The notes under the pieces: generated by a model
Database searches by the model: none
Seen by the model: the letters and a program-made list of their open reading frames with translations, nothing else
What the model was told of the DNA's origin: nothing
Part shown: piece after piece, positions 1 to 64,000 of the stretch
Numbering within the stretch: the stretch's first letter is position 1
How the letters are laid out: each line of letters begins with the position of its first letter
NCBI RefSeq assembly: GCF_016026235.1
Contig: NZ_CP065613.1
Reading direction: 5' to 3' (one strand)
DNA from: Escherichia coli
Lineage (GTDB): Bacteria; Pseudomonadota; Gammaproteobacteria; Enterobacterales; Enterobacteriaceae
DNA: 64,000 nucleotides
Position numbers and translations under genes: made by a program

Positions 1-14042: not shown

Positions 14043-14852
14043 ATGTTCTTAATTAACGGTTATAAGCAGGAATCGCTGGCAGTAAGCGATCGGGCAACGC
14101 AGTTTGGTGATGGTTGTTTTACCACCGCCAGAGTTATCGACGGTAAAGTCAGTTTGTTATCGGCGCATATCCAGCGACTACAGGATGCTTGTCAGCGGTT
14201 GATGATTTCCTGTGACTTCTGGCCTCAGCTTGAACAAGAGATGAAAACGCTGGCAGCAGAACAGCAAAATGGTGTACTGAAAGTCGTGATCAGTCGTGGT
14301 AGTGGCGGGCGAGGGTACAGCACATTGAACAGTGGACCGGCAACGCGGATTCTCTCCGTTACGGCTTATCCTGCACATTACGACCGTTTGCGTAACGAAG
14401 GGATGACGTTGGCGCTAAGCTCGGTGCGGCTGGGGCGCAATCCTCATCTTGCAGGTATTAAACATCTTAATCGGCTTGAGCAAGTATTGATTCGCTCTCA
14501 TCTTGAGCAGACAAACGCTGATGAGGCGCTGGTCCTTGACAGCGAAGGGTGGGTTACGGAATGCTGTGCGGCTAATTTGTTCTGGCGGAAGGGCAACGTA
14601 GTTTATACGCCGCGCCTGGATCAGGCAGGTGTTAACGGCATTATGCGACAATTCTGTATCCGTTTGCTGGCACAATCCTCTTATCAGCTTGTCGAAGTGC
14701 AAGCCTCTCTGGAAGAGGCGTTGCAGGCAGATGAGATGGTTATTTGTAATGCGTTAATGCCAGTGATGCCCGTACGTGCCTGTGGCGATGTCTCCTTTTC
14801 GTCAGCAACGTTATATGAATATTTAGCCCCACTTTGTGAGCGCCCGAATTAG
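14043..14852 (+). CDS. pabC: Aminodeoxychorismate lyase PabC
   Basis: 269-aa ORF of the class IV aminotransferase fold, in the expected position before mltG. Confidence 0.88.
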
Positions 14853-14854
14853 TC

Positions 14855-15877
14855 ATGAAAAAAGTGTTATTGATAATCTTGTTATTGCTGGTGGTACTGG
14901 GTATCGCCGCTGGTGTGGGCGTCTGGAAGGTTCGCTATCTTGCCGACAGCAAATTGCTTATCAAAGAAGAGACGATATTTACCCTGAAGCCAGGGACCGG
15001 ACGTCTGGCGCTCGGTGAACAGCTTTATGCTGATAAGATCATCAATCGCCCAAGGGTTTTTCAATGGCTGCTGCGTATCGAACCGGATCTTTCTCACTTT
15101 AAAGCCGGGACTTACCGCTTTACACCGCAGATGACCGTGCGCGAGATGCTGAAATTGTTGGAAAGCGGTAAAGAAGCACAGTTCCCGCTGCGACTGGTAG
15201 AAGGGATGCGTCTGAGCGACTACCTCAAGCAATTGCGTGAGGCCCCGTATATCAAGCACACGCTGAGCGATGATAAGTACATCACCGTAGCGCAGGCACT
15301 TGAACTGGAAAATCCGGAGTGGATTGAAGGTTGGTTCTGGCCAGACACCTGGATGTATACCGCCAATACCACCGATGTCGCGTTACTCAAGCGAGCGCAC
15401 AAGAAAATGGTGAAAGCGGTCGATAGCGCTTGGGAAGGGCGTGCGGACGGTCTGCCCTATAAAGATAAAAACCAGCTGGTGACGATGGCATCAATTATCG
15501 AAAAAGAAACCGCCGTTGCCAGTGAACGCGATCAGGTTGCCTCGGTATTTATCAACCGTTTACGCATTGGTATGCGCCTGCAGACCGACCCGACCGTGAT
15601 TTACGGGATGGGAGAGCGTTATAATGGCAAACTTTCTCGTGCAGACCTGGAAACGCCGACAGCGTATAACACCTATACCATTACCGGTTTGCCGCCAGGT
15701 GCGATAGCTACGCCGAGGGCGGATTCGCTGAAGGCTGCTGCGCATCCGGCAAAAACGCCGTATCTCTATTTTGTGGCCGATGGTAAAGGTGGTCACACGT
15801 TTAATACCAATCTTGCCAGTCATAACAAGTCTGTGCAGGATTATCTGAAAGTGCTTAAGGAAAAAAATGCGCAGTAA
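14855..15877 (+). CDS. mltG: Endolytic murein transglycosylase MltG (YceG)
   Basis: 340-aa ORF with an N-terminal transmembrane helix ([24 protein letters not shown]) and YceG-like domain. Confidence 0.88.
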
Positions 15878-16508
15878 GTATATCGTCATTGAGGGGCTGG
15901 AAGGCGCAGGCAAAACTACCGCGCGTAATGTGGTGGTTGAGACGCTCGAGCAACTGGGTATCCGCGACATGGTTTTCACTCGGGAACCTGGCGGTACGCA
16001 ACTTGCCGAAAAGTTAAGAAGCCTGGTGCTGGATATCAAATCGGTAGGCGATGAAGTCATTACCGATAAAGCCGAAGTTCTGATGTTTTATGCCGCGCGC
16101 GTTCAACTGGTAGAAACGGTCATCAAACCTGCGCTGGCTAACGGCACCTGGGTGATTGGCGATCGCCACGATCTCTCCACTCAGGCGTATCAGGGCGGCG
16201 GACGTGGTATTGACCAACATATGCTGGCAACACTGCGTGATGCTGTTCTCGGGGATTTTCGCCCCGACTTAACGCTCTATCTCGATGTTACCCCGGAAGT
16301 TGGCTTAAAACGCGCGCGTGCGCGCGGCGAGCTGGATCGTATTGAGCAAGAGTCTTTCGATTTCTTTAATCGCACCCGCGCCCGCTATCTGGAACTGGCT
16401 GCACAAGATAAAAGTATTCATACCATTGATGCCACCCAGCCGCTGGAGGCCGTGATGGATGCAATCCGCACTACCGTGACCCACTGGGTGAAGGAGTTGG
16501 ACGCATGA
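15867..16508 (+). CDS. tmk: Thymidylate kinase
   Basis: 213-aa ORF with the P-loop GLEGAGKTT; overlaps the mltG stop. Confidence 0.93.
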
Positions 16509-17509
16509 GATGGTATCCATGGTTACGACCTGATTTCGAAAAACTGGTAGCCAGCTATCAGGCCGGAAGAGGTCACCATGCGCTACTCATTCAGGCGTTA
16601 CCGGGCATGGGCGATGATGCTTTAATCTACGCCCTGAGCCGTTATTTACTCTGCCAACAACCGCAGGGCCACAAAAGTTGCGGTCACTGTCGTGGATGTC
16701 AGTTGATGCAGGCTGGCACGCATCCCGATTACTACACCCTGGCTCCCGAAAAAGGGAAAAATACGCTGGGCATTGATGCGGTACGTGAGGTCACCGAAAA
16801 GCTGAATGAGCACGCACGCTTAGGTGGTGCGAAAGTTGTCTGGGTAACCGATGCTGCCTTACTGACCGACGCCGCGGCTAACGCATTGCTGAAAACGCTT
16901 GAAGAGCCACCAGCAGAAACCTGGTTTTTCCTGGCTACCCGCGAGCCTGAACGTTTACTGGCAACATTACGTAGTCGTTGTCGGTTACATTACCTTGCGC
17001 CGCCGCCGGAACAGTACGCCGTGACCTGGCTTTCACGCGAAGTGACAATGTCACAGGATGCATTACTTGCCGCATTGCGCTTAAGCGCCGGTTCGCCTGG
17101 CGCGGCACTGGCGTTGTTTCAGGGAGATAACTGGCAGGCTCGTGAAACATTGTGTCAGGCGTTGGCATATAGCGTGCCATCGGGCGACTGGTATTCGCTG
17201 CTGGCGGCCCTTAATCATGAACAAGCTCCGGCGCGTTTACACTGGCTGGCAACGTTGCTGATGGATGCGCTAAAACGCCATCATGGTGCTGCGCAGGTGA
17301 CCAATGTTGATGTGCCGGGCCTGGTCGCTGAACTGGCAAACCATCTTTCTCCCTCGCGCCTGCAGGCTATACTGGGGGATGTTTGCCACATTCGTGAACA
17401 GTTAATGTCTGTTACAGGCATCAACCGCGAGCTTCTCATCACCGATCTTTTACTGCGTATTGAGCATTACCTGCAACCGGGCGTTGTGCTACCGGTTCCT
17501 CATCTTTAA
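16505..17509 (+). CDS. holB: DNA polymerase III delta-prime subunit
   Basis: 334-aa [18 protein letters not shown] with a zinc-module CGHCRGC; start overlaps the tmk stop (ATGA). Confidence 0.9.
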
Positions 17510-17519
17510 GAGAGACATC

Positions 17520-18317
17520 ATGTTTTTAGTCGACTCACACTGCCATCTCGATGGTCTGGATTATGAATCTTTGCATAAGGACGTGGATGACGTTCTGGCG
17601 AAAGCCGCCGCACGCGATGTGAAATTTTGTCTGGCAGTCGCCACAACATTACCGGGTTATTTACACATGCGGGATCTGGTAGGCGAACGTGACAACGTCG
17701 TATTTTCTTGTGGCGTGCATCCACTCAACCAGAATGATCCCTACGATGTAGAAGATTTACGCCGTCTGGCGGCAGAAGAGGGTGTTGTAGCGCTGGGTGA
17801 AACCGGGCTGGATTATTATTACACACCGGAAACTAAAGTACGTCAGCAAGAGTCTTTCATCCATCATATCCAGATTGGTCGTGAACTGAACAAGCCGGTT
17901 ATCGTCCATACCCGTGACGCCCGTGCCGATACGCTGGCAATTCTGCGCGAAGAAAAAGTGACGGATTGCGGTGGCGTACTACACTGTTTTACAGAGGACA
18001 GAGAAACGGCGGGTAAATTACTGGATCTCGGATTTTACATCTCCTTTTCCGGCATTGTGACCTTCCGTAATGCGGAGCAACTGCGCGATGCTGCGCGTTA
18101 TGTCCCCCTGGATCGGTTACTGGTGGAAACTGACTCACCTTACCTTGCGCCGGTGCCGCATCGAGGAAAAGAGAATCAACCTGCGATGGTTCGTGACGTT
18201 GCAGAATATATGGCTGTGTTGAAAGGTGTTGCCGTTGAAGAACTGGCGCAGGTAACCACCGATAACTTCGCCCGTCTGTTTCACATCGACGCTTCCCGCC
18301 TTCAATCCATCCGTTGA
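17520..18317 (+). CDS. ycfH: TatD-family metal-dependent deoxyribonuclease YcfH
   Basis: Start set at [11 protein letters not shown] (metal-binding HxH motif) to give about 265 aa; the track ORF begins 20 codons earlier inside holB. Confidence 0.85.
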
Positions 18318-18492
18318 ATGAGTTTTTTTAAAGCTCGTAATTAATGGCTAAAACGAGTAAAGTTCACCGCCGAAAATTGGGCGGTGAATAACCACGTTTG
18401 AAATATTGTGACATATGTTTTGTCAAAATGTGCAACTTCTCCAATGATCTGAAGTTGAAACGTGATAGCCGTCAAACAAATTGGCACTGAAT

Positions 18493-18516
18493 TATTTTAC
18501 TCTGTGTAATAAATAA
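18493..18516 (+). promoter_or_regulatory. Candidate Mlc operator in the ptsG promoter region
   Basis: AT-rich imperfect palindrome ttattttactctgtgtaataaataaa about 100 bp upstream of the ptsG start; assignment is from recalled knowledge of Mlc control of ptsG, not verified. Confidence 0.4.
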
Positions 18517-18611
18517 AGGGCGCTTAGATGCCCTGTACACGGCGAGGCTCTCCCCCCTTGCCACGCGTGAGAACGTAAAAAAAGCACCCATACTCAGGAG
18601 CACTCTCAATT

Positions 18612-20045
18612 ATGTTTAAGAATGCATTTGCTAACCTGCAAAAGGTCGGTAAATCGCTGATGCTGCCGGTATCCGTACTGCCTATCGCAGGTATTCTGCT
18701 GGGCGTCGGTTCCGCGAATTTCAGCTGGCTGCCCGCCGTTGTATCGCATGTTATGGCAGAAGCAGGCGGTTCCGTCTTTGCAAACATGCCACTGATTTTT
18801 GCGATCGGTGTCGCCCTCGGCTTTACCAATAACGATGGCGTATCCGCGCTGGCCGCAGTTGTTGCCTATGGCATCATGGTTAAAACCATGGCCGTGGTTG
18901 CGCCACTGGTACTGCATTTACCTGCTGAAGAAATCGCCTCTAAACACCTGGCGGATACTGGCGTACTCGGAGGGATTATCTCCGGTGCGATCGCAGCGTA
19001 CATGTTTAACCGTTTCTACCGTATTAAGCTGCCTGAGTATCTTGGCTTCTTTGCCGGTAAACGCTTTGTGCCGATCATTTCTGGCCTGGCTGCCATCTTT
19101 ACTGGCGTTGTGCTGTCCTTCATTTGGCCGCCGATTGGTTCTGCAATCCAGACCTTTTCTCAGTGGGCTGCTTACCAGAACCCGGTAGTTGCGTTTGGCA
19201 TTTACGGTTTCATCGAACGTTGCCTGGTACCGTTTGGTCTGCACCACATCTGGAACGTACCTTTCCAGATGCAGATTGGTGAATACACCAACGCAGCAGG
19301 TCAGGTTTTCCACGGCGACATTCCGCGTTATATGGCGGGTGACCCGACTGCGGGTAAACTGTCTGGTGGCTTCCTGTTCAAAATGTACGGTCTGCCAGCT
19401 GCCGCAATTGCTATCTGGCACTCTGCTAAACCAGAAAACCGCGCGAAAGTGGGCGGTATTATGATCTCCGCGGCGCTGACCTCGTTCCTGACCGGTATCA
19501 CCGAGCCGATCGAGTTCTCCTTCATGTTCGTTGCGCCGATCCTGTACATCATCCACGCGATTCTGGCAGGCCTGGCATTCCCAATCTGTATTCTTCTGGG
19601 GATGCGTGACGGTACGTCGTTCTCGCACGGTCTGATCGACTTCATCGTTCTGTCTGGTAACAGCAGCAAACTGTGGCTGTTCCCGATCGTCGGTATCGGT
19701 TATGCGATTGTTTACTACACTATCTTCCGCGTGCTGATTAAAGCACTGGATCTGAAAACGCCGGGTCGTGAAGACGCGACTGAAGATGCAAAAGCGACAG
19801 GTACCAGCGAAATGGCACCGGCTCTGGTTGCTGCATTTGGTGGTAAAGAAAACATTACTAACCTCGACGCATGTATTACCCGTCTGCGCGTCAGCGTTGC
19901 TGATGTGTCTAAAGTGGATCAGGCCGGCCTGAAGAAACTGGGCGCAGCGGGCGTAGTGGTTGCTGGTTCTGGTGTTCAGGCGATTTTCGGTACTAAATCC
20001 GATAACCTGAAAACCGAGATGGATGAGTACATCCGTAACCACTAA
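18612..20045 (+). CDS. ptsG: Glucose-specific PTS enzyme IICB
   Basis: 477-aa [36 protein letters not shown] with a C-terminal IIB domain (CITRLR). Confidence 0.95.
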
Positions 20046-20067
20046 TCCGTAAGACGTTGGGGAGACT

Positions 20068-20093
20068 AAGGCAGCCAGATGGCTGCCTTTTTT
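20068..20093. terminator. Hairpin with flanking A/T runs between convergent ptsG and fhuE; likely bidirectional terminator
   Basis: aaggcagccagatggctgcctttttt: perfect stem ggcagcc/ggctgcc preceded by aa and followed by tttttt. Confidence 0.6.
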
Positions 20094-20104
20094 ACAGGTG
20101 TTAT

Positions 20105-22294
20105 TCAGAATTGATACGTGCCGGTAATGCTGAAATTACGCGGTGTGCCGTAGACGATAGAACCTTCCACGTTGGTATCGTAGGTTTTGTCGAACAGGTT
20201 ATTGACGTTCCCCTGTAACGAGAAGTTTTTCGTCACCTGGTAGCGGGTGAAGAGATCCACCAGCGCGTAGCTACCTTGCTCGGCGCGGAACGTGCCATAC
20301 GGTGTCACGGTGTCGGTATACACGCGATTTTGCCAGTTAACACCACCGCCGACCGTCAACTCTGGCATGACAGGCAACCGGTAGCTGGTGAACATTTTAA
20401 CCGTGGTGCGTGGCAGATTAGGATTAACGGCGTTTCCTTCGTTATCCTCTGCAATATAGCGCGTTGCGCCAAATGTCAGCTGCCAGTTGTCGATAATTGC
20501 GCCGTTGAGTTCAAATTCCACCCCTTTACTGACTGTCCCATCCACCGCTTTATAGGCGGTTTCGCCGTTGCTGCCGGGGATAGGTGTACCGGTGGACTGA
20601 GCGACATTATCCTGCTCAATACGGAAGATGGCTAACGTGGTGGTCAGACGGCTATTCATCCAGTCCGATTTCAGACCCAGCTCGTAGTTGTTACCGGTGA
20701 TTGGAGCCAGATATTTGCCTGAACTGTCACGATCATTTTGCGGCTGGAAAATAGAGGTATAGCTGGCGTAGGTCGACCAGTTGTCATTGATGTCAAACAC
20801 CAGACCAGCGTAAGGCGTGGTGTGGTTTTTCTCCATGCTGTAAGTCAGCGTATCAACCCGCCAGTTGGTATAACGTGCGCCGAGGATCAGATGCAGCGGA
20901 TCGGCAAGGGTGACACGAGTGGCAGCATATAACGATTTCATATGTGTGGTATCGTCCTGCGCCAGGCTCTGTGGTGACCAGTCGGTTTGTGGGAAATTGC
21001 CATTAAAGTTGTAGAAACTGCCAATTTCATCCGGGAAGATGTTGGCCCATGAACTGAAGTAACGATTGTTTTGTTTGCTGTAACTGCCACCAAACATTAG
21101 ATTGTGCTGACGACCAAACAATTCATAACTACCGTCAGCGAACAAATCCAGCGCATCAACTTTACGTTTGCCACTGTTCCAACCGGTGCCGCCGACATAA
21201 TCAAAGCCAGGTCCATAATTACTGTATGGCCCAACCAGCATACCATCCGCTTTGTTTACATAGGCATCGACATACATCATTTTGCTGTCAAATTCGACTT
21301 CAGAGTGGGTGGCATTCAGTGTCGCTTGCCAGGTATCAGCAAACCGCTGCTTCAGGGTCATAAAGACCTTGTTGATCTCTTTATCGTTGTACGCCCAGTC
21401 AGGTGCGGTACTGCGTGCGCGATCGTAACTGTTGCTGCTGCCATCAGTATTCCAGCGCGGTAAACCGCCCCAGGTTGGGCTATTAACATCAATGCGCTGA
21501 TATTCGTAACCGGCTGAAAGCGTCGTAAGATCGCCTAAATCAGCATCGACAATGCCGGAGAAGAAGGTCTTTTCACTATTGTAGCGGTCCAGCCATGAGT
21601 CGTTATTCTGGTAGCCGCCGACAATTCGCGCGCGGATTTTACCGTCTTCGGTGAGTGGGCTTTGTAAATCCGCCAAATACCGTTCTTTGTTCCAGCTACC
21701 GTATTCCGCCGAGACATCGCCTTTAAATTCACGACTGGTCGCGTGTTTTCGAACCATATTAATTGCCGCAGATGGATTACCCGTCCCGGTCATGAGTCCT
21801 GTCGCGCCACGTACTACTTCTACGCGTTCAAACAGTGCCATATCAGAAAGTGCGTCGCCCAGATTCCAGCGCGATTCAAAATAGGTGGGGATACCATCAA
21901 CCATATAGTTATCGATCTGGAATCCGCGGGAATAATAAAGAGCACGATCGGAATCCGCCTGACTTTTGCTGATCCCCAGCGTGTTTTCCATCACTTCGCC
22001 CAGCGTTTGTAACTGCTGATCTTCCATCCGCTGCTGGCTAACAATAGTGACCGACTGAGGAATATCACGTTGAGTCATCTGCATTTTGGTACCCGCAGAG
22101 GTAGACGTTACGCTGTAATCATTTTCGCCATCATCTGGAGCTGTGGCTGAACCCTCAACAATCACCGTTTCTTCAGTGGCTGGTGCAGCAAAAGCGGCAG
22201 AAGGTAATAGTGCCAGTGCTATGCAACCGGCAAGTAGTGACGGTTTGGTGATGGCTTGATATTGATTATCCCTGTTAAATTGTGTTGAAAGCAT
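20105..22294 (-). CDS. fhuE: TonB-dependent outer-membrane receptor for ferric coprogen/rhodotorulic acid, FhuE
   Basis: 729-aa ORF with a signal peptide, TonB-box region and a C-terminal beta-barrel ending in ...TGTYQF. Confidence 0.9.
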   Translation of the reverse strand: MLSTQFNRDNQYQAITKPSLLAGCIALALLPSAAFAAPATEETVIVEGSATAPDDGENDYSVTSTSAGTKMQMTQRDIPQSVTIVSQQRMEDQQLQTLGEVMENTLGISKSQADSDRALYYSRGFQIDNYMVDGIPTYFESRWNLGDALSDMALFERVEVVRGATGLMTGTGNPSAAINMVRKHATSREFKGDVSAEYGSWNKERYLADLQSPLTEDGKIRARIVGGYQNNDSWLDRYNSEKTFFSGIVDADLGDLTTLSAGYEYQRIDVNSPTWGGLPRWNTDGSSNSYDRARSTAPDWAYNDKEINKVFMTLKQRFADTWQATLNATHSEVEFDSKMMYVDAYVNKADGMLVGPYSNYGPGFDYVGGTGWNSGKRKVDALDLFADGSYELFGRQHNLMFGGSYSKQNNRYFSSWANIFPDEIGSFYNFNGNFPQTDWSPQSLAQDDTTHMKSLYAATRVTLADPLHLILGARYTNWRVDTLTYSMEKNHTTPYAGLVFDINDNWSTYASYTSIFQPQNDRDSSGKYLAPITGNNYELGLKSDWMNSRLTTTLAIFRIEQDNVAQSTGTPIPGSNGETAYKAVDGTVSKGVEFELNGAIIDNWQLTFGATRYIAEDNEGNAVNPNLPRTTVKMFTSYRLPVMPELTVGGGVNWQNRVYTDTVTPYGTFRAEQGSYALVDLFTRYQVTKNFSLQGNVNNLFDKTYDTNVEGSIVYGTPRNFSITGTYQF

Positions 22295-22339
22295 TTGAAA
22301 TCTCTTGGTTTATGTTGTCGTCAGGCTCATGCCGGAGGA

Positions 22340-22420
22340 GGGTGATGAGCGATTATATTTAGTGTGCGAATAATTTTGTTTGTAAATGCAAATGAGAAAT
22401 ATACGCATTCATATTTGTCG
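22340..22420 (-). promoter_or_regulatory. Candidate Fur-regulated promoter region of fhuE; the precise Fur box is not resolved
   Basis: AT-rich stretch gaataattttgtttgtaaatgcaaatgagaaatat upstream of fhuE with only a loose match to GATAATGATAATCATTATC. Confidence 0.25.
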
Positions 22421-22627
22421 TGTAAACCAAACAGAGAATGTCTTTTCAGCGCATTCGCAGGCAGAAATGGGAATAATGGCGATATATACGGCAGCAAAAC
22501 GATTTTTTGCTTAAGAAATCGTGAGTTAAGGTTGAAAGAGCAGGTTTAACTCGACCATACTCTATACTCGCAGTGTGGCGCGGCGTAGCATGGCGCAACG
22601 CATGGCTATTTGAAAAAGGAAAATGTC

Positions 22628-22987
22628 GTGGCAGAAGAAACTATATTCAGCAAAATTATTCGTCGTGAGATCCCCTCCGATATCGTCTACCAGGATGATC
22701 TGGTAACGGCGTTTCGCGATATTTCGCCGCAAGCGCCAACGCATATTCTGATCATTCCGAATATCCTCATTCCGACTGTGAACGACGTGTCAGCTGAGCA
22801 TGAGCAGGCGCTGGGACGCATGATCACCGTAGCGGCAAAAATTGCTGAGCAAGAAGGTATTGCCGAAGATGGCTATCGTCTGATCATGAATACCAACCGC
22901 CATGGCGGACAAGAGGTTTACCACATTCATATGCACTTGTTGGGTGGCCGTCCGCTGGGACCAATGCTGGCGCATAAAGGTCTGTAA
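22628..22987 (+). CDS. hinT: Purine nucleoside phosphoramidase HinT (HIT family)
   Basis: HIT motif HIHMHLLGG; start set at the GTG ([16 protein letters not shown]) to give 119 aa. Confidence 0.88.
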
Positions 22988-22989
22988 CG

Positions 22990-23367
22990 ATGAGAAAAGG
23001 ATGCTTTGGGCTGGTGTCTCTGGCGTTGTTACTGCTGGTGGGCTGTCGTTCACATCCGGAAATTCCGGTGAATGATGAGCAATCGCTGGTGATGGAGTCA
23101 TCTTTATTGGCTGCGGGCATTAGTGCAGAAAAGCCCGTCCTTTCGACGTCTGATATTCAACCTTCAGCATCCTCAACGCTTTATAACGAAAGGCAAGAAC
23201 CCGTTACCGTTCATTATCGTTTTTACTGGTATGACGCCAGAGGGCTGGAGATGCATCCTCTGGAAAGGCCACGCAGCGTTACCATTCCCGCACATTCGGC
23301 GGTAACGCTGTACGGCAGCGCCAATTTTCTGGGGGCGCACAAAGTCAGACTTTATCTATATTTGTAA
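22990..23367 (+). CDS. ycfL: Lipoprotein YcfL
   Basis: 125-aa ORF with a lipoprotein signal peptide and lipobox (LLLVGC). Confidence 0.8.
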   Translation: MRKGCFGLVSLALLLLVGCRSHPEIPVNDEQSLVMESSLLAAGISAEKPVLSTSDIQPSASSTLYNERQEPVTVHYRFYWYDARGLEMHPLERPRSVTIPAHSAVTLYGSANFLGAHKVRLYLYL

Positions 23368-23380
23368 GGGGTGAATCTTG

Positions 23381-24002
23381 ATGACAAAAATGAGTCGCTA
23401 CGCCTTGATTACCGCGCTGGCGATGTTTCTCGCCGGGTGTGTGGGGCAACGTGAACCTGCACCGGTAGAAGAAGTGAAACCAGCGCCGGAACAACCAGCC
23501 GAGCCACAACAGCCTGTCCCCACAGTGCCCTCGGTGCCGACGATCCCGCAGCAGCTAGGCCCAATTGAGCACGAAGATCAAACTGCACCGCCTGCGCCGC
23601 ATATTCGCCATTATGACTGGAATGGCGCAATGCAGCCGATGGTCAGTAAGATGCTTGGGGCTGACGGGGTGACTGCGGGTAGCGTCCTGCTGGTTGATAG
23701 CGTTAACAACCGTACTAACGGTTCGCTGAATGCCGCAGAAGCGACCGAAACGCTGCGAAATGCGCTGGCTAATAACGGGAAATTTACCCTGGTTTCCGCC
23801 CAGCAGCTGTCGATGGCTAAGCAACAGTTAGGTTTGTCGCCGCAGGACAGTTTAGGCACCCGTAGTAAAGCCATAGGCATTGCCCGCAATGTCGGCGCTC
23901 ATTACGTGCTGTACTCCAGCGCCTCTGGCAACGTTAATGCTCCGACCCTACAAATGCAGCTGATGCTGGTGCAGACGGGCGAAATTATCTGGTCAGGTAA
24001 AG

Positions 24003-24022
<20 letters not shown>
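23381..24022 (+). CDS. lpoB: Penicillin-binding protein 1B activator LpoB
   Basis: 213-aa ORF from the ATG at 23381 with a lipobox (FLAGC) and a Pro-rich linker. Confidence 0.85.
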
Positions 24023-25863
<1,841 letters not shown>

Positions 25864-25885
25864 CCCTGGCTTATGTGAGGAAGCG

Positions 25886-26428
25886 ATGATTATCTATTTA
25901 CACGGTTTTGACTCTAACAGTCCGGGTAACCACGAGAAAGTCTTACAATTGCAGTTTATTGACCCGGATGTACGCTTGATAAGCTACAGTACGCGGCATC
26001 CGAAACATGATATGCAGCATCTGCTTAAAGAAGTGGACAAAATGTTGCAACTGAACGTTGACGAGCGTCCGCTAATTTGCGGCGTTGGCCTGGGCGGATA
26101 CTGGGCGGAACGGATTGGTTTTCTTTGCGACATCCGCCAGGTGATCTTCAACCCTAATTTGTTCCCTTATGAGAACATGGAAGGCAAGATTGATCGCCCG
26201 GAAGAGTATGCCGATATTGCCACTAAGTGTGTGACCAACTTCCGCGAGAAGAATCGCGATCGTTGTCTGGTTATTTTGTCGCGTAATGATGAAGCACTTA
26301 ACAGCCAGCGGACATCTGAAGAGTTGCATCATTATTACGAGATTGTCTGGGACGAAGAGCAGACGCACAAATTCAAGAATATCTCCCCGCATTTACAGCG
26401 CATTAAAGCGTTCAAAACCCTCGGGTAA
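25886..26428 (+). CDS. ycfP: UPF0227 esterase-like protein YcfP
   Basis: Start set at [18 protein letters not shown] (about 180 aa); alpha/beta-hydrolase-like. Confidence 0.8.
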
Positions 26429-26429
26429 A

Positions 26430-26565
26430 TGCCCTCGTCGCATCAGGTAACCTTGCCGGTACCTGATGCGCTCCGAATTCTGTAAGTCGGATAAGGCGTC
26501 CACGCCGCATCCGACAGTCGAGCATCAATGCCTGATGCGATGCTGCGCATCTTATCAGGACGACC
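26430..26565. repeat. REP/BIME cluster
   Basis: Several palindromic units (catcaggtaaccttgccggtacctgatgcg; gccgcatccgacagtcgagcatcaatgcctgatgcgatgctgcgcatc) in the ycfP-ndh gap. Confidence 0.6.
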
Positions 26566-26835
26566 AAACGCCCTCGATATACGCTTCACCCTATATTACT
26601 CTTCCGAATTTGCTCAAATAATAAACAATAAACTCTATTTTTTGATCTCACCCGGTAAAGTCGCCTATCTTTTCAGCAACAAAACTTGATTAACATCAAT
26701 TTTGGTATGACCAATGCACCATTCATGTTATTCTCAATAGCGAAGAACATTTTCATTGCTGTAACCTGTTGTTAATTAAGAGCTATGTTAATAACCATTA
26801 ATTAACAATTGGTTAATAAATTTAAGGGGGTCACG

Positions 26836-28140
26836 TTGACTACGCCATTGAAAAAAATTGTGATTGTCGGCGGCGGTGCTGGTGGGCTGGAAATGGCAAC
26901 ACAGCTGGGGCATAAGCTGGGACGCAAGAAAAAAGCCAAAATTACGCTGGTCGATCGTAACCACAGCCATCTGTGGAAACCGCTGCTGCACGAAGTGGCG
27001 ACTGGCTCGCTTGATGAAGGCGTCGATGCGTTGAGCTATCTGGCCCATGCGCGCAATCATGGTTTCCAGTTCCAGTTGGGTTCCGTCATTGATATTGATC
27101 GTGAAGCGAAAACAATCACTATTGCAGAACTGCGCGATGAGAAAGGTGAACTGCTGGTTCCGGAACGTAAAATCGCCTATGACACCCTGGTAATGGCGCT
27201 GGGTAGCACCTCTAACGATTTCAATACGCCAAGTGTCAAAGAGAACTGCATTTTCCTCGATAACCCGCACCAGGCGCGTCGCTTCCACCAGGAGATGCTG
27301 AATCTGTTCCTGAAATACTCCGCCAACCTGGGCGCGAATGGTAAAGTGAACATTGCGATTGTCGGCGGCGGCGCGACGGGTGTAGAACTCTCCGCTGAAT
27401 TGCACAATGCGGTCAAGCAACTGCACAGCTACGGTTACAAAGGCCTGACCAACGAAGCCCTGAACGTAACGCTGGTAGAAGCGGGAGAACGTATTTTGCC
27501 TGCATTACCGCCACGTATCTCTGCTGCGGCCCACAACGAGCTAACGAAACTTGGCGTTCGCGTGCTGACGCAAACCATGGTCACCAGTGCTGATGAAGGC
27601 GGCCTGCACACGAAAGATGGCGAATATATTGAGGCTGATCTGATGGTATGGGCAGCCGGGATCAAAGCGCCAGACTTCCTGAAAGATATCGGTGGTCTTG
27701 AAACTAACCGTATCAACCAGCTGGTGGTGGAACCGACGCTGCAAACCACTCGCGATCCAGACATTTACGCTATTGGCGACTGCGCGTCATGCCCACGTCC
27801 GGAAGGGGGCTTTGTTCCGCCGCGTGCTCAGGCTGCACACCAGATGGCGACCTGCGCAATGAACAACATTCTGGCGCAGATGAACGGTAAGCCGCTGAAA
27901 AATTATCAGTATAAAGATCATGGTTCACTGGTATCGCTGTCGAATTTCTCCACCGTTGGTAGCCTGATGGGTAACCTGACGCGCGGCTCAATGATGATTG
28001 AAGGACGAATTGCGCGCTTTGTATATATCTCGCTATACCGAATGCATCAGATTGCGCTGCATGGTTACTTTAAAACCGGATTAATGATGCTGGTGGGGAG
28101 TATTAACCGCGTTATCCGTCCGCGTTTGAAGTTGCATTAA
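26836..28140 (+). CDS. ndh: Type II NADH:quinone oxidoreductase NDH-2
   Basis: FAD-binding motif [10 protein letters not shown] and a second Rossmann motif [10 protein letters not shown]; start set at the TTG (MTTPLKK) to give about 434 aa. Confidence 0.9.
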
Positions 28141-28366
28141 TCGACGTACACTGGCGGATGTGGCATAAACGCCTCATCCGCCCTGGACAAATGGTACGAG
28201 CGGTAGGCCTGATAAGACGCGTTAAGCGTCGCATCAGGCATTCCTTCAGACTCCTCCGAATCCTTAAGTATTTCCAGCCATTCCCGCGCTTTTCATCTTC
28301 TGTCTGATAGCTGCTTTTCTCCTTCGCTTGCATGATTGGCATAACTGCAAAGAAGGAGGTGTTCCC

Positions 28367-28906
28367 GTGAATAAATCAATGTTGGCGGGTATCGGGATTG
28401 GTGTCGCAGCTGCGCTGGGCGTAGCGGCAGTGGCCAGTCTGAACGTGTTTGAACGGGGCCCGCAATACGCTCAGGTTGTTTCTGCAACCCCAATCAAGGA
28501 AACGGTTAAAACACCGCGTCAGGAGTGTCGCAACGTCACAGTGACCCATCGTCGACCGGTGCAGGATGAAAATCGCATTACCGGGTCGGTGCTCGGCGCT
28601 GTTGCTGGCGGCGTGATAGGGCATCAGTTTGGTGGTGGTCGTGGTAAAGATGTCGCCACTGTTGTGGGGGCGCTGGGTGGTGGATATGCCGGTAACCAGA
28701 TCCAGGGCTCTCTCCAGGAAAGCGATACTTACACGACTACGCAACAGCGTTGTAAAACGGTGTATGACAAGTCAGAAAAAATGCTCGGTTATGATGTGAC
28801 CTATAAGATTGGCGATCAGCAGGGCAAAATCCGCATGGACCGCGATCCGGGTACGCAGATCCCGCTAGATAGTAACGGGCAACTGATTTTGAATAACAAA
28901 GTATAA
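28367..28906 (+). CDS. ycfJ: Glycine-zipper (Rick_17kDa_Anti-like) protein YcfJ
   Basis: Start set at the GTG (VNKSMLAGIGIG) to give about 179 aa; Gly-rich transmembrane-like region. Confidence 0.75.
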   Translation: MNKSMLAGIGIGVAAALGVAAVASLNVFERGPQYAQVVSATPIKETVKTPRQECRNVTVTHRRPVQDENRITGSVLGAVAGGVIGHQFGGGRGKDVATVVGALGGGYAGNQIQGSLQESDTYTTTQQRCKTVYDKSEKMLGYDVTYKIGDQQGKIRMDRDPGTQIPLDSNGQLILNNKV

Positions 28907-28967
28907 CAAGGCTGTACTCTGCAATTTGGCCCCTCATTCGCTCAGGCTGAGGGGCTTTTTTTGCGAC

Positions 28968-29600
28968 TTATTTCACCAGTTCGGGCCATAAACGCAAAGT
29001 CGTTCCGGCAATCTGCATCAGTTTTTCCAGCGATGCACCTTCGCGTGCGCTGATCGACATCCCCTGAATAATACAATTAAGGAATTCTGCCAGATGTGTC
29101 ACGTCACAGTGGGTCGGGATTTCCCCGCGCGCTTGTCGTTGACATAAAAACTGCTGCAAAGTGCGCTCTTGCATCGCATGGCGTGATTTCAACGTATTGG
29201 CGATATCTCCTGAATCTGGGGAGAGGGTGGTGCAGTTGTTGATCATGAAGCAGCCTGCCGGGGTGTCTTTGCTGGTAAAGCAGTTGGCGATGGCAGCAAA
29301 ATAGTCAGCCAGCGCAGACTCCACGCTTTTCTCTTCACAAAACAGCTGTGCTTCATGCTTAGCGGCAAAACGATCGATATAGCGGTCGAGAACGGCACGA
29401 AATAACCCCTCTTTGTTGGTAAATTCCGCGTATAGCGTGGGCGCTTTGGCTCCGGTCGCTTCGACGAGGTCCGCAAGAGAAGTCGCTTCATAACCGTGTT
29501 GCCAGAACAATTTCATGGCCTTATCAAGCGCGGCATCCCTGTCGAACACTTTTGGGCGGCCACGGCTTTTTTTTACACATTGTGTTGAGTCAGTTGCCAT
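28968..29600 (-). CDS. comR: TetR-family transcriptional repressor ComR (YcfQ)
   Basis: TetR HTH (ATSLADLVEATGAKAPTLYAEF); start set at MATDSTQCVKK to give about 210 aa. Confidence 0.8.
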   Translation of the reverse strand: MATDSTQCVKKSRGRPKVFDRDAALDKAMKLFWQHGYEATSLADLVEATGAKAPTLYAEFTNKEGLFRAVLDRYIDRFAAKHEAQLFCEEKSVESALADYFAAIANCFTSKDTPAGCFMINNCTTLSPDSGDIANTLKSRHAMQERTLQQFLCQRQARGEIPTHCDVTHLAEFLNCIIQGMSISAREGASLEKLMQIAGTTLRLWPELVK

Positions 29601-29840
29601 GATGCCGTTGTACCTGGTGACTGTGAATGAAAGGTTATTATAAAAATAATCACCTCCGTTCACCAGTCCAGATCCCATAAAAATAATTGCTTTCTATTTA
29701 ACTGAAATATAAAGATTTTTAAATTAATTAATGATCGTTATAAAAAATATCTTGTATGTGATCCAGATCACATCTATCATTTAGTTATCGATCATTAAGT
29801 AATTTCTTGCGACGTCATTCATCTGCATAAGGCCACTATT

Positions 29841-30098
29841 ATGAAAAACGTAAAAACCCTCATCGCTGCGGCGATTTTAAGCTCCATGTCATTTGCCAGC
29901 TTTGCGGCTGTCGAAGTTCAGTCAACGCCAGAAGGCCAACAAAAAGTCGGTACAATCAGTGCTAACGCGGGGACAAATCTGGGATCGCTGGAAGAGCAGC
30001 TGGCGCAAAAAGCGGATGAGATGGGCGCAAAATCTTTCCGTATTACTTCTGTAACCGGTCCGAATACCCTCCATGGAACAGCAGTAATTTATAAATAA
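29841..30098 (+). CDS. bhsA: Multiple stress resistance protein BhsA (YcfR/ComC), YdgH/BhsA/McbA family
   Basis: 85-aa secreted protein with a signal peptide (MKNVKTLIAAAILSSMSFASFA), divergent from comR. Confidence 0.88.
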   Translation: MKNVKTLIAAAILSSMSFASFAAVEVQSTPEGQQKVGTISANAGTNLGSLEEQLAQKADEMGAKSFRITSVTGPNTLHGTAVIYK

Positions 30099-30136
30099 GC
30101 ATTAACCCTCATTAATGCCTGCTACTGCTGATTTTT

Positions 30137-30171
30137 TCCCCGCGACATGCCGTGTCGCGGGGATTTTTTTT
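30137..30171 (+). terminator. Intrinsic terminator after bhsA
   Basis: Perfect stem ccccgcgaca/tgtcgcgggg followed by attttttttt. Confidence 0.65.
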
Positions 30172-30180
30172 ATCCAGGAT

Positions 30181-31146
30181 TTACAGAGTTTGTGGGCTCA
30201 CTTGATGACGGCGGACATCCACCGGCATCCCGGAACGGACATCCATCACATGTTGCATCACTTCAGCGTCAGTTTGTGCTGCATCTTTAAATGATTGCAT
30301 TGCGCTATTCAGCGTAATTGGCAGCAGCTGCGGATCGTCATCAATCTTCTCTGACAGCGGCTGATGTACTTCAACCAGACGCGCACCGTTTGGTTCGGCA
30401 GAGACTTTTATCGGAGTGTTGATGATATTCACTTTGGTGCCTGGGGTGACCTGGCTAAAGAGTGTTTTGATATCGTCATCCCGCAGACGAATACAGCCAG
30501 AACTTACCCGCATGCCAATGCCGAAATCGGCGTTCGTACCGTGAAGCAAATAAACGCCGCCATAGGCCGCCAGACGAATCGCATGATGGCCCATTGGGTT
30601 ATCCGGTCCAGCCGGCACTACCGCAGGCAACTCAATTCCCTGTGCTTTATAACGGGCGCGGATGTTTGCCGTTGGCGTCCAGGTTGGGTTTGCACGTTTG
30701 TCTGAAACGGTGGTCACCATTGTCGGTGTCAGCGTGTCACCACCTAACTGACCAATACCTATTGGATACACGGTTACCGAATTTTTACCCGGCGGGTAGT
30801 AATAGAGACGCAGCTCCGCAATGTTGATCACAATGCCTTCGCGCGGCGCGTCTGGAAGTAGGGTTTGCAACGGGATCGTTAACACGCTGCCCGCGCGCGG
30901 TACGTAAGGATCAACGCTGGGGTTAGCCTGTAACAGAGCGAGAAAGCCGACGTTATATTTTTTGGCGATGGCTTCCAGAGAACCACCGTCATTTTCCACC
31001 ACATGAAATTTGTTTTCGCCAACCAGACGACTGCTCGCTGGCGGCAGCGGCCAGGTGTTGGCTTTTGCCGGTAGCGCCAGCGCCACGGCAGCGGCGAACG
31101 TAAAAAACGTTAGCCAGCGAGAAAAACGCGTTTTGATCATCACCAA
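30181..31146 (-). CDS. ldtC: L,D-transpeptidase LdtC (YcfS)
   Basis: Signal peptide, LysM-like region and YkuD catalytic domain with the HGT...SSGCIRL active-site motif; the exact start among the first three codons is uncertain. Confidence 0.85.
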   Translation of the reverse strand: MVMIKTRFSRWLTFFTFAAAVALALPAKANTWPLPPASSRLVGENKFHVVENDGGSLEAIAKKYNVGFLALLQANPSVDPYVPRAGSVLTIPLQTLLPDAPREGIVINIAELRLYYYPPGKNSVTVYPIGIGQLGGDTLTPTMVTTVSDKRANPTWTPTANIRARYKAQGIELPAVVPAGPDNPMGHHAIRLAAYGGVYLLHGTNADFGIGMRVSSGCIRLRDDDIKTLFSQVTPGTKVNIINTPIKVSAEPNGARLVEVHQPLSEKIDDDPQLLPITLNSAMQSFKDAAQTDAEVMQHVMDVRSGMPVDVRRHQVSPQTL

Positions 31147-31286
31147 AAATCCATAATAAATATAAGGTTATTGTAATAAACAGATAAGCCTGAATTATGG
31201 ATGGTGACAGTGTCGGATAGTGCAGGGAAGTGCAAAGAATTTGTAAATGTTGCAGATGGGGGCGCAGAAACGCCCCCGATTTACCA

Positions 31287-34200
31287 TTAAGCGATCGCGT
31301 TCTCTTCCAGTTCACGCATAAACTGGCGTACCCATTCGATACGCGTTTTCCGCTCACTCAAATCCTGAATAAATTTCAGGCGCGTCGGACCATCAAGGCG
31401 GTAATGCTGCGGCTGTTTTTGCAGCAAACCAATCAACCAGGCCGGATTAACGTGATTCTTCTCGGCAAATTCGATCACCCCGCCTTTCTCATTACCTTCC
31501 AGCTTCCTGATCCCCAGTTTCTGCGCTTGCTGGCGCAGACGGGCAATATCCAGCAGGGTACGCGCCGGATCTGGCAGCAGGCCGAAGCGATCGATAAGCT
31601 CGACTTTGATCTCTTCCAGTTCGTTTTCCGTTTTGGCGCTGGCAATACGTTTATAGAACGACAAACGCGTATTCACGTCAGGAATGAAATCATCTGGCAA
31701 TAGCGACGGCATCCGCAGCTCGACCTCTGTTTGCTGGCTGGTGAGATCTTCCAGCGACGGCTCGCGTCCGGCTTTCAGTGCATCGACGGCGTTTTCCAGC
31801 AACTCCATATACAGCGAGAAACCGATGGTTTCCATTGAGCCGCTTTGTTCTTCGCCAAGCAGTTCACCCGCGCCGCGAATCTCCAGATCGTGCGTTGCCA
31901 GCGCAAAACCTGCCCCGAGATCTTCCAGCGAGGCAATCGCTTCAAGACGTTTTTGCGCATCGGTAGTCATCGCTTTTGGATGCGGTGTCAGCAACCATGC
32001 ATATGCCTGATGATGCGAACGTCCGACGCGACCGCGTAACTGGTGCAGCTGCGCCAGACCGAAGTGATCCGCGCGTTCAATGATAATGGTGTTGGCTGTC
32101 GGGATGTCGATCCCGGTTTCGATAATGGTTGTACAAACCAGCACGTTGAAACGTTGATGATGGAAATCATTCATCACCCGTTCCAGTTCGCGCTCGCGCA
32201 TCTGCCCGTGACCGATGGCGATCCGCGCTTCTGGCACCAGTTCTGCCAGCCGTTCGGCGGCTTTCTGAATGTTTTCCACATCATTGTAGAGATAATAAAC
32301 CTGTCCTCCGCGCAAAATTTCACGCAGGATCGCCTCCCGGACCACCAGGCTGTCATACTCACGGACAAAGGTTTTAACTGCCAGACGACGGGCGGGCGGC
32401 GTGGCGATAATCGACAGGTCACGCATTCCGCTCATTGCCATATTCAGCGTACGTGGGATCGGCGTTGCAGTAAGCGTCAGAATATCCACGTTCGCGCGCA
32501 TCGCTTTAATACGCTCTTTATGACGCACCCCGAAGCGGTGTTCTTCATCGACAATCAGCAGGCCTAAATCTTTAAACTTGACGTCACTTTGCAGCAGTTT
32601 GTGCGTACCGATCAGAATATCGATTTTCCCTTCCGCCACTTCCGCAAGGATTTGCGTCTGCTCTTTGGCGCTGCGGAAACGGGAGATCATTTCGATACGT
32701 ACCGGCCAGTTGGCGAAACGGTCGCGGAAGTTGTCGTAATGCTGCTGCGCGAGAAGGGTGGTAGGCACCAACACCGCCACCTGCTTGTGGTTATCTACTG
32801 CCAGGAAAGCGGCGCGCATCGCCACTTCTGTTTTACCAAAGCCAACATCGCCGCACACCAGACGATCCATTGCCAGCGGCTGACACATGTCGCTAAGTAC
32901 CGCATTAATGGCCTGCGCCTGATCCGGCGTGGTTTCAAACGGGAAGCTGTCGCAGAACAACTGATACTGCTCACGATCGTGTTTAAACGCGAAGCCCTCT
33001 TTGGCGGCGCGTTGCGCGTAGATATCCAGCAATTCCGCCGCCACATCACGCACTTTTTCCGCCGCTTTCTGCCGCGCGCGTGACCACGCATCGCCGCCAA
33101 GTTTATGCAGCGGGGCGTTTTCTTCCGCGCCACCTGCGTAACGGCTAATCAGATGCAGTGACGACACCGGAACATACAGTTTGGCGTCGTTGGCATAGGT
33201 GAGCATCAAATACTCGCCAGTAATGCCGCCCGCTTCGAGCGTGGTCATTCCGGCATAGCGCCCGACACCGTGCTCCAGATGGACCACCGGCTGACCAATA
33301 TGCAGCTCCGCAAGGTTACGGATCAGTGTATCGGGGTTGATGGTGCGGCGAGAATCCTGACGACGGCGGGCAACACGTTCACCGAGCAGATCGCTTTCGC
33401 AGATCAGCGCCAGATTACGCACCTTATCGACAAAACCATGTTCGGCAGCGCCAATCATCAGATAACGCCCACGGTCGCTGGCTTCATCAAGACGCATAAT
33501 GCGTTGCGGAGCAATTTTAATTCGTGCGAGCAGTTCACCCAGCGCTTCACGGCGACCTTCACTTTCTACCGAGAACACCACCGGACCGTCGAAAGTCTCG
33601 AGGAACTTACGCAGCGCATCCAGCGGCGCTTTTTGTTGTGCCTGAACGGCCAGGTCTGGCAGTTTCTGGAAACCTAAATTGGCATTCGCGGCTTTTGTCG
33701 GTAAATGTTCAGTTTTTAGCTGCACCCGGGGCCAGTTTTTCAGCTCTGAGAAGAGCTCGTCCACCCGCAGCCAGAGCGATTGTGGTGGCAACAGCGGGCG
33801 CATCGGATCGACGCCGCGATTCTCAAAACGCGCCAGCGTGTCAGCCTGGAAACGTTCGGCACTGGTTTCCAGATCGCCAGTATTCACGAGCAAGGTATTG
33901 GCAGGGAAATAACTGAACAGCGGCGGCAGTGGTTCGCTGAAGAACAATGGCTGCCAGTACTCGATCCCGGCAGGTAATGTGCCTTTACTCACTTGCTGGT
34001 AAATATGTTCCGGATCGCGCTTCACTTCGAAGGTATCGCGCCACTGGCTGCGGAACAGTTCAATTGCCGCTTTATCGGTCGGAAATTCGTGCGCGGGCAG
34101 CAGATTGATCGCTTCTACTTCCTCCAGCGTGCGCTGGCTGTCGACGTCAAACACCCGCAGGCTGTCGATTTCATCATCAAAGAAATCAAGACGATAAGGC

Positions 34201-34733
34201 AGCTCACTCCCCATCGGGAAGAGATCCAGCAACGCGCCGCGCGTGGCGTATTCGCCGTGCTCCATCACCTGGTCAACATGGCGATAACCGGCGCTGTCCA
34301 GTTGGGTTCGTAATGCATCTCGTGACAGGCGCTGACCTTTTTTCATCACCAGCGCATGACCGTGGAGAAAACTGTGTGGGCAAACGCGCTGCATAAGCGT
34401 ATTCACCGGAACAATCAGTACGCCACGCTGCATCGTCGGTAGCTGGTAAAGGGTGGAAAGGCGCGAGGAGATAATGTCCTGATGAGGCGAAAAACTGTCG
34501 TAGGGAAGAGTTTCCCAGTCCGCCAGATTCATCACCATCTGATCGGTGAACTGGCTGATTTCATCATGCAAACGCAGAGCATTTTGCATATCTGGTGCAA
34601 TGAGTACCACCGGACCGGCGTGACGTTCGGCAATTTCCGCTACCAGCGTTGCACAGGCTGCGCCGGTTAACTCGCCCAGCAGACGCTGCTCACCCGCTTT
34701 GACGGGCAGCGTATAACGATATTGTTCAGGCAT
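31287..34733 (-). CDS. mfd: Transcription-repair coupling factor Mfd
   Basis: Superfamily 2 helicase motifs (GDVGFGKTEVA, DEEHRFG); start set at MPEQYRYTLPVKAGEQR to give about 1148 aa. Confidence 0.93.
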   Translation of the reverse strand: MPEQYRYTLPVKAGEQRLLGELTGAACATLVAEIAERHAGPVVLIAPDMQNALRLHDEISQFTDQMVMNLADWETLPYDSFSPHQDIISSRLSTLYQLPTMQRGVLIVPVNTLMQRVCPHSFLHGHALVMKKGQRLSRDALRTQLDSAGYRHVDQVMEHGEYATRGALLDLFPMGSELPYRLDFFDDEIDSLRVFDVDSQRTLEEVEAINLLPAHEFPTDKAAIELFRSQWRDTFEVKRDPEHIYQQVSKGTLPAGIEYWQPLFFSEPLPPLFSYFPANTLLVNTGDLETSAERFQADTLARFENRGVDPMRPLLPPQSLWLRVDELFSELKNWPRVQLKTEHLPTKAANANLGFQKLPDLAVQAQQKAPLDALRKFLETFDGPVVFSVESEGRREALGELLARIKIAPQRIMRLDEASDRGRYLMIGAAEHGFVDKVRNLALICESDLLGERVARRRQDSRRTINPDTLIRNLAELHIGQPVVHLEHGVGRYAGMTTLEAGGITGEYLMLTYANDAKLYVPVSSLHLISRYAGGAEENAPLHKLGGDAWSRARQKAAEKVRDVAAELLDIYAQRAAKEGFAFKHDREQYQLFCDSFPFETTPDQAQAINAVLSDMCQPLAMDRLVCGDVGFGKTEVAMRAAFLAVDNHKQVAVLVPTTLLAQQHYDNFRDRFANWPVRIEMISRFRSAKEQTQILAEVAEGKIDILIGTHKLLQSDVKFKDLGLLIVDEEHRFGVRHKERIKAMRANVDILTLTATPIPRTLNMAMSGMRDLSIIATPPARRLAVKTFVREYDSLVVREAILREILRGGQVYYLYNDVENIQKAAERLAELVPEARIAIGHGQMRERELERVMNDFHHQRFNVLVCTTIIETGIDIPTANTIIIERADHFGLAQLHQLRGRVGRSHHQAYAWLLTPHPKAMTTDAQKRLEAIASLEDLGAGFALATHDLEIRGAGELLGEEQSGSMETIGFSLYMELLENAVDALKAGREPSLEDLTSQQTEVELRMPSLLPDDFIPDVNTRLSFYKRIASAKTENELEEIKVELIDRFGLLPDPARTLLDIARLRQQAQKLGIRKLEGNEKGGVIEFAEKNHVNPAWLIGLLQKQPQHYRLDGPTRLKFIQDLSERKTRIEWVRQFMRELEENAIA

Positions 34734-34860
34734 AACGGTTGTCAGATTCTCGTTAGGATATGCCTCAACATATGGGGGCATATCTCTGATAAGCAATGCT
34801 GTTCATTATCCGTAATCGACATGGTTTAGCAAATTGAATCGCCCCGGCTGGGGCGATGGT

Positions 34861-35934
34861 TTAACGAGAGTAACTGACGGCAGCGGGCAGTGAAGGCGGG
34901 GAGAACAACAGATCGCTGAATGCACGCTGTGAAAGTTTTCTTACCAGCAAGCCCGCAACAGTACAGATGAACAAACTGACAAAGGGATAAACCAGCAGGA
35001 GTGTCAGTTCGACTTGCGGCGACCAGCGTGCTGCGTTCATTTGCGCAAGCAGAGTTAAGCTGAATATTTCAACCAGAATGCGATGGGTGGTGTAGATAGC
35101 AATGGTGTTGGAGCCAATCACATTCAGCAGGCTGGTGGAGCGCATACCGAATCGTTGCTCGTATTGATAAAACAGCTTCATGATCACCACAATCGATACC
35201 AGCGACAACAGCAGCGAGATAGTAAACAACCAGGCACCGACCGCCAGAACGGTAAGCAAAGAAGCCATCAGCAGATGGCGGCGCAACGGCACCTCTTTAA
35301 CACAGGTCATTATTGTTGCGCCAAACCATGCGCCAAGGCTGTAATAAAGCAAATTGCGGATCACACTGTTCATTCCCCACCACGGCGTGGGAACGAAATT
35401 AACCGCCACACTCAGCAGTACAAACAAGGCGAATAGTGGCAGCGCCAGACGGCTAAAAATTTTACATACCACGAAATAGACAATTAACGCATACAGATAC
35501 CACAAGCTGGTGCTGGCGGTGATCATCCCGTGCAGGAACTCACCGGTGGAATCGGCATAAGCGGCATTGGAGGCATTGCTTAAATCGCGCTCAGGTGCCA
35601 GCCACTGGTTCAGCGCACTTAACGCCAGCCACTGCACCACGCCCCAAAGCGCCAGCACCCAGAAGATGTTCCAGATCCGTTTATCGAGACAATTTCCCCA
35701 CGGTACGCTGTCGATATAGCGGCGAATCAAATAGCCGGATATAAAGAAAAAAACCGGCATACGAAAGGGGGCAAGGTAAAGATTGAAATAGATCCAGCAT
35801 TTGCTCAGGACTTCCGATAACGGATGCTGAAAAGTGGTCAGATGCGGATAAAAGGTAATGACCGAGTGATAAATCACCACCAGACAAATACATAACCCTT
35901 TGATCTGGTTAATCCATAGCTCTTTTTGTTTCAT
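34861..35934 (-). CDS. ycfT: Acyltransferase-3 family inner-membrane protein YcfT
   Basis: 357-aa polytopic membrane ORF in the conserved position between mfd and lolC. Confidence 0.8.
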   Translation of the reverse strand: MKQKELWINQIKGLCICLVVIYHSVITFYPHLTTFQHPLSEVLSKCWIYFNLYLAPFRMPVFFFISGYLIRRYIDSVPWGNCLDKRIWNIFWVLALWGVVQWLALSALNQWLAPERDLSNASNAAYADSTGEFLHGMITASTSLWYLYALIVYFVVCKIFSRLALPLFALFVLLSVAVNFVPTPWWGMNSVIRNLLYYSLGAWFGATIMTCVKEVPLRRHLLMASLLTVLAVGAWLFTISLLLSLVSIVVIMKLFYQYEQRFGMRSTSLLNVIGSNTIAIYTTHRILVEIFSLTLLAQMNAARWSPQVELTLLLVYPFVSLFICTVAGLLVRKLSQRAFSDLLFSPPSLPAAVSYSR

Positions 35935-36084
35935 CAGGACAACACGCTCTTTTTTAATTTACATGCGGTTGATCCTGCGGGTTATGACCCGAGGTGTAAT
36001 GGGTATCTGTCTGTATTGGATGATTTTTCAGATTAAGATCAGGCGGCAAGATTGATGATAAAACATGGCAATTTAGCCGATTGA

Positions 36085-39333
<3,249 letters not shown>

Positions 39334-39361
39334 AGGCAGTACATTAAAACAAGGAGCGGCA

Positions 39362-40273
39362 ATGTATTACGGGTTTGATATTGGTGGAACAAAAATTGCG
39401 CTTGGCGTGTTTGATAGCGGTCGGCAGTTGCAGTGGGAAAAGCGGGTGCCGACACCGCGTGACAGCTATGACGCATTTTTAGATGCAGTATGCGAGCTGG
39501 TAGCCGAAGCTGACCAACGTTTTGGCTGTAAAGGTTCTGTTGGCATCGGTATTCCGGGAATGCCGGAAACAGAAGATGGTACGCTGTATGCCGCCAATGT
39601 CCCCGCTGCCAGCGGTAAACCGCTGCGTGCCGACCTGAGCGCACGTCTTGATCGCGATGTACGCCTTGATAACGATGCCAACTGTTTTGCCCTTTCAGAA
39701 GCCTGGGATGATGAATTTACGCAATATCCACTGGTGATGGGGTTAATTCTCGGCACCGGCGTTGGCGGCGGGCTGATTTTCAACGGTAAACCGATTACCG
39801 GTAAAAGCTACATTACCGGCGAGTTTGGCCATATGCGTCTGCCGGTTGATGCGTTAACCATGATGGGGCTGGATTTCCCGTTACGCCGCTGCGGCTGTGG
39901 TCAAATTGGTTGTATCGAAAATTATCTATCAGGTCGGGGCTTTGCGTGGCTCTGGCAACACTATTATCATCAACCGTTGCAGGCTCCCGAAATTATTGCG
40001 CTTTATGATCAAGGCGATGAGCAGGCAAGGGCGCACGTTGAGCGTTATCTGGATTTATTAGCGGTTTGTCTGGGAAATATCCTGACCATCGTTGACTCTG
40101 ACCTGGTCGTCATTGGTGGTGGCTTATCGAATTTCCCGGCAATCACAACGCAACTGGCGGACAGGCTGCCTCGTCATCTCTTACCTGTAGCTCGTGTTCC
40201 GCGCATTGAACGCGCGCGCCACGGTGATGCGGGAGGAATGCGTGGTGCGGCCTTCCTACATCTAACCGATTAA
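39362..40273 (+). CDS. nagK: N-acetyl-D-glucosamine kinase NagK
   Basis: ROK-family kinase; start set at [18 protein letters not shown] to give about 303 aa. Confidence 0.88.
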
Positions 40274-40288
40274 ACAACAGAGGTTGCT

Positions 40289-41110
40289 ATGCTGTCGCGT
40301 CGGGGTCATCGGTTAAGTCGTTTTCGTAAAAATAAACGCCGCCTGCGCGAGCGTTTGCGTCAGCGTATTTTTTTCAGAGATAAAGTGGTGCCGGAAGCAA
40401 TGGAAAAACCAAGAGTACTCGTACTGACAGGGGCAGGAATTTCTGCGGAATCAGGTATTCGTACCTTTCGCGCCGCAGATGGCCTGTGGGAAGAACATCG
40501 GGTTGAAGATGTGGCAACGCCGGAAGGTTTCGATCGCGATCCTGAACTGGTGCAAGCGTTTTATAACGCCCGTCGTCGACAGCTGCAGCAGCCAGAAATT
40601 CAGCCTAACGCCGCGCATCTTGCGCTGGCTAAACTGCAAGACGCCCTCGGCGATCGCTTTTTGCTGGTAACGCAGAATATAGACAACCTGCATGAACGCG
40701 CAGGTAATACCAATGTCATTCATATGCATGGGGAATTGCTGAAAGTTCGTTGTTCGCAAAGTGGTCAGGTTCTCGACTGGACCGGAGACGTTACGCCAGA
40801 AGATAAATGCCATTGTTGCCAGTTCCCGGCACCCTTGCGCCCGCACGTCGTTTGGTTTGGCGAAATGCCACTCGGCATGGATGAAATTTATATGGCGTTG
40901 TCGATGGCTGATATTTTCATTGCCATTGGTACTTCCGGGCATGTTTATCCGGCGGCTGGGTTTGTTCACGAAGCGAAACTGCATGGCGCGCACACCGTGG
41001 AACTGAATCTCGAACCAAGTCAGGTCGGTAATGAATTTGCCGAGAAATATTACGGCCCGGCAAGCCAGGTGGTGCCTGAGTTTGTTGAAAAGTTGCTGAA
41101 GGGATTATAA
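40289..41110 (+). CDS. cobB: NAD-dependent protein deacylase CobB (sirtuin)
   Basis: Sirtuin motifs [10 protein letters not shown] and TQNIDNLHE plus a zinc-ribbon Cys pair; 273-aa long form with an Arg-rich N-terminal extension. Confidence 0.9.
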
Positions 41111-41114
41111 AGCA

Positions 41115-41165
41115 GGAAGCATTGCCTGATGCGCTACGCTTATCAGGTCTACAAGCGGACCACAA
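41115..41165. repeat. REP-like palindromic unit
   Basis: gcctgatgcgctacgcttatcaggtctac type palindrome between convergent cobB and potD. Confidence 0.5.
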
Positions 41166-41265
41166 TACCGACGAAAGAGCGGGATAAAACTTTACTGTCC
41201 TGACTCATTAGCCACATCCTTGCTAACTAAAAAACGGGCGGTAATACCACCGCCCGTTTGCTGAA

Positions 41266-42312
41266 TTAACGTCCTGCTTTCAGCTTCTGATAATACTCTT
41301 CATAAATGCTACTGGCTGCGCCAACGTCATTTTGCCATTCACCATTTTTAATGGTTTCAGCATCCGGGTAGAGCGTTTTATCGTTCGCCACTTCTGGGCT
41401 TAACAGCTTACGCGCCGCAAGGTTTGGCGTTGGATAACCGATAGTTTCGGCAACCTGTTTTGCCACATCCGGGCGCAGCAGGAAGTTGATCAATTTCAGC
41501 GCGCCTTCTTTGTTTTTGGCATTTGCCGGGATCGCCAGGCTGTCCATCCAGAATATGCCGCCTTCTTTCGGCCACACCACGTCAATAGGCGTACCCGCCT
41601 GGCGTGCAACGAAAGCAGAACCGTTCCAGATCATGCCGAGGTTAACTTCGCCTTCCATGTACGGGTTAGCCGGGTTATCGGAGTTAAACGCTGCGACGTT
41701 TGGCATCAGTTTTTTCAGCTCGTTATATGCAGCTTCAATCTCTTTCGGATCGGTGGTGTTACCGGAGTAGCCCAGCTTACGCAGCGCCATCTGGAACACT
41801 TCACGGGCATCGTCGGTCAACAGCAGGCTGCCTTTGTACTCTGGCTTCCACAGATCGGCCCAGCTGGTGACAGATTTTGGATCCACCGCATCACCGTTAA
41901 CACCAATCGCCGTCGCACCCCAGATATACGGAATGGAGTAATCGTTATTCGGGTCAAACGGCTTATTGAGCATGTCTGGATCGAGATTGCTGAAGTTCGT
42001 TAACTTCGACTTGTCGATCTTCTGGATCATCCCTTCTTTACGCATTTTATCGACGTAATAGGTTGAAGGAACCACCAGGTCATAGGCACCGTCTTTGTAC
42101 GTTTTCAGCTTGGCATACATGGTTTCGTTCGACTCGTAAGTCGAATAGATAACCTTAATACCGGTTTCTTTGGTGAACTGTTCAAGCAGTCCTGGCGGCA
42201 CGTACTCGGTCCAGTTGTAGAAATACAGCGTGTTGTTGTCATCGGCGTGAGCGGCGCTCATGCCCAGTGCCAGAGCACCCGCCGCGAGCAGGTGGCGTGA
42301 CCATTTTTTCAT
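41266..42312 (-). CDS. potD: Spermidine/putrescine periplasmic binding protein PotD
   Basis: 348-aa ORF with a signal peptide (MKKWSRHLLAAGALALGMSAAHA). Confidence 0.93.
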   Translation of the reverse strand: MKKWSRHLLAAGALALGMSAAHADDNNTLYFYNWTEYVPPGLLEQFTKETGIKVIYSTYESNETMYAKLKTYKDGAYDLVVPSTYYVDKMRKEGMIQKIDKSKLTNFSNLDPDMLNKPFDPNNDYSIPYIWGATAIGVNGDAVDPKSVTSWADLWKPEYKGSLLLTDDAREVFQMALRKLGYSGNTTDPKEIEAAYNELKKLMPNVAAFNSDNPANPYMEGEVNLGMIWNGSAFVARQAGTPIDVVWPKEGGIFWMDSLAIPANAKNKEGALKLINFLLRPDVAKQVAETIGYPTPNLAARKLLSPEVANDKTLYPDAETIKNGEWQNDVGAASSIYEEYYQKLKAGR

Positions 42313-43103
42313 TTAACGTCCCCTGTGTTACCTTTCGTTTTATCACGAGCAATAAGCTGGCTGGCAATAACCATCACCAGCGACAGCACCAGTAATATGG
42401 TTGCCAGCGCGTTAACTTCCGGCGATACGCCGACTTTGACCATCGAATAAATTTTTAACGGCAGAATTTCATAACTCGGCCCGGTGACGAACGAAGAAAC
42501 CACCACATCGTCCATCGACAGGGTAAAGCTTAACACCCAGCCCGCCGCCACCGCTGGCATTGCCAGTGGCAGAATGATTTTTCGCAGAATGGTAAATTCG
42601 CTGGCACCGAGATCTTTCGCCGCTTCCAGCATTCGCACGTCAAAACCTTTCAGGCGCGAATACACCGTCACCACCACAAATGGCAGGCAGAAGGTGATAT
42701 GCGAGAACAGCAGCGACCAGAAGCCAAGCTGAATACCCAGCAGCATAAACAGCACCAGCAGCGAAATTGCCATCACGATATCTGGTGACATCATTACCAC
42801 AAACAGCATTCCGCTAACGAACGGCTTACCACGAAAGCGATAACGGTACAGTGCAACTGCCGTCAGTGAACCGATAAGAGTAGCAAACGTCGCCGAAAAC
42901 ACCGCCATTGTTAGTGAATGCTGCGCTGCCTGTAACAGGCTGTCGTTGTTCATCAGCAAGCTATACCATTTAGTGGTAAAACCCTGCCAGTTGATGCCAA
43001 AGCGCGAGCTGTTAAAGGAGTTCACAATCAAAATAATGATTGGGATATACAGGTACGCGTAGATAGCGGTCATAAAACCGCCGCGAAGCAGTCGACCGAT
43101 CAT
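42309..43103 (-). CDS. potC: Spermidine/putrescine ABC permease PotC
   Basis: 264-aa permease; overlaps the potD start by 4 bp. Confidence 0.92.
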   Translation of the reverse strand: MIGRLLRGGFMTAIYAYLYIPIIILIVNSFNSSRFGINWQGFTTKWYSLLMNNDSLLQAAQHSLTMAVFSATFATLIGSLTAVALYRYRFRGKPFVSGMLFVVMMSPDIVMAISLLVLFMLLGIQLGFWSLLFSHITFCLPFVVVTVYSRLKGFDVRMLEAAKDLGASEFTILRKIILPLAMPAVAAGWVLSFTLSMDDVVVSSFVTGPSYEILPLKIYSMVKVGVSPEVNALATILLVLSLVMVIASQLIARDKTKGNTGDVK

Positions 43104-43927
43104 TCGAGTTCCACCTTTTTATTCAGCAGACGAGAAGCGCGCCAGTAAACCAGCAACATCAGGCCCATTACGATAGTCAGCGTAATGCTGGTGGCTGCAC
43201 CAAACGGCCAGTCACGAATATTGAGGAACTGTACCTTGATGACGTTACCGATCAGCAGGTTTTTCGCACCGCCCATCAGGTCGGACACATAGAACAGGCC
43301 CATCGCTGGCAGCATCACCAGCAGACATCCGGCAATAATCCCCGGCATCGTCAGTGGAATAATGATACGGATAAAAGTCTGTAACTTGCTGGCACCGAGA
43401 TCGCGCGCCGCCTCAAGCAACGGCTTATCCAGTTTTTCGATACTGGAGTACAGCGGCATCACCATAAACGGCAGCAGAATGTAAACCAGACCGATAATCA
43501 CCGCACTGGGCGTGAACATGATACGGATTGGTGTGTCGATAACGCCCAGCCAGAGCAAAAACTCGTTGAGATAGCCTTTGGTGCTGAGGAAAATTTTCAG
43601 CCCGTAGATGCGAATCAGTGAGTTGGTCCAGAAGGGAACAATCAGCAGAAACAGCAGCAGCGGACGCACCTTGTGTGGCAGCTTCGCCAGAAACCAGGCA
43701 AACGGGTAGCCCAGCACCAGGCAGGCGAGGGTGGCGATCAGCGCCATATTCAGCGAGTGCAATAGCACTTCAAAATAGAGCGGATCGAGCAGACGTGTGT
43801 AGTTATCCAGCGTAAAGACCATTTTGACGAAACTGGCGTCGTCGCGGGTCAAAAAGCTGGTGCCAATGATCATCAGGTTGGGCAGAAAGACAAACAACAC
43901 AAGCCAACCGACAATAGTGACAATCAC
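43100..43927 (-). CDS. potB: Spermidine/putrescine ABC permease PotB
   Basis: Start set at a GTG to give about 275 aa (MIVTIVGW...); the track ORF begins 10 codons upstream. Confidence 0.88.
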   Translation of the reverse strand: MIVTIVGWLVLFVFLPNLMIIGTSFLTRDDASFVKMVFTLDNYTRLLDPLYFEVLLHSLNMALIATLACLVLGYPFAWFLAKLPHKVRPLLLFLLIVPFWTNSLIRIYGLKIFLSTKGYLNEFLLWLGVIDTPIRIMFTPSAVIIGLVYILLPFMVMPLYSSIEKLDKPLLEAARDLGASKLQTFIRIIIPLTMPGIIAGCLLVMLPAMGLFYVSDLMGGAKNLLIGNVIKVQFLNIRDWPFGAATSITLTIVMGLMLLVYWRASRLLNKKVELE

Positions 43928-43940
43928 TACATTCTGGAAC

Positions 43941-45077
43941 TTACTTGTGTTCTTCATCAGCCAGTACGACCTCCCAGCTTTCTACCCAATTAATGGCCAT
44001 TTTTTGGTCGAGAGAGTGGTCAAAGTCAGGATCGTCTTCATTGAAGAATTCGCTGACCATCACCATCTTGCCATTTTCCAGTTCAACAACCGACTCCAGC
44101 GTCATGCCTTTGTAGTTACGCTCACGAACGTAACCAATCAGCCCTTCAGCGTGGTTGTCGTCGTTAATCTCTTCAACACGTAAGTCTTCCGGGCGCAGCA
44201 GAACATGCAGTTTTTGCCCCGGTTCTACGGCGAAGTTAACGTAGATATTACATTCGCGGCCTTCAACGTTGGCGCGTACGCGCTGCTCGTCGAGACGTTC
44301 GATAACAGTGGCGTTAAACATATTGATTTCGCCAATGAACCCGGCAACAAACAGGTTTTTCGGCTCTTCGTAGATTTCACGCGGCGTGCCGTCTTGCTCA
44401 ATGCGACCATCGCGCATCACCACAATCCTGTCTGACATGGTGAGTGCTTCTTCCTGATCGTGAGTCACGAAGACGAATGTAATGCCAAGCTTACGCTGTA
44501 ACGCTTTCAGCTCGTTCTGCATTTGCTTACGCAGTTTGTAATCCAGCGCTGAGAGCGACTCATCCAGCAACAACAGACGAGGCTTGTTAACCACCGCGCG
44601 AGCAATGGCGACGCGTTGCTGTTGACCACCAGAGAGCTGATGCGGTTTACGTTGAGCGAAGGTTTCCAGCTGCACCATCCGCAGGGCTTCCATCACGCGG
44701 GGCGTAATTTCAGCAGCGGGGGTTTTTTGCATGCGCAACCCAAAGGCCACATTTTCGAACACGGTCATGTGGGGGAAAAGTGCGTAGCTTTGGAAAACAG
44801 TGTTCACATAGCGGTTTTCCGCCGGAACGTGGGTGATGTCCTCGTTATCCAGCATGATGCGTCCGGAATCAACAGTTTCCAGACCTGCAATCAGGCGAAG
44901 AACGGTTGTTTTACCGCAGCCAGAAGGGCCAAGCAGCGTGAGGAACTCGCCATTGTTGATAGTCAGATCCAACTGGGGAATGACCTCTTTACCATCAAAG
45001 CATTTGCGAATTCCCGCCAATTGCACCAGCGGTGAAAGCGAACTCGGTTGTTTATTCAATTTTTTACTCTGTCCCAT
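43941..45077 (-). CDS. potA: Spermidine/putrescine ABC transporter ATPase PotA
   Basis: 378-aa ORF with Walker [10 protein letters not shown] and signature LSGGQQQR. Confidence 0.93.
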
Positions 45078-45326
45078 GTAAACGCAACGGATGGCTTACC
45101 GATGCGGGGTTTGTGGTTAACCACCTTGGTGACTCTTAATGAGGGCGGTAATTCTACGGCAAACCGCTTGAATCGCCAATCTTTGTTGTGAATTACTGGC
45201 TTAGCTTTATATTCATTAAGGTAATGCTGATAAATATTCCCGCTTGCAGGGGTAAAAGTGACCTGACGCAATATTTGTCTTTTCTTGCTTCTTAATAATG
45301 TTGTCACAAAAAGTGAGGGTGACTAC

Positions 45327-46556
45327 ATGGATAAACTACTTGAGCGATTTTTGAACTACGTGTCTCTGGATACCCAATCAAAAGCAGGGGTGAGACAGGT
45401 TCCCAGCACGGAAGGCCAATGGAAGTTATTGCATCTGCTGAAAGAGCAGCTCGAAGAGATGGGGCTTATCAATGTGACCTTAAGTGAGAAGGGCACTTTG
45501 ATGGCGACGTTACCGGCTAACGTCCCTGGCGATATCCCGGCGATTGGCTTTATTTCTCATGTGGATACCTCACCGGATTGCAGCGGCAAAAATGTGAATC
45601 CGCAAATTGTTGAAAACTATCGCGGTGGCGATATTGCGCTGGGTATCGGCGATGAAGTTTTATCACCGGTTATGTTCCCGGTGCTGCATCAGCTACTGGG
45701 TCAGACGCTGATTACTACCGATGGTAAAACCTTGTTAGGTGCCGATGACAAAGCCGGTATTGCAGAAATCATGACCGCGCTGGCGGTATTGCAACAGAAA
45801 AACATTCCGCATGGTGATATTCGCGTCGCCTTTACCCCGGATGAAGAAGTGGGCAAAGGGGCGAAACATTTTGATGTTGACGCCTTCGATGCCCGCTGGG
45901 CTTACACTGTTGATGGTGGTGGTGTAGGCGAACTGGAGTTTGAAAACTTCAACGCCGCGTCGGTCAATATCAAAATTGTCGGTAACAATGTTCACCCGGG
46001 TACGGCGAAAGGAGTGATGGTAAATGCGCTGTCGCTGGCGGCACGTATTCATGCGGAAGTTCCGGCGGATGAAAGCCCGGAAATGACAGAAGGCTATGAA
46101 GGTTTCTATCACCTGGCGAGCATGAAAGGCACCGTTGAACGGGCCGATATGCACTACATCATCCGTGATTTCGACCGTAAACAGTTTGAAGCGCGTAAAC
46201 GTAAAATGATGGAGATCGCCAAAAAAGTGGGCAAAGGGTTACATCCTGATTGCTACATTGAATTGGTGATTGAAGACAGTTACTACAATATGCGCGAGAA
46301 AGTGGTTGAGCATCCGCATATTCTCGATATCGCCCAGCAGGCGATGCGTGACTGCGATATTGAACCGGAACTGAAACCGATCCGCGGTGGTACCGACGGC
46401 GCGCAGTTGTCGTTTATGGGATTACCGTGCCCGAACCTGTTCACTGGCGGTTACAACTATCATGGTAAGCATGAGTTTGTGACTCTGGAAGGTATGGAAA
46501 AAGCGGTGCAGGTGATCGTCCGTATTGCCGAGTTAACGGCGCAACGGAAGTCGTGA
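45327..46556 (+). CDS. pepT: Peptidase T (tripeptide aminopeptidase)
   Basis: M20-family metallopeptidase; start set at [19 protein letters not shown]. Confidence 0.9.
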
Positions 46557-46690
46557 TTGCCCGATGCGTATGTGGACTGCCAATTACCGGGATGAAACCG
46601 TTATATTGACACTGGTCCACATACTTATCGTGCCTACAGGCGTTCAGTGCATGTAGGCACGATAAGGCGCAATCAGCGCCGCATCCGGCT
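46557..46690. repeat. REP-like palindromic sequences in the pepT-roxA gap
   Basis: Inverted repeats gtggaccagtgtcaatataacgg / cactggtccacatac and gcgccgcatccggc. Confidence 0.4.
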
Positions 46691-46701
46691 TAAATCCAAA
46701 C

Positions 46702-47823
46702 TTACCCTTCGAAGAACCAATACCCGCTATTGACCAGCGCCGCGAGCATCGCGAGGAATGACGGATCTTCCAGCGCATCGCCAAAATTCTCCGCAGTCAG
46801 CGCAATGTTGCTGGCGAGTGCATCCAGTGCCGGACGGTGCGGGGAATCGATCTTCTCACCATTGGCATACACGTCGTCGCCAATGCGCAATACGCGCAGA
46901 CCACCCAGGCGCACCAGCACATCACCTTGTTTCAGCGCATCGTAGATCTCATCTGGCTGATAAGGCGGCTCTGGCGGCGCGATATCCAGTTCATGACGTG
47001 ACTGGGATATAAACTCGCCAAACCATTGCTTAAAGTGTTCCGGCTGGTTGATCAATTCGAGCATCATCTCACGCAGTTTATCCATCTCTTGCGGCAGAAC
47101 ATCCGCAGGATGAGCGCGAGGTGGAACATCAGGATCGCTGTAGTAGTTGCCGCCCAGTTCACGTTGCAGCACATAATCGGCAAATCCACTAATCAGTTCC
47201 CGCGTATTTGGCGCGCGAAAACCCACGGAATAGTTCATCGCATTTTCCAGCGCGTAGCCTTCATGCGGGAATCCTGGCGGAATATAAAGAATATCACCAG
47301 GCTCCAGCTCTTCATCGATGATGGCTTCGAACGGATCGACCTGTAACAGATCCGGATGTGGGCAGTGCTGTTTCATTTGCAGCTTTTCGCCCACTCGCCA
47401 GCGACGACGTCCGGTACCCTGAATGATAAACACGTCGTACTGATCGAGATGCGGGCCGACGCCGCCGCCAGGTACAGAAAAAGAGATCATCAGATCATCA
47501 ATACGCCAGTCCGGTAGTTCACGGAACGGTCGCATCAGCGCGGCGGTCGGCTCATGCCAGTGGTTCACTGCTTGCACTAACAATGACCAGTTAGTTTCAC
47601 CGAGATGATCGTAGCTTTCGAACGGACCGTGGCTGACCTGCCATTTTCCATCCTGGTGACTGACCAGTCGACTGTCGACTTCGCTTTCCATCGCCAGACC
47701 CGCCAACTCGTCTGGAGAGATCGGGTCAATAAAATTATTAAAGCCGCGTTTTAACACCACCGGGCGTTTCTGCCAGTGACGTTCAAGAAAATCGGGCCAG
47801 TTAAGAGTGAGTTGGTATTCCAT
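46702..47823 (-). CDS. roxA: Ribosomal protein L16 Arg81 hydroxylase RoxA (YcfD), JmjC/cupin
   Basis: Start set at MEYQLTLNWPDFLERHWQKRP to give about 373 aa. Confidence 0.85.
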   Translation of the reverse strand: MEYQLTLNWPDFLERHWQKRPVVLKRGFNNFIDPISPDELAGLAMESEVDSRLVSHQDGKWQVSHGPFESYDHLGETNWSLLVQAVNHWHEPTAALMRPFRELPDWRIDDLMISFSVPGGGVGPHLDQYDVFIIQGTGRRRWRVGEKLQMKQHCPHPDLLQVDPFEAIIDEELEPGDILYIPPGFPHEGYALENAMNYSVGFRAPNTRELISGFADYVLQRELGGNYYSDPDVPPRAHPADVLPQEMDKLREMMLELINQPEHFKQWFGEFISQSRHELDIAPPEPPYQPDEIYDALKQGDVLVRLGGLRVLRIGDDVYANGEKIDSPHRPALDALASNIALTAENFGDALEDPSFLAMLAALVNSGYWFFEG

Positions 47824-47898
47824 GTTAAGCATCCACAGGCTGGTATCTGCAACCGATTATAACGGATGCTTAACGTAATGCGTGAAGTATGGACATAT

Positions 47899-49359
47899 TT
47901 ATTCATCTTTCGGCGTAGAATGCTGGCGACCAAAAATCACCTCCATCCGCGCACCGCCAAGCATGCTCTCTCCGGCGACGATTTTACCCTCATATTGCTC
48001 GGTGATTTCGCGGGCTACCGCCAGCCCTACACCTTGCCCAGGGCGTAAAGTATCAACCCGTTGACCACGGTCGAAAATGACCTCTCGCTTGCTTAATGGA
48101 ATACCGGGTCCATCATCCTCGACCACAATATAGAGATGCTCGTCGGTTTGCCTTGCAGAAATTTCGACAAACTCGAGGCAATATTTACAGGCATTATCCA
48201 GCACATTGCCCATCACCTCGACAAAATCGTTCTGCTCACCGACAAAGCTGATCTCTGGCGAAATATCGAGAGAGATATTGACCCCTTTGCGTTGATACAC
48301 TTTGTTCAGCGCCGAGGTGAGATTGTCCAGCAGTGGGGCGACCGGATGCAGCTCGCGGCTGAGCAATGTCCCGCCGCGCATACTGGCACGATGCAGGTAG
48401 TAGCCAATTTGCTGTGAAATGCGGCTGATTTGCTCCAGCATTACCGGTTCAGCATCACTGACGCTCATCTTTTCACTACGCAGAGAACGCAGCGTACTTT
48501 GCAGCACCGCCAGTGGCGTTTTCAGACTATGGGTCAGGTCGGTGAGCGTTGTACGATATTTGTCGTAACGTTCGCGTTCACTTTTTAACAATCGGTTCAG
48601 GTTTCGTACCAGACTGGTCAGTTCTCGCGTTGTGGCTGGATTGAGCAATTCGCGGTTATGTTCTTCCAGTTCGCGGACTTCTTTTGCCAGAGCTTCGATG
48701 GGGCGTAAACTCCACCAGGCGGCGACCCACAGCAGCGGGATCACTAACAGCAGATTGGCTGAGAGCACATAGATAAACCAGCTCCAGACCATATAGGAAC
48801 TTTTTAGCTCCACCGGAATGGTATCCACCACCACAATGGTTAACTTTGGCATCCGCGATGTTGCCGGGTAGACGTTTACCGCCACCGAGTGGGTCATCTC
48901 CGCGTCGTCATCATCTTCCCGCACTTCCTGCAACTGTTGCTGTATCGAATGATCTCCACTCAGCAAGAGGCTGGTATCGTTAACATCCGCTTCAATTTCA
49001 TGAAAACCATTCGATTTCAGCCAGTCAGGCTGGATCATCTTCATCAGCCAGGGCACGTCACGTTGCGCCCATAAAAGCTGCCCGTTCTCATCATAAATTA
49101 GCGTCATGGTGGGGCTTTGCTTGTCGATATTTTCGGGTAACTCGACATGCAACTTATTGTTTTCCCACTTCGCAAGGGTATAGAACAGATTGCTCTCGCC
49201 ACGTAACAGCCGAAACGTAGTTTTATCGAAACTGACGCTATAACCGATCAGCGCGACCATTCCGTAGGCAAGCGAAAGCACCAGTACTACCGCTGCCGTT
49301 GCCAACAGAAAACGTACCCGCAGCGAGAGCGGGAAAAAAAGACGCAGTAATTTTTTCAT
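47899..49359 (-). CDS. phoQ: Sensor histidine kinase PhoQ
   Basis: 486-aa ORF with two transmembrane segments flanking a periplasmic domain, an H-box ([12 protein letters not shown]) and ATPase domain. Confidence 0.95.
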
Positions 49360-50030
49360 CAGCGCAATTCGAACAGATAGCCCTGGCCGCGAACGGTGGT
49401 AATCACTTCTTGGGGATATTGTGCCTGAATTTTTTTGCGCAGACGTCCCATCAGTACATCAATGGTATGGCTTTCCCGCAGCTCCGCATCCGGATAGAGT
49501 TGGAGCATTAACGAATCTTTGCTGACCACTTTGCCATTATTGCGTATCAACGTTTCCATAATGGTGTATTCGAACGCGGTCAGTTTGATCACTTCGTCAT
49601 TAATAGATAATTCACGGCGAGAGAGATCAACCTGAAACGGGGGTAGCGAAATGACCTGTGAAGCCAGACCGCTATTACGCCGCATTAATGCCTGCATTCG
49701 CGCCATCACCTCTTCAATATGAAATGGTTTAGTCACGTAATCATCAGCACCAGCACTTAATACTTCGACTTTGTCCTGCCAGCTTTCACGGGCGGTTAAT
49801 ACCAGAATCGGCAGTGAAACATCATTGCTACGCCAGCGGCGAATCAGTGACAGACCGTCCTCGTCTGGCAATCCGAGATCGACAATCGCAATATCCGGTA
49901 AATGTTCATTGAGATAATAATCGGCTTCTTTGGCATCTTCTGCATCATCGACCTGATGACCAGCATCCTGAATCTGAACTTTAAGGTGGTGACGTAACAA
50001 CGCATTGTCTTCAACAACCAGTACGCGCAT
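49359..50030 (-). CDS. phoP: Response regulator PhoP (OmpR family)
   Basis: 223-aa [35 protein letters not shown]; its stop overlaps the phoQ start by 1 bp. Confidence 0.95.
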
Positions 50031-50090
50031 TTTTATTTCTCCCTGTCTTAATTATTAAAATAGTGTAACGCGATTATGTGGTTATGGGGG

Positions 50091-50107
50091 TAAACATTAA
50101 ATAAACC
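50091..50107 (-). promoter_or_regulatory. PhoP box (direct repeat) in the phoPQ promoter
   Basis: Minus-strand sequence GGTTTATTTAATGTTTA, matching the (T/G)GTTTA-N5-(T/G)GTTTA PhoP-box form, about 60-80 bp upstream of phoP. Confidence 0.7.
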
Positions 50108-50197
50108 AGCGGGGAGGGGAGGTAAAGTGAAAAAATAAAAAGCGGATAATCTTAATAAGCAGGCCGGACAGCATCGCCATCCGGCACTGATACGAGT

Positions 50198-51571
<1,374 letters not shown>

Positions 51572-52213
51572 TCACAACTCCGGGGTTAAATGAGCAAGAA
51601 TTTGTTTTGCCTGAGTGGTCAGGCGATTACGAGAAAACATCAATTGCAGACGTCCGCCGCCGACCTGGTGCCAGAGCACGGCGGCGCGAATGCCTGCCAG
51701 CAGGGTTGCGCGAACTTTCGCCTGCACTTGTGGGCTTTGCAGTACAGCAGGGGAACCGGTGACCTGAATGCGCGGGCCAAGCGGGCTAATCACATCAACA
51801 TAGATAGCAGCCATCGCGCTCATCAGCGTTTCGGACTGTAAATCGAAGTGTTCGAGCTGGCGTTGCAGGCCGTTGATCCGGTTGCCCAGAGTGTCGAGCG
51901 CACCTTTCGCTGAGGAGAGTTTGCGCTCAAGCACCATCAGACTGAGTGTGTAGCGGGTTAATTCGGCGTTTAAGCCCTGGCGACTGCTGGCATTGAGCAC
52001 GCCGAGCAGGGTTTCCAGCCCGACGCGCAGGTTGGCTTCGCTACCGCCAAAAACCGCCAGCGTCGAGCTGGGGTTCATATCAATAATACTGTTGAGTGAG
52101 ACGTGTAGCGCATCGGCATCACAATGCCCCTGGTGAGCGAGTTGTTGCACCAGGCGTGCCGACTGACAAATACCGGCCAGGGCGAGGGTGATGTCATAGT
52201 AATTCTTTGCCAC
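51572..52213 (-). CDS. hflD: High-frequency lysogenization protein HflD
   Basis: Start set at a GTG ([17 protein letters not shown]) to give about 213 aa. Confidence 0.88.
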
Positions 52214-52248
52214 GTTCACTGCTTCCTTGTTTTAAGTAAAGATAATAA

Positions 52249-53870
<1,622 letters not shown>

Positions 53871-53879
53871 TTTGCATCC

Positions 53880-54533
53880 TTAATCTGTCACTTCTCGCCA
53901 TTCGCCATTAGCAAGATTATCCAAAGAGTAATCACCCATCGCATAGCGAATCAGTCGCAGCGTGGGGAAACCAACATGGGCGGTCATGCGGCGCACCTGG
54001 CGATTACGTCCTTCATATAAGGTGATCTTCAGCCAGCTGGTGGGAATACTTTTGCGTTCACGAATTGGTGGATTCCGCGGCCATAACCACGCAGGTTCGT
54101 CAACCAGCTCCGCGCCGGCGGGCAGGGTAGGGCCATCATTTAAGGTTACGCCATTGCGCAAGGCTTCAAGTGCGTCTTGTGTGGGAATACCTTCCACCTG
54201 CACATAATAGATTTTTCCGGTGCGTTTACCCGGCTGGGTTAAACGCGCCTGCAACGCGCCGTTATTGGTCAGCACCAGTAACCCTTCGCTATCGCGGTCA
54301 AGACGACCTGCTGCATAAACGCCCTGAACCGGGATGAATTCTTTTAATGTTTTGCGTCCGGCTTCATCGGTGAACTGCGGAAGAACATCGTAGGGTTTAT
54401 TGAACAGGATCACACGCGTGGGCTGGTTTTCAGGTTTACGCCTGGTAGAACGTTGCGAGCTGAATCGCTTAACCTGGTGATTTCTAAAAGAAGTTTTTTG
54501 CATGGTATTTTCAGAGATTATGAATTGCCGCAT
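53880..54533 (-). CDS. rluE: 23S rRNA pseudouridine synthase RluE
   Basis: 217-aa RsuA-family ORF ([17 protein letters not shown]). Confidence 0.9.
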
Positions 54534-54705
54534 TATAGCCTAATAACGCGCATCTTTCATGACGGCAAACAATAGGGTAGTATTGACAAGCCAATTACAA
54601 ATCATTAACAAAAAAATTGCTCTAAAGCATCCGTATCGCAGGACGCAAACGCATATGCAACGTGGTGGCAGACGAGCAAACCAGTAGCGCTCGAAGGAGA
54701 GGTGA

Positions 54706-55956
54706 ATGGAAAGTAAAGTAGTTGTTCCGGCACAAGGCAAGAAGATCACCCTGCAAAACGGCAAACTCAACGTTCCTGAAAATCCGATTATCCCTTACAT
54801 TGAAGGTGATGGAATCGGTGTAGATGTAACCCCAGCCATGCTGAAAGTGGTCGATGCTGCAGTCGAGAAAGCCTATAAAGGTGAGCGTAAAATCTCCTGG
54901 ATGGAAATTTACACCGGTGAAAAATCCACACAGGTTTATGGTCAGGACGTCTGGTTGCCTGCTGAAACTCTTGATCTGATTCGTGAATATCGCGTTGCTA
55001 TTAAAGGCCCGCTGACCACTCCGGTTGGTGGCGGTATTCGTTCTCTCAACGTTGCCCTGCGCCAGGAACTGGATCTCTACATCTGCCTGCGTCCGGTACG
55101 TTACTATCAGGGCACCCCAAGCCCGGTTAAACACCCTGAACTGACCGATATGGTTATCTTCCGTGAAAACTCGGAAGACATTTATGCAGGTATCGAATGG
55201 AAAGCTGACTCTGCCGACGCTGAGAAAGTGATTAAATTCCTGCGTGAAGAGATGGGCGTGAAGAAAATTCGCTTCCCGGAACATTGTGGTATCGGTATTA
55301 AGCCGTGTTCAGAAGAAGGCACTAAACGTCTGGTTCGTGCAGCGATCGAATACGCAATTGCTAACGATCGTGACTCTGTGACTCTGGTACACAAAGGCAA
55401 TATCATGAAGTTCACCGAAGGCGCGTTTAAAGACTGGGGCTACCAGCTTGCGCGTGAAGAGTTTGGCGGTGAACCGATCGACGGTGGCCCGTGGCTGAAA
55501 GTCAAAAACCCGAACACCGGCAAAGAGATCGTCATTAAAGACGTGATCGCTGATGCGTTCCTGCAACAGATCCTGCTGCGTCCGGCTGAATATGATGTTA
55601 TCGCCTGTATGAACCTGAACGGTGACTACATTTCTGACGCCCTGGCAGCGCAGGTTGGCGGTATCGGTATCGCCCCTGGCGCAAACATCGGTGACGAATG
55701 CGCCCTGTTTGAAGCTACCCACGGTACTGCGCCGAAATATGCCGGTCAGGACAAAGTTAACCCAGGTTCTATTATTCTCTCTGCTGAGATGATGTTACGC
55801 CACATGGGTTGGACCGAAGCCGCAGACCTGATTGTTAAAGGTATGGAAGGCGCAATCAATGCGAAGACCGTAACCTATGACTTCGAACGTCTGATGGAAG
55901 GCGCTAAACTGCTGAAATGTTCAGAGTTTGGTGATGCGATCATCAAAAATATGTAA
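54706..55956 (+). CDS. icd: Isocitrate dehydrogenase (NADP)
   Basis: 416-aa [43 protein letters not shown]; full length and uninterrupted. Confidence 0.97.
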
Positions 55957-55978
55957 ACACTACATGTGTTAAATATTT

Positions 55979-56010
55979 AAACGGGCGTATAACACGCCCG
56001 TTGTTTTATT
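55979..56010 (+). terminator. Intrinsic terminator after icd
   Basis: Stem aaacgggcg/cgcccgtt with loop tataaca, followed by gttttattt. Confidence 0.7.
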
Positions 56011-56309
56011 TATGTGGATATTATTAATAGCATATCGAGCATATTTATATAAAACCCATTACTTGAGCCCATATGGGCATATTTTTATAATACAACTCTT
56101 ATGCAAACATTTATTTGTTATTTCGCTTTCTCCTGGAGGACACTCTTGACTGCTTTTGAGTAAACTCCATAAATTCTTGTTGAATGGTGCAATGTTATAA
56201 ATAGTTATAGGATATTCTTTATCCTTAAGGATAATACCAGGCTTAACCAGTGTAGGTAATGCTGCCAACTTACTGATTTAGTGTATGATGGTGATTTTAA
56301 GGTGCTTGC

Positions 56310-56585
56310 GTGGCTTCCATTTCCATCAGATGTCCTTCCTGCTCCGCTACTGAAGGCGTGGTGCGTAACGGCAAAAGCACTGCCGGACATCAGCGCTATC
56401 TCTGCTCTCATTGCCGTAAAACATGGCAACTACAGTTCACTTACACCGCCTCTCAGCCCGGTACGCACCAGAAAATCATTGATATGGCCATGAATGGCGT
56501 CGGATGTCGCGCCAGTGCACGCATTATGGGCGTTGGCCTCAACACGGTTTTACGTCACTTAAAAAACTCAGGCCGCAGTCGGTAA
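56310..56585 (+). CDS. insA: IS1 InsA (transposition inhibitor / N-terminal part of the transposase)
   Basis: 91-aa [43 protein letters not shown]... with a zinc-finger Cys cluster; the A6C slippery site TTAAAAAAC lies at 56559-56567. Confidence 0.93.
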
Positions 56586-57007
56586 CCTCGCGCATACAAC
56601 CGGGCAGTGATGTGATTGTCTGCGCTGAAATGGACGAACAGTGGGGCTACGTCGGTGCTAAATCACGTCAGCGCTGGCTGTTTTACGCGTATGACAGGAT
56701 ACGGAGGACGGTTGTGGCGCACGTCTTCGGTGAACGCACTCTGGCCACACTGGAGCGTCTTCTGAGCCTGCTGTCGGCCTTTGAGGTCGTGGTATGGATG
56801 ACGGATGGCTGGCCGCTGTATGAATCACGCCTGAAGGGAAAGCTGCACGTTATCAGCAAGCGTTACACTCAGCGCATTGAGCGACATAATCTGAATCTGA
56901 GACAACATCTGGCAAGGCTGGGACGGAAGTCACTGTCGTTCTCAAAATCGGTGGAGCTGCATGACAAGGTCATCGGGCATTATCTGAACATAAAACACTA
57001 TCAGTAA
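56504..57007 (+). CDS. insB: IS1 InsB reading frame, expressed as the InsAB' transposase by -1 frameshifting
   Basis: 167-aa -1-frame ORF overlapping the insA 3' end and containing the DDE-like catalytic region. Confidence 0.9.
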
Positions 57008-57854
57008 GTTGGAGTCATTACCACCAGTGTAAATATACTTCCAGGAGGAAGAAATATAGTAGATTGATACCAGATAATCATTTTCATATCACCCCATATG
57101 GCTGAAAAAGATATGCCGCATGTAGGTTGAATTACCGTGTCAATTACTACCCACTTCATTTGTTATGTCTTATCCCACGGTATTTAATATAGTTCATTTG
57201 GATGTTCATTTCTTTATTTTGCATATGAGTATATTACCCCTTCAAAAAATAAATTAATTAAAACGATTGCTTATATAAAACAAAATTTAAAGCAAGGAAT
57301 CTCAATGGATGTTAAACAAAATGAGATTTAGTGAAAACAATAAATTATTCACTTCGTTTTAGATTTGTTTAGCTATAATGTTATACATTCAAATGACTGA
57401 CCATCCTGTAATTAAAACATAGCCTTTATGCTACTTTGTGCCAATTTGCTAAACATTATGGTTGCCTTTTTATATAACGATAATAATGAATATAAGCATG
57501 ACATGAGAATAAGGTTTCAATTTTTGAGTTATATAGGAAAGGTTTAACCTGTTCCTGGCTAAAATACATATAACTGGATGATGACTAAACCAAAACACAT
57601 GTGCGTTAAGTATTGAAACGGGCGTATGGCACGCCCGTTGTTTTTATAAATATATTAAACGTTATGAAATAACGTATAGAAAGTCAAGTGATCACATTTC
57701 AAATATCAATTTGATAGTATTGGCCTGGTGATTATTTATGGGTAGCAATAAAAGGACAGTATTTATCATCCATAGGGATAGTCTCTGTACTTTTATTCCC
57801 ATTATGCTAATGCCTTACTGAATTATGAAGCATTTCTTAAGCATCCAACTTTAG

Positions 57855-58259
57855 CTAGATTAATGGTTTATTATTTTCTACATCTTCAATATATAAAAGC
57901 GTATTATCAATGGCGTAGTAACTGCGTTTGTTATGATTAACATCAGTAACCCAACGGAAAACGCCCGCGTCTGCCAGTGTTGAACAGTATTCCCGAAATG
58001 TAGATTTTCCGCAAATATGAAGCAATGCGGCCTCTTTTATTTTAGCAGGGTTCTTGGTCGTACTAACTTTTAACAGGTTCCTGGTTCCTCTTAATAACAA
58101 AACCGTGTCATCGTGAGTAATAATTCTGATGTTATCCGTAGCCAGATAATAAATGTAATGTGCAATACGGTGATGTTTTAATTCTGAATAAAACCAGGAG
58201 AAGTTTTGCTCTTTTCTCACTTGCTCAAACATCTTTTGAAAAACAACGACCTGATCCAT
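57855..58259 (-). CDS. ycgX: DUF1398-family protein YcgX
   Basis: 134-aa ORF MDQVVVFQKMFEQVRKEQNFSWFYSELKHH flanked by AT-rich DNA, upstream of bluR; identity from recalled gene order. Confidence 0.7.
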   Translation of the reverse strand: MDQVVVFQKMFEQVRKEQNFSWFYSELKHHRIAHYIYYLATDNIRIITHDDTVLLLRGTRNLLKVSTTKNPAKIKEAALLHICGKSTFREYCSTLADAGVFRWVTDVNHNKRSYYAIDNTLLYIEDVENNKPLI

Positions 58260-58479
58260 CAGGATAATAACCTCTTGTTAGTTGTGAGACTGCGTAGTGT
58301 GCACGATCGGTTTTACCACTTCAATCTGGTCTGTTCTTTGGCTGTGATATGTACAGAGTGTGATAGAGGGATTACCTGAATTCTCCCGGTGAGCATTTTG
58401 CAACGGACCAGCTCCGGTACAAATGCTGTTGTGGGTTCAGATTATAACATTCTGTCTAAGGGGCAGGATAAAGGTGAAA

Positions 58480-59211
58480 TTAGGGGGCATGAAAGATGAC
58501 TTTATAACCTTGCTCACCCCAGTGTTGTAAAAGTTCATTTTGCCTTCTCGTTGGTGCCATGCCTGTCCAGACAATCAATGTTTGCGTCGGGAACAGTTCT
58601 GGGCGCGGTGATTCAATGGGATCAGCAAGAACAGAAATGTGCCATCCTGACAATGATAAACGCCATGCTTCCAGCCACAATCGTGCTCTCTCTTCAACAT
58701 TCCATGCCATCAGAATGGCTTCTTTACCGGGCTTACGGCGCATTTCGAAAAGCGAGGCTGCTGCGTATTCAATTAGTGCGCCGTCAAACATACTGCTCAT
58801 AATGCGGGAGGTGTTGTGATCAAGCACGAGACGCTGGCGAACAGGAAGGTAAACATGATTAATCAATTGATCTACTGGGTACTCTCGACCCAGTGAAATA
58901 ATTCTCGCGCGTAGTTTGGCAGGATTAGCCATACGAAGAATTGACATCATCTCTTCTTGCAGGCGGCTCCAGTCATCTTCCGTATCCTGGCTGGTGGTTT
59001 CCAGTAATGCTTTAACTTTGCCTACAGGGACGCCATTACTTATCCAACGCTTGATCTCTTCGATGCGTTGTATGTCTTCTTCATCAAAGAGTCGGTGTCC
59101 GCCTTCACTGCGCTGTGGTTTTAACAAACCGTAGCGGCGTTGCCAGGCCCGGAGAGTGACAGGATTAATCCCGCAACGTTCAGCAACATCACCAATGCTG
59201 TAATAAGCCAC
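58480..59211 (-). CDS. bluR: MerR-family transcriptional repressor BluR (YcgE)
   Basis: 243-aa ORF with an N-terminal MerR HTH ([32 protein letters not shown]). Confidence 0.88.
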
Positions 59212-59405
59212 AATTCCTCCTTGCGGTCATAAATCTCCGTCGCCTGTACACGACCCAATAATACTTTGTACAATATACGCTAAAATTGTACAAAGTATAA
59301 ATAAGATTTCAGCTAAATTGGATGAAACATTATTTTTAATGTGGATTAAATTAAAGCATAACGTATTCATTTTCACGATGATTTACTGAAATCATGTGCT
59401 GAAAA

Positions 59406-60617
59406 TTATTTTTTTTCTGGCCACGCAACTGAAGGGATACCATTCAATTTAGCTTTAGCAAACAGATCCCCCTGAAACATCTCAATTCCTGCGGATTCAA
59501 GCCACATCCACTCTTCTGGTGTTGCCACGCCCATAGCAGAGACTTGAATTTCAAGTGATGTACAGCATTTTATGATCGCCTGAATAATTGCCTGCCGTGG
59601 TCCGCTTTTATGAACATTGGTAATCAATTCCTGACTGATTTTAATTCTGTCAGGCTGGAAGCGTGACAGGAGTAACAAACCAGCAAAACCTGCGCCAAAA
59701 TGATCAATTGCTACACTGATACCGGCAGCCTTTAGCGATTTAACCGCTTCGGCAAACTCATCAAACCGAGATATGACTTCACTTTCAGTAAATTCAACGA
59801 TGATTTGTTCAGGCACCAGAGCATTGGCCTTTATTTCATCAAGTAAAAAAGAGACTGCGTCAGGCTCGTTAACCAGGGTCATAGGTAATAGATTGATTGA
59901 AATCATTTTATCACCGAGCTCAAGTGCGTGTGCCATCGCGAATGCAAGCGCCTTACTTTTAAGATCCGCTGTGTAGATTTCCCCGTCTTTACGCTGCCCA
60001 ACCGCTATAGCTGACGGGCTGTCTTCATTTTTTTGCACAATGGCTTCAAAAGCGATTATCCGCCGCGATAAGGGATCAACAATAGGATGAAAGGCAAAGT
60101 GGTCGTTTATAGTTGGTGAAAGGGTACAGGAATCAAGTTCTTTATCAGATCTGTCAGCGATAAAAAGCCAGGAGTCTTCAGCAGGAATCTCGAAATAGGT
60201 TGATTGTTCGGTTGCAAGGACAAAAGTACGAAAAAATTGTAGCGCTCTGTCATCATAAGTTAGCTGAAATTTTGATGTGCCTTTGTCGAATACGGCCTGT
60301 AAAACGTCATCTCGCTCGTGTAGGCGTAAATCAAATAATTCCATTCCCGCTTTGCCAAAACGGCGAGCAGGCGCGTAATCGCACAGCAGCTCAACAATAT
60401 TATAGTGCCGTGGATCCTGGCATATAGCCCGATATATCATTTTAACCTGTTCTTCCGGACCTTCCAGAAGCTGGAAAAAATGAGAACCATTAAACAGTAA
60501 GATCCCTGTTACGTCAGACTGCATGTTCCTGCGATTTGCAATCGAAACCATTTCTTCGATTTTTTTGACAGGTTCGTCGTCACGTATATGGCTACGATAA
60601 ATAAGGGTGGTAAGCAT
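59406..60617 (-). CDS. bluF: Blue-light sensor BluF (YcgF): BLUF domain plus degenerate EAL domain
   Basis: Start set at MLTTLIYRSHIRDD to give 403 aa; BLUF N-terminal domain (VTGILLFNGSHFFQLLEGP) and an EAL-like C-terminus; the track ORF is 57 codons longer. Confidence 0.88.
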   Translation of the reverse strand: MLTTLIYRSHIRDDEPVKKIEEMVSIANRRNMQSDVTGILLFNGSHFFQLLEGPEEQVKMIYRAICQDPRHYNIVELLCDYAPARRFGKAGMELFDLRLHERDDVLQAVFDKGTSKFQLTYDDRALQFFRTFVLATEQSTYFEIPAEDSWLFIADRSDKELDSCTLSPTINDHFAFHPIVDPLSRRIIAFEAIVQKNEDSPSAIAVGQRKDGEIYTADLKSKALAFAMAHALELGDKMISINLLPMTLVNEPDAVSFLLDEIKANALVPEQIIVEFTESEVISRFDEFAEAVKSLKAAGISVAIDHFGAGFAGLLLLSRFQPDRIKISQELITNVHKSGPRQAIIQAIIKCCTSLEIQVSAMGVATPEEWMWLESAGIEMFQGDLFAKAKLNGIPSVAWPEKK

Positions 60618-60930
60618 TAACTGTCCAGGGTAATGGGAGTGGCGAGAGTAAGACGGTAACAGACATATCTTCCGGTGTCTTTCTTTTAATACCAAAACAT
60701 AACTGTTTCTTTGCATTGATAGAAAATGGAAAAAGTTGAACACGAGTTGGCGAAAAATCTTGTATAGTTTGTCAGTTAAATGATGCAATATGTTTTATCA
60801 TAACGTATTGTTTTATATGTATTAGCACTAATTGCAAAAAATTAATTTATCATTCTGTACACATATTTCGTACAAGTTTGCTATTGTTACCTCACTTAAC
60901 ATTGATTAACATTTTTAACAGAGGCGTAGC

Positions 60931-61167
60931 ATGCATCAAAATTCAGTGACTTTAGATTCTGCGGGAGCAATCACTCGTTACTTTGCAAAAGCTAACTTGC
61001 CTACTCAGCAGGAAACTCTCGGGGAAATTGTGACTGAGATTTTGAAAGATGGACGTAATCTGAGTCGAAAGTCGCTTTGTGCCAAACTTCTTTGCCGACT
61101 GGAACAAGCGACAGGGGAAGAGGAACAGAAACATTATAATGCACTAATTGGGTTGCTTTTTGAATAA
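60931..61167 (+). CDS. ycgZ: Small protein YcgZ (connector of the bluR-controlled operon)
   Basis: 78-aa ORF divergent from bluF, first gene of a four-gene small-protein operon. Confidence 0.8.
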   Translation: MHQNSVTLDSAGAITRYFAKANLPTQQETLGEIVTEILKDGRNLSRKSLCAKLLCRLEQATGEEEQKHYNALIGLLFE

Positions 61168-61209
61168 TGCAACAGCCTGATTATTTAACAGGTTAGCTAT
61201 GAAGTCGTT

Positions 61210-61482
61210 ATGAAGACATCTGATAATGAACGTATAAAATATGAAATTACTGGCCAGGCGGTGCTCCAGATACTGCGCATGAAGATAAATTTTTCGGTGC
61301 AGACTCTTATTAAGCAATTACTCGTAATGAAATCGGCTGAGGAAAATGCTTTCCGACGAGATTTAATTGACAGCATAATTCGTGATTTTAGCAACAGTGA
61401 TACAGGAGGGCCAAACCGAAGAACAGCGATAGCTGACAATAAAAGTATGTTCAATGGTAAGAAAATAAACAGAATACATTAA
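61210..61482 (+). CDS. ymgA: Small protein YmgA
   Basis: 90-aa ORF 42 bp after ycgZ. Confidence 0.8.
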   Translation: MKTSDNERIKYEITGQAVLQILRMKINFSVQTLIKQLLVMKSAEENAFRRDLIDSIIRDFSNSDTGGPNRRTAIADNKSMFNGKKINRIH

Positions 61483-61510
61483 AATTTCATAAGTAAGATG
61501 AGAGGTTACC

Positions 61511-61777
61511 ATGCTTGAAGATACTACAATTCATAATGCAATAACTGATAAAGCGTTATCAAGTTACTTTCGCAGTTCGGGTAATTTGTTAGAAGAAGAG
61601 TCAGCAGTGTTAGGGCAGGCTGTGACTAATTTAATGCTTTCAGGCGATAATGTTAATAATAAAAATATTATCTTAAGTCTGATACACTCCCTGGAAACAA
61701 CAAGTGATATTCTCAAAGCTGATGTGATCAGAAAAACACTGGAAATCGTGTTGCGATACACAGCGGATGACATGTAA
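61511..61777 (+). CDS. ariR: Regulator of acid resistance and biofilm AriR (YmgB)
   Basis: 88-aa [34 protein letters not shown]. Confidence 0.8.
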
Positions 61778-61889
61778 CTTTTAATTATTAAGTATAAGTT
61801 TATAGAAAACTCATTCATCTTATTTTTGTCTGTCGCTTTAGACTATACACAGCATAATTTTATTGGGTTAATATTTCTACGAGGCTGAC

Positions 61890-62138
61890 ATGAATAATTC
61901 AATCCCAGAGAGATTTATTTTTCAATGTGCTTTGTTTAAAAATCTCGAGAGGGAGGTGTTCATGACGCATGGGTATGTTGATAGTCATATTATTGATCAG
62001 GCTTTACGCTTGCGTTTAAAAGATGAAACTAGTGTGATTCTTTCTGATCTCTATCTGCAAATCTTGCAGTACATTGAAATGCATAAGACTACACTAACGG
62101 ATATCATTATTAATGACAGGGAATCCGTGCTCTCTTAG
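61890..62138 (+). CDS. ymgC: Small protein YmgC
   Basis: 82-aa ORF, last gene of the ycgZ-ymgA-ariR-ymgC cluster. Confidence 0.75.
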   Translation: MNNSIPERFIFQCALFKNLEREVFMTHGYVDSHIIDQALRLRLKDETSVILSDLYLQILQYIEMHKTTLTDIIINDRESVLS

Positions 62139-62473
62139 AACTTGAGTAAGGTTATAGAATAAACATCAGCTGTATCATCATGCTGGTGCAAAGTGAGCAT
62201 TTCAGGCGTTATGCTTTCTTAATATATCCGCAATATCAGGGGGCAAACAGGAATGGAGAGCGCTCGTTTTCCATTCTTGACGCCTGATATCCCACCTAAA
62301 TTGTTTAATTCTGCCTACATTGTGCTCAATAATTAATAGGTTAGATGAAGATGGAGAAAATTTTATCTTCGGCGTGGATATTTCTTATGCTCTCTACCAT
62401 GCTCTCTGTAGACGCCAGCGCGAGCGAATGAACGTCATTTTCATGTATTAAACCCTTTGTTCGGGACAAGCGA

Positions 62474-63997
62474 ATGCGCAATACACTCATACCCATCCTC
62501 GTTGCGATATGCTTGTTTATTACCGGTGTCGCTATTTTGAACATCCAGCTCTGGTATTCCGCAAAAGCAGAGTACCTGGCGGGAGCAAGATATGCCGCCA
62601 ACAATATCAATCATATACTTGAAGAAGCGTCACAGGCGACTCAAACAGCGGTTAACATTGCCGGGAAGGAATGCGACCTCGAGGAGCAATATCAGCTTGG
62701 CACTGAAGCAGCTCTGAAACCTCACCTGCGCACAATCATCATTCTCAAACAGGGAATAGTCTGGTGTACATCCCTGCCTGGGAATCGGGTCCTGCTGTCT
62801 CGTATTCCTGTTGTCCCGGACAGTAATTTGCTGTTGGCTCCGGCAATCGACACCGTTAATAGATTACCTATTCTGCTCTATCAGAGCCAATTTGCAGATA
62901 CGCGCATTTTGGTTACGATAAGTGATCAGCATATTCGCGGGGCGCTTAATGTACCCTTGAAAGGGGTAAGGTATGTATTACGCGTGGCGGATGACATTAT
63001 TGGACCTACGGGTGATGTGATGACGCTTAATGGACATTATCCCTATGCCGAGAAGGTTCACTCCACAAAATATCATTTCACTATTATCTTTAACCCGCCA
63101 CCACTCTTTAGCTTCTACAGACTTATCGATAAAGGCTTTGGGATTTTGATATTTATTCTGTTAATCGCCTGCGCCGCTGCCTTCCTGCTAGATAGGTATT
63201 TCAATAAAAGCGCAACGCCTGAAGAGATCCTGCGGCGGGCTATAAATAATGGGGAGATCGTCCCTTTTTACCAACCAGTGGTGAATGGTCGGGAAGGGAC
63301 ATTGCGGGGAGTTGAGGTGTTAGCCCGCTGGAAACAACCTCACGGTGGATATATTTCACCCGCGGCATTTATTCCACTTGCTGAAAAATCCGGATTAATC
63401 GTTCCGCTTACGCAAAGCCTGATGAATCAGGTTGCCAGACAGATGAACGCTATCGCGAGTAAATTGCCGGAAGGTTTTCATATTGGAATTAATTTTAGCG
63501 CCTCGCATATTATTTCGCCGACGTTTGTCGACGAGTGCTTAAATTACCGTGACAGTTTTACCCGCCGCGATTTAAACCTCGTTCTGGAAGTTACCGAGCG
63601 TGAGCCATTAAATGTTGATGAAAGTCTGGTTCAGCGGTTGAACATTCTGCATGAAAATGGTTTTGTCATCGCGCTGGATGATTTCGGTACTGGCTACTCA
63701 GGGCTTTCTTATCTGCATGACCTGCATATTGATTATATCAAAATTGATCACAGTTTCGTTGGCCGCGTCAACGCAGACCCAGAATCAACCCGAATTCTGG
63801 ATTGTGTATTGGATATGGCGCGTAAACTTTCGATCAGTATCGTCGCTGAAGGTGTCGAAACGAAAGAACAACTTGATTATCTGAACCAAAATAATATCAC
63901 ATTTCAGCAGGGTTATTATTTCTATAAACCTGTTACATACATCGACCTGGTCAAAATTATCCTTTCTAAACCGAAGGTGAAGGTTGTGGTTGAGTGA
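62474..63997 (+). CDS. pdeG: Cyclic-di-GMP phosphodiesterase PdeG (YcgG): CSS-motif sensor plus EAL domain
   Basis: 507-aa ORF with an N-terminal transmembrane helix, periplasmic Cys-containing sensor domain, second transmembrane helix and a C-terminal EAL domain (EVLARW...DDFGTGYS). Confidence 0.88.
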   Translation: MRNTLIPILVAICLFITGVAILNIQLWYSAKAEYLAGARYAANNINHILEEASQATQTAVNIAGKECDLEEQYQLGTEAALKPHLRTIIILKQGIVWCTSLPGNRVLLSRIPVVPDSNLLLAPAIDTVNRLPILLYQSQFADTRILVTISDQHIRGALNVPLKGVRYVLRVADDIIGPTGDVMTLNGHYPYAEKVHSTKYHFTIIFNPPPLFSFYRLIDKGFGILIFILLIACAAAFLLDRYFNKSATPEEILRRAINNGEIVPFYQPVVNGREGTLRGVEVLARWKQPHGGYISPAAFIPLAEKSGLIVPLTQSLMNQVARQMNAIASKLPEGFHIGINFSASHIISPTFVDECLNYRDSFTRRDLNLVLEVTEREPLNVDESLVQRLNILHENGFVIALDDFGTGYSGLSYLHDLHIDYIKIDHSFVGRVNADPESTRILDCVLDMARKLSISIVAEGVETKEQLDYLNQNNITFQQGYYFYKPVTYIDLVKIILSKPKVKVVVE

Positions 63998-64000
63998 AAA

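Follow-up and report, generated by a model that had tools for sequence, protein, structure and literature searches.

Eight short same-strand gene overlaps in an Escherichia coli chromosome segment and their bearing on translational coupling

Analysis of a 64,000-nucleotide stretch of Escherichia coli chromosome (hereafter the window) yielded eight overlaps between adjacent genes, which are real, ordinary and already described in the literature. In all probability, they represent the ordinary short same-strand overlaps of neighbouring genes in well-known E. coli operons. Translational coupling at these junctions is plausible and uneven among the pairs.

Overlap inventory and downstream start codons

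The window comes from a non-K-12 strain; its gene order is colinear with that of MG1655 from flgK to icd, and E. coli chromosomes matched it in 5424 of 5426 complete genomes. Gene coordinates were obtained by placing the MG1655 RefSeq coding sequences on the window by blastn, using the curated MG1655 starts. With these starts, all eight overlaps listed in a preliminary description of this DNA were reproduced at the sizes given there (1-20 nt). Both partners of the overlaps are real coding genes (96-100% nucleotide identity to MG1655 over their full length by blastn), and Pfam domains were detected in 8/8 proteins tested. The preliminary description had located the overlaps at 15867-17520, an interval that ends on the first base of ycfH and otherwise holds only tmk and holB; six of the eight junctions fall outside it. 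The genes are taken to belong to the operons pabC-mltG-tmk-holB-ycfH, hinT-ycfL-lpoB-thiK-nagZ-ycfP, lolCDE, potABCD and phoPQ. An Rfam scan of the junctions returned no RNA family at any of them. The features are as follows.

14855..15877, + strand: mltG (yceG), 98.1% identical to MG1655 b1097 over the full length; Pfam YceG, E = 4.9e-81
15857..15861, + strand: Shine-Dalgarno motif of tmk, AAGGA, within the mltG coding sequence; duplex energy with the 16S rRNA 3' end -6.1 kcal/mol
15867..15877, + strand: mltG/tmk overlap, 11 nt, ATGCGCAGTAA
15867..16508, + strand: tmk (dTMP kinase), with its ATG at 15867, 11 nt within mltG; Pfam Thymidylate_kin from residue 8
16493..16496, + strand: GGAG core of the holB Shine-Dalgarno motif AAGGAG (16491-16496), within the C-terminal codons of tmk; duplex energy -8.3 kcal/mol
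16505..16508, + strand: tmk/holB overlap, 4 nt, ATGA (holB start codon and tmk stop codon)
16505..17509, + strand: holB (DNA polymerase III delta prime subunit); Pfam DNA_pol3_delta2, HolB_lid and DNApol3-delta_C
17520..18317, + strand: ycfH (TatD-family hydrolase), starting 10 nt past the holB stop, no overlap
24003..24022, + strand: lpoB/thiK overlap, 20 nt; thiK GTG start at 24003
37388..37395, + strand: lolC/lolD overlap, 8 nt, ATGAATAA
38089, + strand: lolD/lolE overlap, 1 nt, TAATG; the lolE start is this ATG or the codon-3 ATG at 38095
42309..42312, - strand: potC/potD overlap, 4 nt, ATGA
43100..43103, - strand: potB/potC overlap, 4 nt, ATGA
49359, - strand: phoP/phoQ overlap, 1 nt, TGATG

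Of the eight downstream starts, seven are upheld, whether by published mapping of initiation sites, by conservation across genera or by the absence of a workable alternative. Start-site data had been proposed in the preliminary description as a check, and the INRI-seq results (Table S2, PMC9825163) place the initiation of tmk, lolD, potC and potD exactly at the overlapping codons. The tmk start was mapped in 5/5 replicates and that of lolD in 4/5, both also by Ribo-RET, and the starts of potC and potD were both mapped by INRI-seq; the ycfH start was mapped by INRI-seq and Ribo-RET. Ribo-RET values were taken from columns reproduced within the INRI-seq table (PMC9825163). The starts of holB, thiK, lolE and phoQ gave no signal in the INRI-seq or Ribo-RET data. 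This silence is weak evidence: INRI-seq gives no signal at approximately 30% of all annotated starts, and four silent starts out of eight are not unusual (P = 0.20). In the TRAINSPOTTER N-terminomics supplement (PMC13245402), lolD is the sole entry among these genes and is itself derived from INRI-seq.

For tmk, holB, potD and phoQ, no alternative in-frame start retains the P-loop, the conserved N-terminus, the signal peptide and the first transmembrane helix, respectively. The GTG of thiK is supported as the probable start by cross-genus conservation: the 20-nt overlap is kept in Salmonella bongori, Klebsiella quasipneumoniae and Enterobacter chengduensis, where the GTG and the preceding tcaggtaaag are invariant, and residues T10, R11 and D12 of ThiK are conserved. 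An in-frame TTG at codon 14 was considered as a start and rejected; it reads ATC, CTC or ATT in other genera. The start of lolE is ambiguous, with the ATG at codon 3 lying at a better spacing from the GGAG motif; initiation there would leave lolD and lolE 5 nt apart instead of overlapping by 1 nt. The lolE AUG is located within a predicted 11-bp hairpin, and the lolE template was scarce in INRI-seq (8.3 CPM). Both possible lolE spacings (-1 and +5) are coupling-permissive. The caution in the preliminary description that overlap sizes depend on the choice of start codon is largely answered; it applies to lolE (-1 versus +5), the other seven downstream starts being robust.

The frequency of overlaps was compared with the genome background. 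Eight of the 38 co-directional pairs in the window overlap (P = 0.20 versus ∼15% genome-wide; PMC5318159), and nine of the 38 are spaced at -8 to +6 nt, where 9.0 are expected from 707/2987 genome-wide (PMC10666635). Enrichment of the window for overlaps was rejected, as the frequency equals the E. coli genome background. Spacings of -4, -1 and -8 are enriched classes genome-wide, -8 being the third most common (PMC12548453, PMC10666635). The statement that such overlaps are typical of operons was correct.

Conservation of the mltG-tmk-holB-ycfH junctions

The mltG/tmk overlap is 11 nt long in 76/76 scorable species (80 Enterobacteriaceae species surveyed) and 23 nt long in two Atlantibacter genomes, and the tmk Shine-Dalgarno motif cttAAGGAaaaaaATG is nearly invariant among Enterobacteriaceae species. 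The tmk/holB overlap is 4 nt in 77/79 Enterobacteriaceae species and 1 nt in two (4 to 1 nt in Atlantibacter), so that the overlapped state is retained in 79/79 scorable species despite the length changes. All matches of the conservation scan were from Enterobacteriaceae, with Tmk identities of 84-98%. The gap between holB and ycfH is 10 nt in 67/77 species. HolB could be aligned with PDB 1a5t across residues 1-334 with a single substitution, I90V.

At the tmk/holB junction, the bases of the holB GGAG (positions -12 to -9) are 95-100% conserved in 77 species. The residue encoded at -14 to -12 of the holB start varies (K, Q, E, A, R or G) while the GGAG stays fixed; it is held at the third-codon position of a varying amino acid, and the Glu codon is GAG in 95%. 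The junction has been described and rebuilt with a reduced overlap, yielding viable cells (bioRxiv 10.1101/069385); Napolitano et al. did meet a failure at this junction. Terminator-like and promoter-like sites in 13900-18700 showed no excess over shuffled expectation.

Translational coupling at the junctions

The preliminary description read the overlaps as consistent with translational coupling. The geometry is permissive; overlap alone is no proof, however, and translation data are mixed between pairs. The downstream start regions sit inside the upstream coding sequence, and a Shine-Dalgarno motif inside the upstream gene was found for 7/8 downstream starts (duplex energies of -4.9 to -8.4 kcal/mol). 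For phoQ, none was detectable upstream of the start (+0.1 kcal/mol). Six pairs fall inside the reinitiation-efficient spacing of approximately -8 to +6 (-8, three at -4 and two at -1), whereas mltG/tmk (-11) and lpoB/thiK (-20) fall outside. In reporter studies, coupling was weak or absent around 11- and 20-nt overlaps, and in synthetic constructs reinitiation dropped steeply past a 4-nt overlap and was absent at 25 nt (PMC12548453). Genome-wide, relative translation varies about equally in overlapping and non-overlapping pairs (PMC5318159). We found no direct coupling experiment in the literature for any of the eight pairs, phoPQ and lolDE included, and nothing relevant on phoP-phoQ coupling.

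Among these genes, Burkhardt et al. 2017 provide rows for tmk, ycfH, lolD, potA-D and phoP. The translation efficiencies of potB and potC are 0.310 and 0.313, and the ribosome density of potD is 615 compared with 94.8 for potC (PMC5318159 Supplementary File 1). Because this density is ∼6.5-fold that of potC, most potD initiation must be independent. Of the two ATGA junctions in potABCD, potB/potC looks as if translation were coupled one to one, and potC/potD clearly departs from this.

INRI-seq templates are isolated fragments spanning -30 to +153 around the start, without the upstream gene. On such RNA fragments tmk, lolD, potC and potD initiate, and holB, thiK, lolE and phoQ do not. In silico folding of the eight sequences in their native context predicted opening energies of 11.8-17.9 kcal/mol for the four silent starts and of 5.9-8.1 kcal/mol for the four active ones; the two groups are fully separated (exact Mann-Whitney p = 0.029). 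The contrast was weaker on the actual INRI constructs (p = 0.11). The holB and lolE junctions did not fold better than shuffled sequence (z-scores of -1.65 and -0.78), and no specific conserved structure is claimed. Tentatively, these predicted energies may separate two mechanistic classes of junction, with holB, lolE, thiK and phoQ translated only by ribosomes arriving from upstream and tmk, lolD, potC and potD translated independently; we consider this division possible and on the whole doubtful.

In each pair, the final few dozen bases of the upstream gene hold the ribosome-binding site of the downstream one, made up of a Shine-Dalgarno motif and the start codon or, in the case of phoQ, of just the start codon. 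With this site inside the upstream gene, a finishing ribosome therefore stops 1-20 nt from the next start. It could then reinitiate at that start; alternatively, by unwinding nearby RNA structure, the terminating ribosome may give a new 30S subunit access to it. For tmk, lolD, potC and potD, we infer accessible start regions and self-sufficient initiation, for which coupling would be optional, and minor in the case of potD. The start regions of holB, lolE, thiK and phoQ would be occluded or motif-less, making these genes likely candidates for upstream dependence. The precise length of an overlap is not decisive. At the 11- and 20-nt overlaps, reinitiation is less likely than either independent initiation or RNA unfolding by the ribosome on the upstream gene.

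Three other explanations were weighed. If the overlaps were annotation artefacts, the true downstream starts would lie further 3' and the genes would not overlap. Candidate codons exist (the codon-3 ATG of lolE and the codon-14 TTG of thiK), and half of the downstream starts (holB, thiK, lolE and phoQ) are silent in both initiation-site datasets; yet the other half are mapped at the overlapping codons themselves, no protein-compatible alternative is available for tmk, holB, potD or phoQ, and the thiK TTG is not kept in other genera while the GTG, T10, R11 and D12 are. This explanation is hardly credible. Very unlikely, too, is tight and obligatory coupling of all eight pairs by termination-reinitiation that fixes protein ratios. 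Reinitiation is most efficient at overlaps of 4 and 1 nt, and the products of lolCDE, potBC and phoPQ interact, such partners being 4.5-fold enriched among closely spaced pairs (PMC10666635). However, a potC-to-potD density ratio of 6.5 is impossible from reinitiation alone and already contradicts obligatory coupling for potD; isolated fragments suffice for de novo initiation of tmk, lolD, potC and potD; the 11- and 20-nt overlaps are beyond the efficient range; and of the five native E. coli pairs that have been tested, one, bioBF, is uncoupled although it overlaps by 4 nt (PMC6728339).

Instead, genome compaction together with the turnover of stop and start codons might have left the overlaps as neutral by-products, with the downstream genes initiating independently via their own Shine-Dalgarno motifs and no real coupling. 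This is consistent with the four starts that initiate without the upstream gene, with the 6.5-fold higher ribosome density of potD over potC, with the equal variability of relative translation in overlapping and non-overlapping pairs (PMC5318159), with the functionally unrelated products of mltG/tmk/holB and lpoB/thiK, with the drift of junction lengths in Atlantibacter (11 to 23 nt, 4 to 1 nt) and with the rebuilding of the tmk/holB junction. Against it stand phoQ, which lacks a Shine-Dalgarno motif and is nonetheless a functional, essential partner of phoP, the matched translation efficiencies of potB and potC, the coupling found in 4/5 tested native E. coli pairs with 4-nt overlaps (PMC6728339), and the persistence of the overlapped state in 79/79 scorable species even with changed length. 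We regard such neutrality as less probable than not, if a serious candidate, and favour ordinary short overlaps of operon neighbours.

Relation to known systems and significance

Like the native E. coli 4-nt pairs studied previously (PMC6728339, 2019; PMC10666635, 2023), tmk/holB, potB/potC and potC/potD share an ATGA and a Shine-Dalgarno motif within the upstream gene. Unlike the reporter-tested pairs (PMC6728339), potD is mostly independently initiated here; and because bioBF was uncoupled in that study, geometry is no guarantee of coupling. The pair trpB-trpA, the classic case of coupling (Oppenheim and Yanofsky 1980; Aksoy et al. 1984), has a TGATG with a 1-nt overlap, and phoP/phoQ (TGATG) and lolD/lolE (TAATG) share this 1-nt stop-start overlap. 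In contrast to phoQ, with no detectable ribosome-binding sequence, trpA is reported to keep one that is needed for efficient expression (Das and Yanofsky 1984). The longer overlaps of lolC/lolD (8), mltG/tmk (11) and lpoB/thiK (20) are all 3n+2 in length, as is the -8/-11/-14 series (PMC12548453). A known example of coupling through RNA unfolding is the coat-lysis pair of phage MS2 (PMC12548453).

The designation of these genes as tightly co-regulated suits lolCDE, potBCD and phoPQ, which encode products that function jointly, but does not extend to mltG/tmk/holB and lpoB/thiK, which have unrelated functions.

Taken together, the practical value of these results lies in annotation and genome engineering rather than in discovery. 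Seven of the eight start codons are confirmed in a non-K-12 strain, and lolE is flagged as ambiguous. An overlap should not be read as proof of coupling. The last codons of tmk carry the conserved ribosome-binding site of the essential gene holB, and synonymous recoding there is risky. If the division into two classes of junction were true, the low-abundance products of holB, lolE, thiK and phoQ would be kept in constant proportion to those of the neighbouring genes, and strong Shine-Dalgarno motifs like the AAGGAG of holB would act as reinitiation guides and not as de novo entry sites.

Short overlaps at eight gene junctions

Overlap sizes were determined by carrying the MG1655 start codons over to the window, whose strain is non-K-12. 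The MG1655 annotation from 1,138,000 to 1,204,000 is colinear with window positions 1-55956 (flgK to icd; 96-100% identity per gene), and of 5426 complete E. coli genomes, 5424 contain a match to bases 14000-19000 (95-100% identity). The identities of eight proteins were confirmed with Pfam; HolB aligned with PDB 1a5t (delta prime subunit) over 334/334 residues with a single substitution, I90V. With the MG1655 starts, all eight overlaps were reproduced exactly at the sizes given in the preliminary description, which had placed them together in a range that covers tmk and holB only.

Gene overlaps, with size, window coordinates and sequence features
mltG/tmk: 11 nt, 15867-15877, ATGCGCAGTAA
tmk/holB: 4 nt, 16505-16508, ATGA
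lpoB/thiK: 20 nt, 24003-24022, GTG start
lolC/lolD: 8 nt, 37388-37395, ATGAATAA
lolD/lolE: 1 nt, 38089, TAATG
potB/potC: 4 nt, 43100-43103, minus strand
potC/potD: 4 nt, 42309-42312, minus strand
phoP/phoQ: 1 nt, 49359, minus strand, TGATG

The tmk/holB, potB/potC and potC/potD junctions resemble the ATGA class tested with reporters by Huber et al.; the 1-nt junctions lolD/lolE and phoP/phoQ are like trpB-trpA; and the overlaps of lolC/lolD (8 nt), mltG/tmk (11 nt) and lpoB/thiK (20 nt) are members of the known 3n+2 series. Across all prokaryotes there is strong enrichment for gene spacings of -4, -1 and -8 (PMC12548453; PMC10666635). Within the window, 8 of 38 co-directional pairs overlap, compared with ~15% genome-wide (PMC5318159; P = 0.20), and 9/38 are spaced by -8 to +6 nt, with 9.0 expected from the genome-wide 707/2987. 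Short overlaps exceed chance as a cross-genome pattern, not as a feature of the window. The eight overlaps are real, show no departure from established patterns and are already known.

Short gaps separate pabC/mltG (+2, 14853-14854), hinT/ycfL (+2, 22988-22989), holB/ycfH (+10, 17510-17519), thiK/nagZ (+10, 24828-24837), purB/hflD (+3, 51569-51571) and rluE/nudJ (+9, 53871-53879). Spacings of +9 to +12, a peak called E. coli-specific (Huber et al. 2023, PMC10666635), occur in 5/38 window pairs vs 7% genome-wide.

The window lacks ycfZ and ymfA (41110-41266), which in K-12 take up ~1.25 kb between cobB and potD and overlap each other by 4 nt; the cobB-potD spacing here is ~136-155 bp. cobB (40289-41129) aligns with one additional base relative to K-12 (841 vs 840 nt), and its reading frame stops early at 41110, giving 273 residues, not 279, and an altered C-terminal tail. 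Positions 55957-64000 are devoid of the e14 prophage, which in K-12 comes after icd; they lead into a region that other strains have annotated with ycgX, bluR, bluF and pdeG, and they contain an IS1 copy, which accounts for tens of thousands of surplus similarity-search matches. Three Rfam matches above the gathering score, an RNase E 5' UTR element (5135-5471, minus strand), the SraB small RNA (7332-7500, plus strand) and naRNA4 (26485-26561, plus strand), are not close to any gene junction.

Assignment of the downstream starts

The dependence of overlap size on start-codon choice, conceded in the preliminary description, holds for lolE; the other starts are supported by the lack of an alternative, by mapping or by conservation. 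For tmk, holB, potD and phoQ there is no other in-frame start that leaves the protein intact: the next candidates are codon 22 of tmk (P-loop, residues 9-16; Pfam domain from residue 8), codon 35 of holB, codon 18 of potD, within the signal peptide, and codon 19 of phoQ, within the first transmembrane helix. The proposed check against initiation-site data succeeded for half of the set. INRI-seq peaks lie exactly at the annotated overlapping starts of tmk (5/5 replicates), lolD (4/5), potC and potD (5/5 each), with Ribo-RET signal also at tmk and lolD (Hör et al., PMC9825163), whereas holB, thiK, lolE and phoQ gave zero start signal in INRI-seq Table S2, Ribo-RET columns included. Since annotated starts are detected globally at ~70% by INRI-seq and ~18% by Ribo-RET, 4/8 is unremarkable (P = 0.20).

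At holB (16491-16507), a strong AAGGAG lies 8 nt from the ATG and template representation was adequate (70.5 CPM); despite this motif, signal was zero in 5/5 INRI-seq replicates and in Ribo-RET. Its predicted opening energy is high (12.7-13.5 kcal/mol). A GTG at 15851-15853, located 16 nt 5' of the tmk ATG, initiated in vitro in 5/5 replicates but not in vivo (INRI-seq Table S3); it is in the mltG frame, and on an isolated fragment a 9-codon peptide is expected, terminated by the mltG stop, which overlaps the start of tmk.

ThiK homologues (59-71% identity) conserve M1, N6, T10, R11 and D12, upstream of the alternative E. coli TTG at codon 14. Gene calls in Salmonella bongori, Klebsiella quasipneumoniae and Enterobacter chengduensis likewise give a 20-nt lpoB/thiK overlap; the GTG does not vary, nor does the tcaggtaaag before it, and the TTG is replaced by ATC, CTC or ATT. 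For lolE, both the annotated ATG, 2 nt from a GGAG motif, and the codon-3 ATG, 8 nt from it, are candidate starts; the latter would leave a 5-nt gap after lolD, not an overlap.

Overlap and translational coupling

The eight overlaps had been read as consistent with translational coupling and typical of tightly co-regulated operons. In favour of coupling, Huber et al. observed it in 4/5 native E. coli ATGA pairs that they tested (PMC6728339), a Shine-Dalgarno motif lies inside the upstream gene for seven of the eight downstream starts (phoQ is without any), and the translation efficiencies of potB and potC are 0.310 and 0.313 (PMC5318159 Supplementary File 1). However, ribosome density is 615 on potD vs 94.8 on potC (same file), so at least ~85% of potD initiations cannot be supplied by ribosomes leaving potC. 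Similarly, the tmk, lolD, potC and potD starts initiate on INRI-seq fragments that span -30 to +153 and lack the upstream gene, and coupling decays in the range of 11- and 20-nt overlaps (PMC12548453). Genome-wide, relative translation is as variable in overlapping pairs as in other pairs (PMC5318159). The claim of tight co-regulation suits the five pairs with cooperating products (LolC/D/E, PotB/C/D, PhoP/Q) but not the three with unrelated ones (MltG, Tmk and HolB; LpoB and ThiK). The coupling interpretation is reasonable but overgeneralised.

For each start, the energy for opening positions -15 to +12 was computed within the native sequence. The INRI-seq-silent starts gave 13.5 (holB), 11.8 (thiK), 17.9 (lolE) and 12.1 kcal/mol (phoQ), and the four active starts 5.9, 7.6, 8.1 and 6.8 kcal/mol; the two sets are fully separated (n = 8; exact p = 0.029, but only p = 0.11 when the INRI constructs themselves are folded). 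In line with occluded or weak starts, the lolE AUG lies within a predicted 11-bp hairpin and phoQ is without a Shine-Dalgarno motif; however, the holB and lolE junction folds were no better than those of shuffled sequence, and lolE template was scarce in INRI-seq. We offer only as a hypothesis that holB, thiK, lolE and phoQ might rely on a ribosome from the upstream gene.

Constraint at the mltG/tmk and tmk/holB junctions

Recoding of holB codon 2 from AGA to CGU was attempted by Napolitano et al. and the replacement failed; the change converts the tmk stop to Cys and adds 14 residues (bioRxiv 10.1101/069385), and the window sequence predicts the identical 14-codon extension. Replacement succeeded when a 3-nt stop codon was inserted before the holB ATG, reducing the overlap. 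The literature therefore already describes the tmk/holB overlap explicitly, and viability does not require that it be exactly 4 nt (bioRxiv 10.1101/069385).

One genome per species was scanned, yielding 80 loci from Enterobacteriaceae, in which Tmk identity is 84-98%. The mltG/tmk overlap is 11 nt in 76/76 scorable loci. In two Atlantibacter genomes (L078 and L081; positions 1995-2017) it is not automatically scorable and measures 23 nt owing to a later mltG stop. The tmk/holB overlap is 4 nt in 77/79 loci and 1 nt (TAATG, position 2630) in the same two genomes; thus both Atlantibacter junctions are altered in length with overlap kept at each.

The C-terminal tail of Tmk has variable residues within the pattern W-V-x-E-Q-x-A-stop. 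Conservation reaches 95-100% across the holB Shine-Dalgarno core, GGAG, which occupies -12 to -9 relative to the ATG. At -12, the third position in a codon for K, Q, E, A, R or G depending on species, the base is G in 99%; the Glu codon in the tail is GAG in 95% of species. In E. coli, GAA is the more frequent Glu codon. The ribosome-binding site within tmk is constrained at the nucleotide level in these Enterobacteriaceae.

Follow-up and report, generated by a model that had tools for sequence, protein, structure and literature searches.

The promoter of ndh is a textbook case of layered control, in which FNR, ArcA, PdhR, Fis, IHF, and NsrR take part. The product of the gene is an NADH dehydrogenase that pumps no protons, and the level of this enzyme sets how efficiently the aerobic respiratory chain works. 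Operators that act as roadblocks in a transcribed leader are familiar from other systems, for example, lac O2 or the purR-type sites at +50 to +100. The majority of ArcA repressor sites overlap their promoters and are believed to act by occluding them, whereas the ArcA site assigned to ndh lies 46-77 bp downstream. In the tables of Park et al. 2013 (PMC3798270), this site occupies 1165260-1165291 (minus strand), and its repeats, at 1165288/277/266, score 3.6, 12.5, and 8.0 bits (Table S4); its position relative to the transcription start is 46/77 (Table S7). The same work gives an 18-bp ArcA box for ndh, ttgttaattaatggttat, of 18.7 bits on the minus strand (Table S3), and ArcA ChIP-seq/ChIP-chip peaks at 1165227 and 1165239 with heights of 11.9 and 11 (Table S1). 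Rolfe et al. 2012 (PMC3411108) found that repression of ndh in vitro, from a template carrying the site, is seen with ArcA~P but not with unphosphorylated ArcA, and they list predicted ArcA sites at -57, +36, +52, +57, +66, and +68.

The direction of the ArcA effect on ndh in vivo is disputed. Table S7 of Park et al. 2013 (PMC3798270) enters it as '+[13], -[43]', with the 'previous DNA binding' column empty for ndh. The ΔarcA/wild-type ratio for ndh is -1.7 in anaerobic growth on glucose, a change not scored as significant, and activation of ndh by ArcA was suggested by an earlier array study. The small size and disputed sign of the effect of the arcA deletion probably reflect the action of FNR and PdhR on this promoter. 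In an H. influenzae arcA mutant, ndh is up 11-fold, showing that ArcA control of ndh reaches beyond the Enterobacteriaceae. Other proteins that bind in the ndh promoter region are IHF, HU, and NsrR.

The window analyzed here is a stretch of 64,000 nucleotides of E. coli DNA (contig NZ_CP065613.1), and the part of interest is the thiK-nagZ-ycfP-ndh region. Of 5426 complete E. coli genomes, 5425 contain a match to the segment 26430-26900, and the gene annotated there is ndh; the open reading frame from 26836 (TTG ACT ACG CCA) encodes the 434-aa Ndh, NADH:quinone oxidoreductase II. Thus, the preliminary description was right in naming the gene as ndh with a TTG start. A longer ndh frame, from 26809, appears in the list of open reading frames because the list begins at the first TTG past a stop codon. 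Across species, the start codon is TTG in 66 of 79, ATG in 7 (the Kluyvera group), and GTG in 6 (Enterobacteriaceae loci). In the minimum-energy fold, a small GUCA-CGU-UGAC stem surrounds the ndh start codon at 26831-26841.

From 26743 to 26838, the window and K-12 MG1655 are identical at 96/96 bases, so that the ndh leader of the window is the K-12 leader, and this stretch is at least 95% identical in 5425 E. coli genomes. By comparison with the value of at least 95% for the leader alone, the identity over 26430-26900 is 90-95% in 3710 genomes. A REP-derived element on the plus strand at 26485-26561, which matches Rfam RF02564 (naRNA4, a nucleoid-associated ncRNA) with 65 bits (gathering score 59.5), follows the ycfP stop codon and precedes the ndh promoter, and the divergence of the ycfP-ndh spacer between strains probably comes mostly from this REP/naRNA4 repeat region. 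Window positions were converted to those of U00096.2 by an offset of +1,138,472, obtained from the centre of the PdhR box (1165180, window 26708) and from the start of ndh, which we take to be 1,165,308 in that version. The offset was cross-checked by comparing the +46/+77 position of Park et al. with the ROSE transcription start.

The ROSE paper, in which transcription starts were mapped in vitro, gives Pndh at 1,165,992 in U00096.3, with the promoter TTGGTA-21-TATTCT. In this version, ndh starts at 1,166,085, which puts +1 at 26743 of the window; this position is consistent both with the +46/+77 of Park et al. and with an FNR site at -50.5. The features of the promoter and the translation start are as follows.

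26686-26699, no strand assigned: FNR I site TTGATtaacATCAA, perfect, centre at -50.5, read in the sequence.
26700-26716, no strand assigned: PdhR box ttTTGGTatgACCAATg, overlapping the -35 hexamer TTGGTA (26702-26707).
26729-26734, plus strand: -10 hexamer TATTCT, from the ROSE paper.
26743, plus strand: ndh transcription start (+1), from the ROSE Pndh and the ndh start; leader of 93 nt.
26824-26830 and 26836-26838, plus strand: Shine-Dalgarno sequence AAGGGGG and TTG start codon of ndh, read in the sequence.

The spacer from TTGGTA to TATTCT (26702-26734) is atypical at 21 nt. A scan of 26400-26900 for promoters (sigma-70 consensus) and terminators found nothing, and the ndh promoter was missed because its 21-nt spacer falls outside the allowed range. 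An upstream FNR half-site, TTGATctcaCCCGG, is visible at 26642-26655; its centre, -94.5, is presumably the position of FNR II at ndh, and it is conserved within Escherichia only. The block made up of FNR I and the PdhR box (AAAACTTGAT..ATCAATTTTGGTATGACCAATG) is invariant in 80/80 species, as is the PdhR box (26700-26716) by itself, and TATTCTC is at least 90% conserved over the same 80 Enterobacteriaceae species. Myers et al. 2013 describe ndh as FNR-repressed through a site at -50.5, and Anzai et al. 2020 (Table 1) list an ndh PdhR box with an 11/14 match centred at 1165180.

The preliminary description pointed to a 34-mer, gttaataaccattaattaacaattggttaataaa, immediately upstream of the TTG, with a near-palindrome and a direct repeat, and these are present as described at 26787-26820, 15 nt 5' of the start codon at 26836. 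The 34-mer was called an operator upstream of the gene, within 26700-26835. That range also takes in the PdhR box (26700-26716), the -10 hexamer, and the start of transcription, and the 34-mer itself sits downstream of +1 (26743): it occupies +45 to +78, in the transcribed leader, ending 4 nt 5' of the Shine-Dalgarno sequence. The direct repeat GTTAATAA has two copies, at 26787-26794 and 26812-26819 (family D3). AACCATT (26793-26799) and ATTGGTT (26808-26814) are complementary at 6/7 positions and 8 nt apart, and the repeat analysis also lists the overlapping inverted repeats I6, I8, I9, and I13.

To obtain chance levels, the 274-nt intergenic stretch was shuffled 1000 times with its dinucleotides preserved. 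A direct repeat of 8 nt, exact and within 40 nt, turned up in 197/1000 shuffles, so this repeat is not significant alone, and the three 10-nt inverted repeats with at most 1 mismatch are mildly unusual, that number being reached in 34/1000. A larger inverted repeat (I1) has 25-nt arms at 26762-26786 and 26791-26815, separated by a 4-nt loop. Its arms are complementary at 20/25 positions, which was reached in 0/1000 shuffles (shuffle maximum, 18/25).

As a check, the preliminary description had suggested comparison with the characterized ndh sites, and this comparison shows that 26788-26819 is the published ArcA-P site base for base. It had also held that the factor cannot be assigned from the sequence. 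We scored both strands of the 64 kb, about 128,000 positions, with an 18-bp ArcA matrix made from 114 published boxes with the ndh box left out, and this leave-one-out matrix does assign one: the core box at 26791-26808 scores 18.6 bits, the second-best match in the window, where the training boxes range from 9.4 to 21.7 with a median of 15.8. The features of the leader are listed here.

26788-26819, minus strand: three-repeat ArcA-P site TTATTAACCAATTGTTAATTAATGGTTATTAA of Park et al. 2013, +46 to +77; the 34-mer element in reverse complement.
26791-26808, minus strand: core 18-bp ArcA box TTGTTAATTAATGGTTAT, two repeats, 11 bp from centre to centre.
26769-26786, plus strand: left convergent ArcA-like box TTGTTAATTAAGAGCTAT, first repeat perfect, second degenerate in E. 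coli.
26761-26767, minus strand: outer ArcA-like heptamer AGGTTAC, 6.4 bits in the single-repeat matrix, mirroring TGGTTAA at 26810-26816.
26802-26817, no strand assigned: block TTAACAATTGGTTAAT, +60 to +75, invariant in 80 Enterobacteriaceae species.
26762-26815, plus strand: leader RNA hairpin predicted by folding, formed from the two convergent boxes.

The top match to the matrix, at 54594-54611 on the minus strand (18.7 bits), is the known, footprinted icd site between rluE and icd; it is a positive control, although one that belongs to the training set. The third match, ATGTAATATCTACGTTAA at 44236-44253 on the minus strand (15.4 bits), is inside the potA coding sequence and is probably non-functional. 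With starts at 26819, 26808, and 26797 on the minus strand, the ArcA repeats of the ndh site follow one another every 11 bp and so have the arrangement of a direct-repeat ArcA box. In window coordinates, the ChIP peaks fall at 26755 and 26767, 20-35 bp upstream of the centre of the dyad.

In E. coli, the left box (+27 to +44) reaches 11.1-11.2 bits; it corresponds to the predicted '+36' site quoted in Rolfe et al. 2012 (PMC3411108). When scored with a matrix pooled over single repeats, 26760-26820 contains eight ArcA-like heptamers; no 55-bp window of the 64 kb is denser, and the background is 1.78 per 100 bp. Six of these are symmetric about 26788.5, with (-)AGGTTAC, (+)TTGTTAA, and (+)GAGCTAT to the left and (-)TGGTTAT, (-)TTGTTAA, and (+)TGGTTAA to the right. 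Together, the convergent boxes and the outer heptamers make a dyad of about 56 bp, from +19 to +74. The palindromes and direct repeats are apparent in the leader because the ArcA half-sites (GTTAAT/ATTAAC, TTAATTAA) are nearly self-complementary and there are boxes on both strands.

The Ndh-encoding loci of 80 Enterobacteriaceae species were aligned (alignment A1). In 79/80 loci, a minus-strand ArcA box with a score of 15.6-19.6 bits lies 43-46 nt 5' of the start codon; in the 80th (L022), the box is offset by 15-17 nt, and the match of this locus begins at residue 6, so it is mis-anchored. Only positions 8, 12, and 13 of the right box vary among the 80 species, and these carry 0.25, 0.36, and 0.70 bits of information content, while G3, T4, G14, T15, and all of the high-information G/T positions are invariant. 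Thus, the positions that specify ArcA binding are fixed and the spacer positions are free. In Erwinia persicina, the box is kept at the same distance with 17.9 bits and the block TTAACAATTGGTTAAT is changed to AACGACTGGTTCAC; in a Pantoea species, the box is likewise kept at the same distance, with 16.2 bits, and the block is changed to AACTATTGGTTCAC.

A strong plus-strand left box (17-21 bits) occurs 65-67 nt 5' of the start in many genera, among them Enterobacter, Leclercia, Lelliottia, and Phytobacter, and also in S. enterica diarizonae. Comparison of the sequences indicates that the left box has decayed in E. coli, to 11 bits. The high-information position 15 of this box is C in 51/80 species. 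Besides FNR I with the PdhR box, the -10 hexamer, and the block TTAACAATTGGTTAAT, the conserved footprints in the alignment are GTAAC (+19 to +23), which is at least 90% conserved over the 80 species, TTGTTAA (+27 to +33), and ATAAC (+49 to +53), and the conserved ArcA-type heptamers TTGTTAA, TGGTTAT, and TGGTTAA are phased 11 bp apart. By contrast, variation is free in the leader from +1 to +18 and in the 4-9 nt that separate the two boxes. The first copy of GTTAATAA falls in the variable loop between the boxes and differs even in one other E. coli genome (L001).

Several other assignments of the element were considered and rejected. There is no FNR site (TTGAT-N4-ATCAA) in 26787-26820, the FNR I site being at 26686-26699. 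The PdhR box consensus, (A)ATTGGTnnnACCAAT(T) with the core GGTnnnACC, is not matched, as the element has the half-site AATTGGT followed by TAATAAATT. Fur-like and NsrR motifs were rejected by eye against the consensus, and the one-mismatch matches to the IHF consensus were set aside as a pattern too common to serve as evidence. A chance origin of the whole region is ruled out by the large dyad (0/1000 shuffles), the matrix score, and the conservation.

We conclude that the repeats are very probably an ArcA-P operator in the ndh leader, which would give a redox input to the repression of ndh. Occupancy of this region by ArcA in vivo, the fit of the sequence to the matrix, and repression by ArcA~P in vitro are all demonstrated. 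Weighing against this reading are the small and contradictory effect in vivo, the downstream position, the offset of the ChIP peaks from the dyad centre, the placing of the weakest repeat in the most invariant block, and the C at position 15 of the left box in 51/80 species. The suggestion of the preliminary description that these are binding sites for oxygen-dependent control is in this respect upheld by the ChIP-seq site of ArcA-P and the in vitro repression, but the units that it proposed are not the conserved recognition units.

What else might the element be? A symmetric dimeric regulator could bind AACCATT-N8-ATTGGTT or the GTTAATAA repeat, as the preliminary description had it. Both the near-palindrome and the repeat do exist in the E. 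coli sequence, and AATTGGT (26807-26813) is a perfect half-site when compared with the PdhR box consensus. However, AACCATT is present in only 2/80 species, most having AACTTTT, and two copies of GTTAATAA in only 5/80, whereas what is conserved is the series of ArcA heptamers phased at 11 bp; moreover, an 8-nt direct repeat arises by chance in about 20% of shuffles, and the PdhR half-site has no matching second half. The half-site is embedded in the invariant block, and its mirror, ACCATT (26794-26799), is specific to E. coli; the half-site at 26807-26813 is probably coincidental. A symmetric regulator is therefore extremely unlikely. The element might instead be mainly a site for Fis, namely the downstream 'Fis III', which we take to be centred at +51 (about 26793), or for IHF, with ArcA as a minor occupant. 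One-mismatch matches to the IHF consensus lie at 26762-26774 (-), 26803-26815 (+), and 26806-26818 (-), although this pattern is common, with 91 matches in the 64 kb where about 59 are expected. A study of occupancy in vivo concluded that IHF, PdhR, NsrR, and ArcA are likely to be at the ndh promoter, depending on the conditions. Fis is reported, with Jackson et al. 2004 on ndh among the works cited, to down-regulate some promoters from a site downstream of that of RNA polymerase or overlapping it, or in complexes with other nucleoid proteins. However, Fis and IHF tolerate degenerate AT-rich DNA, and they would not alone account for the agreement of the invariant G/T positions with the ArcA matrix. 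Binding of Fis or IHF is, furthermore, compatible with that of ArcA rather than exclusive of it. Thus, while Fis, IHF, HU, and NsrR may share the leader DNA with ArcA, it is very unlikely that the element is mainly a site for Fis or IHF.

The dyad could also be conserved as RNA, with the AU-rich leader hairpin affecting how stable the UUG-initiated ndh mRNA is or how it is translated, and with the likeness to ArcA boxes as a secondary matter. The predicted hairpin at 26762-26815 has a folding energy of -17.2 kcal/mol (z = -3.97), and 0/200 shuffles fold as well. Over the 80 species, 98.5% of cells retain the potential to pair, several imperfect stem positions could form G-U pairs on the sense strand, and inspection by eye of the Erwinia and Pantoea leaders allows a similar stem to be drawn. 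But 14/21 pairs of the hairpin never vary, and hence are uninformative; the pairing potential is retained because the arms are invariant, not through compensation. Compensatory changes occur at one pair alone (5 C-G, 7 U-G), and 12 species break it; the inner pair 189-200 is a C-A mismatch in 51/80, and the changes in the stem arms of Pantoea are not compensatory. Covariation was evaluated on two structures, and for the extended one, which takes in the inner pairs, 373/500 shuffles equal the observed score. The invariance of the arm sequence suggests base-specific recognition over structure. In addition, the stem ends 9 nt 5' of the Shine-Dalgarno sequence and does not sequester it, an E-value scan of 26400-27000 against Rfam gave no family match to the leader (naRNA4 at 26485-26561 was the sole match), and a literature search for regulation of ndh mRNA by an sRNA or by Hfq gave no papers. 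An RNA role of the hairpin is unsupported by these data, and we consider it quite improbable as the main reason for the dyad. It is improbable, too, that the sequence has a dual use, as an ArcA operator on the DNA together with a functional leader hairpin that tunes the stability or translation of the UUG-initiated mRNA, or together with a site for a second factor. Such a dual use is raised by the third ArcA repeat, which is the weakest (3.6 bits) and yet falls in the most invariant block, for which ArcA alone offers no obvious explanation; the block TTAACAATTGGTTAAT is invariant beyond the apparent need of so weak a repeat.

For the preferred assignment, the ArcA-P operator, we infer the mode of action from the leader as follows. 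When the quinone pool is reduced, in microaerobic or anaerobic growth, ArcB phosphorylates ArcA, and dimers of ArcA-P bind head-to-tail to direct repeats of the TGTTA type with a spacing of 11 bp. The ndh leader has three such repeats on the minus strand from +46 to +77, and a convergent box at +27 to +44. The resulting ArcA-P oligomer may hinder RNA polymerase after initiation, as a roadblock or by blocking its escape. Alternatively, the leader complex may cooperate with the ArcA-like heptamers at +19/+33, -18/-12, and -53/-47, and so extend toward the promoter. Unlike ArcA at sites that overlap their promoters, a multi-repeat leader complex would more likely block promoter escape or elongation. 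In either case, ArcA-P in the leader would add a redox input to the repression by FNR (-50.5, -94.5) and by PdhR (in the -35 region).

The ndh leader repeats were already assigned as an ArcA operator in the literature, so the finding is real but ordinary, and naming them adds nothing new to the picture of ndh regulation. What is added beyond the literature is the deep conservation, through Enterobacteriaceae and Erwiniaceae, the convergent two-box dyad, and the attention to a site so far downstream of the promoter. The ndh box is among the best-scoring and most deeply conserved ArcA boxes, and it is suited to the study of how a response regulator represses from a leader.

How does this leader compare with known systems? 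Like the lac O2 or purR-type sites, the ndh site is tens of bp downstream of +1, in the transcribed region; it differs from them in that ArcA-P at ndh may instead oligomerize back toward the promoter. The right half of the dyad shows no difference from the ndh entry of Park et al. 2013 (PMC3798270), having the same sequence, strand, coordinates, three repeats, and 11-bp spacing, and lying under the ChIP peak. For the two boxes together, the closest case is dctA in the same work, where ArcA-P gives one extended footprint over two opposite-strand sites of two repeats each. The dctA footprint is experimental, whereas the ndh dyad is deduced from the sequence, and the ndh boxes are only 4 bp apart in a near-perfect dyad. 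As at dctA, however, the ndh boxes are on opposite strands within about 50-60 bp, and they could be bound as one extended complex.

What the first reader, a model, noticed from the sequence alone, without database searches (positions are those of the whole stretch)
29757..29772. Perfect TGTGA-N6-TCACA palindrome between divergent comR and bhsA
The 16-mer TGTGATCCAGATCACA is a perfect inverted repeat whose half-sites match the CRP core consensus exactly. It sits about 70 bp upstream of bhsA and about 160 bp upstream of comR, inside a very AT-rich gap. It could be a CRP site or the operator of the TetR-family repressor ComR; I cannot tell which from sequence alone.
Basis: seen in the sequence. 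Interest (0 to 1): 0.35.

Follow-up and report, generated by a model that had tools for sequence, protein, structure and literature searches.

The report
Known CRP site in bhsA promoter
The palindrome is the already documented, near-consensus binding site of the global sugar-sensing regulator CRP in the E. coli comR–bhsA intergenic region, so it is real and functional but ordinary; the copper repressor ComR most likely binds a different conserved palindrome next to it.

Summary
The 16-mer TGTGATCCAGATCACA is at window 29757-29772, between divergent comR (TetR family) and bhsA (DUF1471) of E. coli.

- The same 16-mer is listed under a CRP ChIP-seq peak at ycfQ/bhsA in ETEC.
- The spacer is a CRP genomic-SELEX target.
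- A PWM built from the other 106 ChIP-seq sites ranks it first of 107 (21.3 of 21.8 bits).
- In 72 other enterobacterial species the half-sites stay fixed at the same place while the central 4 nt vary freely, as CRP's information profile predicts.

The site lies in the spacer between a conserved -35 (TTGACG; TTGTAT in Escherichia) and -10 (TATCAT) upstream of bhsA. The most likely mechanism is therefore repression of bhsA by promoter occlusion, which agrees with the RegulonDB-derived sign. The start site is inferred, not measured.

An almost invariant palindromic block, TATCGATCGTTAAGT (29786-29800), sits at the predicted transcript start. It is my candidate ComR operator; this is inference.

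Verdict: real, already known, low interest.

The parts
29757..29772 (.). CRP core site TGTGATCCAGATCACA (K-12 coordinates 1168989-1169004)
   Evidence: Searches show the sequence. Searches show the same 16-mer, as its reverse complement, under the CRP ChIP-seq peak at ycfQ/bhsA. ranks it 1 of 107 by PWM. Searches show conservation across orthologues.
29754..29775 (.). Full 22-bp CRP site GTATGTGATCCAGATCACATCT
   Evidence: It matches the 22-bp CRP consensus AAATGTGATCTAGATCACATTT (recalled from established knowledge) at 18 of 22 positions, read. The 36-mer 29747-29782 is identical in 5321 of 5422 E. coli genomes.
29752..29757 (+). Inferred -35 hexamer of the bhsA promoter (TTGTAT here; TTGACG one base further left in most other genera)
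   Evidence: Searches show TTGAC(G) directly abutting the CRP core in nearly all of the 72 orthologues. The assignment is inferred; no TSS data were accessible.
29775..29780 (+). Inferred -10 hexamer of the bhsA promoter (TATCAT), 17 bp from the -35
   Evidence: One search shows TATCAT, TATGAT or TATTAT at this position in 58 of 73 sequences; most of the rest are the same hexamer shifted by a 1-nt indel. Column information content is 1.67.
29742..29750 (+). Conserved A-tract AAAAAATAT, possibly a proximal UP-element subsite of the bhsA promoter (about -45 to -37 from the inferred start)
   Evidence: Searches show conservation (information content 1.73). The UP-element reading is my inference from the known consensus AAAAAARNR.
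29786..29800 (.). Nearly invariant block TATCGATCATTAAGT (TATCGATCGTTAAGT in K-12 and the consensus), a near-palindrome around CGATCG at the predicted +1 to +14; candidate ComR operator
   Evidence: One search shows zero mismatches to TATCGATCGTTAA in 69 of 73 sequences, at a fixed +27/+28 from the CRP centre. One search gives information content 1.87. One search finds no RNA structure. The block is lost together with bhsA in the comR-only loci. ComR binding is inferred.
29728..29741 (.). Left partner TTAATGATCGTTAT (consensus TTAACGATCGTTAT, containing the perfect 12-bp palindrome TAACGATCGTTA); weaker operator candidate or part of the UP region
   Evidence: I1 shows 20-nt arms 29721-29740 and 29786-29805 that are 90% complementary. 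One search shows 0-3 mismatches at -30 from the CRP centre, and that the 18/20 inverted repeat was never reached in 200 shuffles.
29636..29649 (-). comR-proximal conserved block; on the minus strand it reads ATTATTTTTATAAT and ends in a TATAAT -10 (29641-29636)
   Evidence: Searches give information content 1.78. It is the only block retained in the four species that kept comR but lost bhsA.
28968..29600 (-). comR (ycfQ, b1111), TetR-family repressor, 210 aa
29841..30098 (+). bhsA (ycfR/comC, b1112), DUF1471 outer-membrane stress protein, 85 aa

Best explanation
The palindrome is a high-affinity binding site for cAMP-CRP, and it lies inside the core promoter of bhsA. The 16-bp core fills the spacer between a conserved -35 (29752-29757) and -10 (29775-29780), so the site centre is about 22-23 bp upstream of the inferred start near 29787. 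When cAMP is high, a CRP dimer bound there should exclude RNA polymerase and lower bhsA transcription. bhsA is therefore favoured when glucose is present and when stress or copper relieves ComR. ComR, the local TetR-family repressor, most likely acts through the adjacent invariant palindromic block at 29786-29800, and perhaps its left partner at 29728-29741, rather than through the CRP palindrome.

Shown in published work: CRP binds this spacer in vivo and in vitro.

Shown here: the site is the best CRP match among ChIP-seq-defined sites; its pattern of evolutionary constraint is CRP-like; and it sits between conserved promoter hexamers.

Inferred: the transcription start, occlusion as the mechanism, and the identity of the ComR operator.
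For: - Binding: CRP ChIP-seq in ETEC H10407 lists TGTGATCTGGATCACA, the reverse complement, at ycfQ/bhsA. CRP genomic SELEX lists ycfQ<>bhsA. A later paper cites an EMSA showing CRP binding upstream of ycfR.
- Sign: a RegulonDB/EcoCyc-based study files bhsA as a type-2 incoherent CRP feed-forward loop and states that CRP is the repressor in that class.
- Sequence: a leave-one-out PWM gives 21.3 of a possible 21.77 bits, rank 1 of 107; the next best hit in the window scores 12.1. The 22-mer matches the consensus at 18 of 22 positions.
- Evolution: in all 72 orthologous comR-bhsA spacers, nGTGA-N4-GATCACA is present at a fixed distance from bhsA while the central 4 nt vary (information content 0.64 against 1.7-1.94 for the half-sites). 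The correlation with the CRP information profile is r = 0.71.
- Population: the 36-mer is identical in 5321 of 5422 E. coli genomes.
- Geometry: TTGAC(G) and TATNAT hexamers flank the site in nearly all species.
- Module: four species that lost bhsA but kept comR also lost the site, so it belongs to the bhsA promoter.
Against: - No experimentally mapped bhsA start site could be retrieved, so the -22.5 position and the occlusion mechanism rest on conserved hexamers alone.
- The simple promoter scan did not call this hexamer pair in the E. coli sequence. Shimada 2014 suggested a different hexamer pair (TTCACC-17-AATAAT) for bhsA.
- The GA at 29766-29767 is invariant, although CRP cares little about these positions. 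Something besides CRP also constrains the right half.
- The original papers (Zheng 2004, Zhang 2007, Mermod 2012) were not readable here, so the repressor sign comes from secondary sources.
Confidence: 0.7

Rival explanations
1. The palindrome is the operator of the TetR-family repressor ComR, alone or shared with CRP. Copper releases ComR from it to induce bhsA.
For: - It is a palindrome in the spacer between a TetR-family gene and its divergent target, which is the usual place for such operators.
- Purified ComR binds the comC/bhsA promoter region, and a review places the site '60 bp upstream' of comC. The palindrome's 3' edge is 69 bp upstream.
- From my own knowledge, some TetR-family proteins, such as SlmA, read GTGA/TCAC half-sites.
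Against: - CRP alone accounts for the site completely: top PWM score, ChIP-seq, SELEX.
- The central bases drift freely, and the first T varies as expected for CRP.
- A different, better conserved palindrome (29786-29800; 41-55 bp upstream of the ATG) has no other explanation and lies at least as close to '60 bp upstream'.
- ComR ChIP-exo gave no peak in this spacer, though that experiment found only three weak peaks anywhere.
Confidence: 0.1
2. CRP bound here activates bhsA as a class II activator, from a weaker downstream -10 (TAAGTA, 29796-29801) with a start near 29807-29808. That would put the site at about -42.5 to -43.5.
For: - Class II spacing is the commonest arrangement for CRP sites (about -40.5).
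- The block containing TAAGT is strongly conserved.
Against: - The database-derived sign is repression.
- TAAGTA is a poor -10 (3 of 6).
- A much better -35/-10 pair brackets the CRP site and is conserved across genera.
- The spacing would be 1-2 bp off the canonical -41.5.
Confidence: 0.12
3. The site also controls comR. CRP bound here blocks a distal comR promoter whose -10 would be TATAAC on the minus strand (29742-29737), so that a single CRP dimer represses both divergent genes.
For: - The type-2 incoherent feed-forward classification implies that CRP also represses comR.
- RTTATA, which reads TATAAY on the minus strand, is conserved at 29737-29742.
Against: - There is no conserved -35 for such a promoter; that position falls in the variable centre of the CRP site.
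- comR has a conserved proximal TATAAT (29641-29636) that persists when the CRP site is deleted.
- The A-tract is equally well explained as an UP element for bhsA.
Confidence: 0.2
4. It is a chance palindrome with no function.
For: 6 of 100 shuffles of the window contain at least one TGTGA-N6-TCACA.
Against: - Position and half-sites are conserved in all 72 other species.
- The sequence is identical in 98% of E. coli genomes.
- CRP binding has been published.
Confidence: 0.01

Closest known systems
Canonical cAMP-CRP binding sites of E. coli (consensus AAATGTGATCTAGATCACATTT), specifically the catalogued ycfQ/bhsA site
   Same: The sequence is identical to the site reported under the ETEC CRP ChIP-seq peak. 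It has the same TGTGA-N6-TCACA core, a GATC on each side of the centre as in the consensus, and the same locus in K-12 (1168989-1169004).
   Different: Nothing differs in the site itself. It is unusual only in being closer to consensus than any other site in the ChIP-seq list (rank 1 of 107), and in apparently lying in a promoter spacer (repression) rather than at -41.5 or -61.5 (activation).
CRP-repressed promoters in which the site overlaps the core promoter (in the literature, for example cyaA P2 and crp itself; recalled from my own knowledge, not tested here)
   Same: A CRP site between or over the -35 and -10 elements should exclude RNA polymerase.
   Different: The bhsA start site was not verified here. 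A second local repressor, ComR, acts on the same promoter.
TetR-family operators in divergent regulator-target spacers (tetO, the QacR IR1 site, the AcrR operator)
   Same: The element is a palindrome in the spacer between a TetR-family gene and its divergently transcribed target.
   Different: The palindrome is fully accounted for by CRP. The flanking CGATCG-centred palindromes (29786-29800 and 29728-29741) fit the operator role better. No ComR footprint was available.

Membership tests
cAMP-CRP binding site | Two-fold symmetric site with TGTGA-N6-TCACA core half-sites | tested here: met
   There are 0 mismatches in either half-site, and 18 of 22 positions match the 22-bp consensus.
cAMP-CRP binding site | Score within the range of experimentally bound sites | tested here: met
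   A leave-one-out PWM from 106 ChIP-seq sites gives 21.3 bits (maximum 21.77), rank 1 of 107.
cAMP-CRP binding site | Physical binding by CRP | not testable with these tools
   Published: a ChIP-seq peak with this 16-mer; genomic SELEX of ycfQ<>bhsA; an EMSA cited.
cAMP-CRP binding site | Evolutionary constraint that follows CRP's base preferences: half-sites fixed, central spacer free | tested here: met
   Across the 73 aligned spacers, half-site information content is 1.7-1.94 and that of the central 4 nt is 0.64; r = 0.71 with the CRP information profile. The invariant GA at 29766-29767 goes beyond what CRP needs.
cAMP-CRP binding site | Position relative to a promoter that explains a regulatory effect | tested here: inconclusive
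   The site lies between conserved -35 and -10 hexamers, which predicts repression, as curated. No mapped start site was available.
TetR-family (ComR) operator | Palindrome in the spacer between the regulator and its target gene | tested here: met
   This feature is not specific: three palindromes in the spacer satisfy it.
TetR-family (ComR) operator | Binding by ComR that is released by the inducer (copper) | not testable with these tools
   Only secondary statements were found: ComR binds the comC promoter region, about 60 bp upstream of comC. ChIP-exo found no peak in this spacer.
TetR-family (ComR) operator | Conserved element not explained by another factor | tested here: not met
   CRP explains the palindrome fully. 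The unexplained conserved element is 29786-29800.
FNR site (TTGAT-N4-ATCAA) | T rather than G at the discriminating first position of each half-site (TTGAT against GTGAT) | tested here: not met
   Both halves read GTGAT/ATCAC, and G is invariant in the orthologues.
CRP-S (Sxy-dependent) site | TGCGA core half-sites | tested here: not met
   Both cores are TGTGA/TCACA. The family definition is from the abstract of PMC1635313.

The most novel reading that the evidence does not exclude
The CRP site is the centre of a conserved dyad of about 85 bp. Two CGATCG-centred palindromes lie 30 bp to the left and 27-28 bp to the right of the CRP centre, forming an inverted repeat with 20-nt arms that was never reached in shuffles. 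If both palindromes are ComR operators, the sharp DNA bend that CRP induces could bring two ComR dimers together. Catabolite state and copper or stress signals would then be integrated through a CRP-assisted repression complex, loosely analogous to CRP-CytR nucleoprotein complexes, rather than by two independent repressors. The three to four Dam GATC sites inside these elements could add methylation sensitivity.
Probability: 0.08. Interest if true: 0.45.

Novelty: already known. Interest (0 to 1): 0.12.

Why it matters
The finding adds little. The CRP site at comR/bhsA is already in ChIP-seq and SELEX catalogues and in RegulonDB-derived networks. The analysis is useful as a clean example: comparative data separate a global-regulator site from the operator of the local TetR-family repressor, and a naive 'most conserved palindrome in the spacer' rule would have mis-assigned it. 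It also gives a specific, testable candidate for the ComR operator (29786-29800), for which I could retrieve no base-level definition. It further suggests that bhsA, a stress, biofilm and copper-permeability gene, is gated jointly by carbon status and by ComR at a single compact promoter.

Tried and rejected
- **Primary papers.** I could not read Mermod 2012, Zhang 2007 or Deng 2011; none is held. The ComR site position and the CRP sign therefore rest on secondary sources.
- **ComR ChIP-exo supplement.** It lists only three weak peaks (cspA, metR, uxuA) and none at comR/bhsA, so it is uninformative about the operator.
- **Literature search for the 16-mer.** It returned only the ETEC ChIP-seq paper and an unrelated cyanobacterial CRP prediction.
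- **Simple promoter scan.** It did not call the TTGTAT-17-TATCAT pair in E. coli. The promoter assignment rests on the much better hexamers in other genera.
- **RNA explanations for the conserved blocks.** Rfam found nothing in the spacer, and the predicted 5' UTR folds no better than shuffles (z = 0.67).
- **A comR-less genome that keeps bhsA** (E. fergusonii is reported to lack ycfQ). I considered looking for one to see which element decays.
- **Other regulator sites.** FNR and CRP-S readings were rejected on the discriminating bases. CytR was rejected because there are no tandem CRP sites or CytR octamers.

Full report
**Observation**

The 16-mer TGTGATCCAGATCACA is at window 29757-29772. 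It is the only TGTGA-N6-TCACA in the 64-kb window. The expected count is 0.06, and 6 of 100 dinucleotide shuffles contained at least one. Strictly, the symmetric arms are 7 bp (TGTGATC/GATCACA), or 8 bp with the flanking A/T, around a non-symmetric CA centre (I7).

The locus is the E. coli comR(ycfQ)-bhsA(ycfR/comC) spacer, found in 5422 of 5426 complete E. coli genomes.
- comR is 28968-29600 on the minus strand: 210 aa, TetR_N + TetR_C_13. The longer 236-aa ORF overshoots the real start.
- bhsA is 29841-30098 on the plus strand: 85 aa, PF07338.
- The site centre is 76.5 bp from the bhsA ATG and 164.5 bp from the comR ATG.
- The 240-bp spacer is 31% GC, against 50% for the window.

**What it is**

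Published data already place CRP on this sequence.
- Haycocks et al. 2015 (PMC4287617) list a high-confidence CRP ChIP-seq peak in ETEC H10407 between ycfQ and bhsA. Its predicted site is TGTGATCTGGATCACA, the exact reverse complement of the window's 16-mer.
- Shimada et al. 2011 (PMC3105977) list ycfQ<>bhsA among the divergent gene pairs recovered by genomic SELEX with purified CRP.
- A Klebsiella paper (PMC5521740) cites Zhang et al. 2007 for an EMSA showing CRP binding upstream of ycfR.

I built a symmetrised PWM from the other 106 sites in the ChIP-seq table. The window site scores 21.3 bits of a possible 21.77, which is rank 1 of 107. The next best hit anywhere in the window scores 12.1. 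The 22-mer GTATGTGATCCAGATCACATCT matches the CRP consensus AAATGTGATCTAGATCACATTT at 18 of 22 positions.

**Comparative evidence**

One scan of species-representative genomes with ComR returned 80 loci. In 72 of them bhsA is divergent from comR, with a spacer of 238-250 bp (one of 269 bp). In every one, nGTGA-N4-GATCACA lies 76-84 bp upstream of the bhsA ATG.
- The central four bases vary freely: TCCA, TCAA, CGCA, CCTG, GCTG, TGCG, TGAA and others.
- The first T of TGTGA varies.
- GTGA and TCACA are essentially invariant.

Column information content is 1.7-1.94 for the half-sites and 0.64 for the centre. It correlates with the CRP information profile at r = 0.71. Within E. coli, the 36-mer 29747-29782 is identical in 5321 of 5422 genomes. 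This is the signature of a CRP site under purifying selection.

One excess is not explained by CRP: the GA at 29766-29767 is invariant, although CRP has little preference there.

**Promoter context and mechanism**

The alignment shows conserved hexamers on both sides of the core.
- Directly 5' of the core, most genera have TTGACG. Escherichia has TTGTAT at 29752-29757, shifted by one base.
- On the 3' side there is TATCAT, TATGAT or TATTAT at 29775-29780.
- The spacer between them is 17-18 bp.
- Upstream lies a conserved A-tract (29742-29750) that resembles a proximal UP subsite.

I infer a sigma-70 promoter for bhsA that starts near 29787, with the CRP core filling the -35/-10 spacer (centre about -22.5). 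That geometry predicts repression by exclusion of RNA polymerase. This agrees with a RegulonDB/EcoCyc-based study that files bhsA as a type-2 incoherent CRP feed-forward loop and states that CRP is the repressor in that class.

The start site is not verified. The simple scan did not call this hexamer pair in E. coli, and Shimada 2014 proposed different hexamers. A class II activation reading, from a weak TAAGTA -10, remains possible with a probability of about 0.12.

**Where ComR probably binds**

The most conserved element of the spacer is not the CRP site. It is TATCGATCGTTAAGT at 29786-29800; the window strain has A at 29794 where K-12 has G.
- It has zero mismatches over 13 nt in 69 of 73 sequences, at a fixed +27/+28 from the CRP centre.
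- It is a near-palindrome around CGATCG at the predicted +1 to +14.
- Neither CRP nor the promoter hexamers explain it.
- It has no Rfam match.
- It is unpaired in a 5' UTR that folds no better than shuffles.

A weaker partner lies 30 bp to the left of the CRP centre: consensus TAACGATCGTTA, window 29730-29741. Together the two form an inverted repeat with 20-nt arms and 18 of 20 matches (I1). That value was never reached in 200 dinucleotide shuffles, whose maximum was 16.

I propose the right block as the ComR operator. This is inference. The only positional statement I could retrieve is secondary: the site is '60 bp upstream' of comC, and ComR does not regulate itself. ComR ChIP-exo gave no peak in this spacer.

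**Natural control**

Four species kept comR but lost bhsA (L058, L061, L072, L073). They also lost the CRP site and both flanking palindromes. They kept only the comR-proximal block at 29636-49, which carries a TATAAT on the minus strand. The CRP site is therefore part of the bhsA promoter module and is not required for comR's proximal promoter.

**Verdict**

The ComR-operator reading has no positive support; I put it at about 0.1, and it is not mutually exclusive with CRP. Novelty: already known. Interest is low.

The only mildly new outputs are a specific candidate ComR operator and the concentric dyad architecture. The dyad leaves open a low-probability model in which the CRP-induced bend helps ComR dimers on the two flanks to cooperate.

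Noticed in passing
window 29721-29740 and 29786-29805: An inverted repeat with 20-nt arms (18 of 20 complementary) is almost concentric with the CRP site. Each arm contains a CGATCG-centred palindrome. The value was never reached in 200 dinucleotide shuffles. The right arm is nearly invariant across 72 species.
   Followed up: yes
window 29733-29793: Four Dam GATC sites (29733, 29760, 29766, 29790) fall within 61 nt, the only such cluster in the window. Two are inside the CRP core and one is in each flanking palindrome. The GATC of the right CRP half-site and of the right block are conserved across genera. Possible methylation or SeqA sensitivity was not examined.
   Followed up: partly
window 29736 and 29794: The window strain differs from K-12 at four spacer positions. 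Two of them lie in the flanking palindromes (C for T at 29736, A for G at 29794), and together they make the two arms more complementary to each other. Only 63 of 5424 E. coli genomes are at least 99% identical to the window over 29560-29900.
   Followed up: partly
window 54399-54414: ATTGAACAGGATCACA is the third-best CRP PWM hit in the window (11.8 bits). It is the exact 16-mer listed as the CRP ChIP-seq site at (rluE)/icd in ETEC.
   Followed up: no
window ~30071-30170: K-12 RefSeq annotates a small RNA, bhsB (b4832), that overlaps the 3' end of bhsA and its terminator. Rfam gives only sub-threshold, terminator-like matches there.
   Followed up: no
L058, L061, L072, L073 (upstream of comR, locus positions ~1080-1500): Four species (two labelled Enterobacter sp., Pseudescherichia vulneris and 'Escherichia sp. 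ESNIH1') retain comR but have lost bhsA and its whole promoter module. An ldtC-like gene now lies next to comR, which leaves ComR without its only known target.
   Followed up: partly
L062/L076 and L065/L080: Kosakonia sacchari SP1 and K. arachidis each carry two comR-bhsA pairs. Both copies keep the full architecture of CRP site plus flanking blocks.
   Followed up: no
window 29630-29648 and 29729-29747: The comR-proximal block and the left palindrome block are direct-repeat relatives (roughly AAyrAyCrTTATAAAAAT). In the bhsA-less species the proximal copy reads AACGATCATTATAAAAATAA, almost identical to the left-block consensus. Its meaning is unclear: an operator copy, or -10/UP-like AT-rich sequence.
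   Followed up: partly

Follow-up and report, generated by a model that had tools for sequence, protein, structure and literature searches.

An intact PhoP box at the phoPQ promoter and an IS1-interrupted iraM in an Escherichia coli-type chromosome segment

Upstream of phoPQ in this chromosome segment lies a direct repeat of the kind bound by the response regulator PhoP, and several kilobases away the PhoP-controlled gene iraM carries an IS1 element. The locus thus raises the question of whether the repeat is the site of phoPQ autoregulation, and which outputs of the two-component system would be kept when iraM is interrupted. The analysis covers the window, i.e. the whole stretch of 64,000 nucleotides (64 kb), which is an ordinary E. 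coli-type chromosome segment extending from rne to pdeG and whose nearest relative among 5426 complete E. coli genomes is FDAARGOS_943. The regulation concerned is already known, and the box, IS1 and iraM are all standard; nothing mechanistically new is involved. Coordinates of the features are collected in Table 1.

The direct repeat in the purB-phoP spacer and promoter P1

The initial annotation had placed the direct repeat GGTTTATTTAATGTTTA on the minus strand at 50091-50107, and a minus-strand reading of 49800-50400 located it exactly there, gctGGTTTATTTAATGTTTAccccc containing the 17-mer at 50107..50091. The span of 50031-50197 given for the site is precisely the spacer that separates phoP, whose start codon lies at 50030, from purB, whose stop codon lies at 50198, and the description as a textbook PhoP box upstream of phoPQ was also upheld, because the repeat is base-for-base the box of the phoPQ promoter P1 in K-12 and the corresponding site in Shigella flexneri. 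When the pattern (T/G)GTTTA-N5-(T/G)GTTTA was searched on both strands of the 64-kb window, this was the single perfect match, with 0 mismatches. Chance expectation was estimated with dinucleotide-preserving shuffles of the window (n=100), which gave a mean of 0.02 perfect matches and at least one match in 2 of the 100 shuffles. When 2 mismatches were allowed, 24 sites were found in the window against about 15 expected, so that only the perfect site is informative.

Alignment of the 167-nt purB-phoP spacer with that of K-12 MG1655 revealed a single difference, i.e. one base deleted beside the purB stop codon; the box, the -10 hexamer, the leader, the Shine-Dalgarno sequence and the start codon are all identical, and the gene order purB-phoP-phoQ is also the same. 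The K-12 promoter P1 and its PhoP box were reportedly described by Kato et al. in 1999 and Yamamoto et al. in 2002. P1 is the proximal phoPQ promoter, positively regulated by PhoP, and its transcripts begin 36 nt before the phoP ATG (PMC3536696). When the start was placed from this published 36-nt leader, the PhoP box occupied positions -41 to -25 of P1. The -35 hexamer TTTAAT, which lies within the box, shares only 3 of 6 bases with TTGACA, and a scan of 49700-50400 with the sigma-70 consensus found no self-sufficient promoter. The lack of a consensus sigma-70 promoter together with the poor -35 fits an activator-dependent promoter and is not evidence against a promoter. The features that define P1, namely a box overlapping the -35 region, a recognisable -10 and a poor -35, are thus all found here, and the box lies directly upstream of phoP-phoQ orthologues.

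Experimental knowledge on the same site comes from S. flexneri 2a 301, whose phoP site is the 19-mer tGGTTTAtttaaTGTTTAc, identical to the sequence found here; the promoter fragment carrying it bound phosphorylated PhoP (PhoP-P) in EMSA, and a phoP promoter-lacZ fusion showed phoPQ-dependent activity in low Mg2+, acid and polymyxin, the site conferring autoregulation (PMC5775216). These results were obtained in another strain, in which the site itself is identical; PhoP binding with PhoP- and Mg2+-dependent transcription has also been published for E. coli (cited in PMC2650801). In Salmonella enterica, the PhoP box of phoPQ P1 likewise overlaps the -35 immediately upstream of phoP (Soncini 1995 and Shin 2006, cited in PMC2650801), but the sequence between the half-sites differs from that of the window; positive feedback of phoPQ is needed there for growth in low Mg2+, and this growth is impaired by deletion of the box (PMC2650801). 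On the basis of these features, which nothing in the sequence contradicts, the repeat is very probably where PhoP binds to activate P1, the proximal promoter of phoPQ, on an E. coli (or Shigella) chromosome. By analogy with K-12, Salmonella and S. flexneri, we infer that the box would work in the source strain as it does in these bacteria. In low Mg2+, PhoQ would phosphorylate PhoP, a PhoP-P dimer would bind both hexamers overlapping the poor -35, and the bound PhoP-P would recruit RNA polymerase to the -10 hexamer CATAAT; transcription of P1 from 36 nt before the phoP ATG would then supply more PhoP and PhoQ, which constitutes positive autoregulation.

Table 1. Coordinates of the features discussed, in positions of the 64-kb window
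Feature	Position	Strand	Remarks
phoQ	47899..49359	-	486 aa sensor kinase; A482T relative to K-12; H277 present
phoP	49359..50030	-	223 aa response regulator; I44L relative to K-12; D51 present
AsphoP-equivalent position	49748..50091 (about)	+	3' end abuts the PhoP box
MicA-pairing region of phoP mRNA (-15 to +11)	50020..50045	-	sequence identical to K-12
phoP leader from P1, 36 nt	50031..50066	-	inferred start A at 50066; identical to K-12
Shine-Dalgarno AGGGAG	50039-50044	-	in the phoP leader
P1 -10 hexamer CATAAT	50073..50078	-	12 nt downstream of the box
PhoP box	50091..50107	-	GGTTTA (50102-50107), 5-nt TTTAA, TGTTTA (50091-50096)
Upstream part of spacer, A+T-rich, about 55 nt	50108..50162	-	identical to K-12; K-12 promoters P2 and P3 lie there
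G+C-rich hairpin GCCGGATGGCGATGCTGTCCGGC	50163..50185	-	just past the purB stop codon; from a scan for terminator-like structures
iraM 3' fragment	56059..56254	-	residues 44-107, counting the duplicated 9 bp; cut from promoter and start codon
Left copy of 9-bp target-site duplication ACCAGTGTA	56246..56254		flanks IS1
IS1, complete, 768 bp	56255..57022	+	opposite orientation to iraM
insA	56310-56585	+	in IS1
insB'	56504-57007	+	in IS1
A6C frameshift motif AAAAAAC	56561	+	in IS1
Right copy of 9-bp target-site duplication ACCAGTGTA	57023..57031		flanks IS1
iraM 5' fragment	57023..57159	-	codons 1-46, then 6 foreign residues VMTPTY from IS1; 52-aa product

The remainder of the spacer contains further elements known from K-12. 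The small RNA MicA pairs with phoP mRNA from -15 to +11 in K-12, as shown by structure probing and toeprints, and this translation-initiation region is a pairing site of GcvB as well (PMC3536696); from the sequence of this region, we infer that both pairings would also occur in the source strain. The promoters P2 and P3 of K-12 are located upstream of P1 (PMC3536696). The hairpin that follows the purB stop codon folds as RNA with -20.3 kcal/mol (z = -2.58) and looks like a terminator or a REP element; it separates purB from the phoPQ promoters. An Rfam scan of 49000-51000 (E <= 1) assigned no family to the hairpin and returned a lone snoRNA match of 15 bits, which is meaningless.

Conservation of the site in E. 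coli and Enterobacterales

When the 5426 complete E. coli genomes were searched by megablast with 49300-50300, the arrangement phoQ-phoP-purB was found in 5424, and the same number (5424/5426) have the spacer with an identity of at least 95%; a 100% match to 49300-50300 was obtained among these genomes only for FDAARGOS_943. For a wider comparison, we collected phoP orthologues by scanning species-representative genomes with a degenerate coding pattern for a 15-residue peptide; the scan yielded 104 full-length loci, and the protein encoded by each is a PhoP orthologue of more than 60% identity. The box was then counted in 105 Enterobacterales phoP loci that have at least 400 nt of upstream sequence, basing the count on boxes that end 45-70 nt before the ATG, the corresponding distance in the window being 60 nt. 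A perfect box was present at that position in 45 of the 105 loci and a box with at most 2 mismatches in 81, and a control window of the same size placed 200 nt further upstream contained the box in none (0/105). The box is therefore conserved both within E. coli and among Enterobacterales. This architecture has exceptions, since 24 of the 105 loci, including that of Yersinia, have no recognisable box at that position. In Yersinia, a PhoP site is known upstream of y1795, and only two PhoP targets, autoregulation of phoPQ among them, are conserved among ten enteric species (PMC2650801).

These results also bear on the view that the repeat is merely a chance product of A+T-rich intergenic DNA and has no regulatory role. 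A+T-richness is indeed usual in intergenic DNA, and sites with 2 mismatches are somewhat in excess of expectation (24 against about 15), but only 0.02 perfect matches are expected per window, the box is in exact register with the -10 and the mapped P1 start, the box recurs at a constant distance from phoP across genera with control windows empty, and the site is identical to the one bound experimentally in S. flexneri (PMC5775216). Chance origin is thus vanishingly improbable, being ruled out by the conservation and the published binding data, and the reading as the PhoP-binding site of P1 is retained.

As a separate observation, six representatives of Citrobacter, Enterobacter and Lelliottia, which belong to the 24 exceptions, keep a P1-like -10 (CATAAT/CTGTAAT) and the leader, and at these loci the canonical box is replaced by a different sequence that is itself conserved, e.g. 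CATTTAATTTCATnnCGCTGGTTTCAA. No box with at most 1 mismatch was found within 600 nt at any of the six loci, which may therefore have a diverged or relocated autoregulation site.

PhoP, PhoQ and the antisense promoter within phoP

The initial annotation had regarded phoPQ as functional-looking, and the coding sequences agree with this view: both genes are intact and full length, with the catalytic residues kept, and the phoQ start overlaps the phoP stop. PhoP scores 479.8 bits against the NCBIfam PhoP equivalog (cutoff 336) and PhoQ 957.3 bits against the PhoQ equivalog (cutoff 497); each is at least 99.6% identical to the K-12 protein, and both are identical to the FDAARGOS_943 RefSeq proteins. 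PhoP has D51 and PhoQ has H277, the latter in the motif LTHSLKTPL. Position 44 of PhoP, at which the window differs from K-12, is most commonly occupied by leucine among the 104 orthologues (45 with leucine against 15 with isoleucine), and I44L is unremarkable for this reason.

It can still be asked whether the PhoPQ circuit might be non-functional despite its intact box, owing to I44L in PhoP, A482T in PhoQ or a lesion outside the window. One residue does differ from K-12 in each protein, and trans-acting factors such as mgrB and safA lie outside the window. This is nevertheless very improbable, considering that the same two proteins occur in FDAARGOS_943, that L44 is the commonest residue among the orthologues, that D51 and H277 are present and that the equivalog scores are far over the cutoffs; a working PhoPQ circuit is the reading that we adopt below.

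Synonymous changes in phoP distinguish the window from K-12, and one of them alters the -10 of an antisense promoter. The antisense RNA AsphoP, annotated in the K-12 RefSeq record as b4843, starts 282 nt inside phoP and is about 300-320 nt long, and its promoter has been validated by lacZ fusion and mutation (PMC9600491). The AsphoP -10 hexamer (49736-49741, plus strand) is CGTAAT in the window against CATAAT in K-12, i.e. the K-12 hexamer is lacking here owing to an A-to-G change at -11 (window position 49737), which is a synonymous TAT-to-TAC change of a Tyr codon in phoP. Allele frequencies in the 5426 complete E. coli genomes were examined by exact searches for 30-mer haplotypes. The G allele found in the window was present in at least 3122 genomes (192 + 2930) and the A allele of K-12 in 1873 (1873 + 0), leaving 431 genomes, by subtraction, with other 30-mers at this promoter. 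These counts (3122 G against 1873 A) indicate that the K-12-type AsphoP promoter is the minority allele. Judging from the altered hexamer, AsphoP is probably weak or absent in the source strain.

Interruption of iraM by IS1 and the link to RpoS

The claim that IS1 has knocked out iraM 6 kb away was borne out, as a 768-bp IS1 splits iraM at 6.1-6.9 kb from the box. The gene (56059-57159, minus strand) lies between icd and ycgX, as expected for iraM, and is divided at codon 46 of 107, so that an uninterrupted 107-codon frame is absent. When IS1 and one copy of the duplication were removed in silico, a 107-aa IraM identical to that of FDAARGOS_943 was restored; the rebuilt protein is identical to K-12 IraM at 100 of 107 residues and scores 168.4 bits against NCBIfam IraM (cutoff 121). 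The remaining 52-aa fragment is very unlikely to work, because it lacks more than half of the 107 aa. In addition, a putative 69-codon ORF (56059-56268, minus strand) has a TTG start in the IS1 terminal repeat and continues in frame into the last 61 iraM codons.

The inserted element has every hallmark of IS1, i.e. a length of 768 bp, terminal inverted repeats that match at 20 of 23 positions, the insA and insB' ORFs with the A6C motif of the -1 frameshift, both ORFs matching the NCBIfam IS1 transposase NF033558, and the 9-bp duplication of the target. BLAST of the window against K-12 and FDAARGOS_943 brought out the 768-bp insertion; the locus of FDAARGOS_943, 99.97% identical in the flanks, has no IS1 and a single copy of ACCAGTGTA. 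The codon-46 iraM::IS1 junction with the duplication ACCAGTGTA is absent from all 5426 complete E. coli genomes; exact look-ups of the 52-aa and 69-aa iraM products in public gene calls returned nothing, and a look-up anchored on ycgX yielded ten neighbourhoods, none with IS1 inserted at codon 46. The iraM::IS1 allele is therefore strain-specific, having no counterpart in any complete genome searched; the AsphoP variant is common to most E. coli.

Because of this rarity, one may suspect that IS1 in iraM is not fixed but arose during assembly, as an artefact, or by recent transposition in the culture that was sequenced. The absence of the junction from all 5426 genomes, the intact iraM of the nearest relative and the lack of a public gene call for either truncated product would be consistent with this, but the full signature of transposition (complete 768 bp, an inverted repeat at either end and a perfect 9-bp duplication) and the fact that 31 other genomes also have IS1 in or close to iraM speak against it, and we consider an unfixed insertion improbable. 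The genuine iraM::IS1 allele is therefore assumed in what follows.

Insertions at this locus have been found repeatedly. In 31 of the 5426 complete genomes, IS1 has inserted elsewhere than in the window but no more than about 650 bp from this part of iraM. Strain U1 (NZ_CP041359) resembles the window in having IS1 inside or adjoining iraM, its element being an IS1B inside iraM that removed the first 17 codons; PSJ-32-1 and KTa005 have IS1 upstream of iraM next to deletions reaching pdeG or the ycgX region, and one draft genome has an IS200-like transposase gene in place of the missing iraM. The insertion points and IS1 subtypes of U1 and the other strains that lost iraM are unlike those of the window. 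IS elements thus recurrently strike iraM or its upstream region (55957-57160 in the window). The G+C content of iraM is 34% against 50% for the window, and the region 54706-56060 is 93% identical to K-12 against 97-98% in the flanks. The e14 prophage is absent, icd being intact and iraM following directly after it (54706-56060); because iraM follows icd even though e14 is absent, iraM lies outside e14, contrary to the wording of PMC4045071.

IraM is a PhoPQ-dependent anti-adaptor of RssB that stabilises RpoS under Mg2+ starvation (PMC10948607), and it also connects the activation of PhoQ by osmotic upshift to RpoS (PMC5740661). An intact PhoP-induced iraM would thus provide an anti-adaptor that keeps RpoS safe from ClpXP by sequestering RssB; after the insertion of IS1, the iraM promoter would direct the synthesis of the 52-aa fragment only. 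Since iraM would yield nothing but this fragment, the connector from PhoPQ to RpoS is most likely broken, and the rest of the PhoP regulon would most likely be untouched. It is reasonable to predict from K-12 genetics that PhoPQ responses would be kept and that stabilisation of RpoS in low Mg2+ would be lost. This predicted phenotype depends on genes outside the window, i.e. rpoS, rssB, mgrB and possibly iraL. In K-12 under osmotic stress, deletion of iraM accounts for only part of the PhoQ effect (PMC5740661), which means that PhoPQ may also affect stress tolerance independently of iraM. Salmonella differs in that its PhoP-controlled RssB anti-adaptor is IraP and not IraM (PMC5740661).

The prediction would fail if RpoS were still induced in low Mg2+ through another anti-adaptor, such as IraP or IraD, or an IraL or additional IraM copy encoded outside the window. 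Some E. coli and Shigella strains have just iraL or just iraM, others have both genes or none, and IraL does bind RssB (PMC4045071); moreover, the 64 kb are the only part of the genome visible here. Within the window, however, tblastn with IraM matched nothing but the two pieces of the interrupted gene and found no second iraM or iraL copy. In CFT073, iraL is located on an island at potB (PMC4045071), but the potB site is empty in the window and the potB/potC junction is uninterrupted. Furthermore, IraL is reported to be active in log phase, its promoter being of the sigma-70 type, with no reported response to PhoP or Mg2+ (PMC4045071), and iraP and iraD are not induced through PhoQ in K-12 (PMC5740661). 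A substitute anti-adaptor is therefore unlikely, although with a chance that deserves attention, and loss of low-Mg2+ stabilisation of RpoS remains the expected outcome. Regarding the potB site itself, potA-potB-potC-potD are contiguous in the window (41266-45077), and FDAARGOS_943 has a 47-kb IS-riddled lambdoid prophage (IS66, ISSso6 and IS21) between potB and potC, in which no iraL is annotated.

Beyond annotation, the locus matters little: a textbook positive-feedback promoter of PhoPQ has been kept, and one PhoP-controlled connector has apparently been inactivated. RpoS-dependent protection via PhoPQ, in response to low Mg2+, to acid via EvgS-SafA and to osmotic upshift, is expected to be weakened, and the responses of Mg2+ transport and envelope remodelling are expected to remain. 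It is a speculative and rather improbable idea that the lineage has naturally uncoupled RpoS from the PhoPQ sensor of Mg2+, acid and osmotic conditions, with the autoregulated PhoPQ core left intact and the loss of iraM being an adaptive rewiring, comparable to pathoadaptive gene losses, and not neutral IS noise. The iraM::IS1 allele could serve as a lineage marker.

Two minor points concern the promoter and the family of IraM. A search upstream of iraM for a PhoP box found only candidates with 2 mismatches, at 57277-57293 (minus strand) and 57355-57371 (plus strand), which is the background frequency; if a PhoP-dependent iraM promoter is still intact, it would transcribe antisense into IS1, and transposase expression would then respond to Mg2+. 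Precomputed Pfam matches of ten IraM gene calls place IraM in PF11183 (PmrD). PmrD is a PhoP-activated connector protein in Salmonella, and IraM and PmrD are thus two PhoP-controlled connectors of one family that act on response-regulator-type proteins.

What the first reader, a model, noticed from the sequence alone, without database searches (positions are those of the whole stretch)
55957..56260. icd is intact and abuts iraM directly, with no e14-type prophage at the icd 3' end
In E. coli K-12 the defective prophage e14 (about 15 kb) is integrated into the 3' end of icd, leaving a displaced icd fragment before iraM (established knowledge). Here the icd stop at 55956 is followed by a terminator hairpin and, about 100 bp later, the iraM 3' end. 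That is the unoccupied attachment-site configuration, so this genome lacks e14 and the icd 3' end should be the ancestral version.
Basis: partly seen in the sequence, partly recalled or inferred. Interest (0 to 1): 0.45.

Follow-up and report, generated by a model that had tools for sequence, protein, structure and literature searches.

The report
Empty icd phage-attachment site, IS1-broken iraM
The isocitrate dehydrogenase gene here is whole and has no e14 or phage-21 prophage in its tail, which is the usual state in E. coli; the neighbouring iraM gene is cut in two by an IS1 element, and whether the gene's tail is "ancestral" cannot be decided.

Summary
The iraM stop codon lies 102 bp downstream, and the window has no e14 or phage-21 DNA or protein homologues. 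This is ordinary. Only 503 of 5,426 complete E. coli genomes match e14 lit-intE, and 1,679 carry a phage-21-type integrase.

Two corrections are needed.

1. iraM is not intact. A full 768-bp IS1 (56255-57022, 9-bp target duplication ACCAGTGTA) splits it after nucleotide 137. A 99.97%-identical genome, FDAARGOS_943, has the empty site.

2. "Ancestral 3' end" is not demonstrable. The last 165 nt differ at 12 positions from K-12's displaced native copy (icdC) and at 13 from the e14 copy. They differ at only 2-7 positions from two kinds of copy: phage-21-supplied copies (IAI39, ECOR38) and native or displaced copies (LF82, ES5, IAI39). It is clearly not e14-derived. Resident E. coli alleles and phage-21-borne alleles form one pool.

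Side finding: iraM-ymgK lies between two copies of the icd terminator (55960-56007 and 57597-57647). About 27% of E. coli genomes lack iraM, and two fetched loci show icd or its displaced 3' fragment joined directly to ymgL-ycgX. So the icd-iraM adjacency probably results from an older insertion.

The parts
54706..55956 (+). icd (NADP isocitrate dehydrogenase), intact, 416 aa. The protein is identical to that of FDAARGOS_943. It differs from the widespread WP_000444487.1 only by L257P, and from K-12 Icd by L257P, D398E and E414K.
55792..55802 (+). Position of the 11-bp common core of the e14 attachment site, the left edge of phage/host homology. Here it reads ATGTTACGCCA, against ATGCTGCGCCA in both K-12 copies (two synonymous changes, at 55795 and 55797). 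Both ends of the IAI39 prophage carry the same TTA variant.
   Evidence: K-12 attL and attR are identical over 55792-55802 equivalents and first differ at 55803. The e14 feature starts at this base.
55792..56009 (+). 218-bp segment that e14 and phage-21-type elements carry as a replacement for the icd tail: 165 nt of coding sequence plus 53 nt of 3' UTR and terminator. Only one copy is present here, so the site is unoccupied.
   Evidence: Phage matches start at 55792/55798 and end at 56009.
55980..56012 (+). Intrinsic terminator of icd: stem-loop 55980-56002 followed by a T-rich tail.
56059..56254 (-). iraM 3' fragment. It ends in a copy of the 9-bp target duplication (56246-56254).
56255..57022 (+). 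IS1, 768 bp, with terminal inverted repeats GGTAATG...CATTACC. insA is at 56310-56585 and insB at 56504-57007. It is flanked by the 9-bp direct repeat ACCAGTGTA (56246-56254 and 57023-57031). Copies 100% identical to it occur in many E. coli genomes.
   Evidence: The empty site in FDAARGOS_943 shows a 9-bp overlap of the two alignments.
57023..57159 (-). iraM 5' fragment of 137 nt. As it stands it reads into IS1 and stops after 52 codons. Removing IS1 and one repeat copy restores a 107-aa IraM identical to that of FDAARGOS_943.
57597..57647 (+). Second, orphan copy of the icd 3' UTR/terminator, about 88% identical to 55960-56007. Together with the first copy it brackets iraM-ymgK.
   Evidence: It is conserved in K-12, IAI39, NCTC10444, ES5 and FDAARGOS_943. 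No icd-like sequence lies upstream of it.

Best explanation
This is an ordinary, unoccupied chromosomal attachment site (attB) for the e14 and phage-21 family of integrases, located in the last 165 nt of icd.

The gene keeps its own resident 3' end and terminator and runs straight into the AT-rich iraM-ymgK-ymgL-ycgX segment. The resident 3' end belongs to a common E. coli allele class whose protein ends ...[19 protein letters not shown]. It is neither the K-12 icdC class nor the e14 class.

That same class is carried next to attP by phage-21-type phages. The likely reason is that phage and host copies swap whenever recombination happens inside the 218-bp homology rather than at the core. This swapping is inferred, not shown.

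The only strain-specific event is a recent IS1 transposition into iraM. It truncates the anti-adaptor IraM after 45 native codons (7 IS1-encoded codons follow before a stop) and should abolish IraM-dependent stabilisation of RpoS. That loss of function is inferred from the truncation.
For: - **Anatomy:**
- **No prophage DNA or proteins in the window:**
- **Downstream flank:** it equals the K-12 icdC-iraM spacer, whereas the phage-21 and e14 sequences diverge after 56009.
- **Empty-site comparator:** FDAARGOS_943 is 99.97% identical on both sides with intact iraM, and the two alignments overlap by the 9-bp duplication.
- **Allele distances over the coding tail (e14):** IAI39 attL, identical to the ECOR38 copy, 2; LF82 attR 4; ES5 4; IAI39 attR 6; Z1323CEC0015 7; ev017 7; K-12 icdC 12; e14 13.
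- **History tied to the chromosomal flanks:** near-identity with NCTC10444 runs from 55717 to 58334, well beyond both ends of the phage homology. There is no discontinuity against ES5.
- **Outgroups:** E. whittamii and Escherichia sp. E1V33 have no phage-21- or e14-like sequence after the terminator. Both encode K414 and lie nearer the window allele (9 and 6 of 165) than K-12 icdC (12 and 12).
- **Frequency:** e14 lit-intE matches 503 of 5,426 genomes and a phage-21-type int 1,679 of 5,426.
- **IS1:** identical copies occur in many genomes.
Against: - The closest allele outside the window's own haplotype family is a phage-supplied one: the attL copy in IAI39 and ECOR38, 2 coding differences and 4 of 218.
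- The tail is 7.3% from K-12 icdC, against 2.8% for the rest of icd. A past phage-21-type replacement is therefore not excluded.
- The left end of the NCTC10444-shared block (between 55717 and 55957) is compatible with a breakpoint at the att core.
- Only the 64-kb window could be searched for e14. The rest of the genome is unseen.
Confidence: 0.85

Rival explanations
1. The icd tail is a footprint of a lost phage-21-type prophage. An ancestor was lysogenic, and the prophage was deleted by homologous recombination near the right end of the duplicated 218-bp segment, or the tail was converted from it. That left the phage-supplied 3' end joined to the native iraM flank.
For: The window allele is 2 of 164 coding nt and 4 of 218 nt from the attL copy of the IAI39 prophage, which is identical to GenBank AF017626 (the ECOR38 prophage-21 record). 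Two of those 4 differences (55957 and 55978) lie after the stop codon, and 55957 is private to the window and FDAARGOS_943 among the copies compared. Divergence from K-12 icdC jumps to 7.3% in the tail. Phage-21-type integrases are in 31% of E. coli genomes, so exposure is frequent.
Against: Native or displaced copies are almost as close (LF82 attR 4, ES5 4, IAI39 attR 6), so 2 against 4 differences does not discriminate. The shared block with NCTC10444 extends about 2.3 kb past the phage homology and at least 76 bp upstream of the core. The apparently unoccupied outgroups carry the same allele class. Free phages ev017 and 21 are more distant (7 coding differences for ev017; 11 and 18 of 218 nt).
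Confidence: 0.12
2. The tail is the strictly ancestral E. coli sequence, and all other classes, including K-12 icdC, are later phage-derived replacements.
For: E. whittamii and Escherichia sp. E1V33 are closer to the window class than to K-12 icdC, and both have K414. LF82 (its attR copy), IAI39 (its attR copy) and ES5 fall in the same cloud.
Against: The K-12 icdC class is itself a major class: at least 99% identity in 1,421 records, many of them unoccupied. Most other outgroup representatives found (E. albertii, several Citrobacter) are occupied by phage-21- or e14-like elements, so their tails are uninformative. Alleles are mosaic. The window has private changes at 55957 and 55978 and the TTA core variant.
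Confidence: 0.3
3. The icd-iraM junction or the IS1 is an assembly artefact, that is, a chimeric contig or a collapsed repeat.
For: IS1 is a multicopy repeat, with a median of 11 places per genome, and multicopy repeats often cause misassemblies.
Against: The IS1 is a precise 768-bp element with a perfect 9-bp target duplication. Its removal restores the iraM ORF exactly. Both flanks are collinear with FDAARGOS_943 and K-12.
Confidence: 0.02

Closest known systems
E. coli K-12 icd / e14 / icdC / iraM locus (Hill, Gray and Brody 1989, recalled from memory; RefSeq NC_000913 annotation)
   Same: The gene order rluE-icd ... iraM-ymgK-ymgL-ycgX-bluR-bluF is the same. The att position is the same, 165 nt before the icd stop. 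The window's post-stop spacer matches the K-12 icdC-iraM spacer.
   Different: There is no 15.2-kb e14 and only a single icd tail. The tail differs from icdC at 12 of 165 nt and from the e14 copy at 13 of 165. The core reads TTA instead of CTG. iraM is interrupted by IS1.
Phage 21 and phage-21-type lambdoid prophages integrated in icd (phage 21 OL657228; ev017; the ECOR38 record AF017626; the IAI39 prophage)
   Same: These elements carry the same 218-bp icd tail and terminator next to attP, int and xis. The IAI39/ECOR38 copy is 98.2% identical to the window segment and shares K414.
   Different: The window has no phage DNA after 56009 and no integrase. Free phages 21 and ev017 differ at 18 and 11 of 218 nt.
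IS1 (768-bp insertion sequence, insA/insB, 9-bp target duplication)
   Same: Length, inverted repeats, both ORFs and a 9-bp duplication all match. It is 100% identical to copies in many E. coli genomes.
   Different: Nothing unusual. This particular insertion in iraM was not found in any of 5,426 complete E. coli genomes: the best full-length matches are about 95% and are joined from separate pieces.
IraM / IraL anti-adaptor genes (Hryckowian et al. 2014, PMC4045071)
   Same: The reconstructed 107-aa protein is an IraM homologue of the K-12 protein. That paper notes that CFT073 lacks iraM and that iraL lies on a potB island.
   Different: The paper places K-12 iraM 'on the e14 prophage'. Here, and in FDAARGOS_943, NCTC10444 and ES5, iraM is present without e14. 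It lies outside the annotated e14 and is bracketed by two copies of the icd terminator.

Membership tests
Unoccupied attB of e14/phage-21-type integrases in icd | Only one copy of the about 165-nt icd tail at the locus | tested here: met
   Self-search of the window finds no second copy of the coding tail. FDAARGOS_943 has one place for the 218-bp segment.
Unoccupied attB of e14/phage-21-type integrases in icd | No integrase, excisionase or other prophage genes between icd and the chromosomal flank | tested here: met
   blastn against the K-12 e14 region. tblastn with 13 e14 proteins and the phage-21 Int gives no hits.
Unoccupied attB of e14/phage-21-type integrases in icd | Sequence after the terminator continues as the chromosomal flank that follows the displaced copy in lysogens | tested here: met
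   56010-56254 aligns with the K-12 icdC-iraM and IAI39 attR flanks (12 and 13 differences in 245). It is identical to NCTC10444 and FDAARGOS_943. Phage sequences diverge at 56010.
Unoccupied attB of e14/phage-21-type integrases in icd | Core sequence identical to the core used by the integrase | tested here: inconclusive
   The window core is ATGTTACGCCA against ATGCTGCGCCA in K-12, phage 21 and e14. The TTA variant flanks the resident IAI39 prophage on both sides, so it is compatible with occupation. Integration efficiency cannot be tested here.
e14-supplied icd 3' end | e14-specific substitutions (D398; nucleotides at 55828, 55830, 55866, 55887, 55899) and the e14-type 3' UTR | tested here: not met
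   13 of 165 coding and 30 of 218 total differences. The window has E398, not D398, and its 3' UTR is of the chromosomal/phage-21 type.
K-12-type native icd 3' end (icdC class) | Near-identity to icdC, including E410 and E414 | tested here: not met
   12 of 165 coding and 16 of 218 differences. The window has D410 and K414.
Phage-21-type replacement icd 3' end | Closer to attL (phage-supplied) copies than to attR or unoccupied (resident) copies | tested here: inconclusive
   2 coding differences from IAI39/ECOR38 attL, against 4, 4, 6 and 7 from LF82 attR, ES5, IAI39 attR and Z1323CEC0015. There are too few sites to separate them.
IS1 insertion | 768 bp, terminal inverted repeats, insA and insB, 9-bp target-site duplication, empty site in a relative | tested here: met
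Rho-independent terminator | G+C-rich hairpin followed by a T run, more stable than shuffled sequence | tested here: met
   Termination activity itself was not tested.

The most novel reading that the evidence does not exclude
The 'unoccupied' icd-iraM arrangement is itself a fossil of an older integration. On this reading, iraM-ymgK (about 0.8 kb without the IS1, 32% G+C) was inserted into the icd 3' UTR/terminator and left the roughly 48-bp direct repeats at 55960-56007 and 57597-57647. The iraM-less arrangement icd-ymgL-ycgX, seen in Z1323CEC0015 and in the B2 strain LF82, would then be the true empty site. The iraM segment is not detected in about 27% of genomes. The anti-adaptor IraM would be cargo of a decayed element that targeted the same hotspot as e14 and phage 21, rather than part of e14 or of the core chromosome.
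Probability: 0.5. Interest if true: 0.3.

Novelty: already known. Interest (0 to 1): 0.12.

Why it matters
- **Limited significance.** It shows that K-12 is the exception: most E. coli have no element in icd.
- **The K-12 rule of thumb does not generalise.** The pair 'e14-supplied versus native (icdC)' cannot classify icd tails in other strains. The 218-bp tail exists in several classes up to about 7-9% apart (about 14% if the e14-supplied copy is counted), and these are shared between chromosomes and phage-21-type phages. icd is an MLST locus, so mosaicism around this site is relevant to typing.
- **The IS1 hit in iraM has a testable consequence.** It predicts loss of the PhoPQ/low-Mg2+ route to RpoS stabilisation in this strain.
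- **The terminator repeats clarify where iraM belongs.** It lies outside e14 and looks like a separate, older insertion.

Tried and rejected
- **The 1997 papers were not available.** I tried to read the J Bacteriol papers on icd evolution and on phage-21/e14 integration specificity by PubMed and PMC id, and they are not held. Statements about them are from memory and are not used as evidence.
- **The 'lost phage-21 prophage' reading was downgraded.** I first read the 98.2% match to the ECOR38 prophage-21 record as evidence for a phage-derived tail. Displaced native copies (LF82 and IAI39 attR) and unoccupied copies (ES5, Z1323CEC0015) then proved nearly as close, and the block shared with NCTC10444 ran far beyond the phage homology.
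- **Outgroup polarisation was only partly informative.** One scan of species-representative genomes showed that E. albertii, an E. coli representative and several Citrobacter have phage-21- or e14-like sequence immediately downstream of the icd terminator and are therefore probably occupied. Only E. whittamii and Escherichia sp. E1V33 looked unoccupied.
- **No decayed icd fragment was found at the second terminator.** The best local alignment of the sequence upstream of the second copy against the icd coding tail scores below shuffled controls, so the repeat is limited to about 48 bp.
- **Rfam gave nothing.** A scan of 55700-58500 found no match near a gathering score.
- **No IS1-in-iraM allele was found elsewhere.** No genome has the same join; full-length matches are about 95% and pieced together.

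Full report
**1. What is there**

icd occupies 54706-55956 on the plus strand as an uninterrupted 416-codon ORF ending in TAA.

A terminator follows. It has a 9-bp stem with 6 G-C pairs at 55980-56002 and the tail GTTTTATTTA. The RNA fold is -21.5 kcal/mol, z = -4.6 against dinucleotide shuffles.

The minus-strand iraM stop codon is at 56059-56061, 102 bp after the icd stop.

**2. iraM is broken**

A 768-bp IS1 lies at 56255-57022. It has the usual terminal inverted repeats, insA (56310-56585) and insB (56504-57007), and a perfect 9-bp direct repeat ACCAGTGTA on each side (56246-56254 and 57023-57031).

It splits iraM after nucleotide 137. The 5' fragment (57159-57023) reads into IS1 and stops after 52 codons. 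Deleting IS1 and one repeat copy restores a 107-aa IraM.

E. coli FDAARGOS_943 matches the window at 99.97% on both sides: 49699-56254 and 57023-63031. Its two alignments overlap by exactly the 9-bp duplication, and it has intact iraM, so it shows the empty site.

This IS1 sequence is 100% identical to copies in many E. coli genomes. No complete E. coli genome has the same insertion.

**3. No prophage**

- blastn of the K-12 region rluE-icd-e14-icdC-iraM-bluF against the window hits only the chromosomal flanks.
- tblastn with 13 e14 proteins and the phage-21 integrase finds nothing.
- The coding part of the icd tail occurs once in the window.
- Past the terminator (56010 onward) the window follows the K-12 icdC-iraM spacer. 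The e14 and phage-21-type sequences diverge at that point.

This is the unoccupied configuration, and it is common.
- e14 lit-intE matches 503 of 5,426 complete E. coli genomes. It is at least 99% identical in 283 records; the eight listed were all laboratory strains, mostly K-12 derivatives.
- A phage-21-type int is present in 1,679 of 5,426.

**4. Is the 3' end 'ancestral'?**

Over the last 165 nt the window differs at 12 positions from K-12 icdC (the displaced native copy) and at 13 from the e14-supplied copy. Those two copies differ from each other at 12.

At the protein level the window has:
- E398, as in icdC;
- D410, as in the e14 copy;
- K414, which neither K-12 copy has.

The e14 class can be excluded firmly: 30 of 218 nt differ, and the 3' UTR is of a different type.

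A phage search then found that GenBank AF017626 matches 55792-56009 at 98.2%. That record is the icd tail plus integrase of a phage-21 prophage in ECOR38. The match starts exactly at the att boundary and ends exactly where phage-specific DNA begins. The icd-attached (attL) copy of the phage-21-type prophage in IAI39 is identical to it. Taken alone, this suggests a phage-derived tail.

Resident copies are almost as close, however. Coding differences from the window (e14):

| Copy | Kind | Differences |
|---|---|---|
| IAI39 attL (= ECOR38) | phage-supplied | 2 |
| LF82 attR | displaced native | 4 |
| ES5 | unoccupied | 4 |
| IAI39 attR | displaced native | 6 |
| Z1323CEC0015 | unoccupied | 7 |
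| ev017 | free phage | 7 |
| K-12 icdC | displaced native | 12 |
| e14 | phage-supplied | 13 |

The common ICDH protein WP_000444487.1, found in NCTC10444, ES5, IAI39 and Z1323CEC0015, has K414. It differs from the window protein only by L257P.

*Flank evidence.* Against NCTC10444 the window has 30 mismatches in icd between 54855 and 55716. It then has only 2 (55957 and 57666) up to 58334, after which mismatches are dense again. This shared block starts at least 76 bp upstream of the att core and runs about 2.3 kb past the end of the phage homology. Against ES5 there is no discontinuity at all. The history of the tail is therefore tied to the chromosomal flanks.

*Outgroups.* Many species representatives, including E. 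albertii and several Citrobacter, have phage-21- or e14-like sequence immediately downstream of the icd terminator and are therefore probably occupied. E. whittamii and Escherichia sp. E1V33 have neither type after the terminator; for E1V33 about 2.1 kb of downstream sequence was available (a YebC-family gene and ycgN follow icd), for E. whittamii only about 0.7 kb. Both encode K414. They lie closer to the window class (9 and 6 of 165) than to K-12 icdC (12 and 12).

*Population.* The window class (at least 95% identity) is the best copy in 1,478 records, and the K-12 icdC class (at least 99%) in 1,421.

My reading is that the tail is the resident copy of a common allele class. Resident and phage-21-borne alleles form one exchanging pool. 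'Ancestral' can be neither affirmed nor denied from these data. I put a lost-phage-21-prophage footprint at about 0.12.

**5. Mechanism of exchange (inferred, not shown)**

In K-12 the two copies are identical only over 11 bp (55792-55802 equivalents), so Int-mediated crossover there moves the whole 218-bp tail with the phage. A RecA-type crossover or gene conversion anywhere further right in the 218-bp repeat would leave the phage allele in the chromosome and send the host allele off with the phage.

That would explain three observations:
- mosaic alleles;
- the shared pool of alleles;
- the high divergence between classes, up to 19 of 218 between two 'native' copies, K-12 icdC and IAI39 attR.

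**6. Side finding bearing on 'icd abuts iraM'**

A second, orphan copy of the icd 3' UTR/terminator lies at 57597-57647. It is about 88% identical to 55960-56007 (E = 1e-9 within the window) and is conserved in K-12, IAI39, NCTC10444, ES5 and FDAARGOS_943. iraM and ymgK sit between the two copies in a 32% G+C stretch.

I built an artificial junction joining the first terminator to the sequence after the second copy. It matches real genomes as one uninterrupted piece:
- Z1323CEC0015 has icd-ymgL-ycgX with no iraM.
- LF82 has its displaced icd fragment directly next to ymgL-ycgX.

The iraM segment is detectable in 3,945 of 5,426 genomes.

No icd coding similarity precedes the second copy. This looks like the scar of an older, separate insertion at the same hotspot, or alternatively a deletion between the repeats. 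It also corrects the statement that K-12 iraM is 'on the e14 prophage' (PMC4045071). iraM lies outside the annotated e14 and is present here without e14.

**7. Verdict**

The feature is ordinary and already known in kind, so interest is low.

Noticed in passing
window 56255-57022 (target repeats at 56246-56254 and 57023-57031): A full-length IS1 with a 9-bp target duplication splits iraM after nt 137. The near-identical FDAARGOS_943 has the empty site. No complete E. coli genome shares this insertion.
   Followed up: yes
window 57597-57647 compared with 55960-56007: An orphan second copy of the icd 3' UTR/terminator (about 88% identity) lies between ymgK and ymgL, so iraM-ymgK is bracketed by direct repeats. 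iraM-less junctions (icd or icd' directly next to ymgL-ycgX) exist in Z1323CEC0015 and LF82. The iraM segment was not detected in about 27% of complete E. coli genomes.
   Followed up: partly
window 55449-55557: Eight substitutions fall within 109 bp of icd. They are private to the window and FDAARGOS_943 relative to both ES5 and NCTC10444, and include the non-conservative L257P (55475). This looks like a short imported patch.
   Followed up: partly
window 55795 and 55797: The 11-bp att core reads ATGTTACGCCA instead of ATGCTGCGCCA (Leu CTG to TTA). Both ends of the IAI39 prophage-21-type element carry the same variant. Any effect on integration is unknown.
   Followed up: partly
window 55717-58334: This block is nearly identical to NCTC10444 (2 mismatches) although the flanks differ by 1-3.5%. 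Between 55792 and about 58000 the window is about 5% from K-12 and IAI39, against 1-3% elsewhere. G+C is 32-33% from 55957 to 58300.
   Followed up: partly
window about 43100 (potC/potB junction); L059 6600-49900: FDAARGOS_943 carries a lambdoid prophage of at least 43 kb, with IS66, ISSso6 and IS21 insertions, immediately after potB. The window has potB and potC adjacent, so it lacks that prophage. Otherwise the two genomes are 99.97% identical around icd.
   Followed up: no
loci L024, L034, L037, L051, L056 (Kluyvera, Erwinia, Buttiauxella): Extra icd 3' fragments begin at the same position (icd nt 1087-1093) in other Enterobacterales genera. This suggests the same att site in icd is used across the order.
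   Followed up: no

Follow-up and report, generated by a model that had tools for sequence, protein, structure and literature searches.

An IS1F-type element splits iraM within an AT-rich IS1 hot region of the Escherichia coli chromosome

In Escherichia coli K-12, IraM binds RssB and stabilises RpoS (PMC5740661; bioRxiv 10.1101/2023.01.07.523045). Expression of iraM is induced ∼20-fold in a PhoQ-dependent manner (PMC5740661), and a role of the protein in Mg2+ starvation is described together with its structure (bioRxiv 10.1101/2023.01.07.523045). The stretch of E. coli DNA analysed here, a window of 64 kb, carries an IS1 element within this gene, and an initial annotation had described the arrangement as a clean and probably recent insertional knockout. 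The locus raises the questions of whether this arrangement is a true transposition event, what is left of the gene, how old the insertion is, and whether the loss of iraM was selected or simply tolerated. The gene order of the region is canonical: phoQ-phoP-purB-hflD-mnmA-nudJ-rluE-icd is followed by iraM-ymgK-ymgL-ycgX-bluR-bluF. The iraM gene lies directly downstream of icd in convergent orientation and is followed by ymgK-ymgL-ycgX, an order which matches that of strains FDAARGOS_943 and C600. The insertion itself consists of the following features.

56255-57022, plus strand (transposase genes; opposite to iraM): complete IS1 of the IS1F type, 768 bp
56246-56254, no strand: left copy of the target-site duplication, ACCAGTGTA, corresponding to gene nt 129-137; the gene strand reads TACACTGGT
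57023-57031, no strand: right copy of the target-site duplication, present as the single copy at the empty site of FDAARGOS_943

The two copies of ACCAGTGTA, at 56246-56254 and 57023-57031, directly flank the element at 56255-57022, and the left-hand IS1 junction reads GGCTTAACCAGTGTAGGTAATGCTGCC. These are the only occurrences of the 9-mer on both strands of the 64-kb window, and the direct repeat is confined to exactly these 9 bp. The probability that the given flanking 9-mer is matched by chance is ∼4e-6. The perfect 9-bp target-site duplication claimed for this element is therefore real. It comprises gene nt 129-137 and places the insertion within codons 43-46 of iraM, the stop and start of which define the bounds of the split gene at 56059 and 57159, respectively.

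Assemblies are classically prone to error at IS copies, and we therefore considered an assembly artefact or an IS1-mediated rearrangement that fused two unrelated loci. The closest complete genome, E. coli FDAARGOS_943 (NZ_CP065615.1), speaks against both. In its chromosome, the match of the left flank of the insertion (53000-56254) descends to 1542429 and that of the right flank (57023-60500) starts from 1542437, so that the flanks are contiguous and their matches overlap by exactly the 9 bp of the duplication (1542429-1542437). Here, ACCAGTGTA occurs once, within an annotated intact iraM gene (WP_001312752.1). This empty site with one 9-mer in a near-identical relative rules out both chance and an assembly artefact, and re-inspection of the direct repeat, raised in the initial annotation as a safeguard against a misjoin of two loci, showed it to be a true one. 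Moreover, a misjoin or a recombination between two IS1 copies leaves no identical 9-mers on both sides, and the two gene halves rebuild an exact known protein. An artefact or rearrangement is effectively refuted as an explanation of iraM::IS1, and we give it next to no probability.

Deletion of 56255-57031 results in a single, uninterrupted minus-strand open reading frame of 324 nt (107 codons), with its ATG at 57159 and its TAA ending at 56059, exactly as had been predicted. The rebuilt 107-aa protein scores 168.4 bits over residues 1-107 on the NCBIfam model NF007393 (IraM / PRK09919; cut-off 121) and agrees in every residue with WP_001312752.1, the protein annotated as IraM in FDAARGOS_943. 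It also matches the crystallised IraM(1-78) (PDB 8twd_A) over residues 1-78 with E=3.7e-45. These results confirm the proposed identity of the interrupted gene. Relative to K-12 IraM, 99 of the 107 residues are identical (92.5%), with 8 amino acid differences. IraL, the ycgW homologue of strain CFT073, is a homologous RssB anti-adaptor encoded at the equivalent locus of other E. coli and Shigella strains; it is expressed in log phase and shares 58.9% amino acid identity with K-12 IraM (PMC4045071). Since the rebuilt protein is 92.5% identical to K-12 IraM, compared to 58.9% for IraL, the interrupted gene is iraM rather than iraL. Like the insertion anatomy and the empty site, the identity of both genes is a matter of observation. 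What remains of iraM in the present-day sequence is as follows.

57023-57159, minus strand: 5′ fragment of iraM, gene nt 1-137 (45 full codons plus two bases of codon 46)
57001-57159, minus strand: open reading frame behind the iraM start, 52 aa (IraM 1-46 followed by VMTPTY from the right end of IS1)
56059-56254, minus strand: 3′ fragment of iraM (gene nt 129-324, the duplicated 9 bp included), cut off from promoter and start codon

The sole open reading frame over the 3′ fragment uses a TTG start inside IS1 (56268). On the IraM model, the 52-aa frame reaches 72 bits and the 3′ frame 86 bits, both short of the cut-off of 121, and an exact-protein look-up of the 52-aa and 69-aa fragment frames found neither on record as a called protein. 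For annotation purposes, the open reading frames 56059-56268 and 57001-57159 should form one iraM pseudogene.

We propose that an IS1F-subgroup element of the active type inserted itself into the chromosomal iraM gene at codons 43-46, duplicating 9 bp. The 107 codons are thereby broken into a fragment next to the promoter, which can encode at most residues 1-46 of IraM followed by six IS-derived residues, and a 3′ fragment that has no promoter. The functional core of IraM comprises residues 1-78, which form an antiparallel β-barrel with a hairpin and a helix; the protein contacts RssB through three clusters, the third of which (Ile61-Ile64, in strand β7) binds the segmented helical linker (bioRxiv 10.1101/2023.01.07.523045). 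The truncated product would lack the second half of the β-barrel core, including the β7 contact cluster (61-64) for the RssB linker. From the absence of ∼40% of the crystallised 1-78 core we strongly infer a loss of function, and judged from its sequence the strain is almost certainly IraM-null. One could argue that IraM 1-46 with its VMTPTY tail keeps partial anti-adaptor activity, which would make the allele hypomorphic rather than null, since all residues of RssB contact clusters I and II (4, 6, 13, 14, 18, 22, 26, 30 and 42) are inside the retained 46. But these residues are displayed on a β-barrel that requires the missing strands, cluster III (61-64) is lost together with the flanking helix, and the shortest construct reported to give a stable complex is 1-78 (bioRxiv 10.1101/2023.01.07.523045). 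Together with the score of the fragment, 72 bits against a cut-off of 121, this makes a hypomorphic allele highly improbable.

The inserted element was dissected into the following parts.

56255-56277, plus strand: left terminal inverted repeat, 20/23 match to the reverse complement of 57000-57022
57000-57022, minus strand: right terminal inverted repeat, 20/23 match to the left end
56310-56585, plus strand: insA, 91 aa, GTG start; NCBIfam IS1 transposase positions 1-81 and IS1/IS1595 zinc-binding domain
56561-56567, plus strand: A6C slippery site, where a programmed −1 frameshift joins InsA and InsB′ into one protein
56504-57007, plus strand: insB′ frame from its first ATG, open; the frame opens further upstream

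As ends the element has GGTAATGCTGCCAACTTACTGAT and, read from the complementary strand, GGTAATGACTCCAACTTACTGAT; these imperfect repeats agree at 20 of 23 positions. When the reading frame is shifted by −1 at the A6C site, translation yields a 232-aa InsAB′ fusion without any stop, which scores 245 bits on the NCBIfam IS1 transposase model NF033558 (cut-off 100) and covers the profile completely (1-199/199). With its 768 bp, terminal repeats, intact insA, A6C site and reconstructable InsAB′, the element is indeed the complete IS1 that it had been taken for, and it appears to be coding-competent. The element is identical to IS1F of K-12 MG1655 at 763 of 768 positions, compared to 701 of 768 (91%) for a copy of the IS1A type; by nucleotide identity it belongs to the IS1F subgroup. 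The K-12 IS1F (NC_000913.3, 4518472-4519239) also measures 768 bp and has the same ends. However, it occupies another chromosomal location, and its insB′ is interrupted by a TAG stop at IS position 542, where the window element reads TGG and the frame is open. Accordingly, insB′ of the K-12 copy is annotated as the pseudogene insB7, whereas the window copy represents the intact form. Based on its open frames, its intact ends and its recent insertion, this copy should be transposition-competent. Many E. coli genomes carry copies that are 100% identical to it, and in 3,926 records the top match reaches an identity of 99% or more.

How recent is the insertion? Over ∼20 kb of shared flanks, the window and FDAARGOS_943 differ at 5 positions; within the right flank (57023-64000), 2 of 6,978 positions differ. 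FDAARGOS_943 has a lambdoid prophage after potB, and the window is without it. An empty site in a relative this close places the insertion after a very shallow split. Together with the 100% identity of the IS1 to copies elsewhere, this supports the earlier assessment of the event as probably recent. An IS1 at exactly this site of iraM was found in none of 5,426 complete E. coli genomes. Likewise, a 37-mer across the left junction gave no matches in the GTDB contigs (one genome per species), and a junction 27-mer gave none in the JGI metagenome contigs. A recent insertion, probably specific to the strain or its sublineage, is thus supported by the sequence comparisons. The source genome is absent from the complete E. 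coli collection, so that its lineage could sit outside this collection, and the insertion might instead be old and fixed in a lineage that decays by Shigella-like genome reduction. Such an origin is very unlikely: the site is empty in the relative that differs at 5 of ∼20,000 positions, the duplication is perfect, and the IS1 is 100% identical to other copies with its transposase frames open. In addition, the 64-kb window holds one IS copy only, the IS1 at 56255-57022. IS-expanded genomes usually carry several IS copies per such span, and a Shigella-type decay was set aside on the grounds of this single copy.

The surroundings of the insertion are undisturbed. The convergent neighbour is the following gene.

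54706-55956, plus strand: icd (convergent with iraM), not affected by the insertion

Past icd, a terminator-like hairpin is located at 55980-56002. No e14 prophage is present at icd in the window, and an Rfam scan of 54500-59500 returned no RNA family at E≤0.1. Because no further gene follows iraM on its strand and icd converges on it, no polarity is expected; a polar effect on the neighbours was rejected, as iraM faces the icd terminator.

The initial annotation further stated that the insertion would uncouple PhoPQ signalling from RpoS stabilisation while phoPQ and the iraM promoter region are intact. The features relevant for this prediction are listed below.

49359-50030, minus strand: phoP, intact (NF008078, 480 bits, cut-off 336, 1-223/223)
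47899-49359, minus strand: phoQ, intact (NF008077, 957 bits, cut-off 497, protein 1-486)
57160-57601, minus strand: iraM upstream (promoter) region, uninterrupted

PhoP and PhoQ are both full length and score far above the NCBIfam cut-offs, in agreement with this statement. For the promoter it holds in part. The upstream region is uninterrupted and collinear with that of FDAARGOS_943 as well as that of K-12 C600, from which it differs by scattered substitutions and one indel of 4 nt. Neither a promoter nor a PhoP box, however, could be located within it. A PhoP-box scan upstream of iraM resulted only in candidates with two mismatches (57277-57293 on the minus and 57355-57371 on the plus strand), which are no better than chance; window-wide, 24 such matches were found, with 15 expected by chance. 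The same scan recovered a perfect PhoP box, GGTTTATTTAATGTTTA, upstream of phoP (50091-50107) as its positive control. A generic sigma-70 scan of this AT-rich DNA gave 10 sites compared to 7.2 expected.

By analogy to K-12, the ancestral allele of the window would have encoded a protein that binds RssB and stabilises RpoS, and these activities would be lost in the split gene. Activation of PhoQ/PhoP by low Mg2+ or osmotic upshift would then no longer stabilise RpoS via inhibition of RssB, while the remaining PhoP regulon would still respond. The uncoupling of PhoPQ from RpoS stabilisation in this strain is a reasonable expectation from the K-12 work. Regarding the phenotype, which we infer from the same work, a K-12 ΔiraM mutant recovers more slowly from osmotic stress and has a longer lag after osmotic upshift (PMC5740661). 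The predicted defect extends to PhoP-dependent acid responses, in which RpoS would not rise through RssB inhibition. This prediction for the RpoS branch refers to the iraM locus alone, with rssB, rpoS, iraP, iraD and any copy of iraL located outside the 64-kb window. No known mechanism is altered by iraM::IS1.

An IS1 within ∼1.2 kb of the locus is found in 37 complete genomes. Insertion positions were mapped in 10 of these 37, which revealed at least 12 further independent IS1 positions in the window equivalent of 56057-58226 (∼2.2 kb). They include the following, given in window coordinates.

ECCNB12-2: 56057-56065, at the iraM stop codon; 9-bp duplication
HCP6S3_I1: ∼56230-56238, inside iraM, 16 bp from the window site and in opposite orientation; 9-bp duplication, GGATAATTC
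EC590: ∼57399, ∼240 bp upstream of iraM; no 9-bp duplication
184/2aE: 57494-57502; 9-bp duplication
TB354: 57580; no 9-bp duplication
D4: 57640-57648; 9-bp duplication
MEI008: 57778; no 9-bp duplication
VTB97420v: 57830-57838; 9-bp duplication
HCP6S3_I1, second IS1 copy: 57854; no 9-bp duplication
LH10-b-1: 58022-58030, in ycgX; 9-bp duplication
EC-107: 58226; no 9-bp duplication

Six of these other insertions are flanked by clean 9-bp duplications, which supports the 9-bp rule for IS1; the rest abut deletions or rearrangements. The IS1 copies of the region with adjacent deletions also illustrate what junctions without matching 9-mers look like. The icd-iraM-ycgX islet is AT-rich and a hot region for IS1. 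Over 817 bp, its GC content is ∼30%, compared to 50% for the whole window. IS1 prefers AT-rich targets, and the hot region fits this preference. A literature search on the target preference of IS1 found nothing useful.

Does the position of the window element reflect more than this preference? Only one of the 12 other mapped insertions is inside the 324-bp iraM gene, and the length of the gene alone predicts a share of 324/2200, that is, ∼15%. Moreover, iraM is rarely disrupted: of 3,937 genomes with a match of the iraM type, no more than 24 (0.6%) have less than 80% of it at a single location. This lack of enrichment within the gene and the rarity of disrupted alleles favour a neutral hit over a selected loss, and the insertion is most probably neutral or nearly so, in an AT-rich islet that is often struck by IS1. 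Alternatively, the knockout could be adaptive, with the loss of IraM selected to lower RpoS and iraM being a recurrent target of parallel inactivation. In line with this idea, three independent IS disruptions of iraM are on record, by IS1 in the window, by IS1 in HCP6S3_I1 and by ISApl1 in ST-617 (PMC5404521). We nevertheless regard an adaptive knockout as unlikely, because one in 12 positions is close to the expectation from gene length and the gene is overwhelmingly kept across the genomes surveyed. That the independent knockouts are parallel adaptive events across natural E. coli appears slightly less likely still. Polymorphisms that attenuate rpoS are well known, and if the knockouts were indeed parallel adaptive events, their effect would similarly be to cut back the PhoPQ-to-RpoS arm of the general stress response.

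Comparison with other iraM alleles puts the near-neutral hit into context. The iraM::IS1 allele of HCP6S3_I1 (NZ_CM149868.1) resembles that of the window in its 9-bp duplication and in the split of the gene into N- and C-terminal halves, which RefSeq annotates as two IraM pseudogene pieces. However, it arose independently: the insertion is located 16 bp further into the gene, in opposite orientation, and involves an IS1 variant of 95% identity. In mcr-1-positive ST-617 isolates, iraM is disrupted by ISApl1, from which the authors inferred that RpoS degradation goes on under Mg2+ limitation (PMC5404521). Both this and the window allele are natural IS knockouts that lead to the same inference for RpoS, but the ST-617 allele carries an IS30-family element with a 2-bp duplication, in another lineage and at another site. 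The K-12 ΔiraM strain of the Keio collection has lost the function of the same gene by a clean, engineered deletion. In contrast, the 5′ 137 nt and the promoter region remain in the window allele, which differs from K-12 by 8 amino acids, lies in a wild background and could in principle revert by precise excision between the 9-bp repeats. The iraM::IS1 insertion is an ordinary event that created a new allele, and similar natural disruptions have already been annotated and published.

Taken together, we are highly confident in the overall account of a recent IS1F insertion that almost certainly rendered the strain iraM-null, most likely as a near-neutral hit in an AT-rich islet. The structural claims of the initial annotation were all borne out, position by position. 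The allele adds one data point to the pattern of the IS1 hot region, and the strain is a predicted natural iraM-null in a wild background, for which FDAARGOS_943 provides a near-isogenic comparator with the empty site.

The stretch from icd through iraM, ymgK and ymgL to ycgX (equivalent to 56057-58226 of the window) is a hot region for IS1. Besides the insertion that splits iraM in the window, the element occupies at least 12 other independent positions in the icd-ycgX stretch (37 of 5,426 complete genomes). IS1-adjacent deletions accompany several of the insertions in this region. In MEI008 and HCP6S3_I1, for example, pdeG adjoins IS1, while in TB354 and EC-107 the element adjoins ymgA, so that bluR-bluF-ycgZ has been lost.

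Of 768 positions, 5 differ between the IS1 copy in the window (56255-57022) and IS1F of K-12 MG1655 (4518472-4519239). One such difference places a TAG in insB' of the K-12 element, where the window copy has a Trp codon. This makes K-12 IS1F a dead copy, whose element type in other E. coli is intact and evidently mobile. Our comparison with the closest complete genome, FDAARGOS_943, revealed a further difference: potABCD is uninterrupted in the window (41266-45077), whereas in FDAARGOS_943 a lambdoid prophage that is riddled with IS copies and exceeds 45 kb in length follows immediately after potB. Thus, these near-identical backgrounds differ by at least one prophage in addition to IS1.

The only zero-mismatch PhoP-box match in the window, GGTTTATTTAATGTTTA, is located on the minus strand about 60 bp upstream of phoP (50091-50107), in agreement with the autoregulated phoPQ promoter. 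About 200 bp upstream of iraM, we found a PhoP-box-like sequence with two mismatches, CGTTTTAGATTTGTTTA (57355-57371, plus strand), followed by GCTATAATGTTATACATT. This sequence lies on the strand opposite to iraM and is directed away from it, antisense to ymgK and ymgL; the site is kept in K-12. It could represent a divergent promoter, the PhoP site of iraM in reverse orientation, or a chance match.

By megablast, an iraM-type gene was detected in only 3,937 of the 5,426 complete E. coli genomes. The other ~1,489 genomes probably carry the divergent iraL type or are missing the gene. The iraL type shows 67% nucleotide identity (PMC4045071). Most iraM alleles found in the megablast search of complete genomes are 90-95% identical to the window allele, a divergence that is unusually high for a gene at a core locus.

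Together with its upstream region, iraM is enclosed between two copies of a 43-nt direct repeat (88% identical), which consists of the icd terminator and its 3' flank. Both copies score as terminator-like hairpins:

55965-56007, repeat copy 1, icd terminator/3' flank, terminator-like hairpin
57602-57644, repeat copy 2, icd terminator/3' flank, terminator-like hairpin

With IS1 removed, the stretch between the repeats measures 817 bp and forms an islet with a GC content of about 30%. The repeat pair resembles a scar that an old integration event left at the icd attachment site, which is the e14 site in K-12. Horizontal acquisition of iraM would fit with such an integration scar at icd.

Follow-up and report, generated by a model that had tools for sequence, protein, structure and literature searches.

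The window, i.e. the whole 64-kb stretch of Escherichia coli DNA analysed here, carries a full-length 768-bp IS1 element on the plus strand at positions 56255-57022, exactly the boundaries given in an initial annotation. The element lies within iraM, a minus-strand gene that it splits into two parts. Searching the entire 64 kb for a second IS1 found none, making 56255-57022 the sole copy, and no internal repeats above the BLAST threshold were found in the window. The features of the locus are:

56059..56254, minus strand: 3' part of iraM.
56246..56254: left 9-bp target-site duplication, ACCAGTGTA, abutting the left inverted repeat (IRL).
56255..57022, plus strand: complete IS1 of the IS1F-type isoform, 99.35% identical to IS1F and 91.15% identical to IS1A of E. 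coli K-12.
56255..56277, plus strand: IRL, 23 bp, GGTAATGCTGCCAACTTACTGAT, differing from the IRL of IS1A at position 4 only (A, not G).
56262..56289, plus strand: promoter-like CTGCCA and TATGAT separated by a 16-nt spacer within IRL, a match from a consensus scan only.
56310..56585, plus strand: insA with a GTG start, encoding a 91-aa zinc-ribbon and helix-turn-helix (HTH) repressor/DNA-binding protein (from the open reading frame and Pfam).
56504..57007, plus strand: insB' frame, open over 167 codons and overlapping insA (from the open reading frame).
56561..56567, plus strand: A6C motif (AAAAAAC) of the programmed -1 frameshift, in the insA/insB' overlap.
57000..57022, minus strand: right inverted repeat (IRR), 23 bp, GGTAATGACTCCAACTTACTGAT read inward, differing from the IRR of IS1A at position 19 (C, not T).
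57023..57031: right 9-bp target-site duplication, ACCAGTGTA, abutting IRR, a perfect direct repeat of the left copy.
57023..57159, minus strand: 5' part of iraM, with its start codon at 57159.

The element has the characteristics of the IS1 family: a length of about 768 bp, imperfect ends of about 23 bp starting with GGT, a 9-bp target-site duplication, insA and insB', the A6C motif and the transposase domains. A conceptual -1 shift at the A6C motif gave a stop-free InsAB' of 232 residues (56310-57007; the fusion was made in silico and frameshifting is predicted). The N-terminal part of InsAB' matched the zinc ribbon PF03811 (E = 1.5e-19) and the HTH domain PF12759 (E = 1.8e-27), while the protein matched DDE_Tnp_IS1 (PF03400) over positions 1-131 of 131 (E = 2.4e-74) and the NCBIfam IS1 equivalog NF033558 with 245 bits, the cut-off being 100. 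The insA promoter of IS1 is known to be located in IRL, and the promoter-like site at 56262-56289 coincides with its position.

Translation of the disrupted iraM proceeds into IRR and stops at 57001-57003, resulting in a 52-aa product that consists of 45-46 native residues followed by VMTPTY. Removal in silico of IS1 together with one copy of ACCAGTGTA restored the exact 324-bp iraM open reading frame of E. coli FDAARGOS_943, in which the gene is annotated as encoding 'anti-adapter protein IraM' (107 aa, minus strand) with the insertion point inside it. The reconstructed empty site of 1,398 bp is present in FDAARGOS_943 in one piece at 100% identity, with ACCAGTGTA occurring once. A second empty site was found in GCA_901482675.2, 99.93% identical over 9.2 kb, again carrying ACCAGTGTA once, and here the overlap between the two aligned segments is precisely the 9 bp of the duplication. 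The insertion was absent from all ten genomes encoding an identical Icd protein, and no contiguous match to the junction was found among 5,426 complete E. coli genomes. An exact search of species-representative genomes with the 40-nt left junction returned 0 matches, and no protein on record was an exact match to the 52-aa product of the IraM-IS1 junction. Given that relatives at 99.9% identity lack the insertion, we concluded that it is, as judged from these alignments and as far as the searched collections show, recent and strain-specific.

The sequences flanking IS1 are 30-32% G+C while the window as a whole is 50%, consistent with the preference of IS1 for AT-rich targets. IS1 was also detected close to iraM, at other positions, in 34 of the 5,426 complete E. 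coli genomes (IS1A or IS1B where the PGAP label is specific). All 34 match the junction query in two pieces at 92-95% identity and none shares the insertion of the window. The AT-rich DNA downstream of icd is a target that IS1 has hit repeatedly. In E. coli U1, tandem copies of IS1B adjoin an iraM that is only 252 bp long. The first gene after the IS1 in KTa005 and PSJ-32-1 is ymgJ or a truncated pdeG, an arrangement that suggests IS1-adjacent deletions.

The 45 kb from 18,992 to 64,000 align colinearly with E. coli GF3-3, IS1 being the only interruption, with the gene order ptsG ... mfd, lolCDE, potABCD, phoPQ, purB, icd, iraM, bluR, bluF, ycgZ-ymgABC. No e14-like prophage was found at the 3' end of icd in the window, and in several other strains the interval from icd to iraM holds an IS200C copy. 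Identity to GF3-3 is 97.05% to the right of IS1 (57023-64000) and 98.9% to its left. The 25-kb core spanning mfd-phoPQ-purB-icd (31000-55900) reaches at best 99.0% identity among the 5,426 complete genomes, and the icd-iraM-bluR segment (50706-60735) is matched at 99.9% identity by both FDAARGOS_943 and GCA_901482675.2. This pattern points to a recombination mosaic around icd, in an Escherichia/Shigella-clade lineage that would have no close representative among the 5,426 genomes. A Shigella host would be in line with the lack of a close E. coli match and with the 100%-identical IS1 copies on Shigella plasmids; the window, however, is E. coli-like chromosome, with a single insertion over 45 kb and no internal repeats.

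To place the element among IS1 isoforms, we compared it position by position with the RefSeq-labelled IS1A and IS1F of K-12. Of the 768 positions of the window copy, 68 (8.85%) differ from IS1A and 5 from IS1F. The proposal in the initial annotation that this IS1 is a divergent isoform was therefore borne out, and the full identity to canonical IS1A or IS1R that would have contradicted it was not found, identity to IS1A being 91.15%. IS1A and IS1E, the 'consensus' IS1 of K-12, have the same 768-bp architecture as the window copy, with the same promoter hexamers in IRL, A6C motif, recoding region and domains. IS1R of plasmid R100, the classical reference, is near-identical to both. The promoter hexamers are the same in the A (IS1R-like) and F types because the differences between the types sit at position 4 and from position 40 onward. 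Five of the 91 residues of InsA are changed relative to IS1A (V4I, S7R, D15E, T69S and I80V), exactly the substitutions in the motifs quoted in the initial annotation. InsAB' carries 14 amino-acid differences in all, these 5 in the InsA part and 9 clustered at residues 130-162. The initial annotation had also taken ends starting with GGTAATG, instead of GGTGATG, as a mark of the isoform. Both ends of the window copy do start with GGTAATG, but the right end of IS1A already reads GGTAATG, so that only the left end, with a G to A change at position 4 from the GGTGATG of IS1A, is distinctive. As a result of the differences at IRL position 4 and IRR position 19, 20 of 23 positions agree between IRL and IRR in the window copy, compared with 18 of 23 in IS1A.

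The 62 differences from IS1A that fall in coding frames comprise 48 synonymous and 14 non-synonymous changes, indicating purifying selection, and a further 6 lie in the 55 bp of 5' non-coding sequence. The A and F types show no difference across IS1 positions 294-344, a stretch that includes the A6C motif and the insA stop codon. The ratio of 48 to 14 together with the invariant recoding region indicates that both lineages have been kept functional, with no decay. IS1 matches in E. coli records show a bimodal distribution of identity, being 99% or above in 3,926 records and between 90 and 95% in 4,358. Among the non-consensus types of K-12, types II and III carry 9 mismatches to IS1A, whereas IS1F carries 73 (90.5% identity) (PMC12428005). 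On sequence grounds, the window copy is a member of the known, discrete IS1F-type class, and its divergence is real and not chance variation. The isoform is long known and very common, and the element itself holds no novelty.

The sequence of the window element recurs at 100% identity in thousands of E. coli records. Its copies occupy many loci, adjoining RHS elements, hchA, yjfZ and sugar transporter genes as well as on plasmids, indicating recent mobility of exactly this sequence. To count the two types, we designed a 97-nt diagnostic probe (IS1 positions 30-126) that covers 14 differences between A and F types. Since the isoforms share no 24-mer within it, megablast with the probe retrieves the matching type only. 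The F-type isoform is, we assume, related to the 'iso-IS1' elements of Shigella. These have historically gone by the names IS1 nu-xi / IS1N, IS1SD and IS1S in ISfinder. S. boydii, S. dysenteriae, S. flexneri and S. sonnei all have plasmids with copies 100% identical to the window element, and Shigella genome papers follow 'IS1/IS1N' as the predominant insertion sequence (PMC1550401). In the literature searched for the isoform names IS1N, IS1S, IS1SD and IS1X2, the names are used without sequence relationships. Another isoform of the IS1 family, IS1X2, is frequent in clinical E. coli (PMC10569738). The elements that PGAP labels IS1X2 either match the whole A-type probe or align with just half of the F-type probe, so that their isoform appears to be mosaic or at least different from that of the window copy.

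The closest relative with a name is IS1F of K-12 (NC_000913.3, 4518472-4519239), which is equal in length to the window copy, identical at 763 of 768 bases, and the 'type IV' IS1 of Umeda and Ohtsubo according to the citation of that work in PMC12428005. The two share the InsA signature I4, R7, E15, S69 and V80 as well as both inverted repeats (IRL, GGTAATG...; IRR, ...CTTACTGAT), with no difference in the outermost 40 bases at either end. K-12 IS1F is annotated in RefSeq as an insB pseudogene and, as the sole F-type element tested experimentally, was essentially immobile on its own (PMC12428005), which would favor the view that the window copy is likewise a dead relic whose divergence is accumulated damage. 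We consider this view very unlikely. The five positions that set the two elements apart are private changes of the K-12 copy, namely H34P and T52K in InsA, a TGG to TGA stop and a serine to leucine change in insB', and one more substitution. The window copy has none of them: its insA, insB' and A6C motif are intact and all three transposase domains are full length. Because the K-12 copy carries a private nonsense codon and InsA changes, its immobility is not transferable to the window copy. The predominance of synonymous changes and the invariant recoding region described above also speak against damage, as do the presence of the same sequence at numerous loci across thousands of genomes and a recent insertion that close relatives lack. 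The sites differ as well: K-12 IS1F resides in the fec-yjhU region, whereas the window copy sits in iraM with a clean 9-bp target duplication. K-12 IS1F is a mutated derivative, while the window sequence is the common, consensus-like form of the lineage. At fecIR-yjhU, the internal stop of K-12 IS1F recurs in the unrelated E. coli TUM3755; this copy has the appearance of an ancient insertion, dead and passed on vertically, unlike the intact mobile F-type copies elsewhere. PGAP places its explicit label, 'IS1-like element IS1F family', only on the pseudogene copy at the fec locus, and designates intact 100%-identical copies 'IS1 family transposase; programmed frameshift'. That the window copy could instead be a recombinant of A and F types, and not a pure F-type element, has a precedent in the mosaic IS1 forms that do exist, such as the IS1X2-labelled elements. 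However, its 68 differences from IS1A are evenly spread from position 4 to position 750, the longest gap without a difference being about 52 bp, and its 5 differences from IS1F are isolated point changes. We therefore give a recombinant origin almost no weight, and with no A-type block along the 768 bp it was rejected.

The initial annotation had further proposed that the isoform can indicate whether an IS1 came from a chromosome or a plasmid. In its strict form this would make F-type the chromosomal and A-type (IS1R-like) the plasmid-borne IS1, and would trace the window copy to a chromosomal donor. We surveyed 5,426 complete E. coli genomes (28.0 Gb, ~5.16 Mb per genome) with the two probes; place counts are lower bounds, the A type being undercounted more than the F type. 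F-type IS1 was detected at a minimum of 12,415 places in 4,238 genomes (78%; median 2), of which, among the matches listed, 11,689 were chromosomal and 726 (5.8%) on plasmids. A-type IS1 was detected at a minimum of 60,086 places in 4,315 genomes (79.5%; median 9), with 47,406 chromosomal and 12,680 plasmid places (21.1%) among the matches listed. The idea of a source marker thus holds as a skew at the level of the population, but it fails for a single copy. The F-type probe matched 2,368 plasmid records in PLSDB, with Klebsiella (1,511), Escherichia (498) and Shigella (109) together with Citrobacter, Enterobacter and Salmonella, and 1,551 of the 2,368 plasmids are predicted to be conjugative; the A-type probe matched at least 5,000 records. 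Full-length, 100%-identical copies of the window element exist on chromosomes as well as on Shigella plasmids of virulence-plasmid size and on E. coli plasmids. Because the F type occurs on that many plasmids and its identical copies on both kinds of replicon, the source of any one copy is not assignable. Moreover, by rough inference, plasmid DNA can account for no more than a few per cent of such genomes, so that a plasmid share of 5.8% corresponds to an approximately even spread of the F type per base pair. By the same rough inference the A type is enriched on plasmids, while the F type is spread roughly in proportion to DNA. The probe, in addition, reports on positions 30-126 alone and mosaic elements labelled IS1X2 match either probe. 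A chromosomal origin of the window copy deduced from its isoform is accordingly improbable.

Together, the data make it highly probable that a structurally intact IS1F-type IS1 arrived in iraM by ordinary transposition, duplicating 9 bp of the target. The element would have transposed into the AT-rich coding sequence of iraM. InsA, expressed from the promoter in IRL, would bind the ends and act as a repressor, while a rare -1 ribosomal frameshift at the A6C motif would give rise to the InsAB' DDE transposase, acting on the two 23-bp ends. The ~9% divergence from IS1A would then represent an old, separately maintained IS1 lineage that has not decayed. The window copy itself is predicted to be transpositionally competent.

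How the F type relates in function to the A type is informed by work on the K-12 elements. The laboratory that reported the immobility of K-12 IS1F showed that A-type transposase supplied in trans mobilizes IS1F better than it does the rest of the non-consensus elements (44% of 48 sequenced insertions). It ascribed this effect to the more similar ends of IS1F, and noted that IS1F has distinct IRL and IRR (PMC12903888). Since A-type transposase uses F-type ends in vivo, the two isoforms are not orthogonal systems. A more far-reaching reading would regard the F type as a functionally distinct lineage, in which the more symmetrical ends (20 versus 18 of 23 positions) are the better substrate, the roughly replicon-neutral spread, next to the plasmid-enriched A type, reflects a different propagation strategy, the lineage is the active one in the present host, and the hit in iraM is one of several recurrent and possibly selected IS1 insertions that lower RpoS stabilization. 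We regard this combination as rather unlikely and favor ordinary transposition of an intact F-type element.

The main value of the analysis lies in correct annotation, i.e. the element is an intact F-type IS1 and not IS1A, and beyond this the isoform has little importance. The assignment guards against treating the window copy like the dead IS1F of K-12 and against reading a plasmid or chromosomal donor from the isoform, and the survey figures provide a modest but usable picture of the distribution of the two IS1 classes in E. coli. The most biologically meaningful point of the locus is the interruption of iraM, an ordinary case of gene inactivation by an insertion sequence. IraM is an anti-adaptor that blocks RssB-mediated delivery of sigma-S to ClpXP under magnesium starvation (PMC10844676). 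With IraM presumably lost, RpoS would no longer be shielded from RssB/ClpXP by this branch during Mg2+ starvation. The inactivation of iraM suggests that the strain is probably unable to stabilize RpoS via PhoPQ/IraM when magnesium is limiting.

Follow-up and report, generated by a model that had tools for sequence, protein, structure and literature searches.

Gene organisation of the icd-ycgX interval

The window, a stretch of 64,000 nucleotides of Escherichia coli DNA (contig NZ_CP065613.1), carries the isocitrate dehydrogenase gene icd on the plus strand (54706-55956), an open reading frame of 416 amino acids with its stop codon at 55954-55956 that is also annotated in the matching E. coli records. 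According to the gene order and annotation, taken over from K-12 and from E. coli records that match the window, icd is followed by its terminator (here termed T1), the minus-strand genes iraM and ymgK, a second terminator-like hairpin (T2), the minus-strand genes ymgL and ycgX, and finally bluR. The GC content is approximately 50% in icd, drops to 28-35% directly behind T1 and remains low up to and including ycgX.

IraM, a regulator of RpoS stability, is an anti-adaptor of RssB. In the window genome its gene (56059-57159, minus strand; PF11183, PmrD-like) is a pseudogene disrupted by a 768-bp IS1 copy (56255-57022, plus strand) with insA/insB-type open reading frames. The insertion is bordered by a 9-bp target duplication, ACCAGTGTA, at 56246-56254 and 57023-57031, the corresponding uninterrupted sequence in K-12 being cttaaccggtgtaaatatact, and the two coding halves of iraM (56059-56254 and 57032-57159) sum to 324 nt, the length of the intact K-12 gene. 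A search of complete E. coli genomes with the segment 55500-58300, which spans IS1, returned no single contiguous match; the best full-length matches were 96.9% identical and consisted of three pieces, with IS1 matched elsewhere. The window may accordingly belong to a lineage rich in IS1, such as Shigella.

The remaining genes of the interval are small. A ymgB/ariR-like gene is represented by a stump of about eight codons (MQNKEMNI; 57200-57224, minus strand), which was recognised by alignment with a fuller E. coli locus (L036). The gene ymgK (57412-57456, minus strand) encodes 14 amino acids, is annotated in K-12 and is conserved in sequence in the window; its product has been detected by epitope tagging (PMC6001520). 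The position of ymgL (57692-57802, minus strand, 36 amino acids) was transferred by alignment from the K-12 annotation (PMC6001520), and ycgX (57855-58259, minus strand; DUF1398) was assigned from its open reading frame, annotation and family membership. The plus strand contains an open reading frame of 29 codons (57459-57548; MVAFLYNDNNEYKHDMRIRFQFLSYIGKV), whose first codon is located 3 nt past the start codon of ymgK and whose end is separated from T2 by 68 nt. K-12 has this frame as well, and no sign of its expression was found.

An earlier examination of the window from its letters alone, referred to below as the sequence-only reading, had located T2 in a gap between two minus-strand genes, where it ends no annotated plus-strand gene. 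Both statements hold: the nearest genes are ymgK and ymgL, followed by iraM and ycgX, and no annotated plus-strand gene was found upstream of T2. On the minus strand the stop codon of ymgL is located 52 nt from the T2 hairpin. T1, for its part, is positioned 3' of the convergent gene iraM.

T2 is a second copy of the icd terminator module

T1, the native icd terminator module (55955-56007, plus strand), is composed of a 27-nt flank, a hairpin (55980-56002) and a T-run (56003-56007), and its sequence at 55980-56007 reads AACGGGCGT-ATAAC-ACGCCCGTT followed by GTTTT. T2 (57593-57644, plus strand) is organised in the same way, with a flank at 57593-57616, a hairpin at 57617-57639 and a T-run at 57640-57645, and reads AACGGGCGT-ATGGC-ACGCCCGTT followed by GTTTTT at 57617-57645. 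The sequence-only reading had noticed the two near-identical hairpins, and both were found in place: local alignment and BLAST within the window gave one significant block between T1 and T2 that covers 53 columns with an identity of 84.9% (E = 3e-9). The repeated unit therefore amounts to approximately 52 bp extending from the icd stop codon to the T-run and comprises the 27-nt flank, a 9-bp stem, a 5-nt loop and the T-run itself. In agreement with the earlier statement that the similarity reaches into the 5' flank, the unpaired 27 nt 5' of the stem were also significantly similar in an anchored alignment (p < 0.002), at a divergence of about 20%. The distance of 1.6 kb originally given for the two copies is correct for the window. 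However, it includes the 768-bp IS1, and the native spacing between T1 and T2 is only about 0.86 kb.

Outside the module the similarity ends. Neither 40-400 nt upstream, where the end of the icd coding sequence was compared with the region preceding T2, nor 40-150 nt downstream was the similarity any better than between shuffled sequences. Local and right-anchored alignments of three T2 haplotypes against five icd 3' ends, evaluated with shuffles, revealed no remnant of the icd coding sequence beside T2.

The possibility that T2 belongs to a decayed icdC-like pseudogene was ruled out on the basis of the missing icd coding similarity upstream of it.

GC-rich hairpins are common, and T2 might have been a chance resemblance or one member of a dispersed hairpin family of the REP/BIME kind, with which it shares the character of a GC-rich extragenic palindrome occurring in more than one copy. 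The sequence-only reading had itself named a generic hairpin spread over the genome as the finding that would speak against a specific relationship. Nothing of this kind was observed. The degenerate hairpin pattern AAACGGGCGTNNNNCACGCCCGTT has two sites in the 64 kb, T1 and T2, compared with no match in 100 shuffles, and a search of the 64-kb window detected no third, older copy of the module further downstream. Across 5,383 E. coli genomes the module occupies a median of two places per genome, and all copies inspected were located either at the icd locus or inside an element integrated at icd. REP/BIME sequences are defined by many copies at unrelated loci; T1 and T2, in contrast, are only two chromosomal copies at one locus, apart from those borne by elements, and their similarity includes the unpaired flank. 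Taking together the shuffles, the count per genome and the similarity of the flanks, T2 is a true paralogue of T1, and its interpretation as a generic hairpin can practically be discarded. A search of 55500-58500 against Rfam 15 yielded two sub-threshold matches (E = 0.25-0.37), neither of them at T2.

A separate observation concerns strain 144 (L023, NZ_CP023364.1; 3560-4190 and 5138-5768), in which IS200C is inserted directly after the T-run of both T1 and T2. The junctions are identical (GTTGTTTTT|gtgcacag), which indicates that IS200C treats the two modules as equivalent targets. The T1 loop of this strain reads GTTAT, the flipped form of ATAAC, on an unchanged stem.

Filled and empty sites among E. 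coli genomes

T1 and T2 form direct repeats around an AT-rich islet that contains iraM, the ymgB-like stump and ymgK and measures approximately 0.86 kb without IS1. A filled T2 junction was detected in 3,690 of 5,426 complete E. coli genomes, and the filled-site region is 94-99% identical among strains. In a further 1,037 of these genomes (about 19%) an empty-type junction was found, where the icd 3' end is joined to ymgL-ycgX by one terminator. Most of the remaining genomes appear to have lost the region beside an icd prophage, as judged from two genomes inspected.

The empty site is exemplified by strain GN05476 (L006), in which icd, one terminator, a ymgL-like gene and ycgX follow each other without iraM or ymgK. 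The single terminator of this strain combines a left flank and a loop of the T1 type with a right flank of the T2 type (GTTTTTATAAATATG...). The same empty site is found in strain MS1737 (L007), where it is preceded by an icdC fragment that stems from an island at icd. The empty-site strains sampled, among them the type strain ATCC 11775, ATCC 25922 and ST131, look like members of phylogroup B2. Direct repeats surrounding foreign DNA at one site, together with a single-copy empty site in other strains, are the arrangement expected of an att scar. With other small islets bounded by direct repeats the locus shares imperfect repeats of about 50 bp, a cargo of low GC content and a precise empty site with a single repeat in about 19% of the genomes. 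It differs from them in that the repeat is a terminator instead of a tRNA 3' end and in that no mobility genes are left. The islet between the two icd terminator copies offers a concrete origin for the varying presence of iraM among strains: about one fifth of the sequenced E. coli strains lack the gene and have an exact empty site instead.

Some E. coli strains (L036, L037 and L039) possess a fuller islet with an intact gene of the ymgB/ariR family (84 amino acids; 6921-7175 in L036) between iraM and ymgK. This gene is a paralogue of the nearby chromosomal genes ycgZ-ymgA-ariR, and no phage match was obtained for it. Compared with L036, both the window and K-12 lack approximately 430 bp. This deletion joined the region upstream of the ymgB-like gene to iraM, and what is usually regarded as the promoter region of iraM may thus have belonged to the lost gene at first.

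The empty site could represent either the ancestral state or the product of a deletion between T1 and T2. In a tree of the ymgL-ycgX flank the empty-site alleles fall among the filled ones, albeit only when the tree is rooted at its midpoint. A scan of genome contigs for outgroups with the pattern AACGGNCGTNNNNNACGNCCGTTGTTTT gave matches in E. albertii, where icd is followed by the remnant of a prophage, and in three Citrobacter, besides four unrelated chance matches; as the scan missed E. coli despite exact matches in K-12 and ATCC 11775, the absence of other Escherichia from its results is no evidence. Most of the diverged homologues of YcgX and IraM are prophage accessory genes or are located at other loci.

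A divergent but syntenic haplotype was identified in L046 (GCA_009898965.1, VTMG01000019.1; 8782-16562), in which T2 and ymgL are absent. Its gene order is icd, an e14-like junction, a gene for a protein of 455 amino acids (no Pfam match), a TrkH-family gene, iraM, the ymgB-like gene and ycgX. At the nucleotide level iraM is 80% and ycgX 88% identical, and iraM has a different terminator there, GCCCCTCTACGAAGGGGC. The flanks with bluR and core genes are 96-98% identical to those of other E. coli. Measured in its core flanks, L046 has diverged from the window only to about the same extent as the empty-site strain L006, and it therefore does not provide a clean outgroup.

Folding, constraint and transcription at T1 and T2

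The RNAs of T1 and T2 are predicted to form the same 9-bp stem with a 5-nt loop, with free energies of about -17 kcal/mol for the whole segments and -15.3 kcal/mol for the stem alone, and both were called as terminator-like sites of the plus strand. With six G-C pairs in its 9-bp stem and the plus-strand tail GTTTTT, T2 of the window has the stem and the U-tract of an intrinsic terminator. On the minus strand its tail, TTTCAATA, has four T in eight positions and fails the terminator scan. In most other strains T2 contains an internal mismatch, which lowers its stability to about -8 to -10 kcal/mol, so that the stem no longer cleanly qualifies.

In about 45 instances of T1, from E. coli, E. albertii and Citrobacter, the stem-loop does not vary and its pairing is perfect, and in the e14-type copies the stem has changed on both strands in a compensated manner that keeps the pairing perfect. 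Among the loci read, T2 occurs in six haplotypes, four of which have uncompensated stem mismatches and one a broken T-run. The intact form is found in the window and in strain 144 (stem about -15 kcal/mol). The mismatched forms are the L001 type with a G>A change in the 3' arm (-9.5 kcal/mol), the K-12 type with an A.G mismatch (-9.8 kcal/mol), the L040 type with an A.C mismatch (-7.7 kcal/mol) and the L036 type with an A.C mismatch at another stem position (-8.7 kcal/mol); the T-run is broken in L043. None of the six haplotypes shows a compensatory change in the stem. Counting exact 66-mers in the set of complete genomes assigned 312 records to the intact window type, 1,519 to the L001 type and 1,311 to the K-12 type, and from the latter two counts it follows that the hairpin is weakened in at least about three quarters of the T2-bearing genomes. 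The best reading of this pattern is that T1 is under strong constraint and that T2 is largely vestigial and decaying in most E. coli. The locus thereby offers a natural pairing of a constrained terminator with an unconstrained copy of it.

The second origin considered by the sequence-only reading, namely that T2 terminates an unannotated plus-strand transcript, found no backing. Such a transcript could be a small RNA or the mRNA of a small open reading frame such as the one at 57459-57548, whose end 68 nt upstream of T2 would suit this role, and T2 of the window does resemble a canonical intrinsic terminator with its GC-rich 9-bp stem and T5 run. However, no promoter-like site of the plus strand was detected in a scan of the segment between IS1 and T2 (57023-57617), no Rfam family matched, and the stem has been degraded by uncompensated changes in most lineages. 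The conservation of the 29-codon frame is uninformative because the whole region is 94-99% identical among strains. In the curated Term-seq data of K-12 (PMC7815308, supplementary file 1) the 3' end of the icd transcript maps to 1196422/3 on the plus strand, on the e14-borne homologue of the terminator, and under the three growth conditions of that study no 3' end was recorded at T2 (1212450-1212499) on either strand, including the plus-strand positions 1212490-1212499 at which the postulated transcript would end. The T2 copy of K-12 (1212465-1212494) is a mismatched allele flanked by poorly expressed genes, and the negative Term-seq result consequently says little on the intact allele. For T2 we thus found neither a transcription unit running into it nor, in the 3'-end data, which cover K-12, a mapped end, and a role in ending a plus-strand transcript seems very unlikely.

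A working T2 could also act in both directions. As a selected terminator or insulator it would end ycgX-ymgL transcription on the minus strand, thereby shielding the PhoP-regulated genes ymgK-iraM, in the way that T1 ends iraM, and stop antisense transcription on the plus strand. This function would be compatible with an origin by duplication and would depart from the explanation preferred below only with regard to the current role of T2. T1 and the single copy of the empty site are situated, like known bidirectional terminators of convergent genes, between icd and a minus-strand gene, which in the case of the empty site is ymgL-ycgX, and a minus-strand gene ends about 50 nt from the same hairpin in both copies, iraM at T1 and ymgL at T2. 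The minus-strand RNA of T2 forms a stable fold (-15.3 kcal/mol, z = -3.6) with a 3' tail, UUUCAAUACUU, that is very similar to the T1 tail in K-12, and the intact allele persists in the 312 records mentioned above. In contrast to the known bidirectional terminators, T2 has no plus-strand gene feeding into it, its minus-strand U-tract is poor and, like that of T1, fails simple terminator criteria, and its stem is decaying: at least 2,830 of about 3,690 T2-bearing genomes have an uncompensated mismatch that costs about 5-7 kcal/mol. Furthermore, no 3' end of the minus strand is recorded around 1212455-1212465 in K-12 Term-seq; a Rho-dependent termination region listed in that study (PMC7815308) is located inside ycgX instead. 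Taking furthermore into account that the divergent haplotype L046 lacks T2, we regard a selected bidirectional function as rather unlikely, though less so than a dedicated plus-strand transcript. In the lineage of the window, where its hairpin is intact, T2 is predicted to terminate plus-strand transcription efficiently and could halt stray transcripts of that strand; it could also be a weak stop for minus-strand read-through from ycgX-ymgL into ymgK-iraM. Overall, T2 preserves a terminator beside ymgL-ycgX that is no longer under strong selection and would have at most residual activity.

Relationship to phages and other elements integrating at icd

Phage 21, e14 and related elements integrate at the 3' end of icd, the known crossover of phage 21 and e14 being located about 165 bp inside the gene. 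A total of 28 records of lambdoid phages, among them phage 21, ev017, 4A7 and Lambda_2E9, were found to carry the last 150-220 bp of icd together with the terminator. In 23 of the 28 phage alignments listed the match stops at query position 230, which corresponds to window position 56009 and is at most 3 nt from the right edge of the T1/T2 repeat. The module is hence carried by phages that use the icd site, as would be expected of an att scar. However, the known crossover core is not part of the repeat, given the lack of icd coding similarity upstream of T2.

In several prophages (L004, L005 and L030) int and xis come immediately after the terminator. In K-12 the e14-borne terminator follows icd, and the native T1 is found after icdC, about 15 kb away and just before iraM, with T2 beyond it. 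The T2 flank is of the native or phage-21 type and not of the e14 type. No phage-borne module of the T2 type was detected, all 24 of 24 matches on viral contigs being host flanks of prophage predictions at icd. A comparison of 57023-57700, from the 5' half of iraM to T2, with phages produced matches inside the iraM coding sequence only, and no integrase or phage structural gene was identified within the islet, so that membership in the iraM family is its sole link to phages.

Homologues of the IraM family (55-73% amino acid identity) occurred in these searches only in lambdoid prophages, as accessory genes (morons). In Stx2 and other lambdoid prophages they are located between Q/stx2AB and nanS-p/holin and oriented opposite to late transcription. 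If such a prophage were integrated at icd with int beside icd, this orientation would be that of the chromosomal iraM relative to icd. In E. albertii prophages, accessory genes homologous to ycgX (DUF1398) are situated between Rz and Nu1. The loci concerned, for the IraM and YcgX families together, are L016 (5001-5324), L017-L022 and L027-L029.

The arrangement of T1 and T2 resembles the duplication that e14 and phage 21 produce as icdC and attL/attR in involving the same site, the same module and a right homology boundary within 3 nt; e14 and phage 21, too, supply a new terminator beside icd and displace the old one distally. The differences concern the extent of the duplication, which spans about 165-220 bp of icd in e14 and phage 21, whereas T2 covers about 50 bp after the stop codon without any icd coding fragment, as well as the islet, which has neither an integrase nor a prophage body, and the T2 flank, which is not of the e14 type.

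Origin of T2 and of the iraM islet

In our view T2 is a paralogous, largely vestigial copy of the icd terminator module that bounds the iraM islet distally and was left behind as a scar, either att-like or from a duplication; we assign to this explanation a probability of roughly 0.65. According to the sequence-only reading, T2 might be what remains of an old duplication of the 3' end of icd, a hot spot of lambdoid integration. The paralogy, the direct repeat, the empty site and the right edge shared with the attP/attB homology of phage-21-type elements are in favour of this proposal; it has to be narrowed, however, as the duplicated part is only the module of about 50 bp following the stop codon, with no icd coding sequence by T2.

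Each element integrating at icd brings its own icd 3' end and terminator and pushes the older copy distally, as can be seen directly in K-12. We infer that an earlier element, or a fragment with the lambdoid-type accessory gene iraM, was captured at icd, which left T1 as the functioning terminator of icd and T2 as a copy that had been displaced or duplicated, and that the captured element then decayed to the present islet. In addition, the T1/T2 repeats are a substrate for recombination that would delete the islet and leave the empty site with a single terminator seen in about one fifth of the genomes. Because the crossover of phage 21 and e14 is inside icd and yet no icd remnant is found by T2, a crossover of this type would additionally require a later deletion ending a few bases from the old stop codon, or else homology limited to the terminator. 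A possible reason for the missing icdC might be that islets with the longer icdC homology are unstable and that only versions without icdC persist.

The alternative of a purely local duplication by slippage, unequal exchange or gene conversion would do without a mobile element and would have iraM and its neighbours already residing in the chromosome. It would account for the islet having no integrase or att core, for the ymgB-like gene being a paralogue of the neighbouring ycgZ-ymgA-ariR without a phage match, and for the linkage of iraM, the ymgB-like gene and ycgX being kept in the very divergent haplotype L046. On the other hand, tandem copying should include adjoining sequence, and the similarity is confined to the 52 bp; the homology between phages and host ends at the right edge of the repeat, and apart from this locus the iraM family was encountered only in lambdoid prophages. 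The divergence of about 20% between the flanks fits an imported copy as well as an old one. A local duplication is therefore improbable in our view.

An extension of the preferred explanation, that of an att-like scar, which we put forward only tentatively and hold to be possible rather than probable, would treat the whole icd-ycgX interval as a layered record of integration and decay at one att site, each cycle leaving a terminator module and an accessory gene. Read outward from icd, the layers in K-12 would be the e14 terminator with e14, icdC with T1 and iraM, and T2 with ymgL-ycgX. IraM and possibly YcgX would then have been domesticated from accessory genes of the lambdoid late region, and the short, diverged modules T1 and T2 would have survived since the islet, once the longer icdC homology had gone, was stable against deletion.

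We found no description of the T1/T2 repeat in the literature on iraM and phylogroups or on icd, phage 21 and e14. T2 belongs to a known kind of scar, of which this example has apparently not been described before, and it represents neither a new mechanism nor a new class of element. Its assignment accounts for an odd orphan terminator within a thoroughly studied region of the E. coli chromosome.

Two minor observations relate to the elements at this site. The chromosomal order of iraM followed by ycgX, both on the minus strand, is the order that these genes have in a lambdoid prophage inserted at icd. The e14-like elements at icd in E. coli (L031, L033-L035 and L038) and Citrobacter (L009 and L010), which have the same hairpin in both genera, contain a varied cargo between terminator and integrase that includes AAA_15/AAA_21 ATPases, DUF4435, a methyltransferase and a protein of 1,040 amino acids, and this position looks like a hot spot for defence genes.

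Follow-up and report, generated by a model that had tools for sequence, protein, structure and literature searches.

The light- and cold-responsive biofilm switch of Escherichia coli K-12 was reportedly described by Tschowri et al. in 2009 and 2012 and by Kettles et al. in 2019. In the mechanism of this BluF/BluR/Ymg pathway as shown in K-12 (PMC3509220, PMC6900184), BluR, a MerR-family paralogue of MlrA, occupies a pair of TGTACA-type half-sites that overlap the −35 element and spacer of the ycgZ promoter, which is used by sigma-S and sigma-70, and BluF combines a photoactive BLUF domain with a catalytically dead EAL domain. Under blue light and at low temperature, BluF binds BluR and takes it off the DNA, and this release allows the ycgZ-ymgA-ariR-ymgC mRNA to be made. 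The small proteins so encoded then act on RcsC, thereby raising colanic acid and RprA and lowering CsgD and curli. MarA also activates the promoter, as an additional input, via a marbox around −62. The biochemistry of BluF, namely its light-dependent binding of BluR and its lack of phosphodiesterase activity, comes from K-12 only (PMC3509220).

Here, we analysed the corresponding module in a 64,000-nucleotide stretch of E. coli DNA (hereafter the window), where it lies beside a copy of IS1 (Table 1). All coding and cis-acting parts of the module are present and unaltered, and it is highly probable that the region represents the canonical pathway in working order, with IS1 having no effect on the module in cis. 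The module is an already known system, as an earlier note on this DNA had recognised and as PMC3509220 bears out.

Table 1 Features of the module and of the adjacent IS1 insertion, in window coordinates.
Feature	Position	Strand	Description
IS1	56255-57022	+ (insA/insB)	768 bp, inside iraM; context, outside the module
Intrinsic-terminator hairpin	57617-57647	+	between IS1 and ycgX; perfect 9-bp G+C-rich stem, −15.3 kcal/mol, then GTTTTTAT
bluR (ycgE)	58480-59211	-	GTG start, 243 aa; MerR-family repressor, MlrA subfamily
Inverted repeat ATACTTTGTACAAT / ATTGTACAAAGTAT	59261-59298	.	perfect, 14 nt, 10-nt gap; two TGTACA hexamers 20 bp apart
bluF (ycgF)	59406-60617	-	403 aa counted from the K-12 start; BLUF-EAL photoreceptor, degenerate EAL, anti-repressor of BluR
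bluF/ycgZ divergent control region	60618-60930	.	313 bp, 32.3% G+C
MarA box GCACTAATTGCAAAA	60825-60839	+	centre ~62-63 bp upstream of the ycgZ start site; forward; identical to K-12
BluR operator TGTACAcatatttcGTACA (TGTACA-N8-GTACA)	60856-60874	+	overlaps −35 and spacer of the ycgZ promoter; identical to K-12
ycgZ extended −10 (TGcTATTGT) and start site	60879-60895	+	start ~60895, 36 nt 5′ of ATG
ycgZ	60931-61167	+	78 aa
ymgA	61210-61482	+	90 aa
ariR (ymgB)	61511-61777	+	88 aa
ymgC	61890-62138	+	82 aa

Gene content and proteins of the module

Open reading frames, Pfam matches and comparison with K-12 agreed on the identities, intactness and coordinates of bluR, bluF, ycgZ, ymgA, ariR and ymgC given in the earlier note. 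By ORF and protein comparison, all six genes have the length found in K-12 MG1655 and zero internal stops, and the K-12 module (b1162-b1167) is alike in genes, order, orientation and the length of the 313-bp spacer, differing by 0-6 substitutions per protein (BluR 1, BluF 6, YcgZ 2, YmgA 4, AriR 1 and YmgC 0) and by 15 substitutions in the spacer. The RefSeq gene names of a near-identical genome, FDAARGOS_943 (NZ_CP065615.1), agree with these assignments; this genome is collinear with window positions 43112-64000 and shows 2 differences in the 6978 bp (~7 kb) to the right of the IS1 site. FDAARGOS_943 differs in having a prophage beside potB, which the window lacks, and in the N250Y change of its BluF, where the window keeps the K-12 residue N.

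BluR contained an N-terminal MerR_1 helix-turn-helix (Pfam, 1.4e-18) followed by MlrA_helical (5e-29) and MlrA_C (3e-32) domains, a likeness to MlrA, and differed from the K-12 protein by the single change T152A (K-12 residue first; 1 in 243 aa, 99.6% identity). Its score with the NCBIfam MlrA equivalog, 268 bits, falls below the cut-off of 417, so the protein is a paralogue of MlrA and not MlrA itself. Together with the near-identity to K-12 and with ycgX and bluF as neighbours, as in K-12, this identifies it as the orthologue of K-12 b1162; the gene is annotated as bluR in FDAARGOS_943. Binding of BluR to the ycgZ promoter, and its repression, are predicted here from a target site identical to that of K-12.

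BluF contained a BLUF domain at residues 2-92 (2.8e-24) and an EAL domain at residues 173-388 (3.1e-49), with Y7, N31, Q49 and M92 present as in K-12; Tyr7, Gln49 and Met92 are the flavin and photocycle residues of BLUF domains. The six changes relative to K-12 (G156R, A165T, T227A, N260D, I292V and I397V; 98.5% identity) spare the BLUF domain and fall in the linker and the EAL part contacting BluR. The BLUF-EAL architecture is common along its whole length to BlrP1 of Klebsiella pneumoniae (PDB 3GFX; E = 8e-98), an active light-regulated c-di-GMP phosphodiesterase. BlrP1 retains the EALxR (EALIR), DDFG, KxD (KVD) and EGVE motifs, whereas BluF here has EAIVQ, DHFG, KIS and MGVA, exactly the pattern of K-12 and consistent with the description of the K-12 protein (PMC3509220). 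As predicted from these motifs, BluF is of the degenerate, protein-binding type and a non-enzyme.

Among the small connector proteins, YcgZ scored 123.8 bits against the NCBIfam YcgZ_fam equivalog (cut-off 80), AriR matched Pfam YmgB (6.8e-26), a model that also matches YcgZ, and YmgC was 100% identical to its K-12 counterpart. YmgA and YmgC matched no Pfam or NCBIfam model and were assigned by K-12 identity and position; YmgA, whose allele carries the NCBI product name ‘hypothetical protein’, shows 95.6% identity to the K-12 protein at the same length and position. In other genera a gene of 183-186 aa lies 3′ of ariR, and the possibility that the 82-aa YmgC is its remnant was rejected (BLASTP E = 19). 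A hairpin 3′ of ymgC (62248-62279) has a strong stem and was rejected as an intrinsic terminator because it lacks a T-run, and no Rfam RNA family reached the gathering threshold across 54000-64000.

The module is widespread, with a match in 5070 of 5426 complete E. coli genomes, 4895 of which cover at least 80% of it. The gene order is common to six other genera (Citrobacter, Pseudocitrobacter, Kluyvera, Klebsiella sp., Lelliottia and Pectobacterium), in which bluF likewise adjoins a bluR homologue and the ycgZ-ymgAB unit.

Control region of the ycgZ promoter

The spacer between bluF and ycgZ has been called extremely AT-rich. Its length and low G+C content were confirmed (32.3% against 50.2% for the whole window, with only 1.3% of all 313-bp windows equal or lower), but ‘extremely’ somewhat overstates the case, as the region upstream of iraM lies lower still at 24.6%. 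The further claim that this composition is expected of a BluR-controlled promoter holds insofar as this is an AT-rich divergent control region, but AT-richness alone is no marker of BluR control. The markers are the TGTACA operator, a sigma-S type extended −10 and the marbox, and all three are here.

The operator motif, described from a DNase I footprint (PMC3509220), had one exact match in the window, with 0.61 expected at ≤1 mismatch, and is kept in the six other genera. The marbox was located from its published position and consensus (PMC6900184), while the start site and the extended −10 were placed on the window by inference, from the published start-site distance (PMC3509220) and the published extended −10 and sigma-38 features (PMC6900184). 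The 15 spacer substitutions all lie outside the operator, marbox and −10; one is at 60891, about −4 of the ycgZ promoter, and two are at 60673-60674, in what is presumably the spacer of the bluF promoter. With its three elements unchanged relative to K-12, the ycgZ promoter is predicted to be served by sigma-S and sigma-70, repressed by BluR and activated by MarA.

IS1 insertion in iraM and its possible effects on the module

The IS1-disrupted locus reported beside the module proved to be iraM, interrupted by a 768-bp IS1 flanked by a 9-bp target duplication ACCAGTGTA at 56246-56254 and 57023-57031. The element has imperfect terminal inverted repeats and both the insA and insB′ frames; many E. 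coli genomes contain copies that match it at 100% identity and carry the annotation IS1 family transposase. The iraM frame is interrupted after about codon 45, leaving coding capacity for a 52-aa N-terminal fragment only, and in silico removal of IS1 together with one duplication copy restored a 107-aa IraM. This junction was found in none of the 5426 complete E. coli genomes, 15 of which have iraM with a nearby IS1 at other sites. K-12 differs in carrying the e14 prophage, absent here, between icd and iraM, while FDAARGOS_943 has an intact iraM and no IS1. The IS1 next to the module inactivates iraM only.

Any link between IS1 and the module is more likely to act in trans than in cis, through loss of IraM, less sigma-S and lower ycgZ promoter activity. 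IraM is the PhoPQ-induced anti-adaptor that shields sigma-S from RssB/ClpXP; its role is described in PMC10844676. Given that iraM is broken by IS1, sigma-S would go unstabilised during Mg2+ starvation, and sigma-S-dependent ycgZ transcription would be lower in that condition only, so that at low Mg2+ the ycgZ-ymgABC promoter may show lower activity than it would with iraM+ in place. The further anti-adaptors IraP and IraD, and other controls acting on sigma-S, would still operate. In addition, sigma-70 with MarA also uses the ycgZ promoter (PMC6900184), and we regard the proposed drop in activity as possible but rather doubtful. It would add to, and not replace, the reading of the module as the canonical pathway in working order.

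The earlier note had raised polar or read-through effects of IS1 on neighbouring genes, which the layout does not support. IS elements can be polar or drive outward transcription, and this copy is separated by only 833 bp from the stop codon of ycgX and by 1458 bp from where bluR ends, with a weak promoter-like match inside it pointing rightward (56862-56890). However, iraM is the last minus-strand gene before the convergent icd and lies downstream of the leftward ycgX, bluR and bluF; therefore, IS1 at this place can have no polar effect on these genes, and any polarity points away from the module. For polarity, IS1 would have to lie upstream in the same transcription unit, whereas the gene it occupies is a separate one that has a promoter of its own, and individual start sites have been mapped for bluR, bluF and ycgZ (PMC3509220). 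Transcripts leaving IS1 rightward, the way insA/insB are read, would run antisense to ycgX, bluR and bluF and would meet, 595 bp past the element, the terminator hairpin, a second copy of the icd terminator whose stem is perfect here and has one mismatch in K-12; the ycgZ promoter lies 3873 bp away, leaving ~3.9 kb to cross. A consensus promoter scan found no strong outward promoter at the right end of IS1 and 21 promoter-like sites in the region against 20.1 expected from shuffled sequence; since its promoter and terminator counts were no higher than those of shuffles and it missed the mapped ycgZ promoter, the scan was relied on for the terminator hairpin only. Judging from sequence alone, Rho-dependent or long-range effects of IS1 are conceivable, and it is very unlikely that IS1 acts in cis, through polarity or read-through, to change how ycgX-bluR or ycgZ-ymgC is expressed.

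Least credible of all is that allelic differences (the BluF linker and EAL changes and promoter substitutions) have functionally altered the module in this lineage, a reading that can point to the 6, 2 and 4 substitutions in BluF, YcgZ and YmgA, the 15 intergenic ones and the NCBI name of the YmgA allele, but that is countered by known functional residues and cis elements that are all unchanged, by a divergence typical of E. coli (of 5072 matching records, 5052 share 95-99% identity with this allele) and by orthologues in other genera that diverge far more within the same architecture.

A conserved palindrome over the bluR promoter

Within the canonical arrangement, a perfect inverted repeat spans −33 to +5 of the bluR promoter, covering the spacer, the −10 and the start site at 59265 (PMC3509220). 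None such is expected by chance (0 in shuffled sequence). The repeat is identical in K-12, aligned bluR upstream regions from seven genera are invariant at its two TGTACA hexamers and nowhere else, and the palindrome is also found 5′ of the single MlrA/BluR-like gene of Erwinia and Pantoea.

The (T)GTACA half-site is common to this palindrome, the ycgZ operator and the MlrA operator at csgD, AAAGTTGTACA(12N)TGCACAATTTT, and the hexamer spacing of 20 bp is nearer to that of the MlrA site (18 bp) than to that of the ycgZ operator (13 bp). No TGTACA palindrome was present in the mlrA promoter of E. coli K-12. SrsR (YgfI) has been published as acting at bluR, but its box, TCAGATTTTGC, bears no relation to the palindrome. 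Taking these observations together, we tentatively propose that the palindrome is a candidate BluR auto-operator or an entry point for the paralogue MlrA, a possibility that we take seriously without yet favouring it. In the main literature on the system, the Genes & Development 2009 paper aside, we found no mention of the palindrome or of BluR autoregulation, which may already be known.

Implications

A well-studied light and cold biofilm switch is intact in this strain, which matters little as a finding on the window. FDAARGOS_943 offers a natural near-isogenic comparator for the effect of the iraM::IS1 allele. The conserved TGTACA palindrome points to a possible feedback loop in the BluF/BluR circuit: if it is a BluR operator, the removal of BluR by BluF in blue light or cold would de-repress bluR as well, creating a negative feedback that would reset the switch.

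The BluR-BluF module is intact and ordinary

Comparison with K-12 MG1655 (NC_000913.3, 1209000-1220000), Pfam and NCBIfam bore out the gene identities and the prior description of the module given in the earlier note, and open reading frames were found at every position that it had assigned to the six genes. Length, start codon and stop equal those of K-12 in all six, none of which contains an internal stop, and the amino acid substitutions relative to K-12 number one in BluR, six in BluF, two in YcgZ, four in YmgA, one in AriR and none in YmgC. BluR carries the Pfam domains MerR_1, MlrA_helical and MlrA_C and, as expected of an MlrA paralogue, its 268 bits fall far under the 417 required by the NCBIfam MlrA equivalog. 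BluF contains BLUF (residues 2-92) and EAL (173-388) domains, Pfam YmgB matches AriR and, weakly, YcgZ, and YcgZ exceeds the cut-off of the NCBIfam YcgZ equivalog, while no Pfam or NCBIfam model matched YmgA or YmgC. The window's YmgA allele is labelled 'hypothetical protein' in many RefSeq genomes, despite 95.6% identity to K-12 YmgA.

Features of the module and of the IS1-disrupted iraM locus, in window coordinates
Feature	Position	Strand	Remarks
IS1	56255-57022	+	insA/insB rightward; 768 bp, bounds from FDAARGOS_943 alignment
Terminator hairpin	57617-57647	+	AACGGGCGTatggcACGCCCGTT then GTTTTTAT; -15.3 kcal/mol, z = -3.0
bluR	58480-59211	-	GTG start
bluF	59406-60617	-	longest ORF to 60788; K-12 start MLTTLIY at 60617
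marbox	60825-60839		GCACTAATTGCAAAA; motif of PMC6900184
BluR operator	60856-60874		TGTACAcatatttcGTACA; motif of PMC3509220
ycgZ extended -10	60879-60887		TGcTATTGT; start site near 60895, placement inferred
ycgZ	60931-61167	+	
ymgA	61210-61482	+	
ariR	61511-61777	+	
ymgC	61890-62138	+	

A 4-kb module query matched 5070 of 5426 complete E. coli genomes, with at least 80% covered in 4895. Elsewhere, BluR homologues are 66-83% identical and ariR-ymgA-ycgZ is divergent from bluF-bluR as in the window, an arrangement found in Citrobacter, Pseudocitrobacter, Kluyvera, Klebsiella sp., Lelliottia and Pectobacterium. Being so widespread in E. coli and other genera, as Tschowri et al. 2012 had already concluded, the module is known and ordinary. 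After ariR, a protein of 183-186 aa with a faint GerE match takes the place of ymgC in Citrobacter, Pseudocitrobacter, Kluyvera and Klebsiella sp. (loci L004, 1730-2281; L005, 1682-2239; L006, 1669-2229; L007, 1653-2204), and in these four genera it has no detectable similarity to YmgC. In the window, a strong 14-bp hairpin lacking a T-run, not a canonical terminator, lies 110 bp past ymgC (62248-62279).

Aligned to Klebsiella BlrP1 (PDB 3GFX, an active phosphodiesterase; E = 8e-98), window BluF has EAIVQ for EALIR, DHFG for DDFG, KIS for KVD and MGVA for EGVE, and the BLUF-domain residues Y7, N31, Q49 and M92 are retained. Judged from these motifs, it is of the degenerate, predicted non-enzymatic type, the pattern reported for E. 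coli BluF, which works via BluR binding rather than c-di-GMP degradation (PMC3509220). DHFG or DNFG likewise replaces DDFG in all six other genera with the module.

The ycgZ promoter elements are conserved

The AT-richness noted earlier for the 313-bp bluF-ycgZ spacer (60618-60930; also 313 bp in K-12) was confirmed: its G+C content is 32.3% against 50.2% for the window, and a value this low or lower occurs in just 1.3% of the 313-bp windows, the DNA upstream of iraM being lower still (24.6%). The published BluR footprint covers a GTACA...GTACA / TGTAC...GTACA motif over the ycgZ promoter -35 and spacer (PMC3509220); MarA targets a marbox in forward orientation, 62 bp upstream from the ycgZ transcription start, and an extended -10 is used by both sigma-70 and sigma-38 (PMC6900184). 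No other exact match to the operator motif occurs in the 64 kb, where 0.61 matches would be expected with up to one mismatch allowed. The spacer differs from K-12 by 15 substitutions, all outside the operator, marbox and extended -10, the nearest to these elements being at 60891 (about -4).

IS1 interrupts iraM

IS1 is flanked by a 9-bp target duplication, ACCAGTGTA (56246-56254 and 57023-57031), and splits iraM after about codon 45; with the element removed, an IraM of 107 aa is recovered, so no gene other than iraM is interrupted. Identical copies of IS1 occur commonly across E. coli; the window has only this one. The IS1-iraM junction occurs in none of the 5426 genomes; in 15 of them an IS1 lies near iraM but at a different site.

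FDAARGOS_943, which is collinear with window positions 43112-64000, has an intact iraM and is thus a natural comparator for iraM::IS1. Of the 6978 positions right of the insertion site, two differ: one (58335) lies in the ycgX-bluR spacer, and the other (59870; 7571 in the FDAARGOS_943 locus L001) gives BluF N250Y in FDAARGOS_943. Because N250 is shared by the window and K-12, the unusual allele is that of FDAARGOS_943. Over window 1-43111, FDAARGOS_943 is not collinear; its IS-riddled lambdoid prophage beside potB does not match the window.

In K-12, the e14 prophage lies between icd and iraM; it is absent from the window (55957-56060), where icd is one intact gene of 416 aa, with its terminator and then iraM immediately after it. 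Two direct-repeat copies of 43 nt (55965-56007 and 57602-57644), which share 88% identity and include the icd terminator hairpin, flank the AT-rich 1.6-kb iraM-ymgK segment plus IS1. This arrangement suggests a past insertion of the segment at the 3' end of icd, the site that e14 occupies in K-12.

An effect of IS1 on the module in trans is tentatively conceivable: IraM guards sigma-S against RssB/ClpXP in Mg2+ starvation (PMC10844676), and the ycgZ operon is sigma-S dependent in part, so loss of IraM might reach the operon via sigma-S. We rate this link more credible than the polar or read-through effects in cis that the earlier note proposed, against which gene direction, terminator and distance all speak. 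Since iraM, adjoining convergent icd, lies downstream of ycgX, bluR and bluF (all - strand), IS1 polarity points away from the module; bluR, bluF and ycgZ are each transcribed from a separate promoter (PMC3509220); and rightward read-out would be antisense and reach a terminator after 595 bp, with the ycgZ promoter 3873 bp from IS1. This terminator is the second icd terminator copy, its stem perfect in the window lineage and bearing one mismatch in K-12.

A candidate auto-operator overlaps the bluR promoter

Within the bluF-bluR spacer, we identified a perfect 14-nt inverted repeat, ATACTTTGTACAAT / ATTGTACAAAGTAT, with a 10-nt gap (59261-59298), identical in K-12. It covers about -33 to +5 of the bluR start site, which corresponds to 59265 (PMC3509220), and includes the TATATT -10. 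A scan for TTGTACAA-N8-16-TTGTACAA gave a single hit in the window and no hit in 100 shuffles. When bluR upstream regions from seven genera were aligned, no columns were invariant except those of the two T(G/A)TACA hexamers, whose spacing is 19-20 bp in six genera and, as in the ycgZ operator, 13 bp in Lelliottia. As the half-site is that recognised by BluR and MlrA, the palindrome is possibly a BluR/MlrA auto-operator, with autoregulation the simplest reading. We found no mention of it in the papers covered on this system.

Upstream of mlrA, E. coli K-12 lacks the palindrome; the same palindrome, as TGTACA-N13-TGTACA, precedes the Erwinia and Pantoea homologues (loci L010 and L011, 5001-5735), which occupy the mlrA chromosomal position beside yohO and yehW-Z. 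These homologues share 63-64% identity with E. coli BluR, the published identity between E. coli BluR and MlrA being 49%. Such features may bear on which of the two paralogues, BluR or MlrA, is ancestral.
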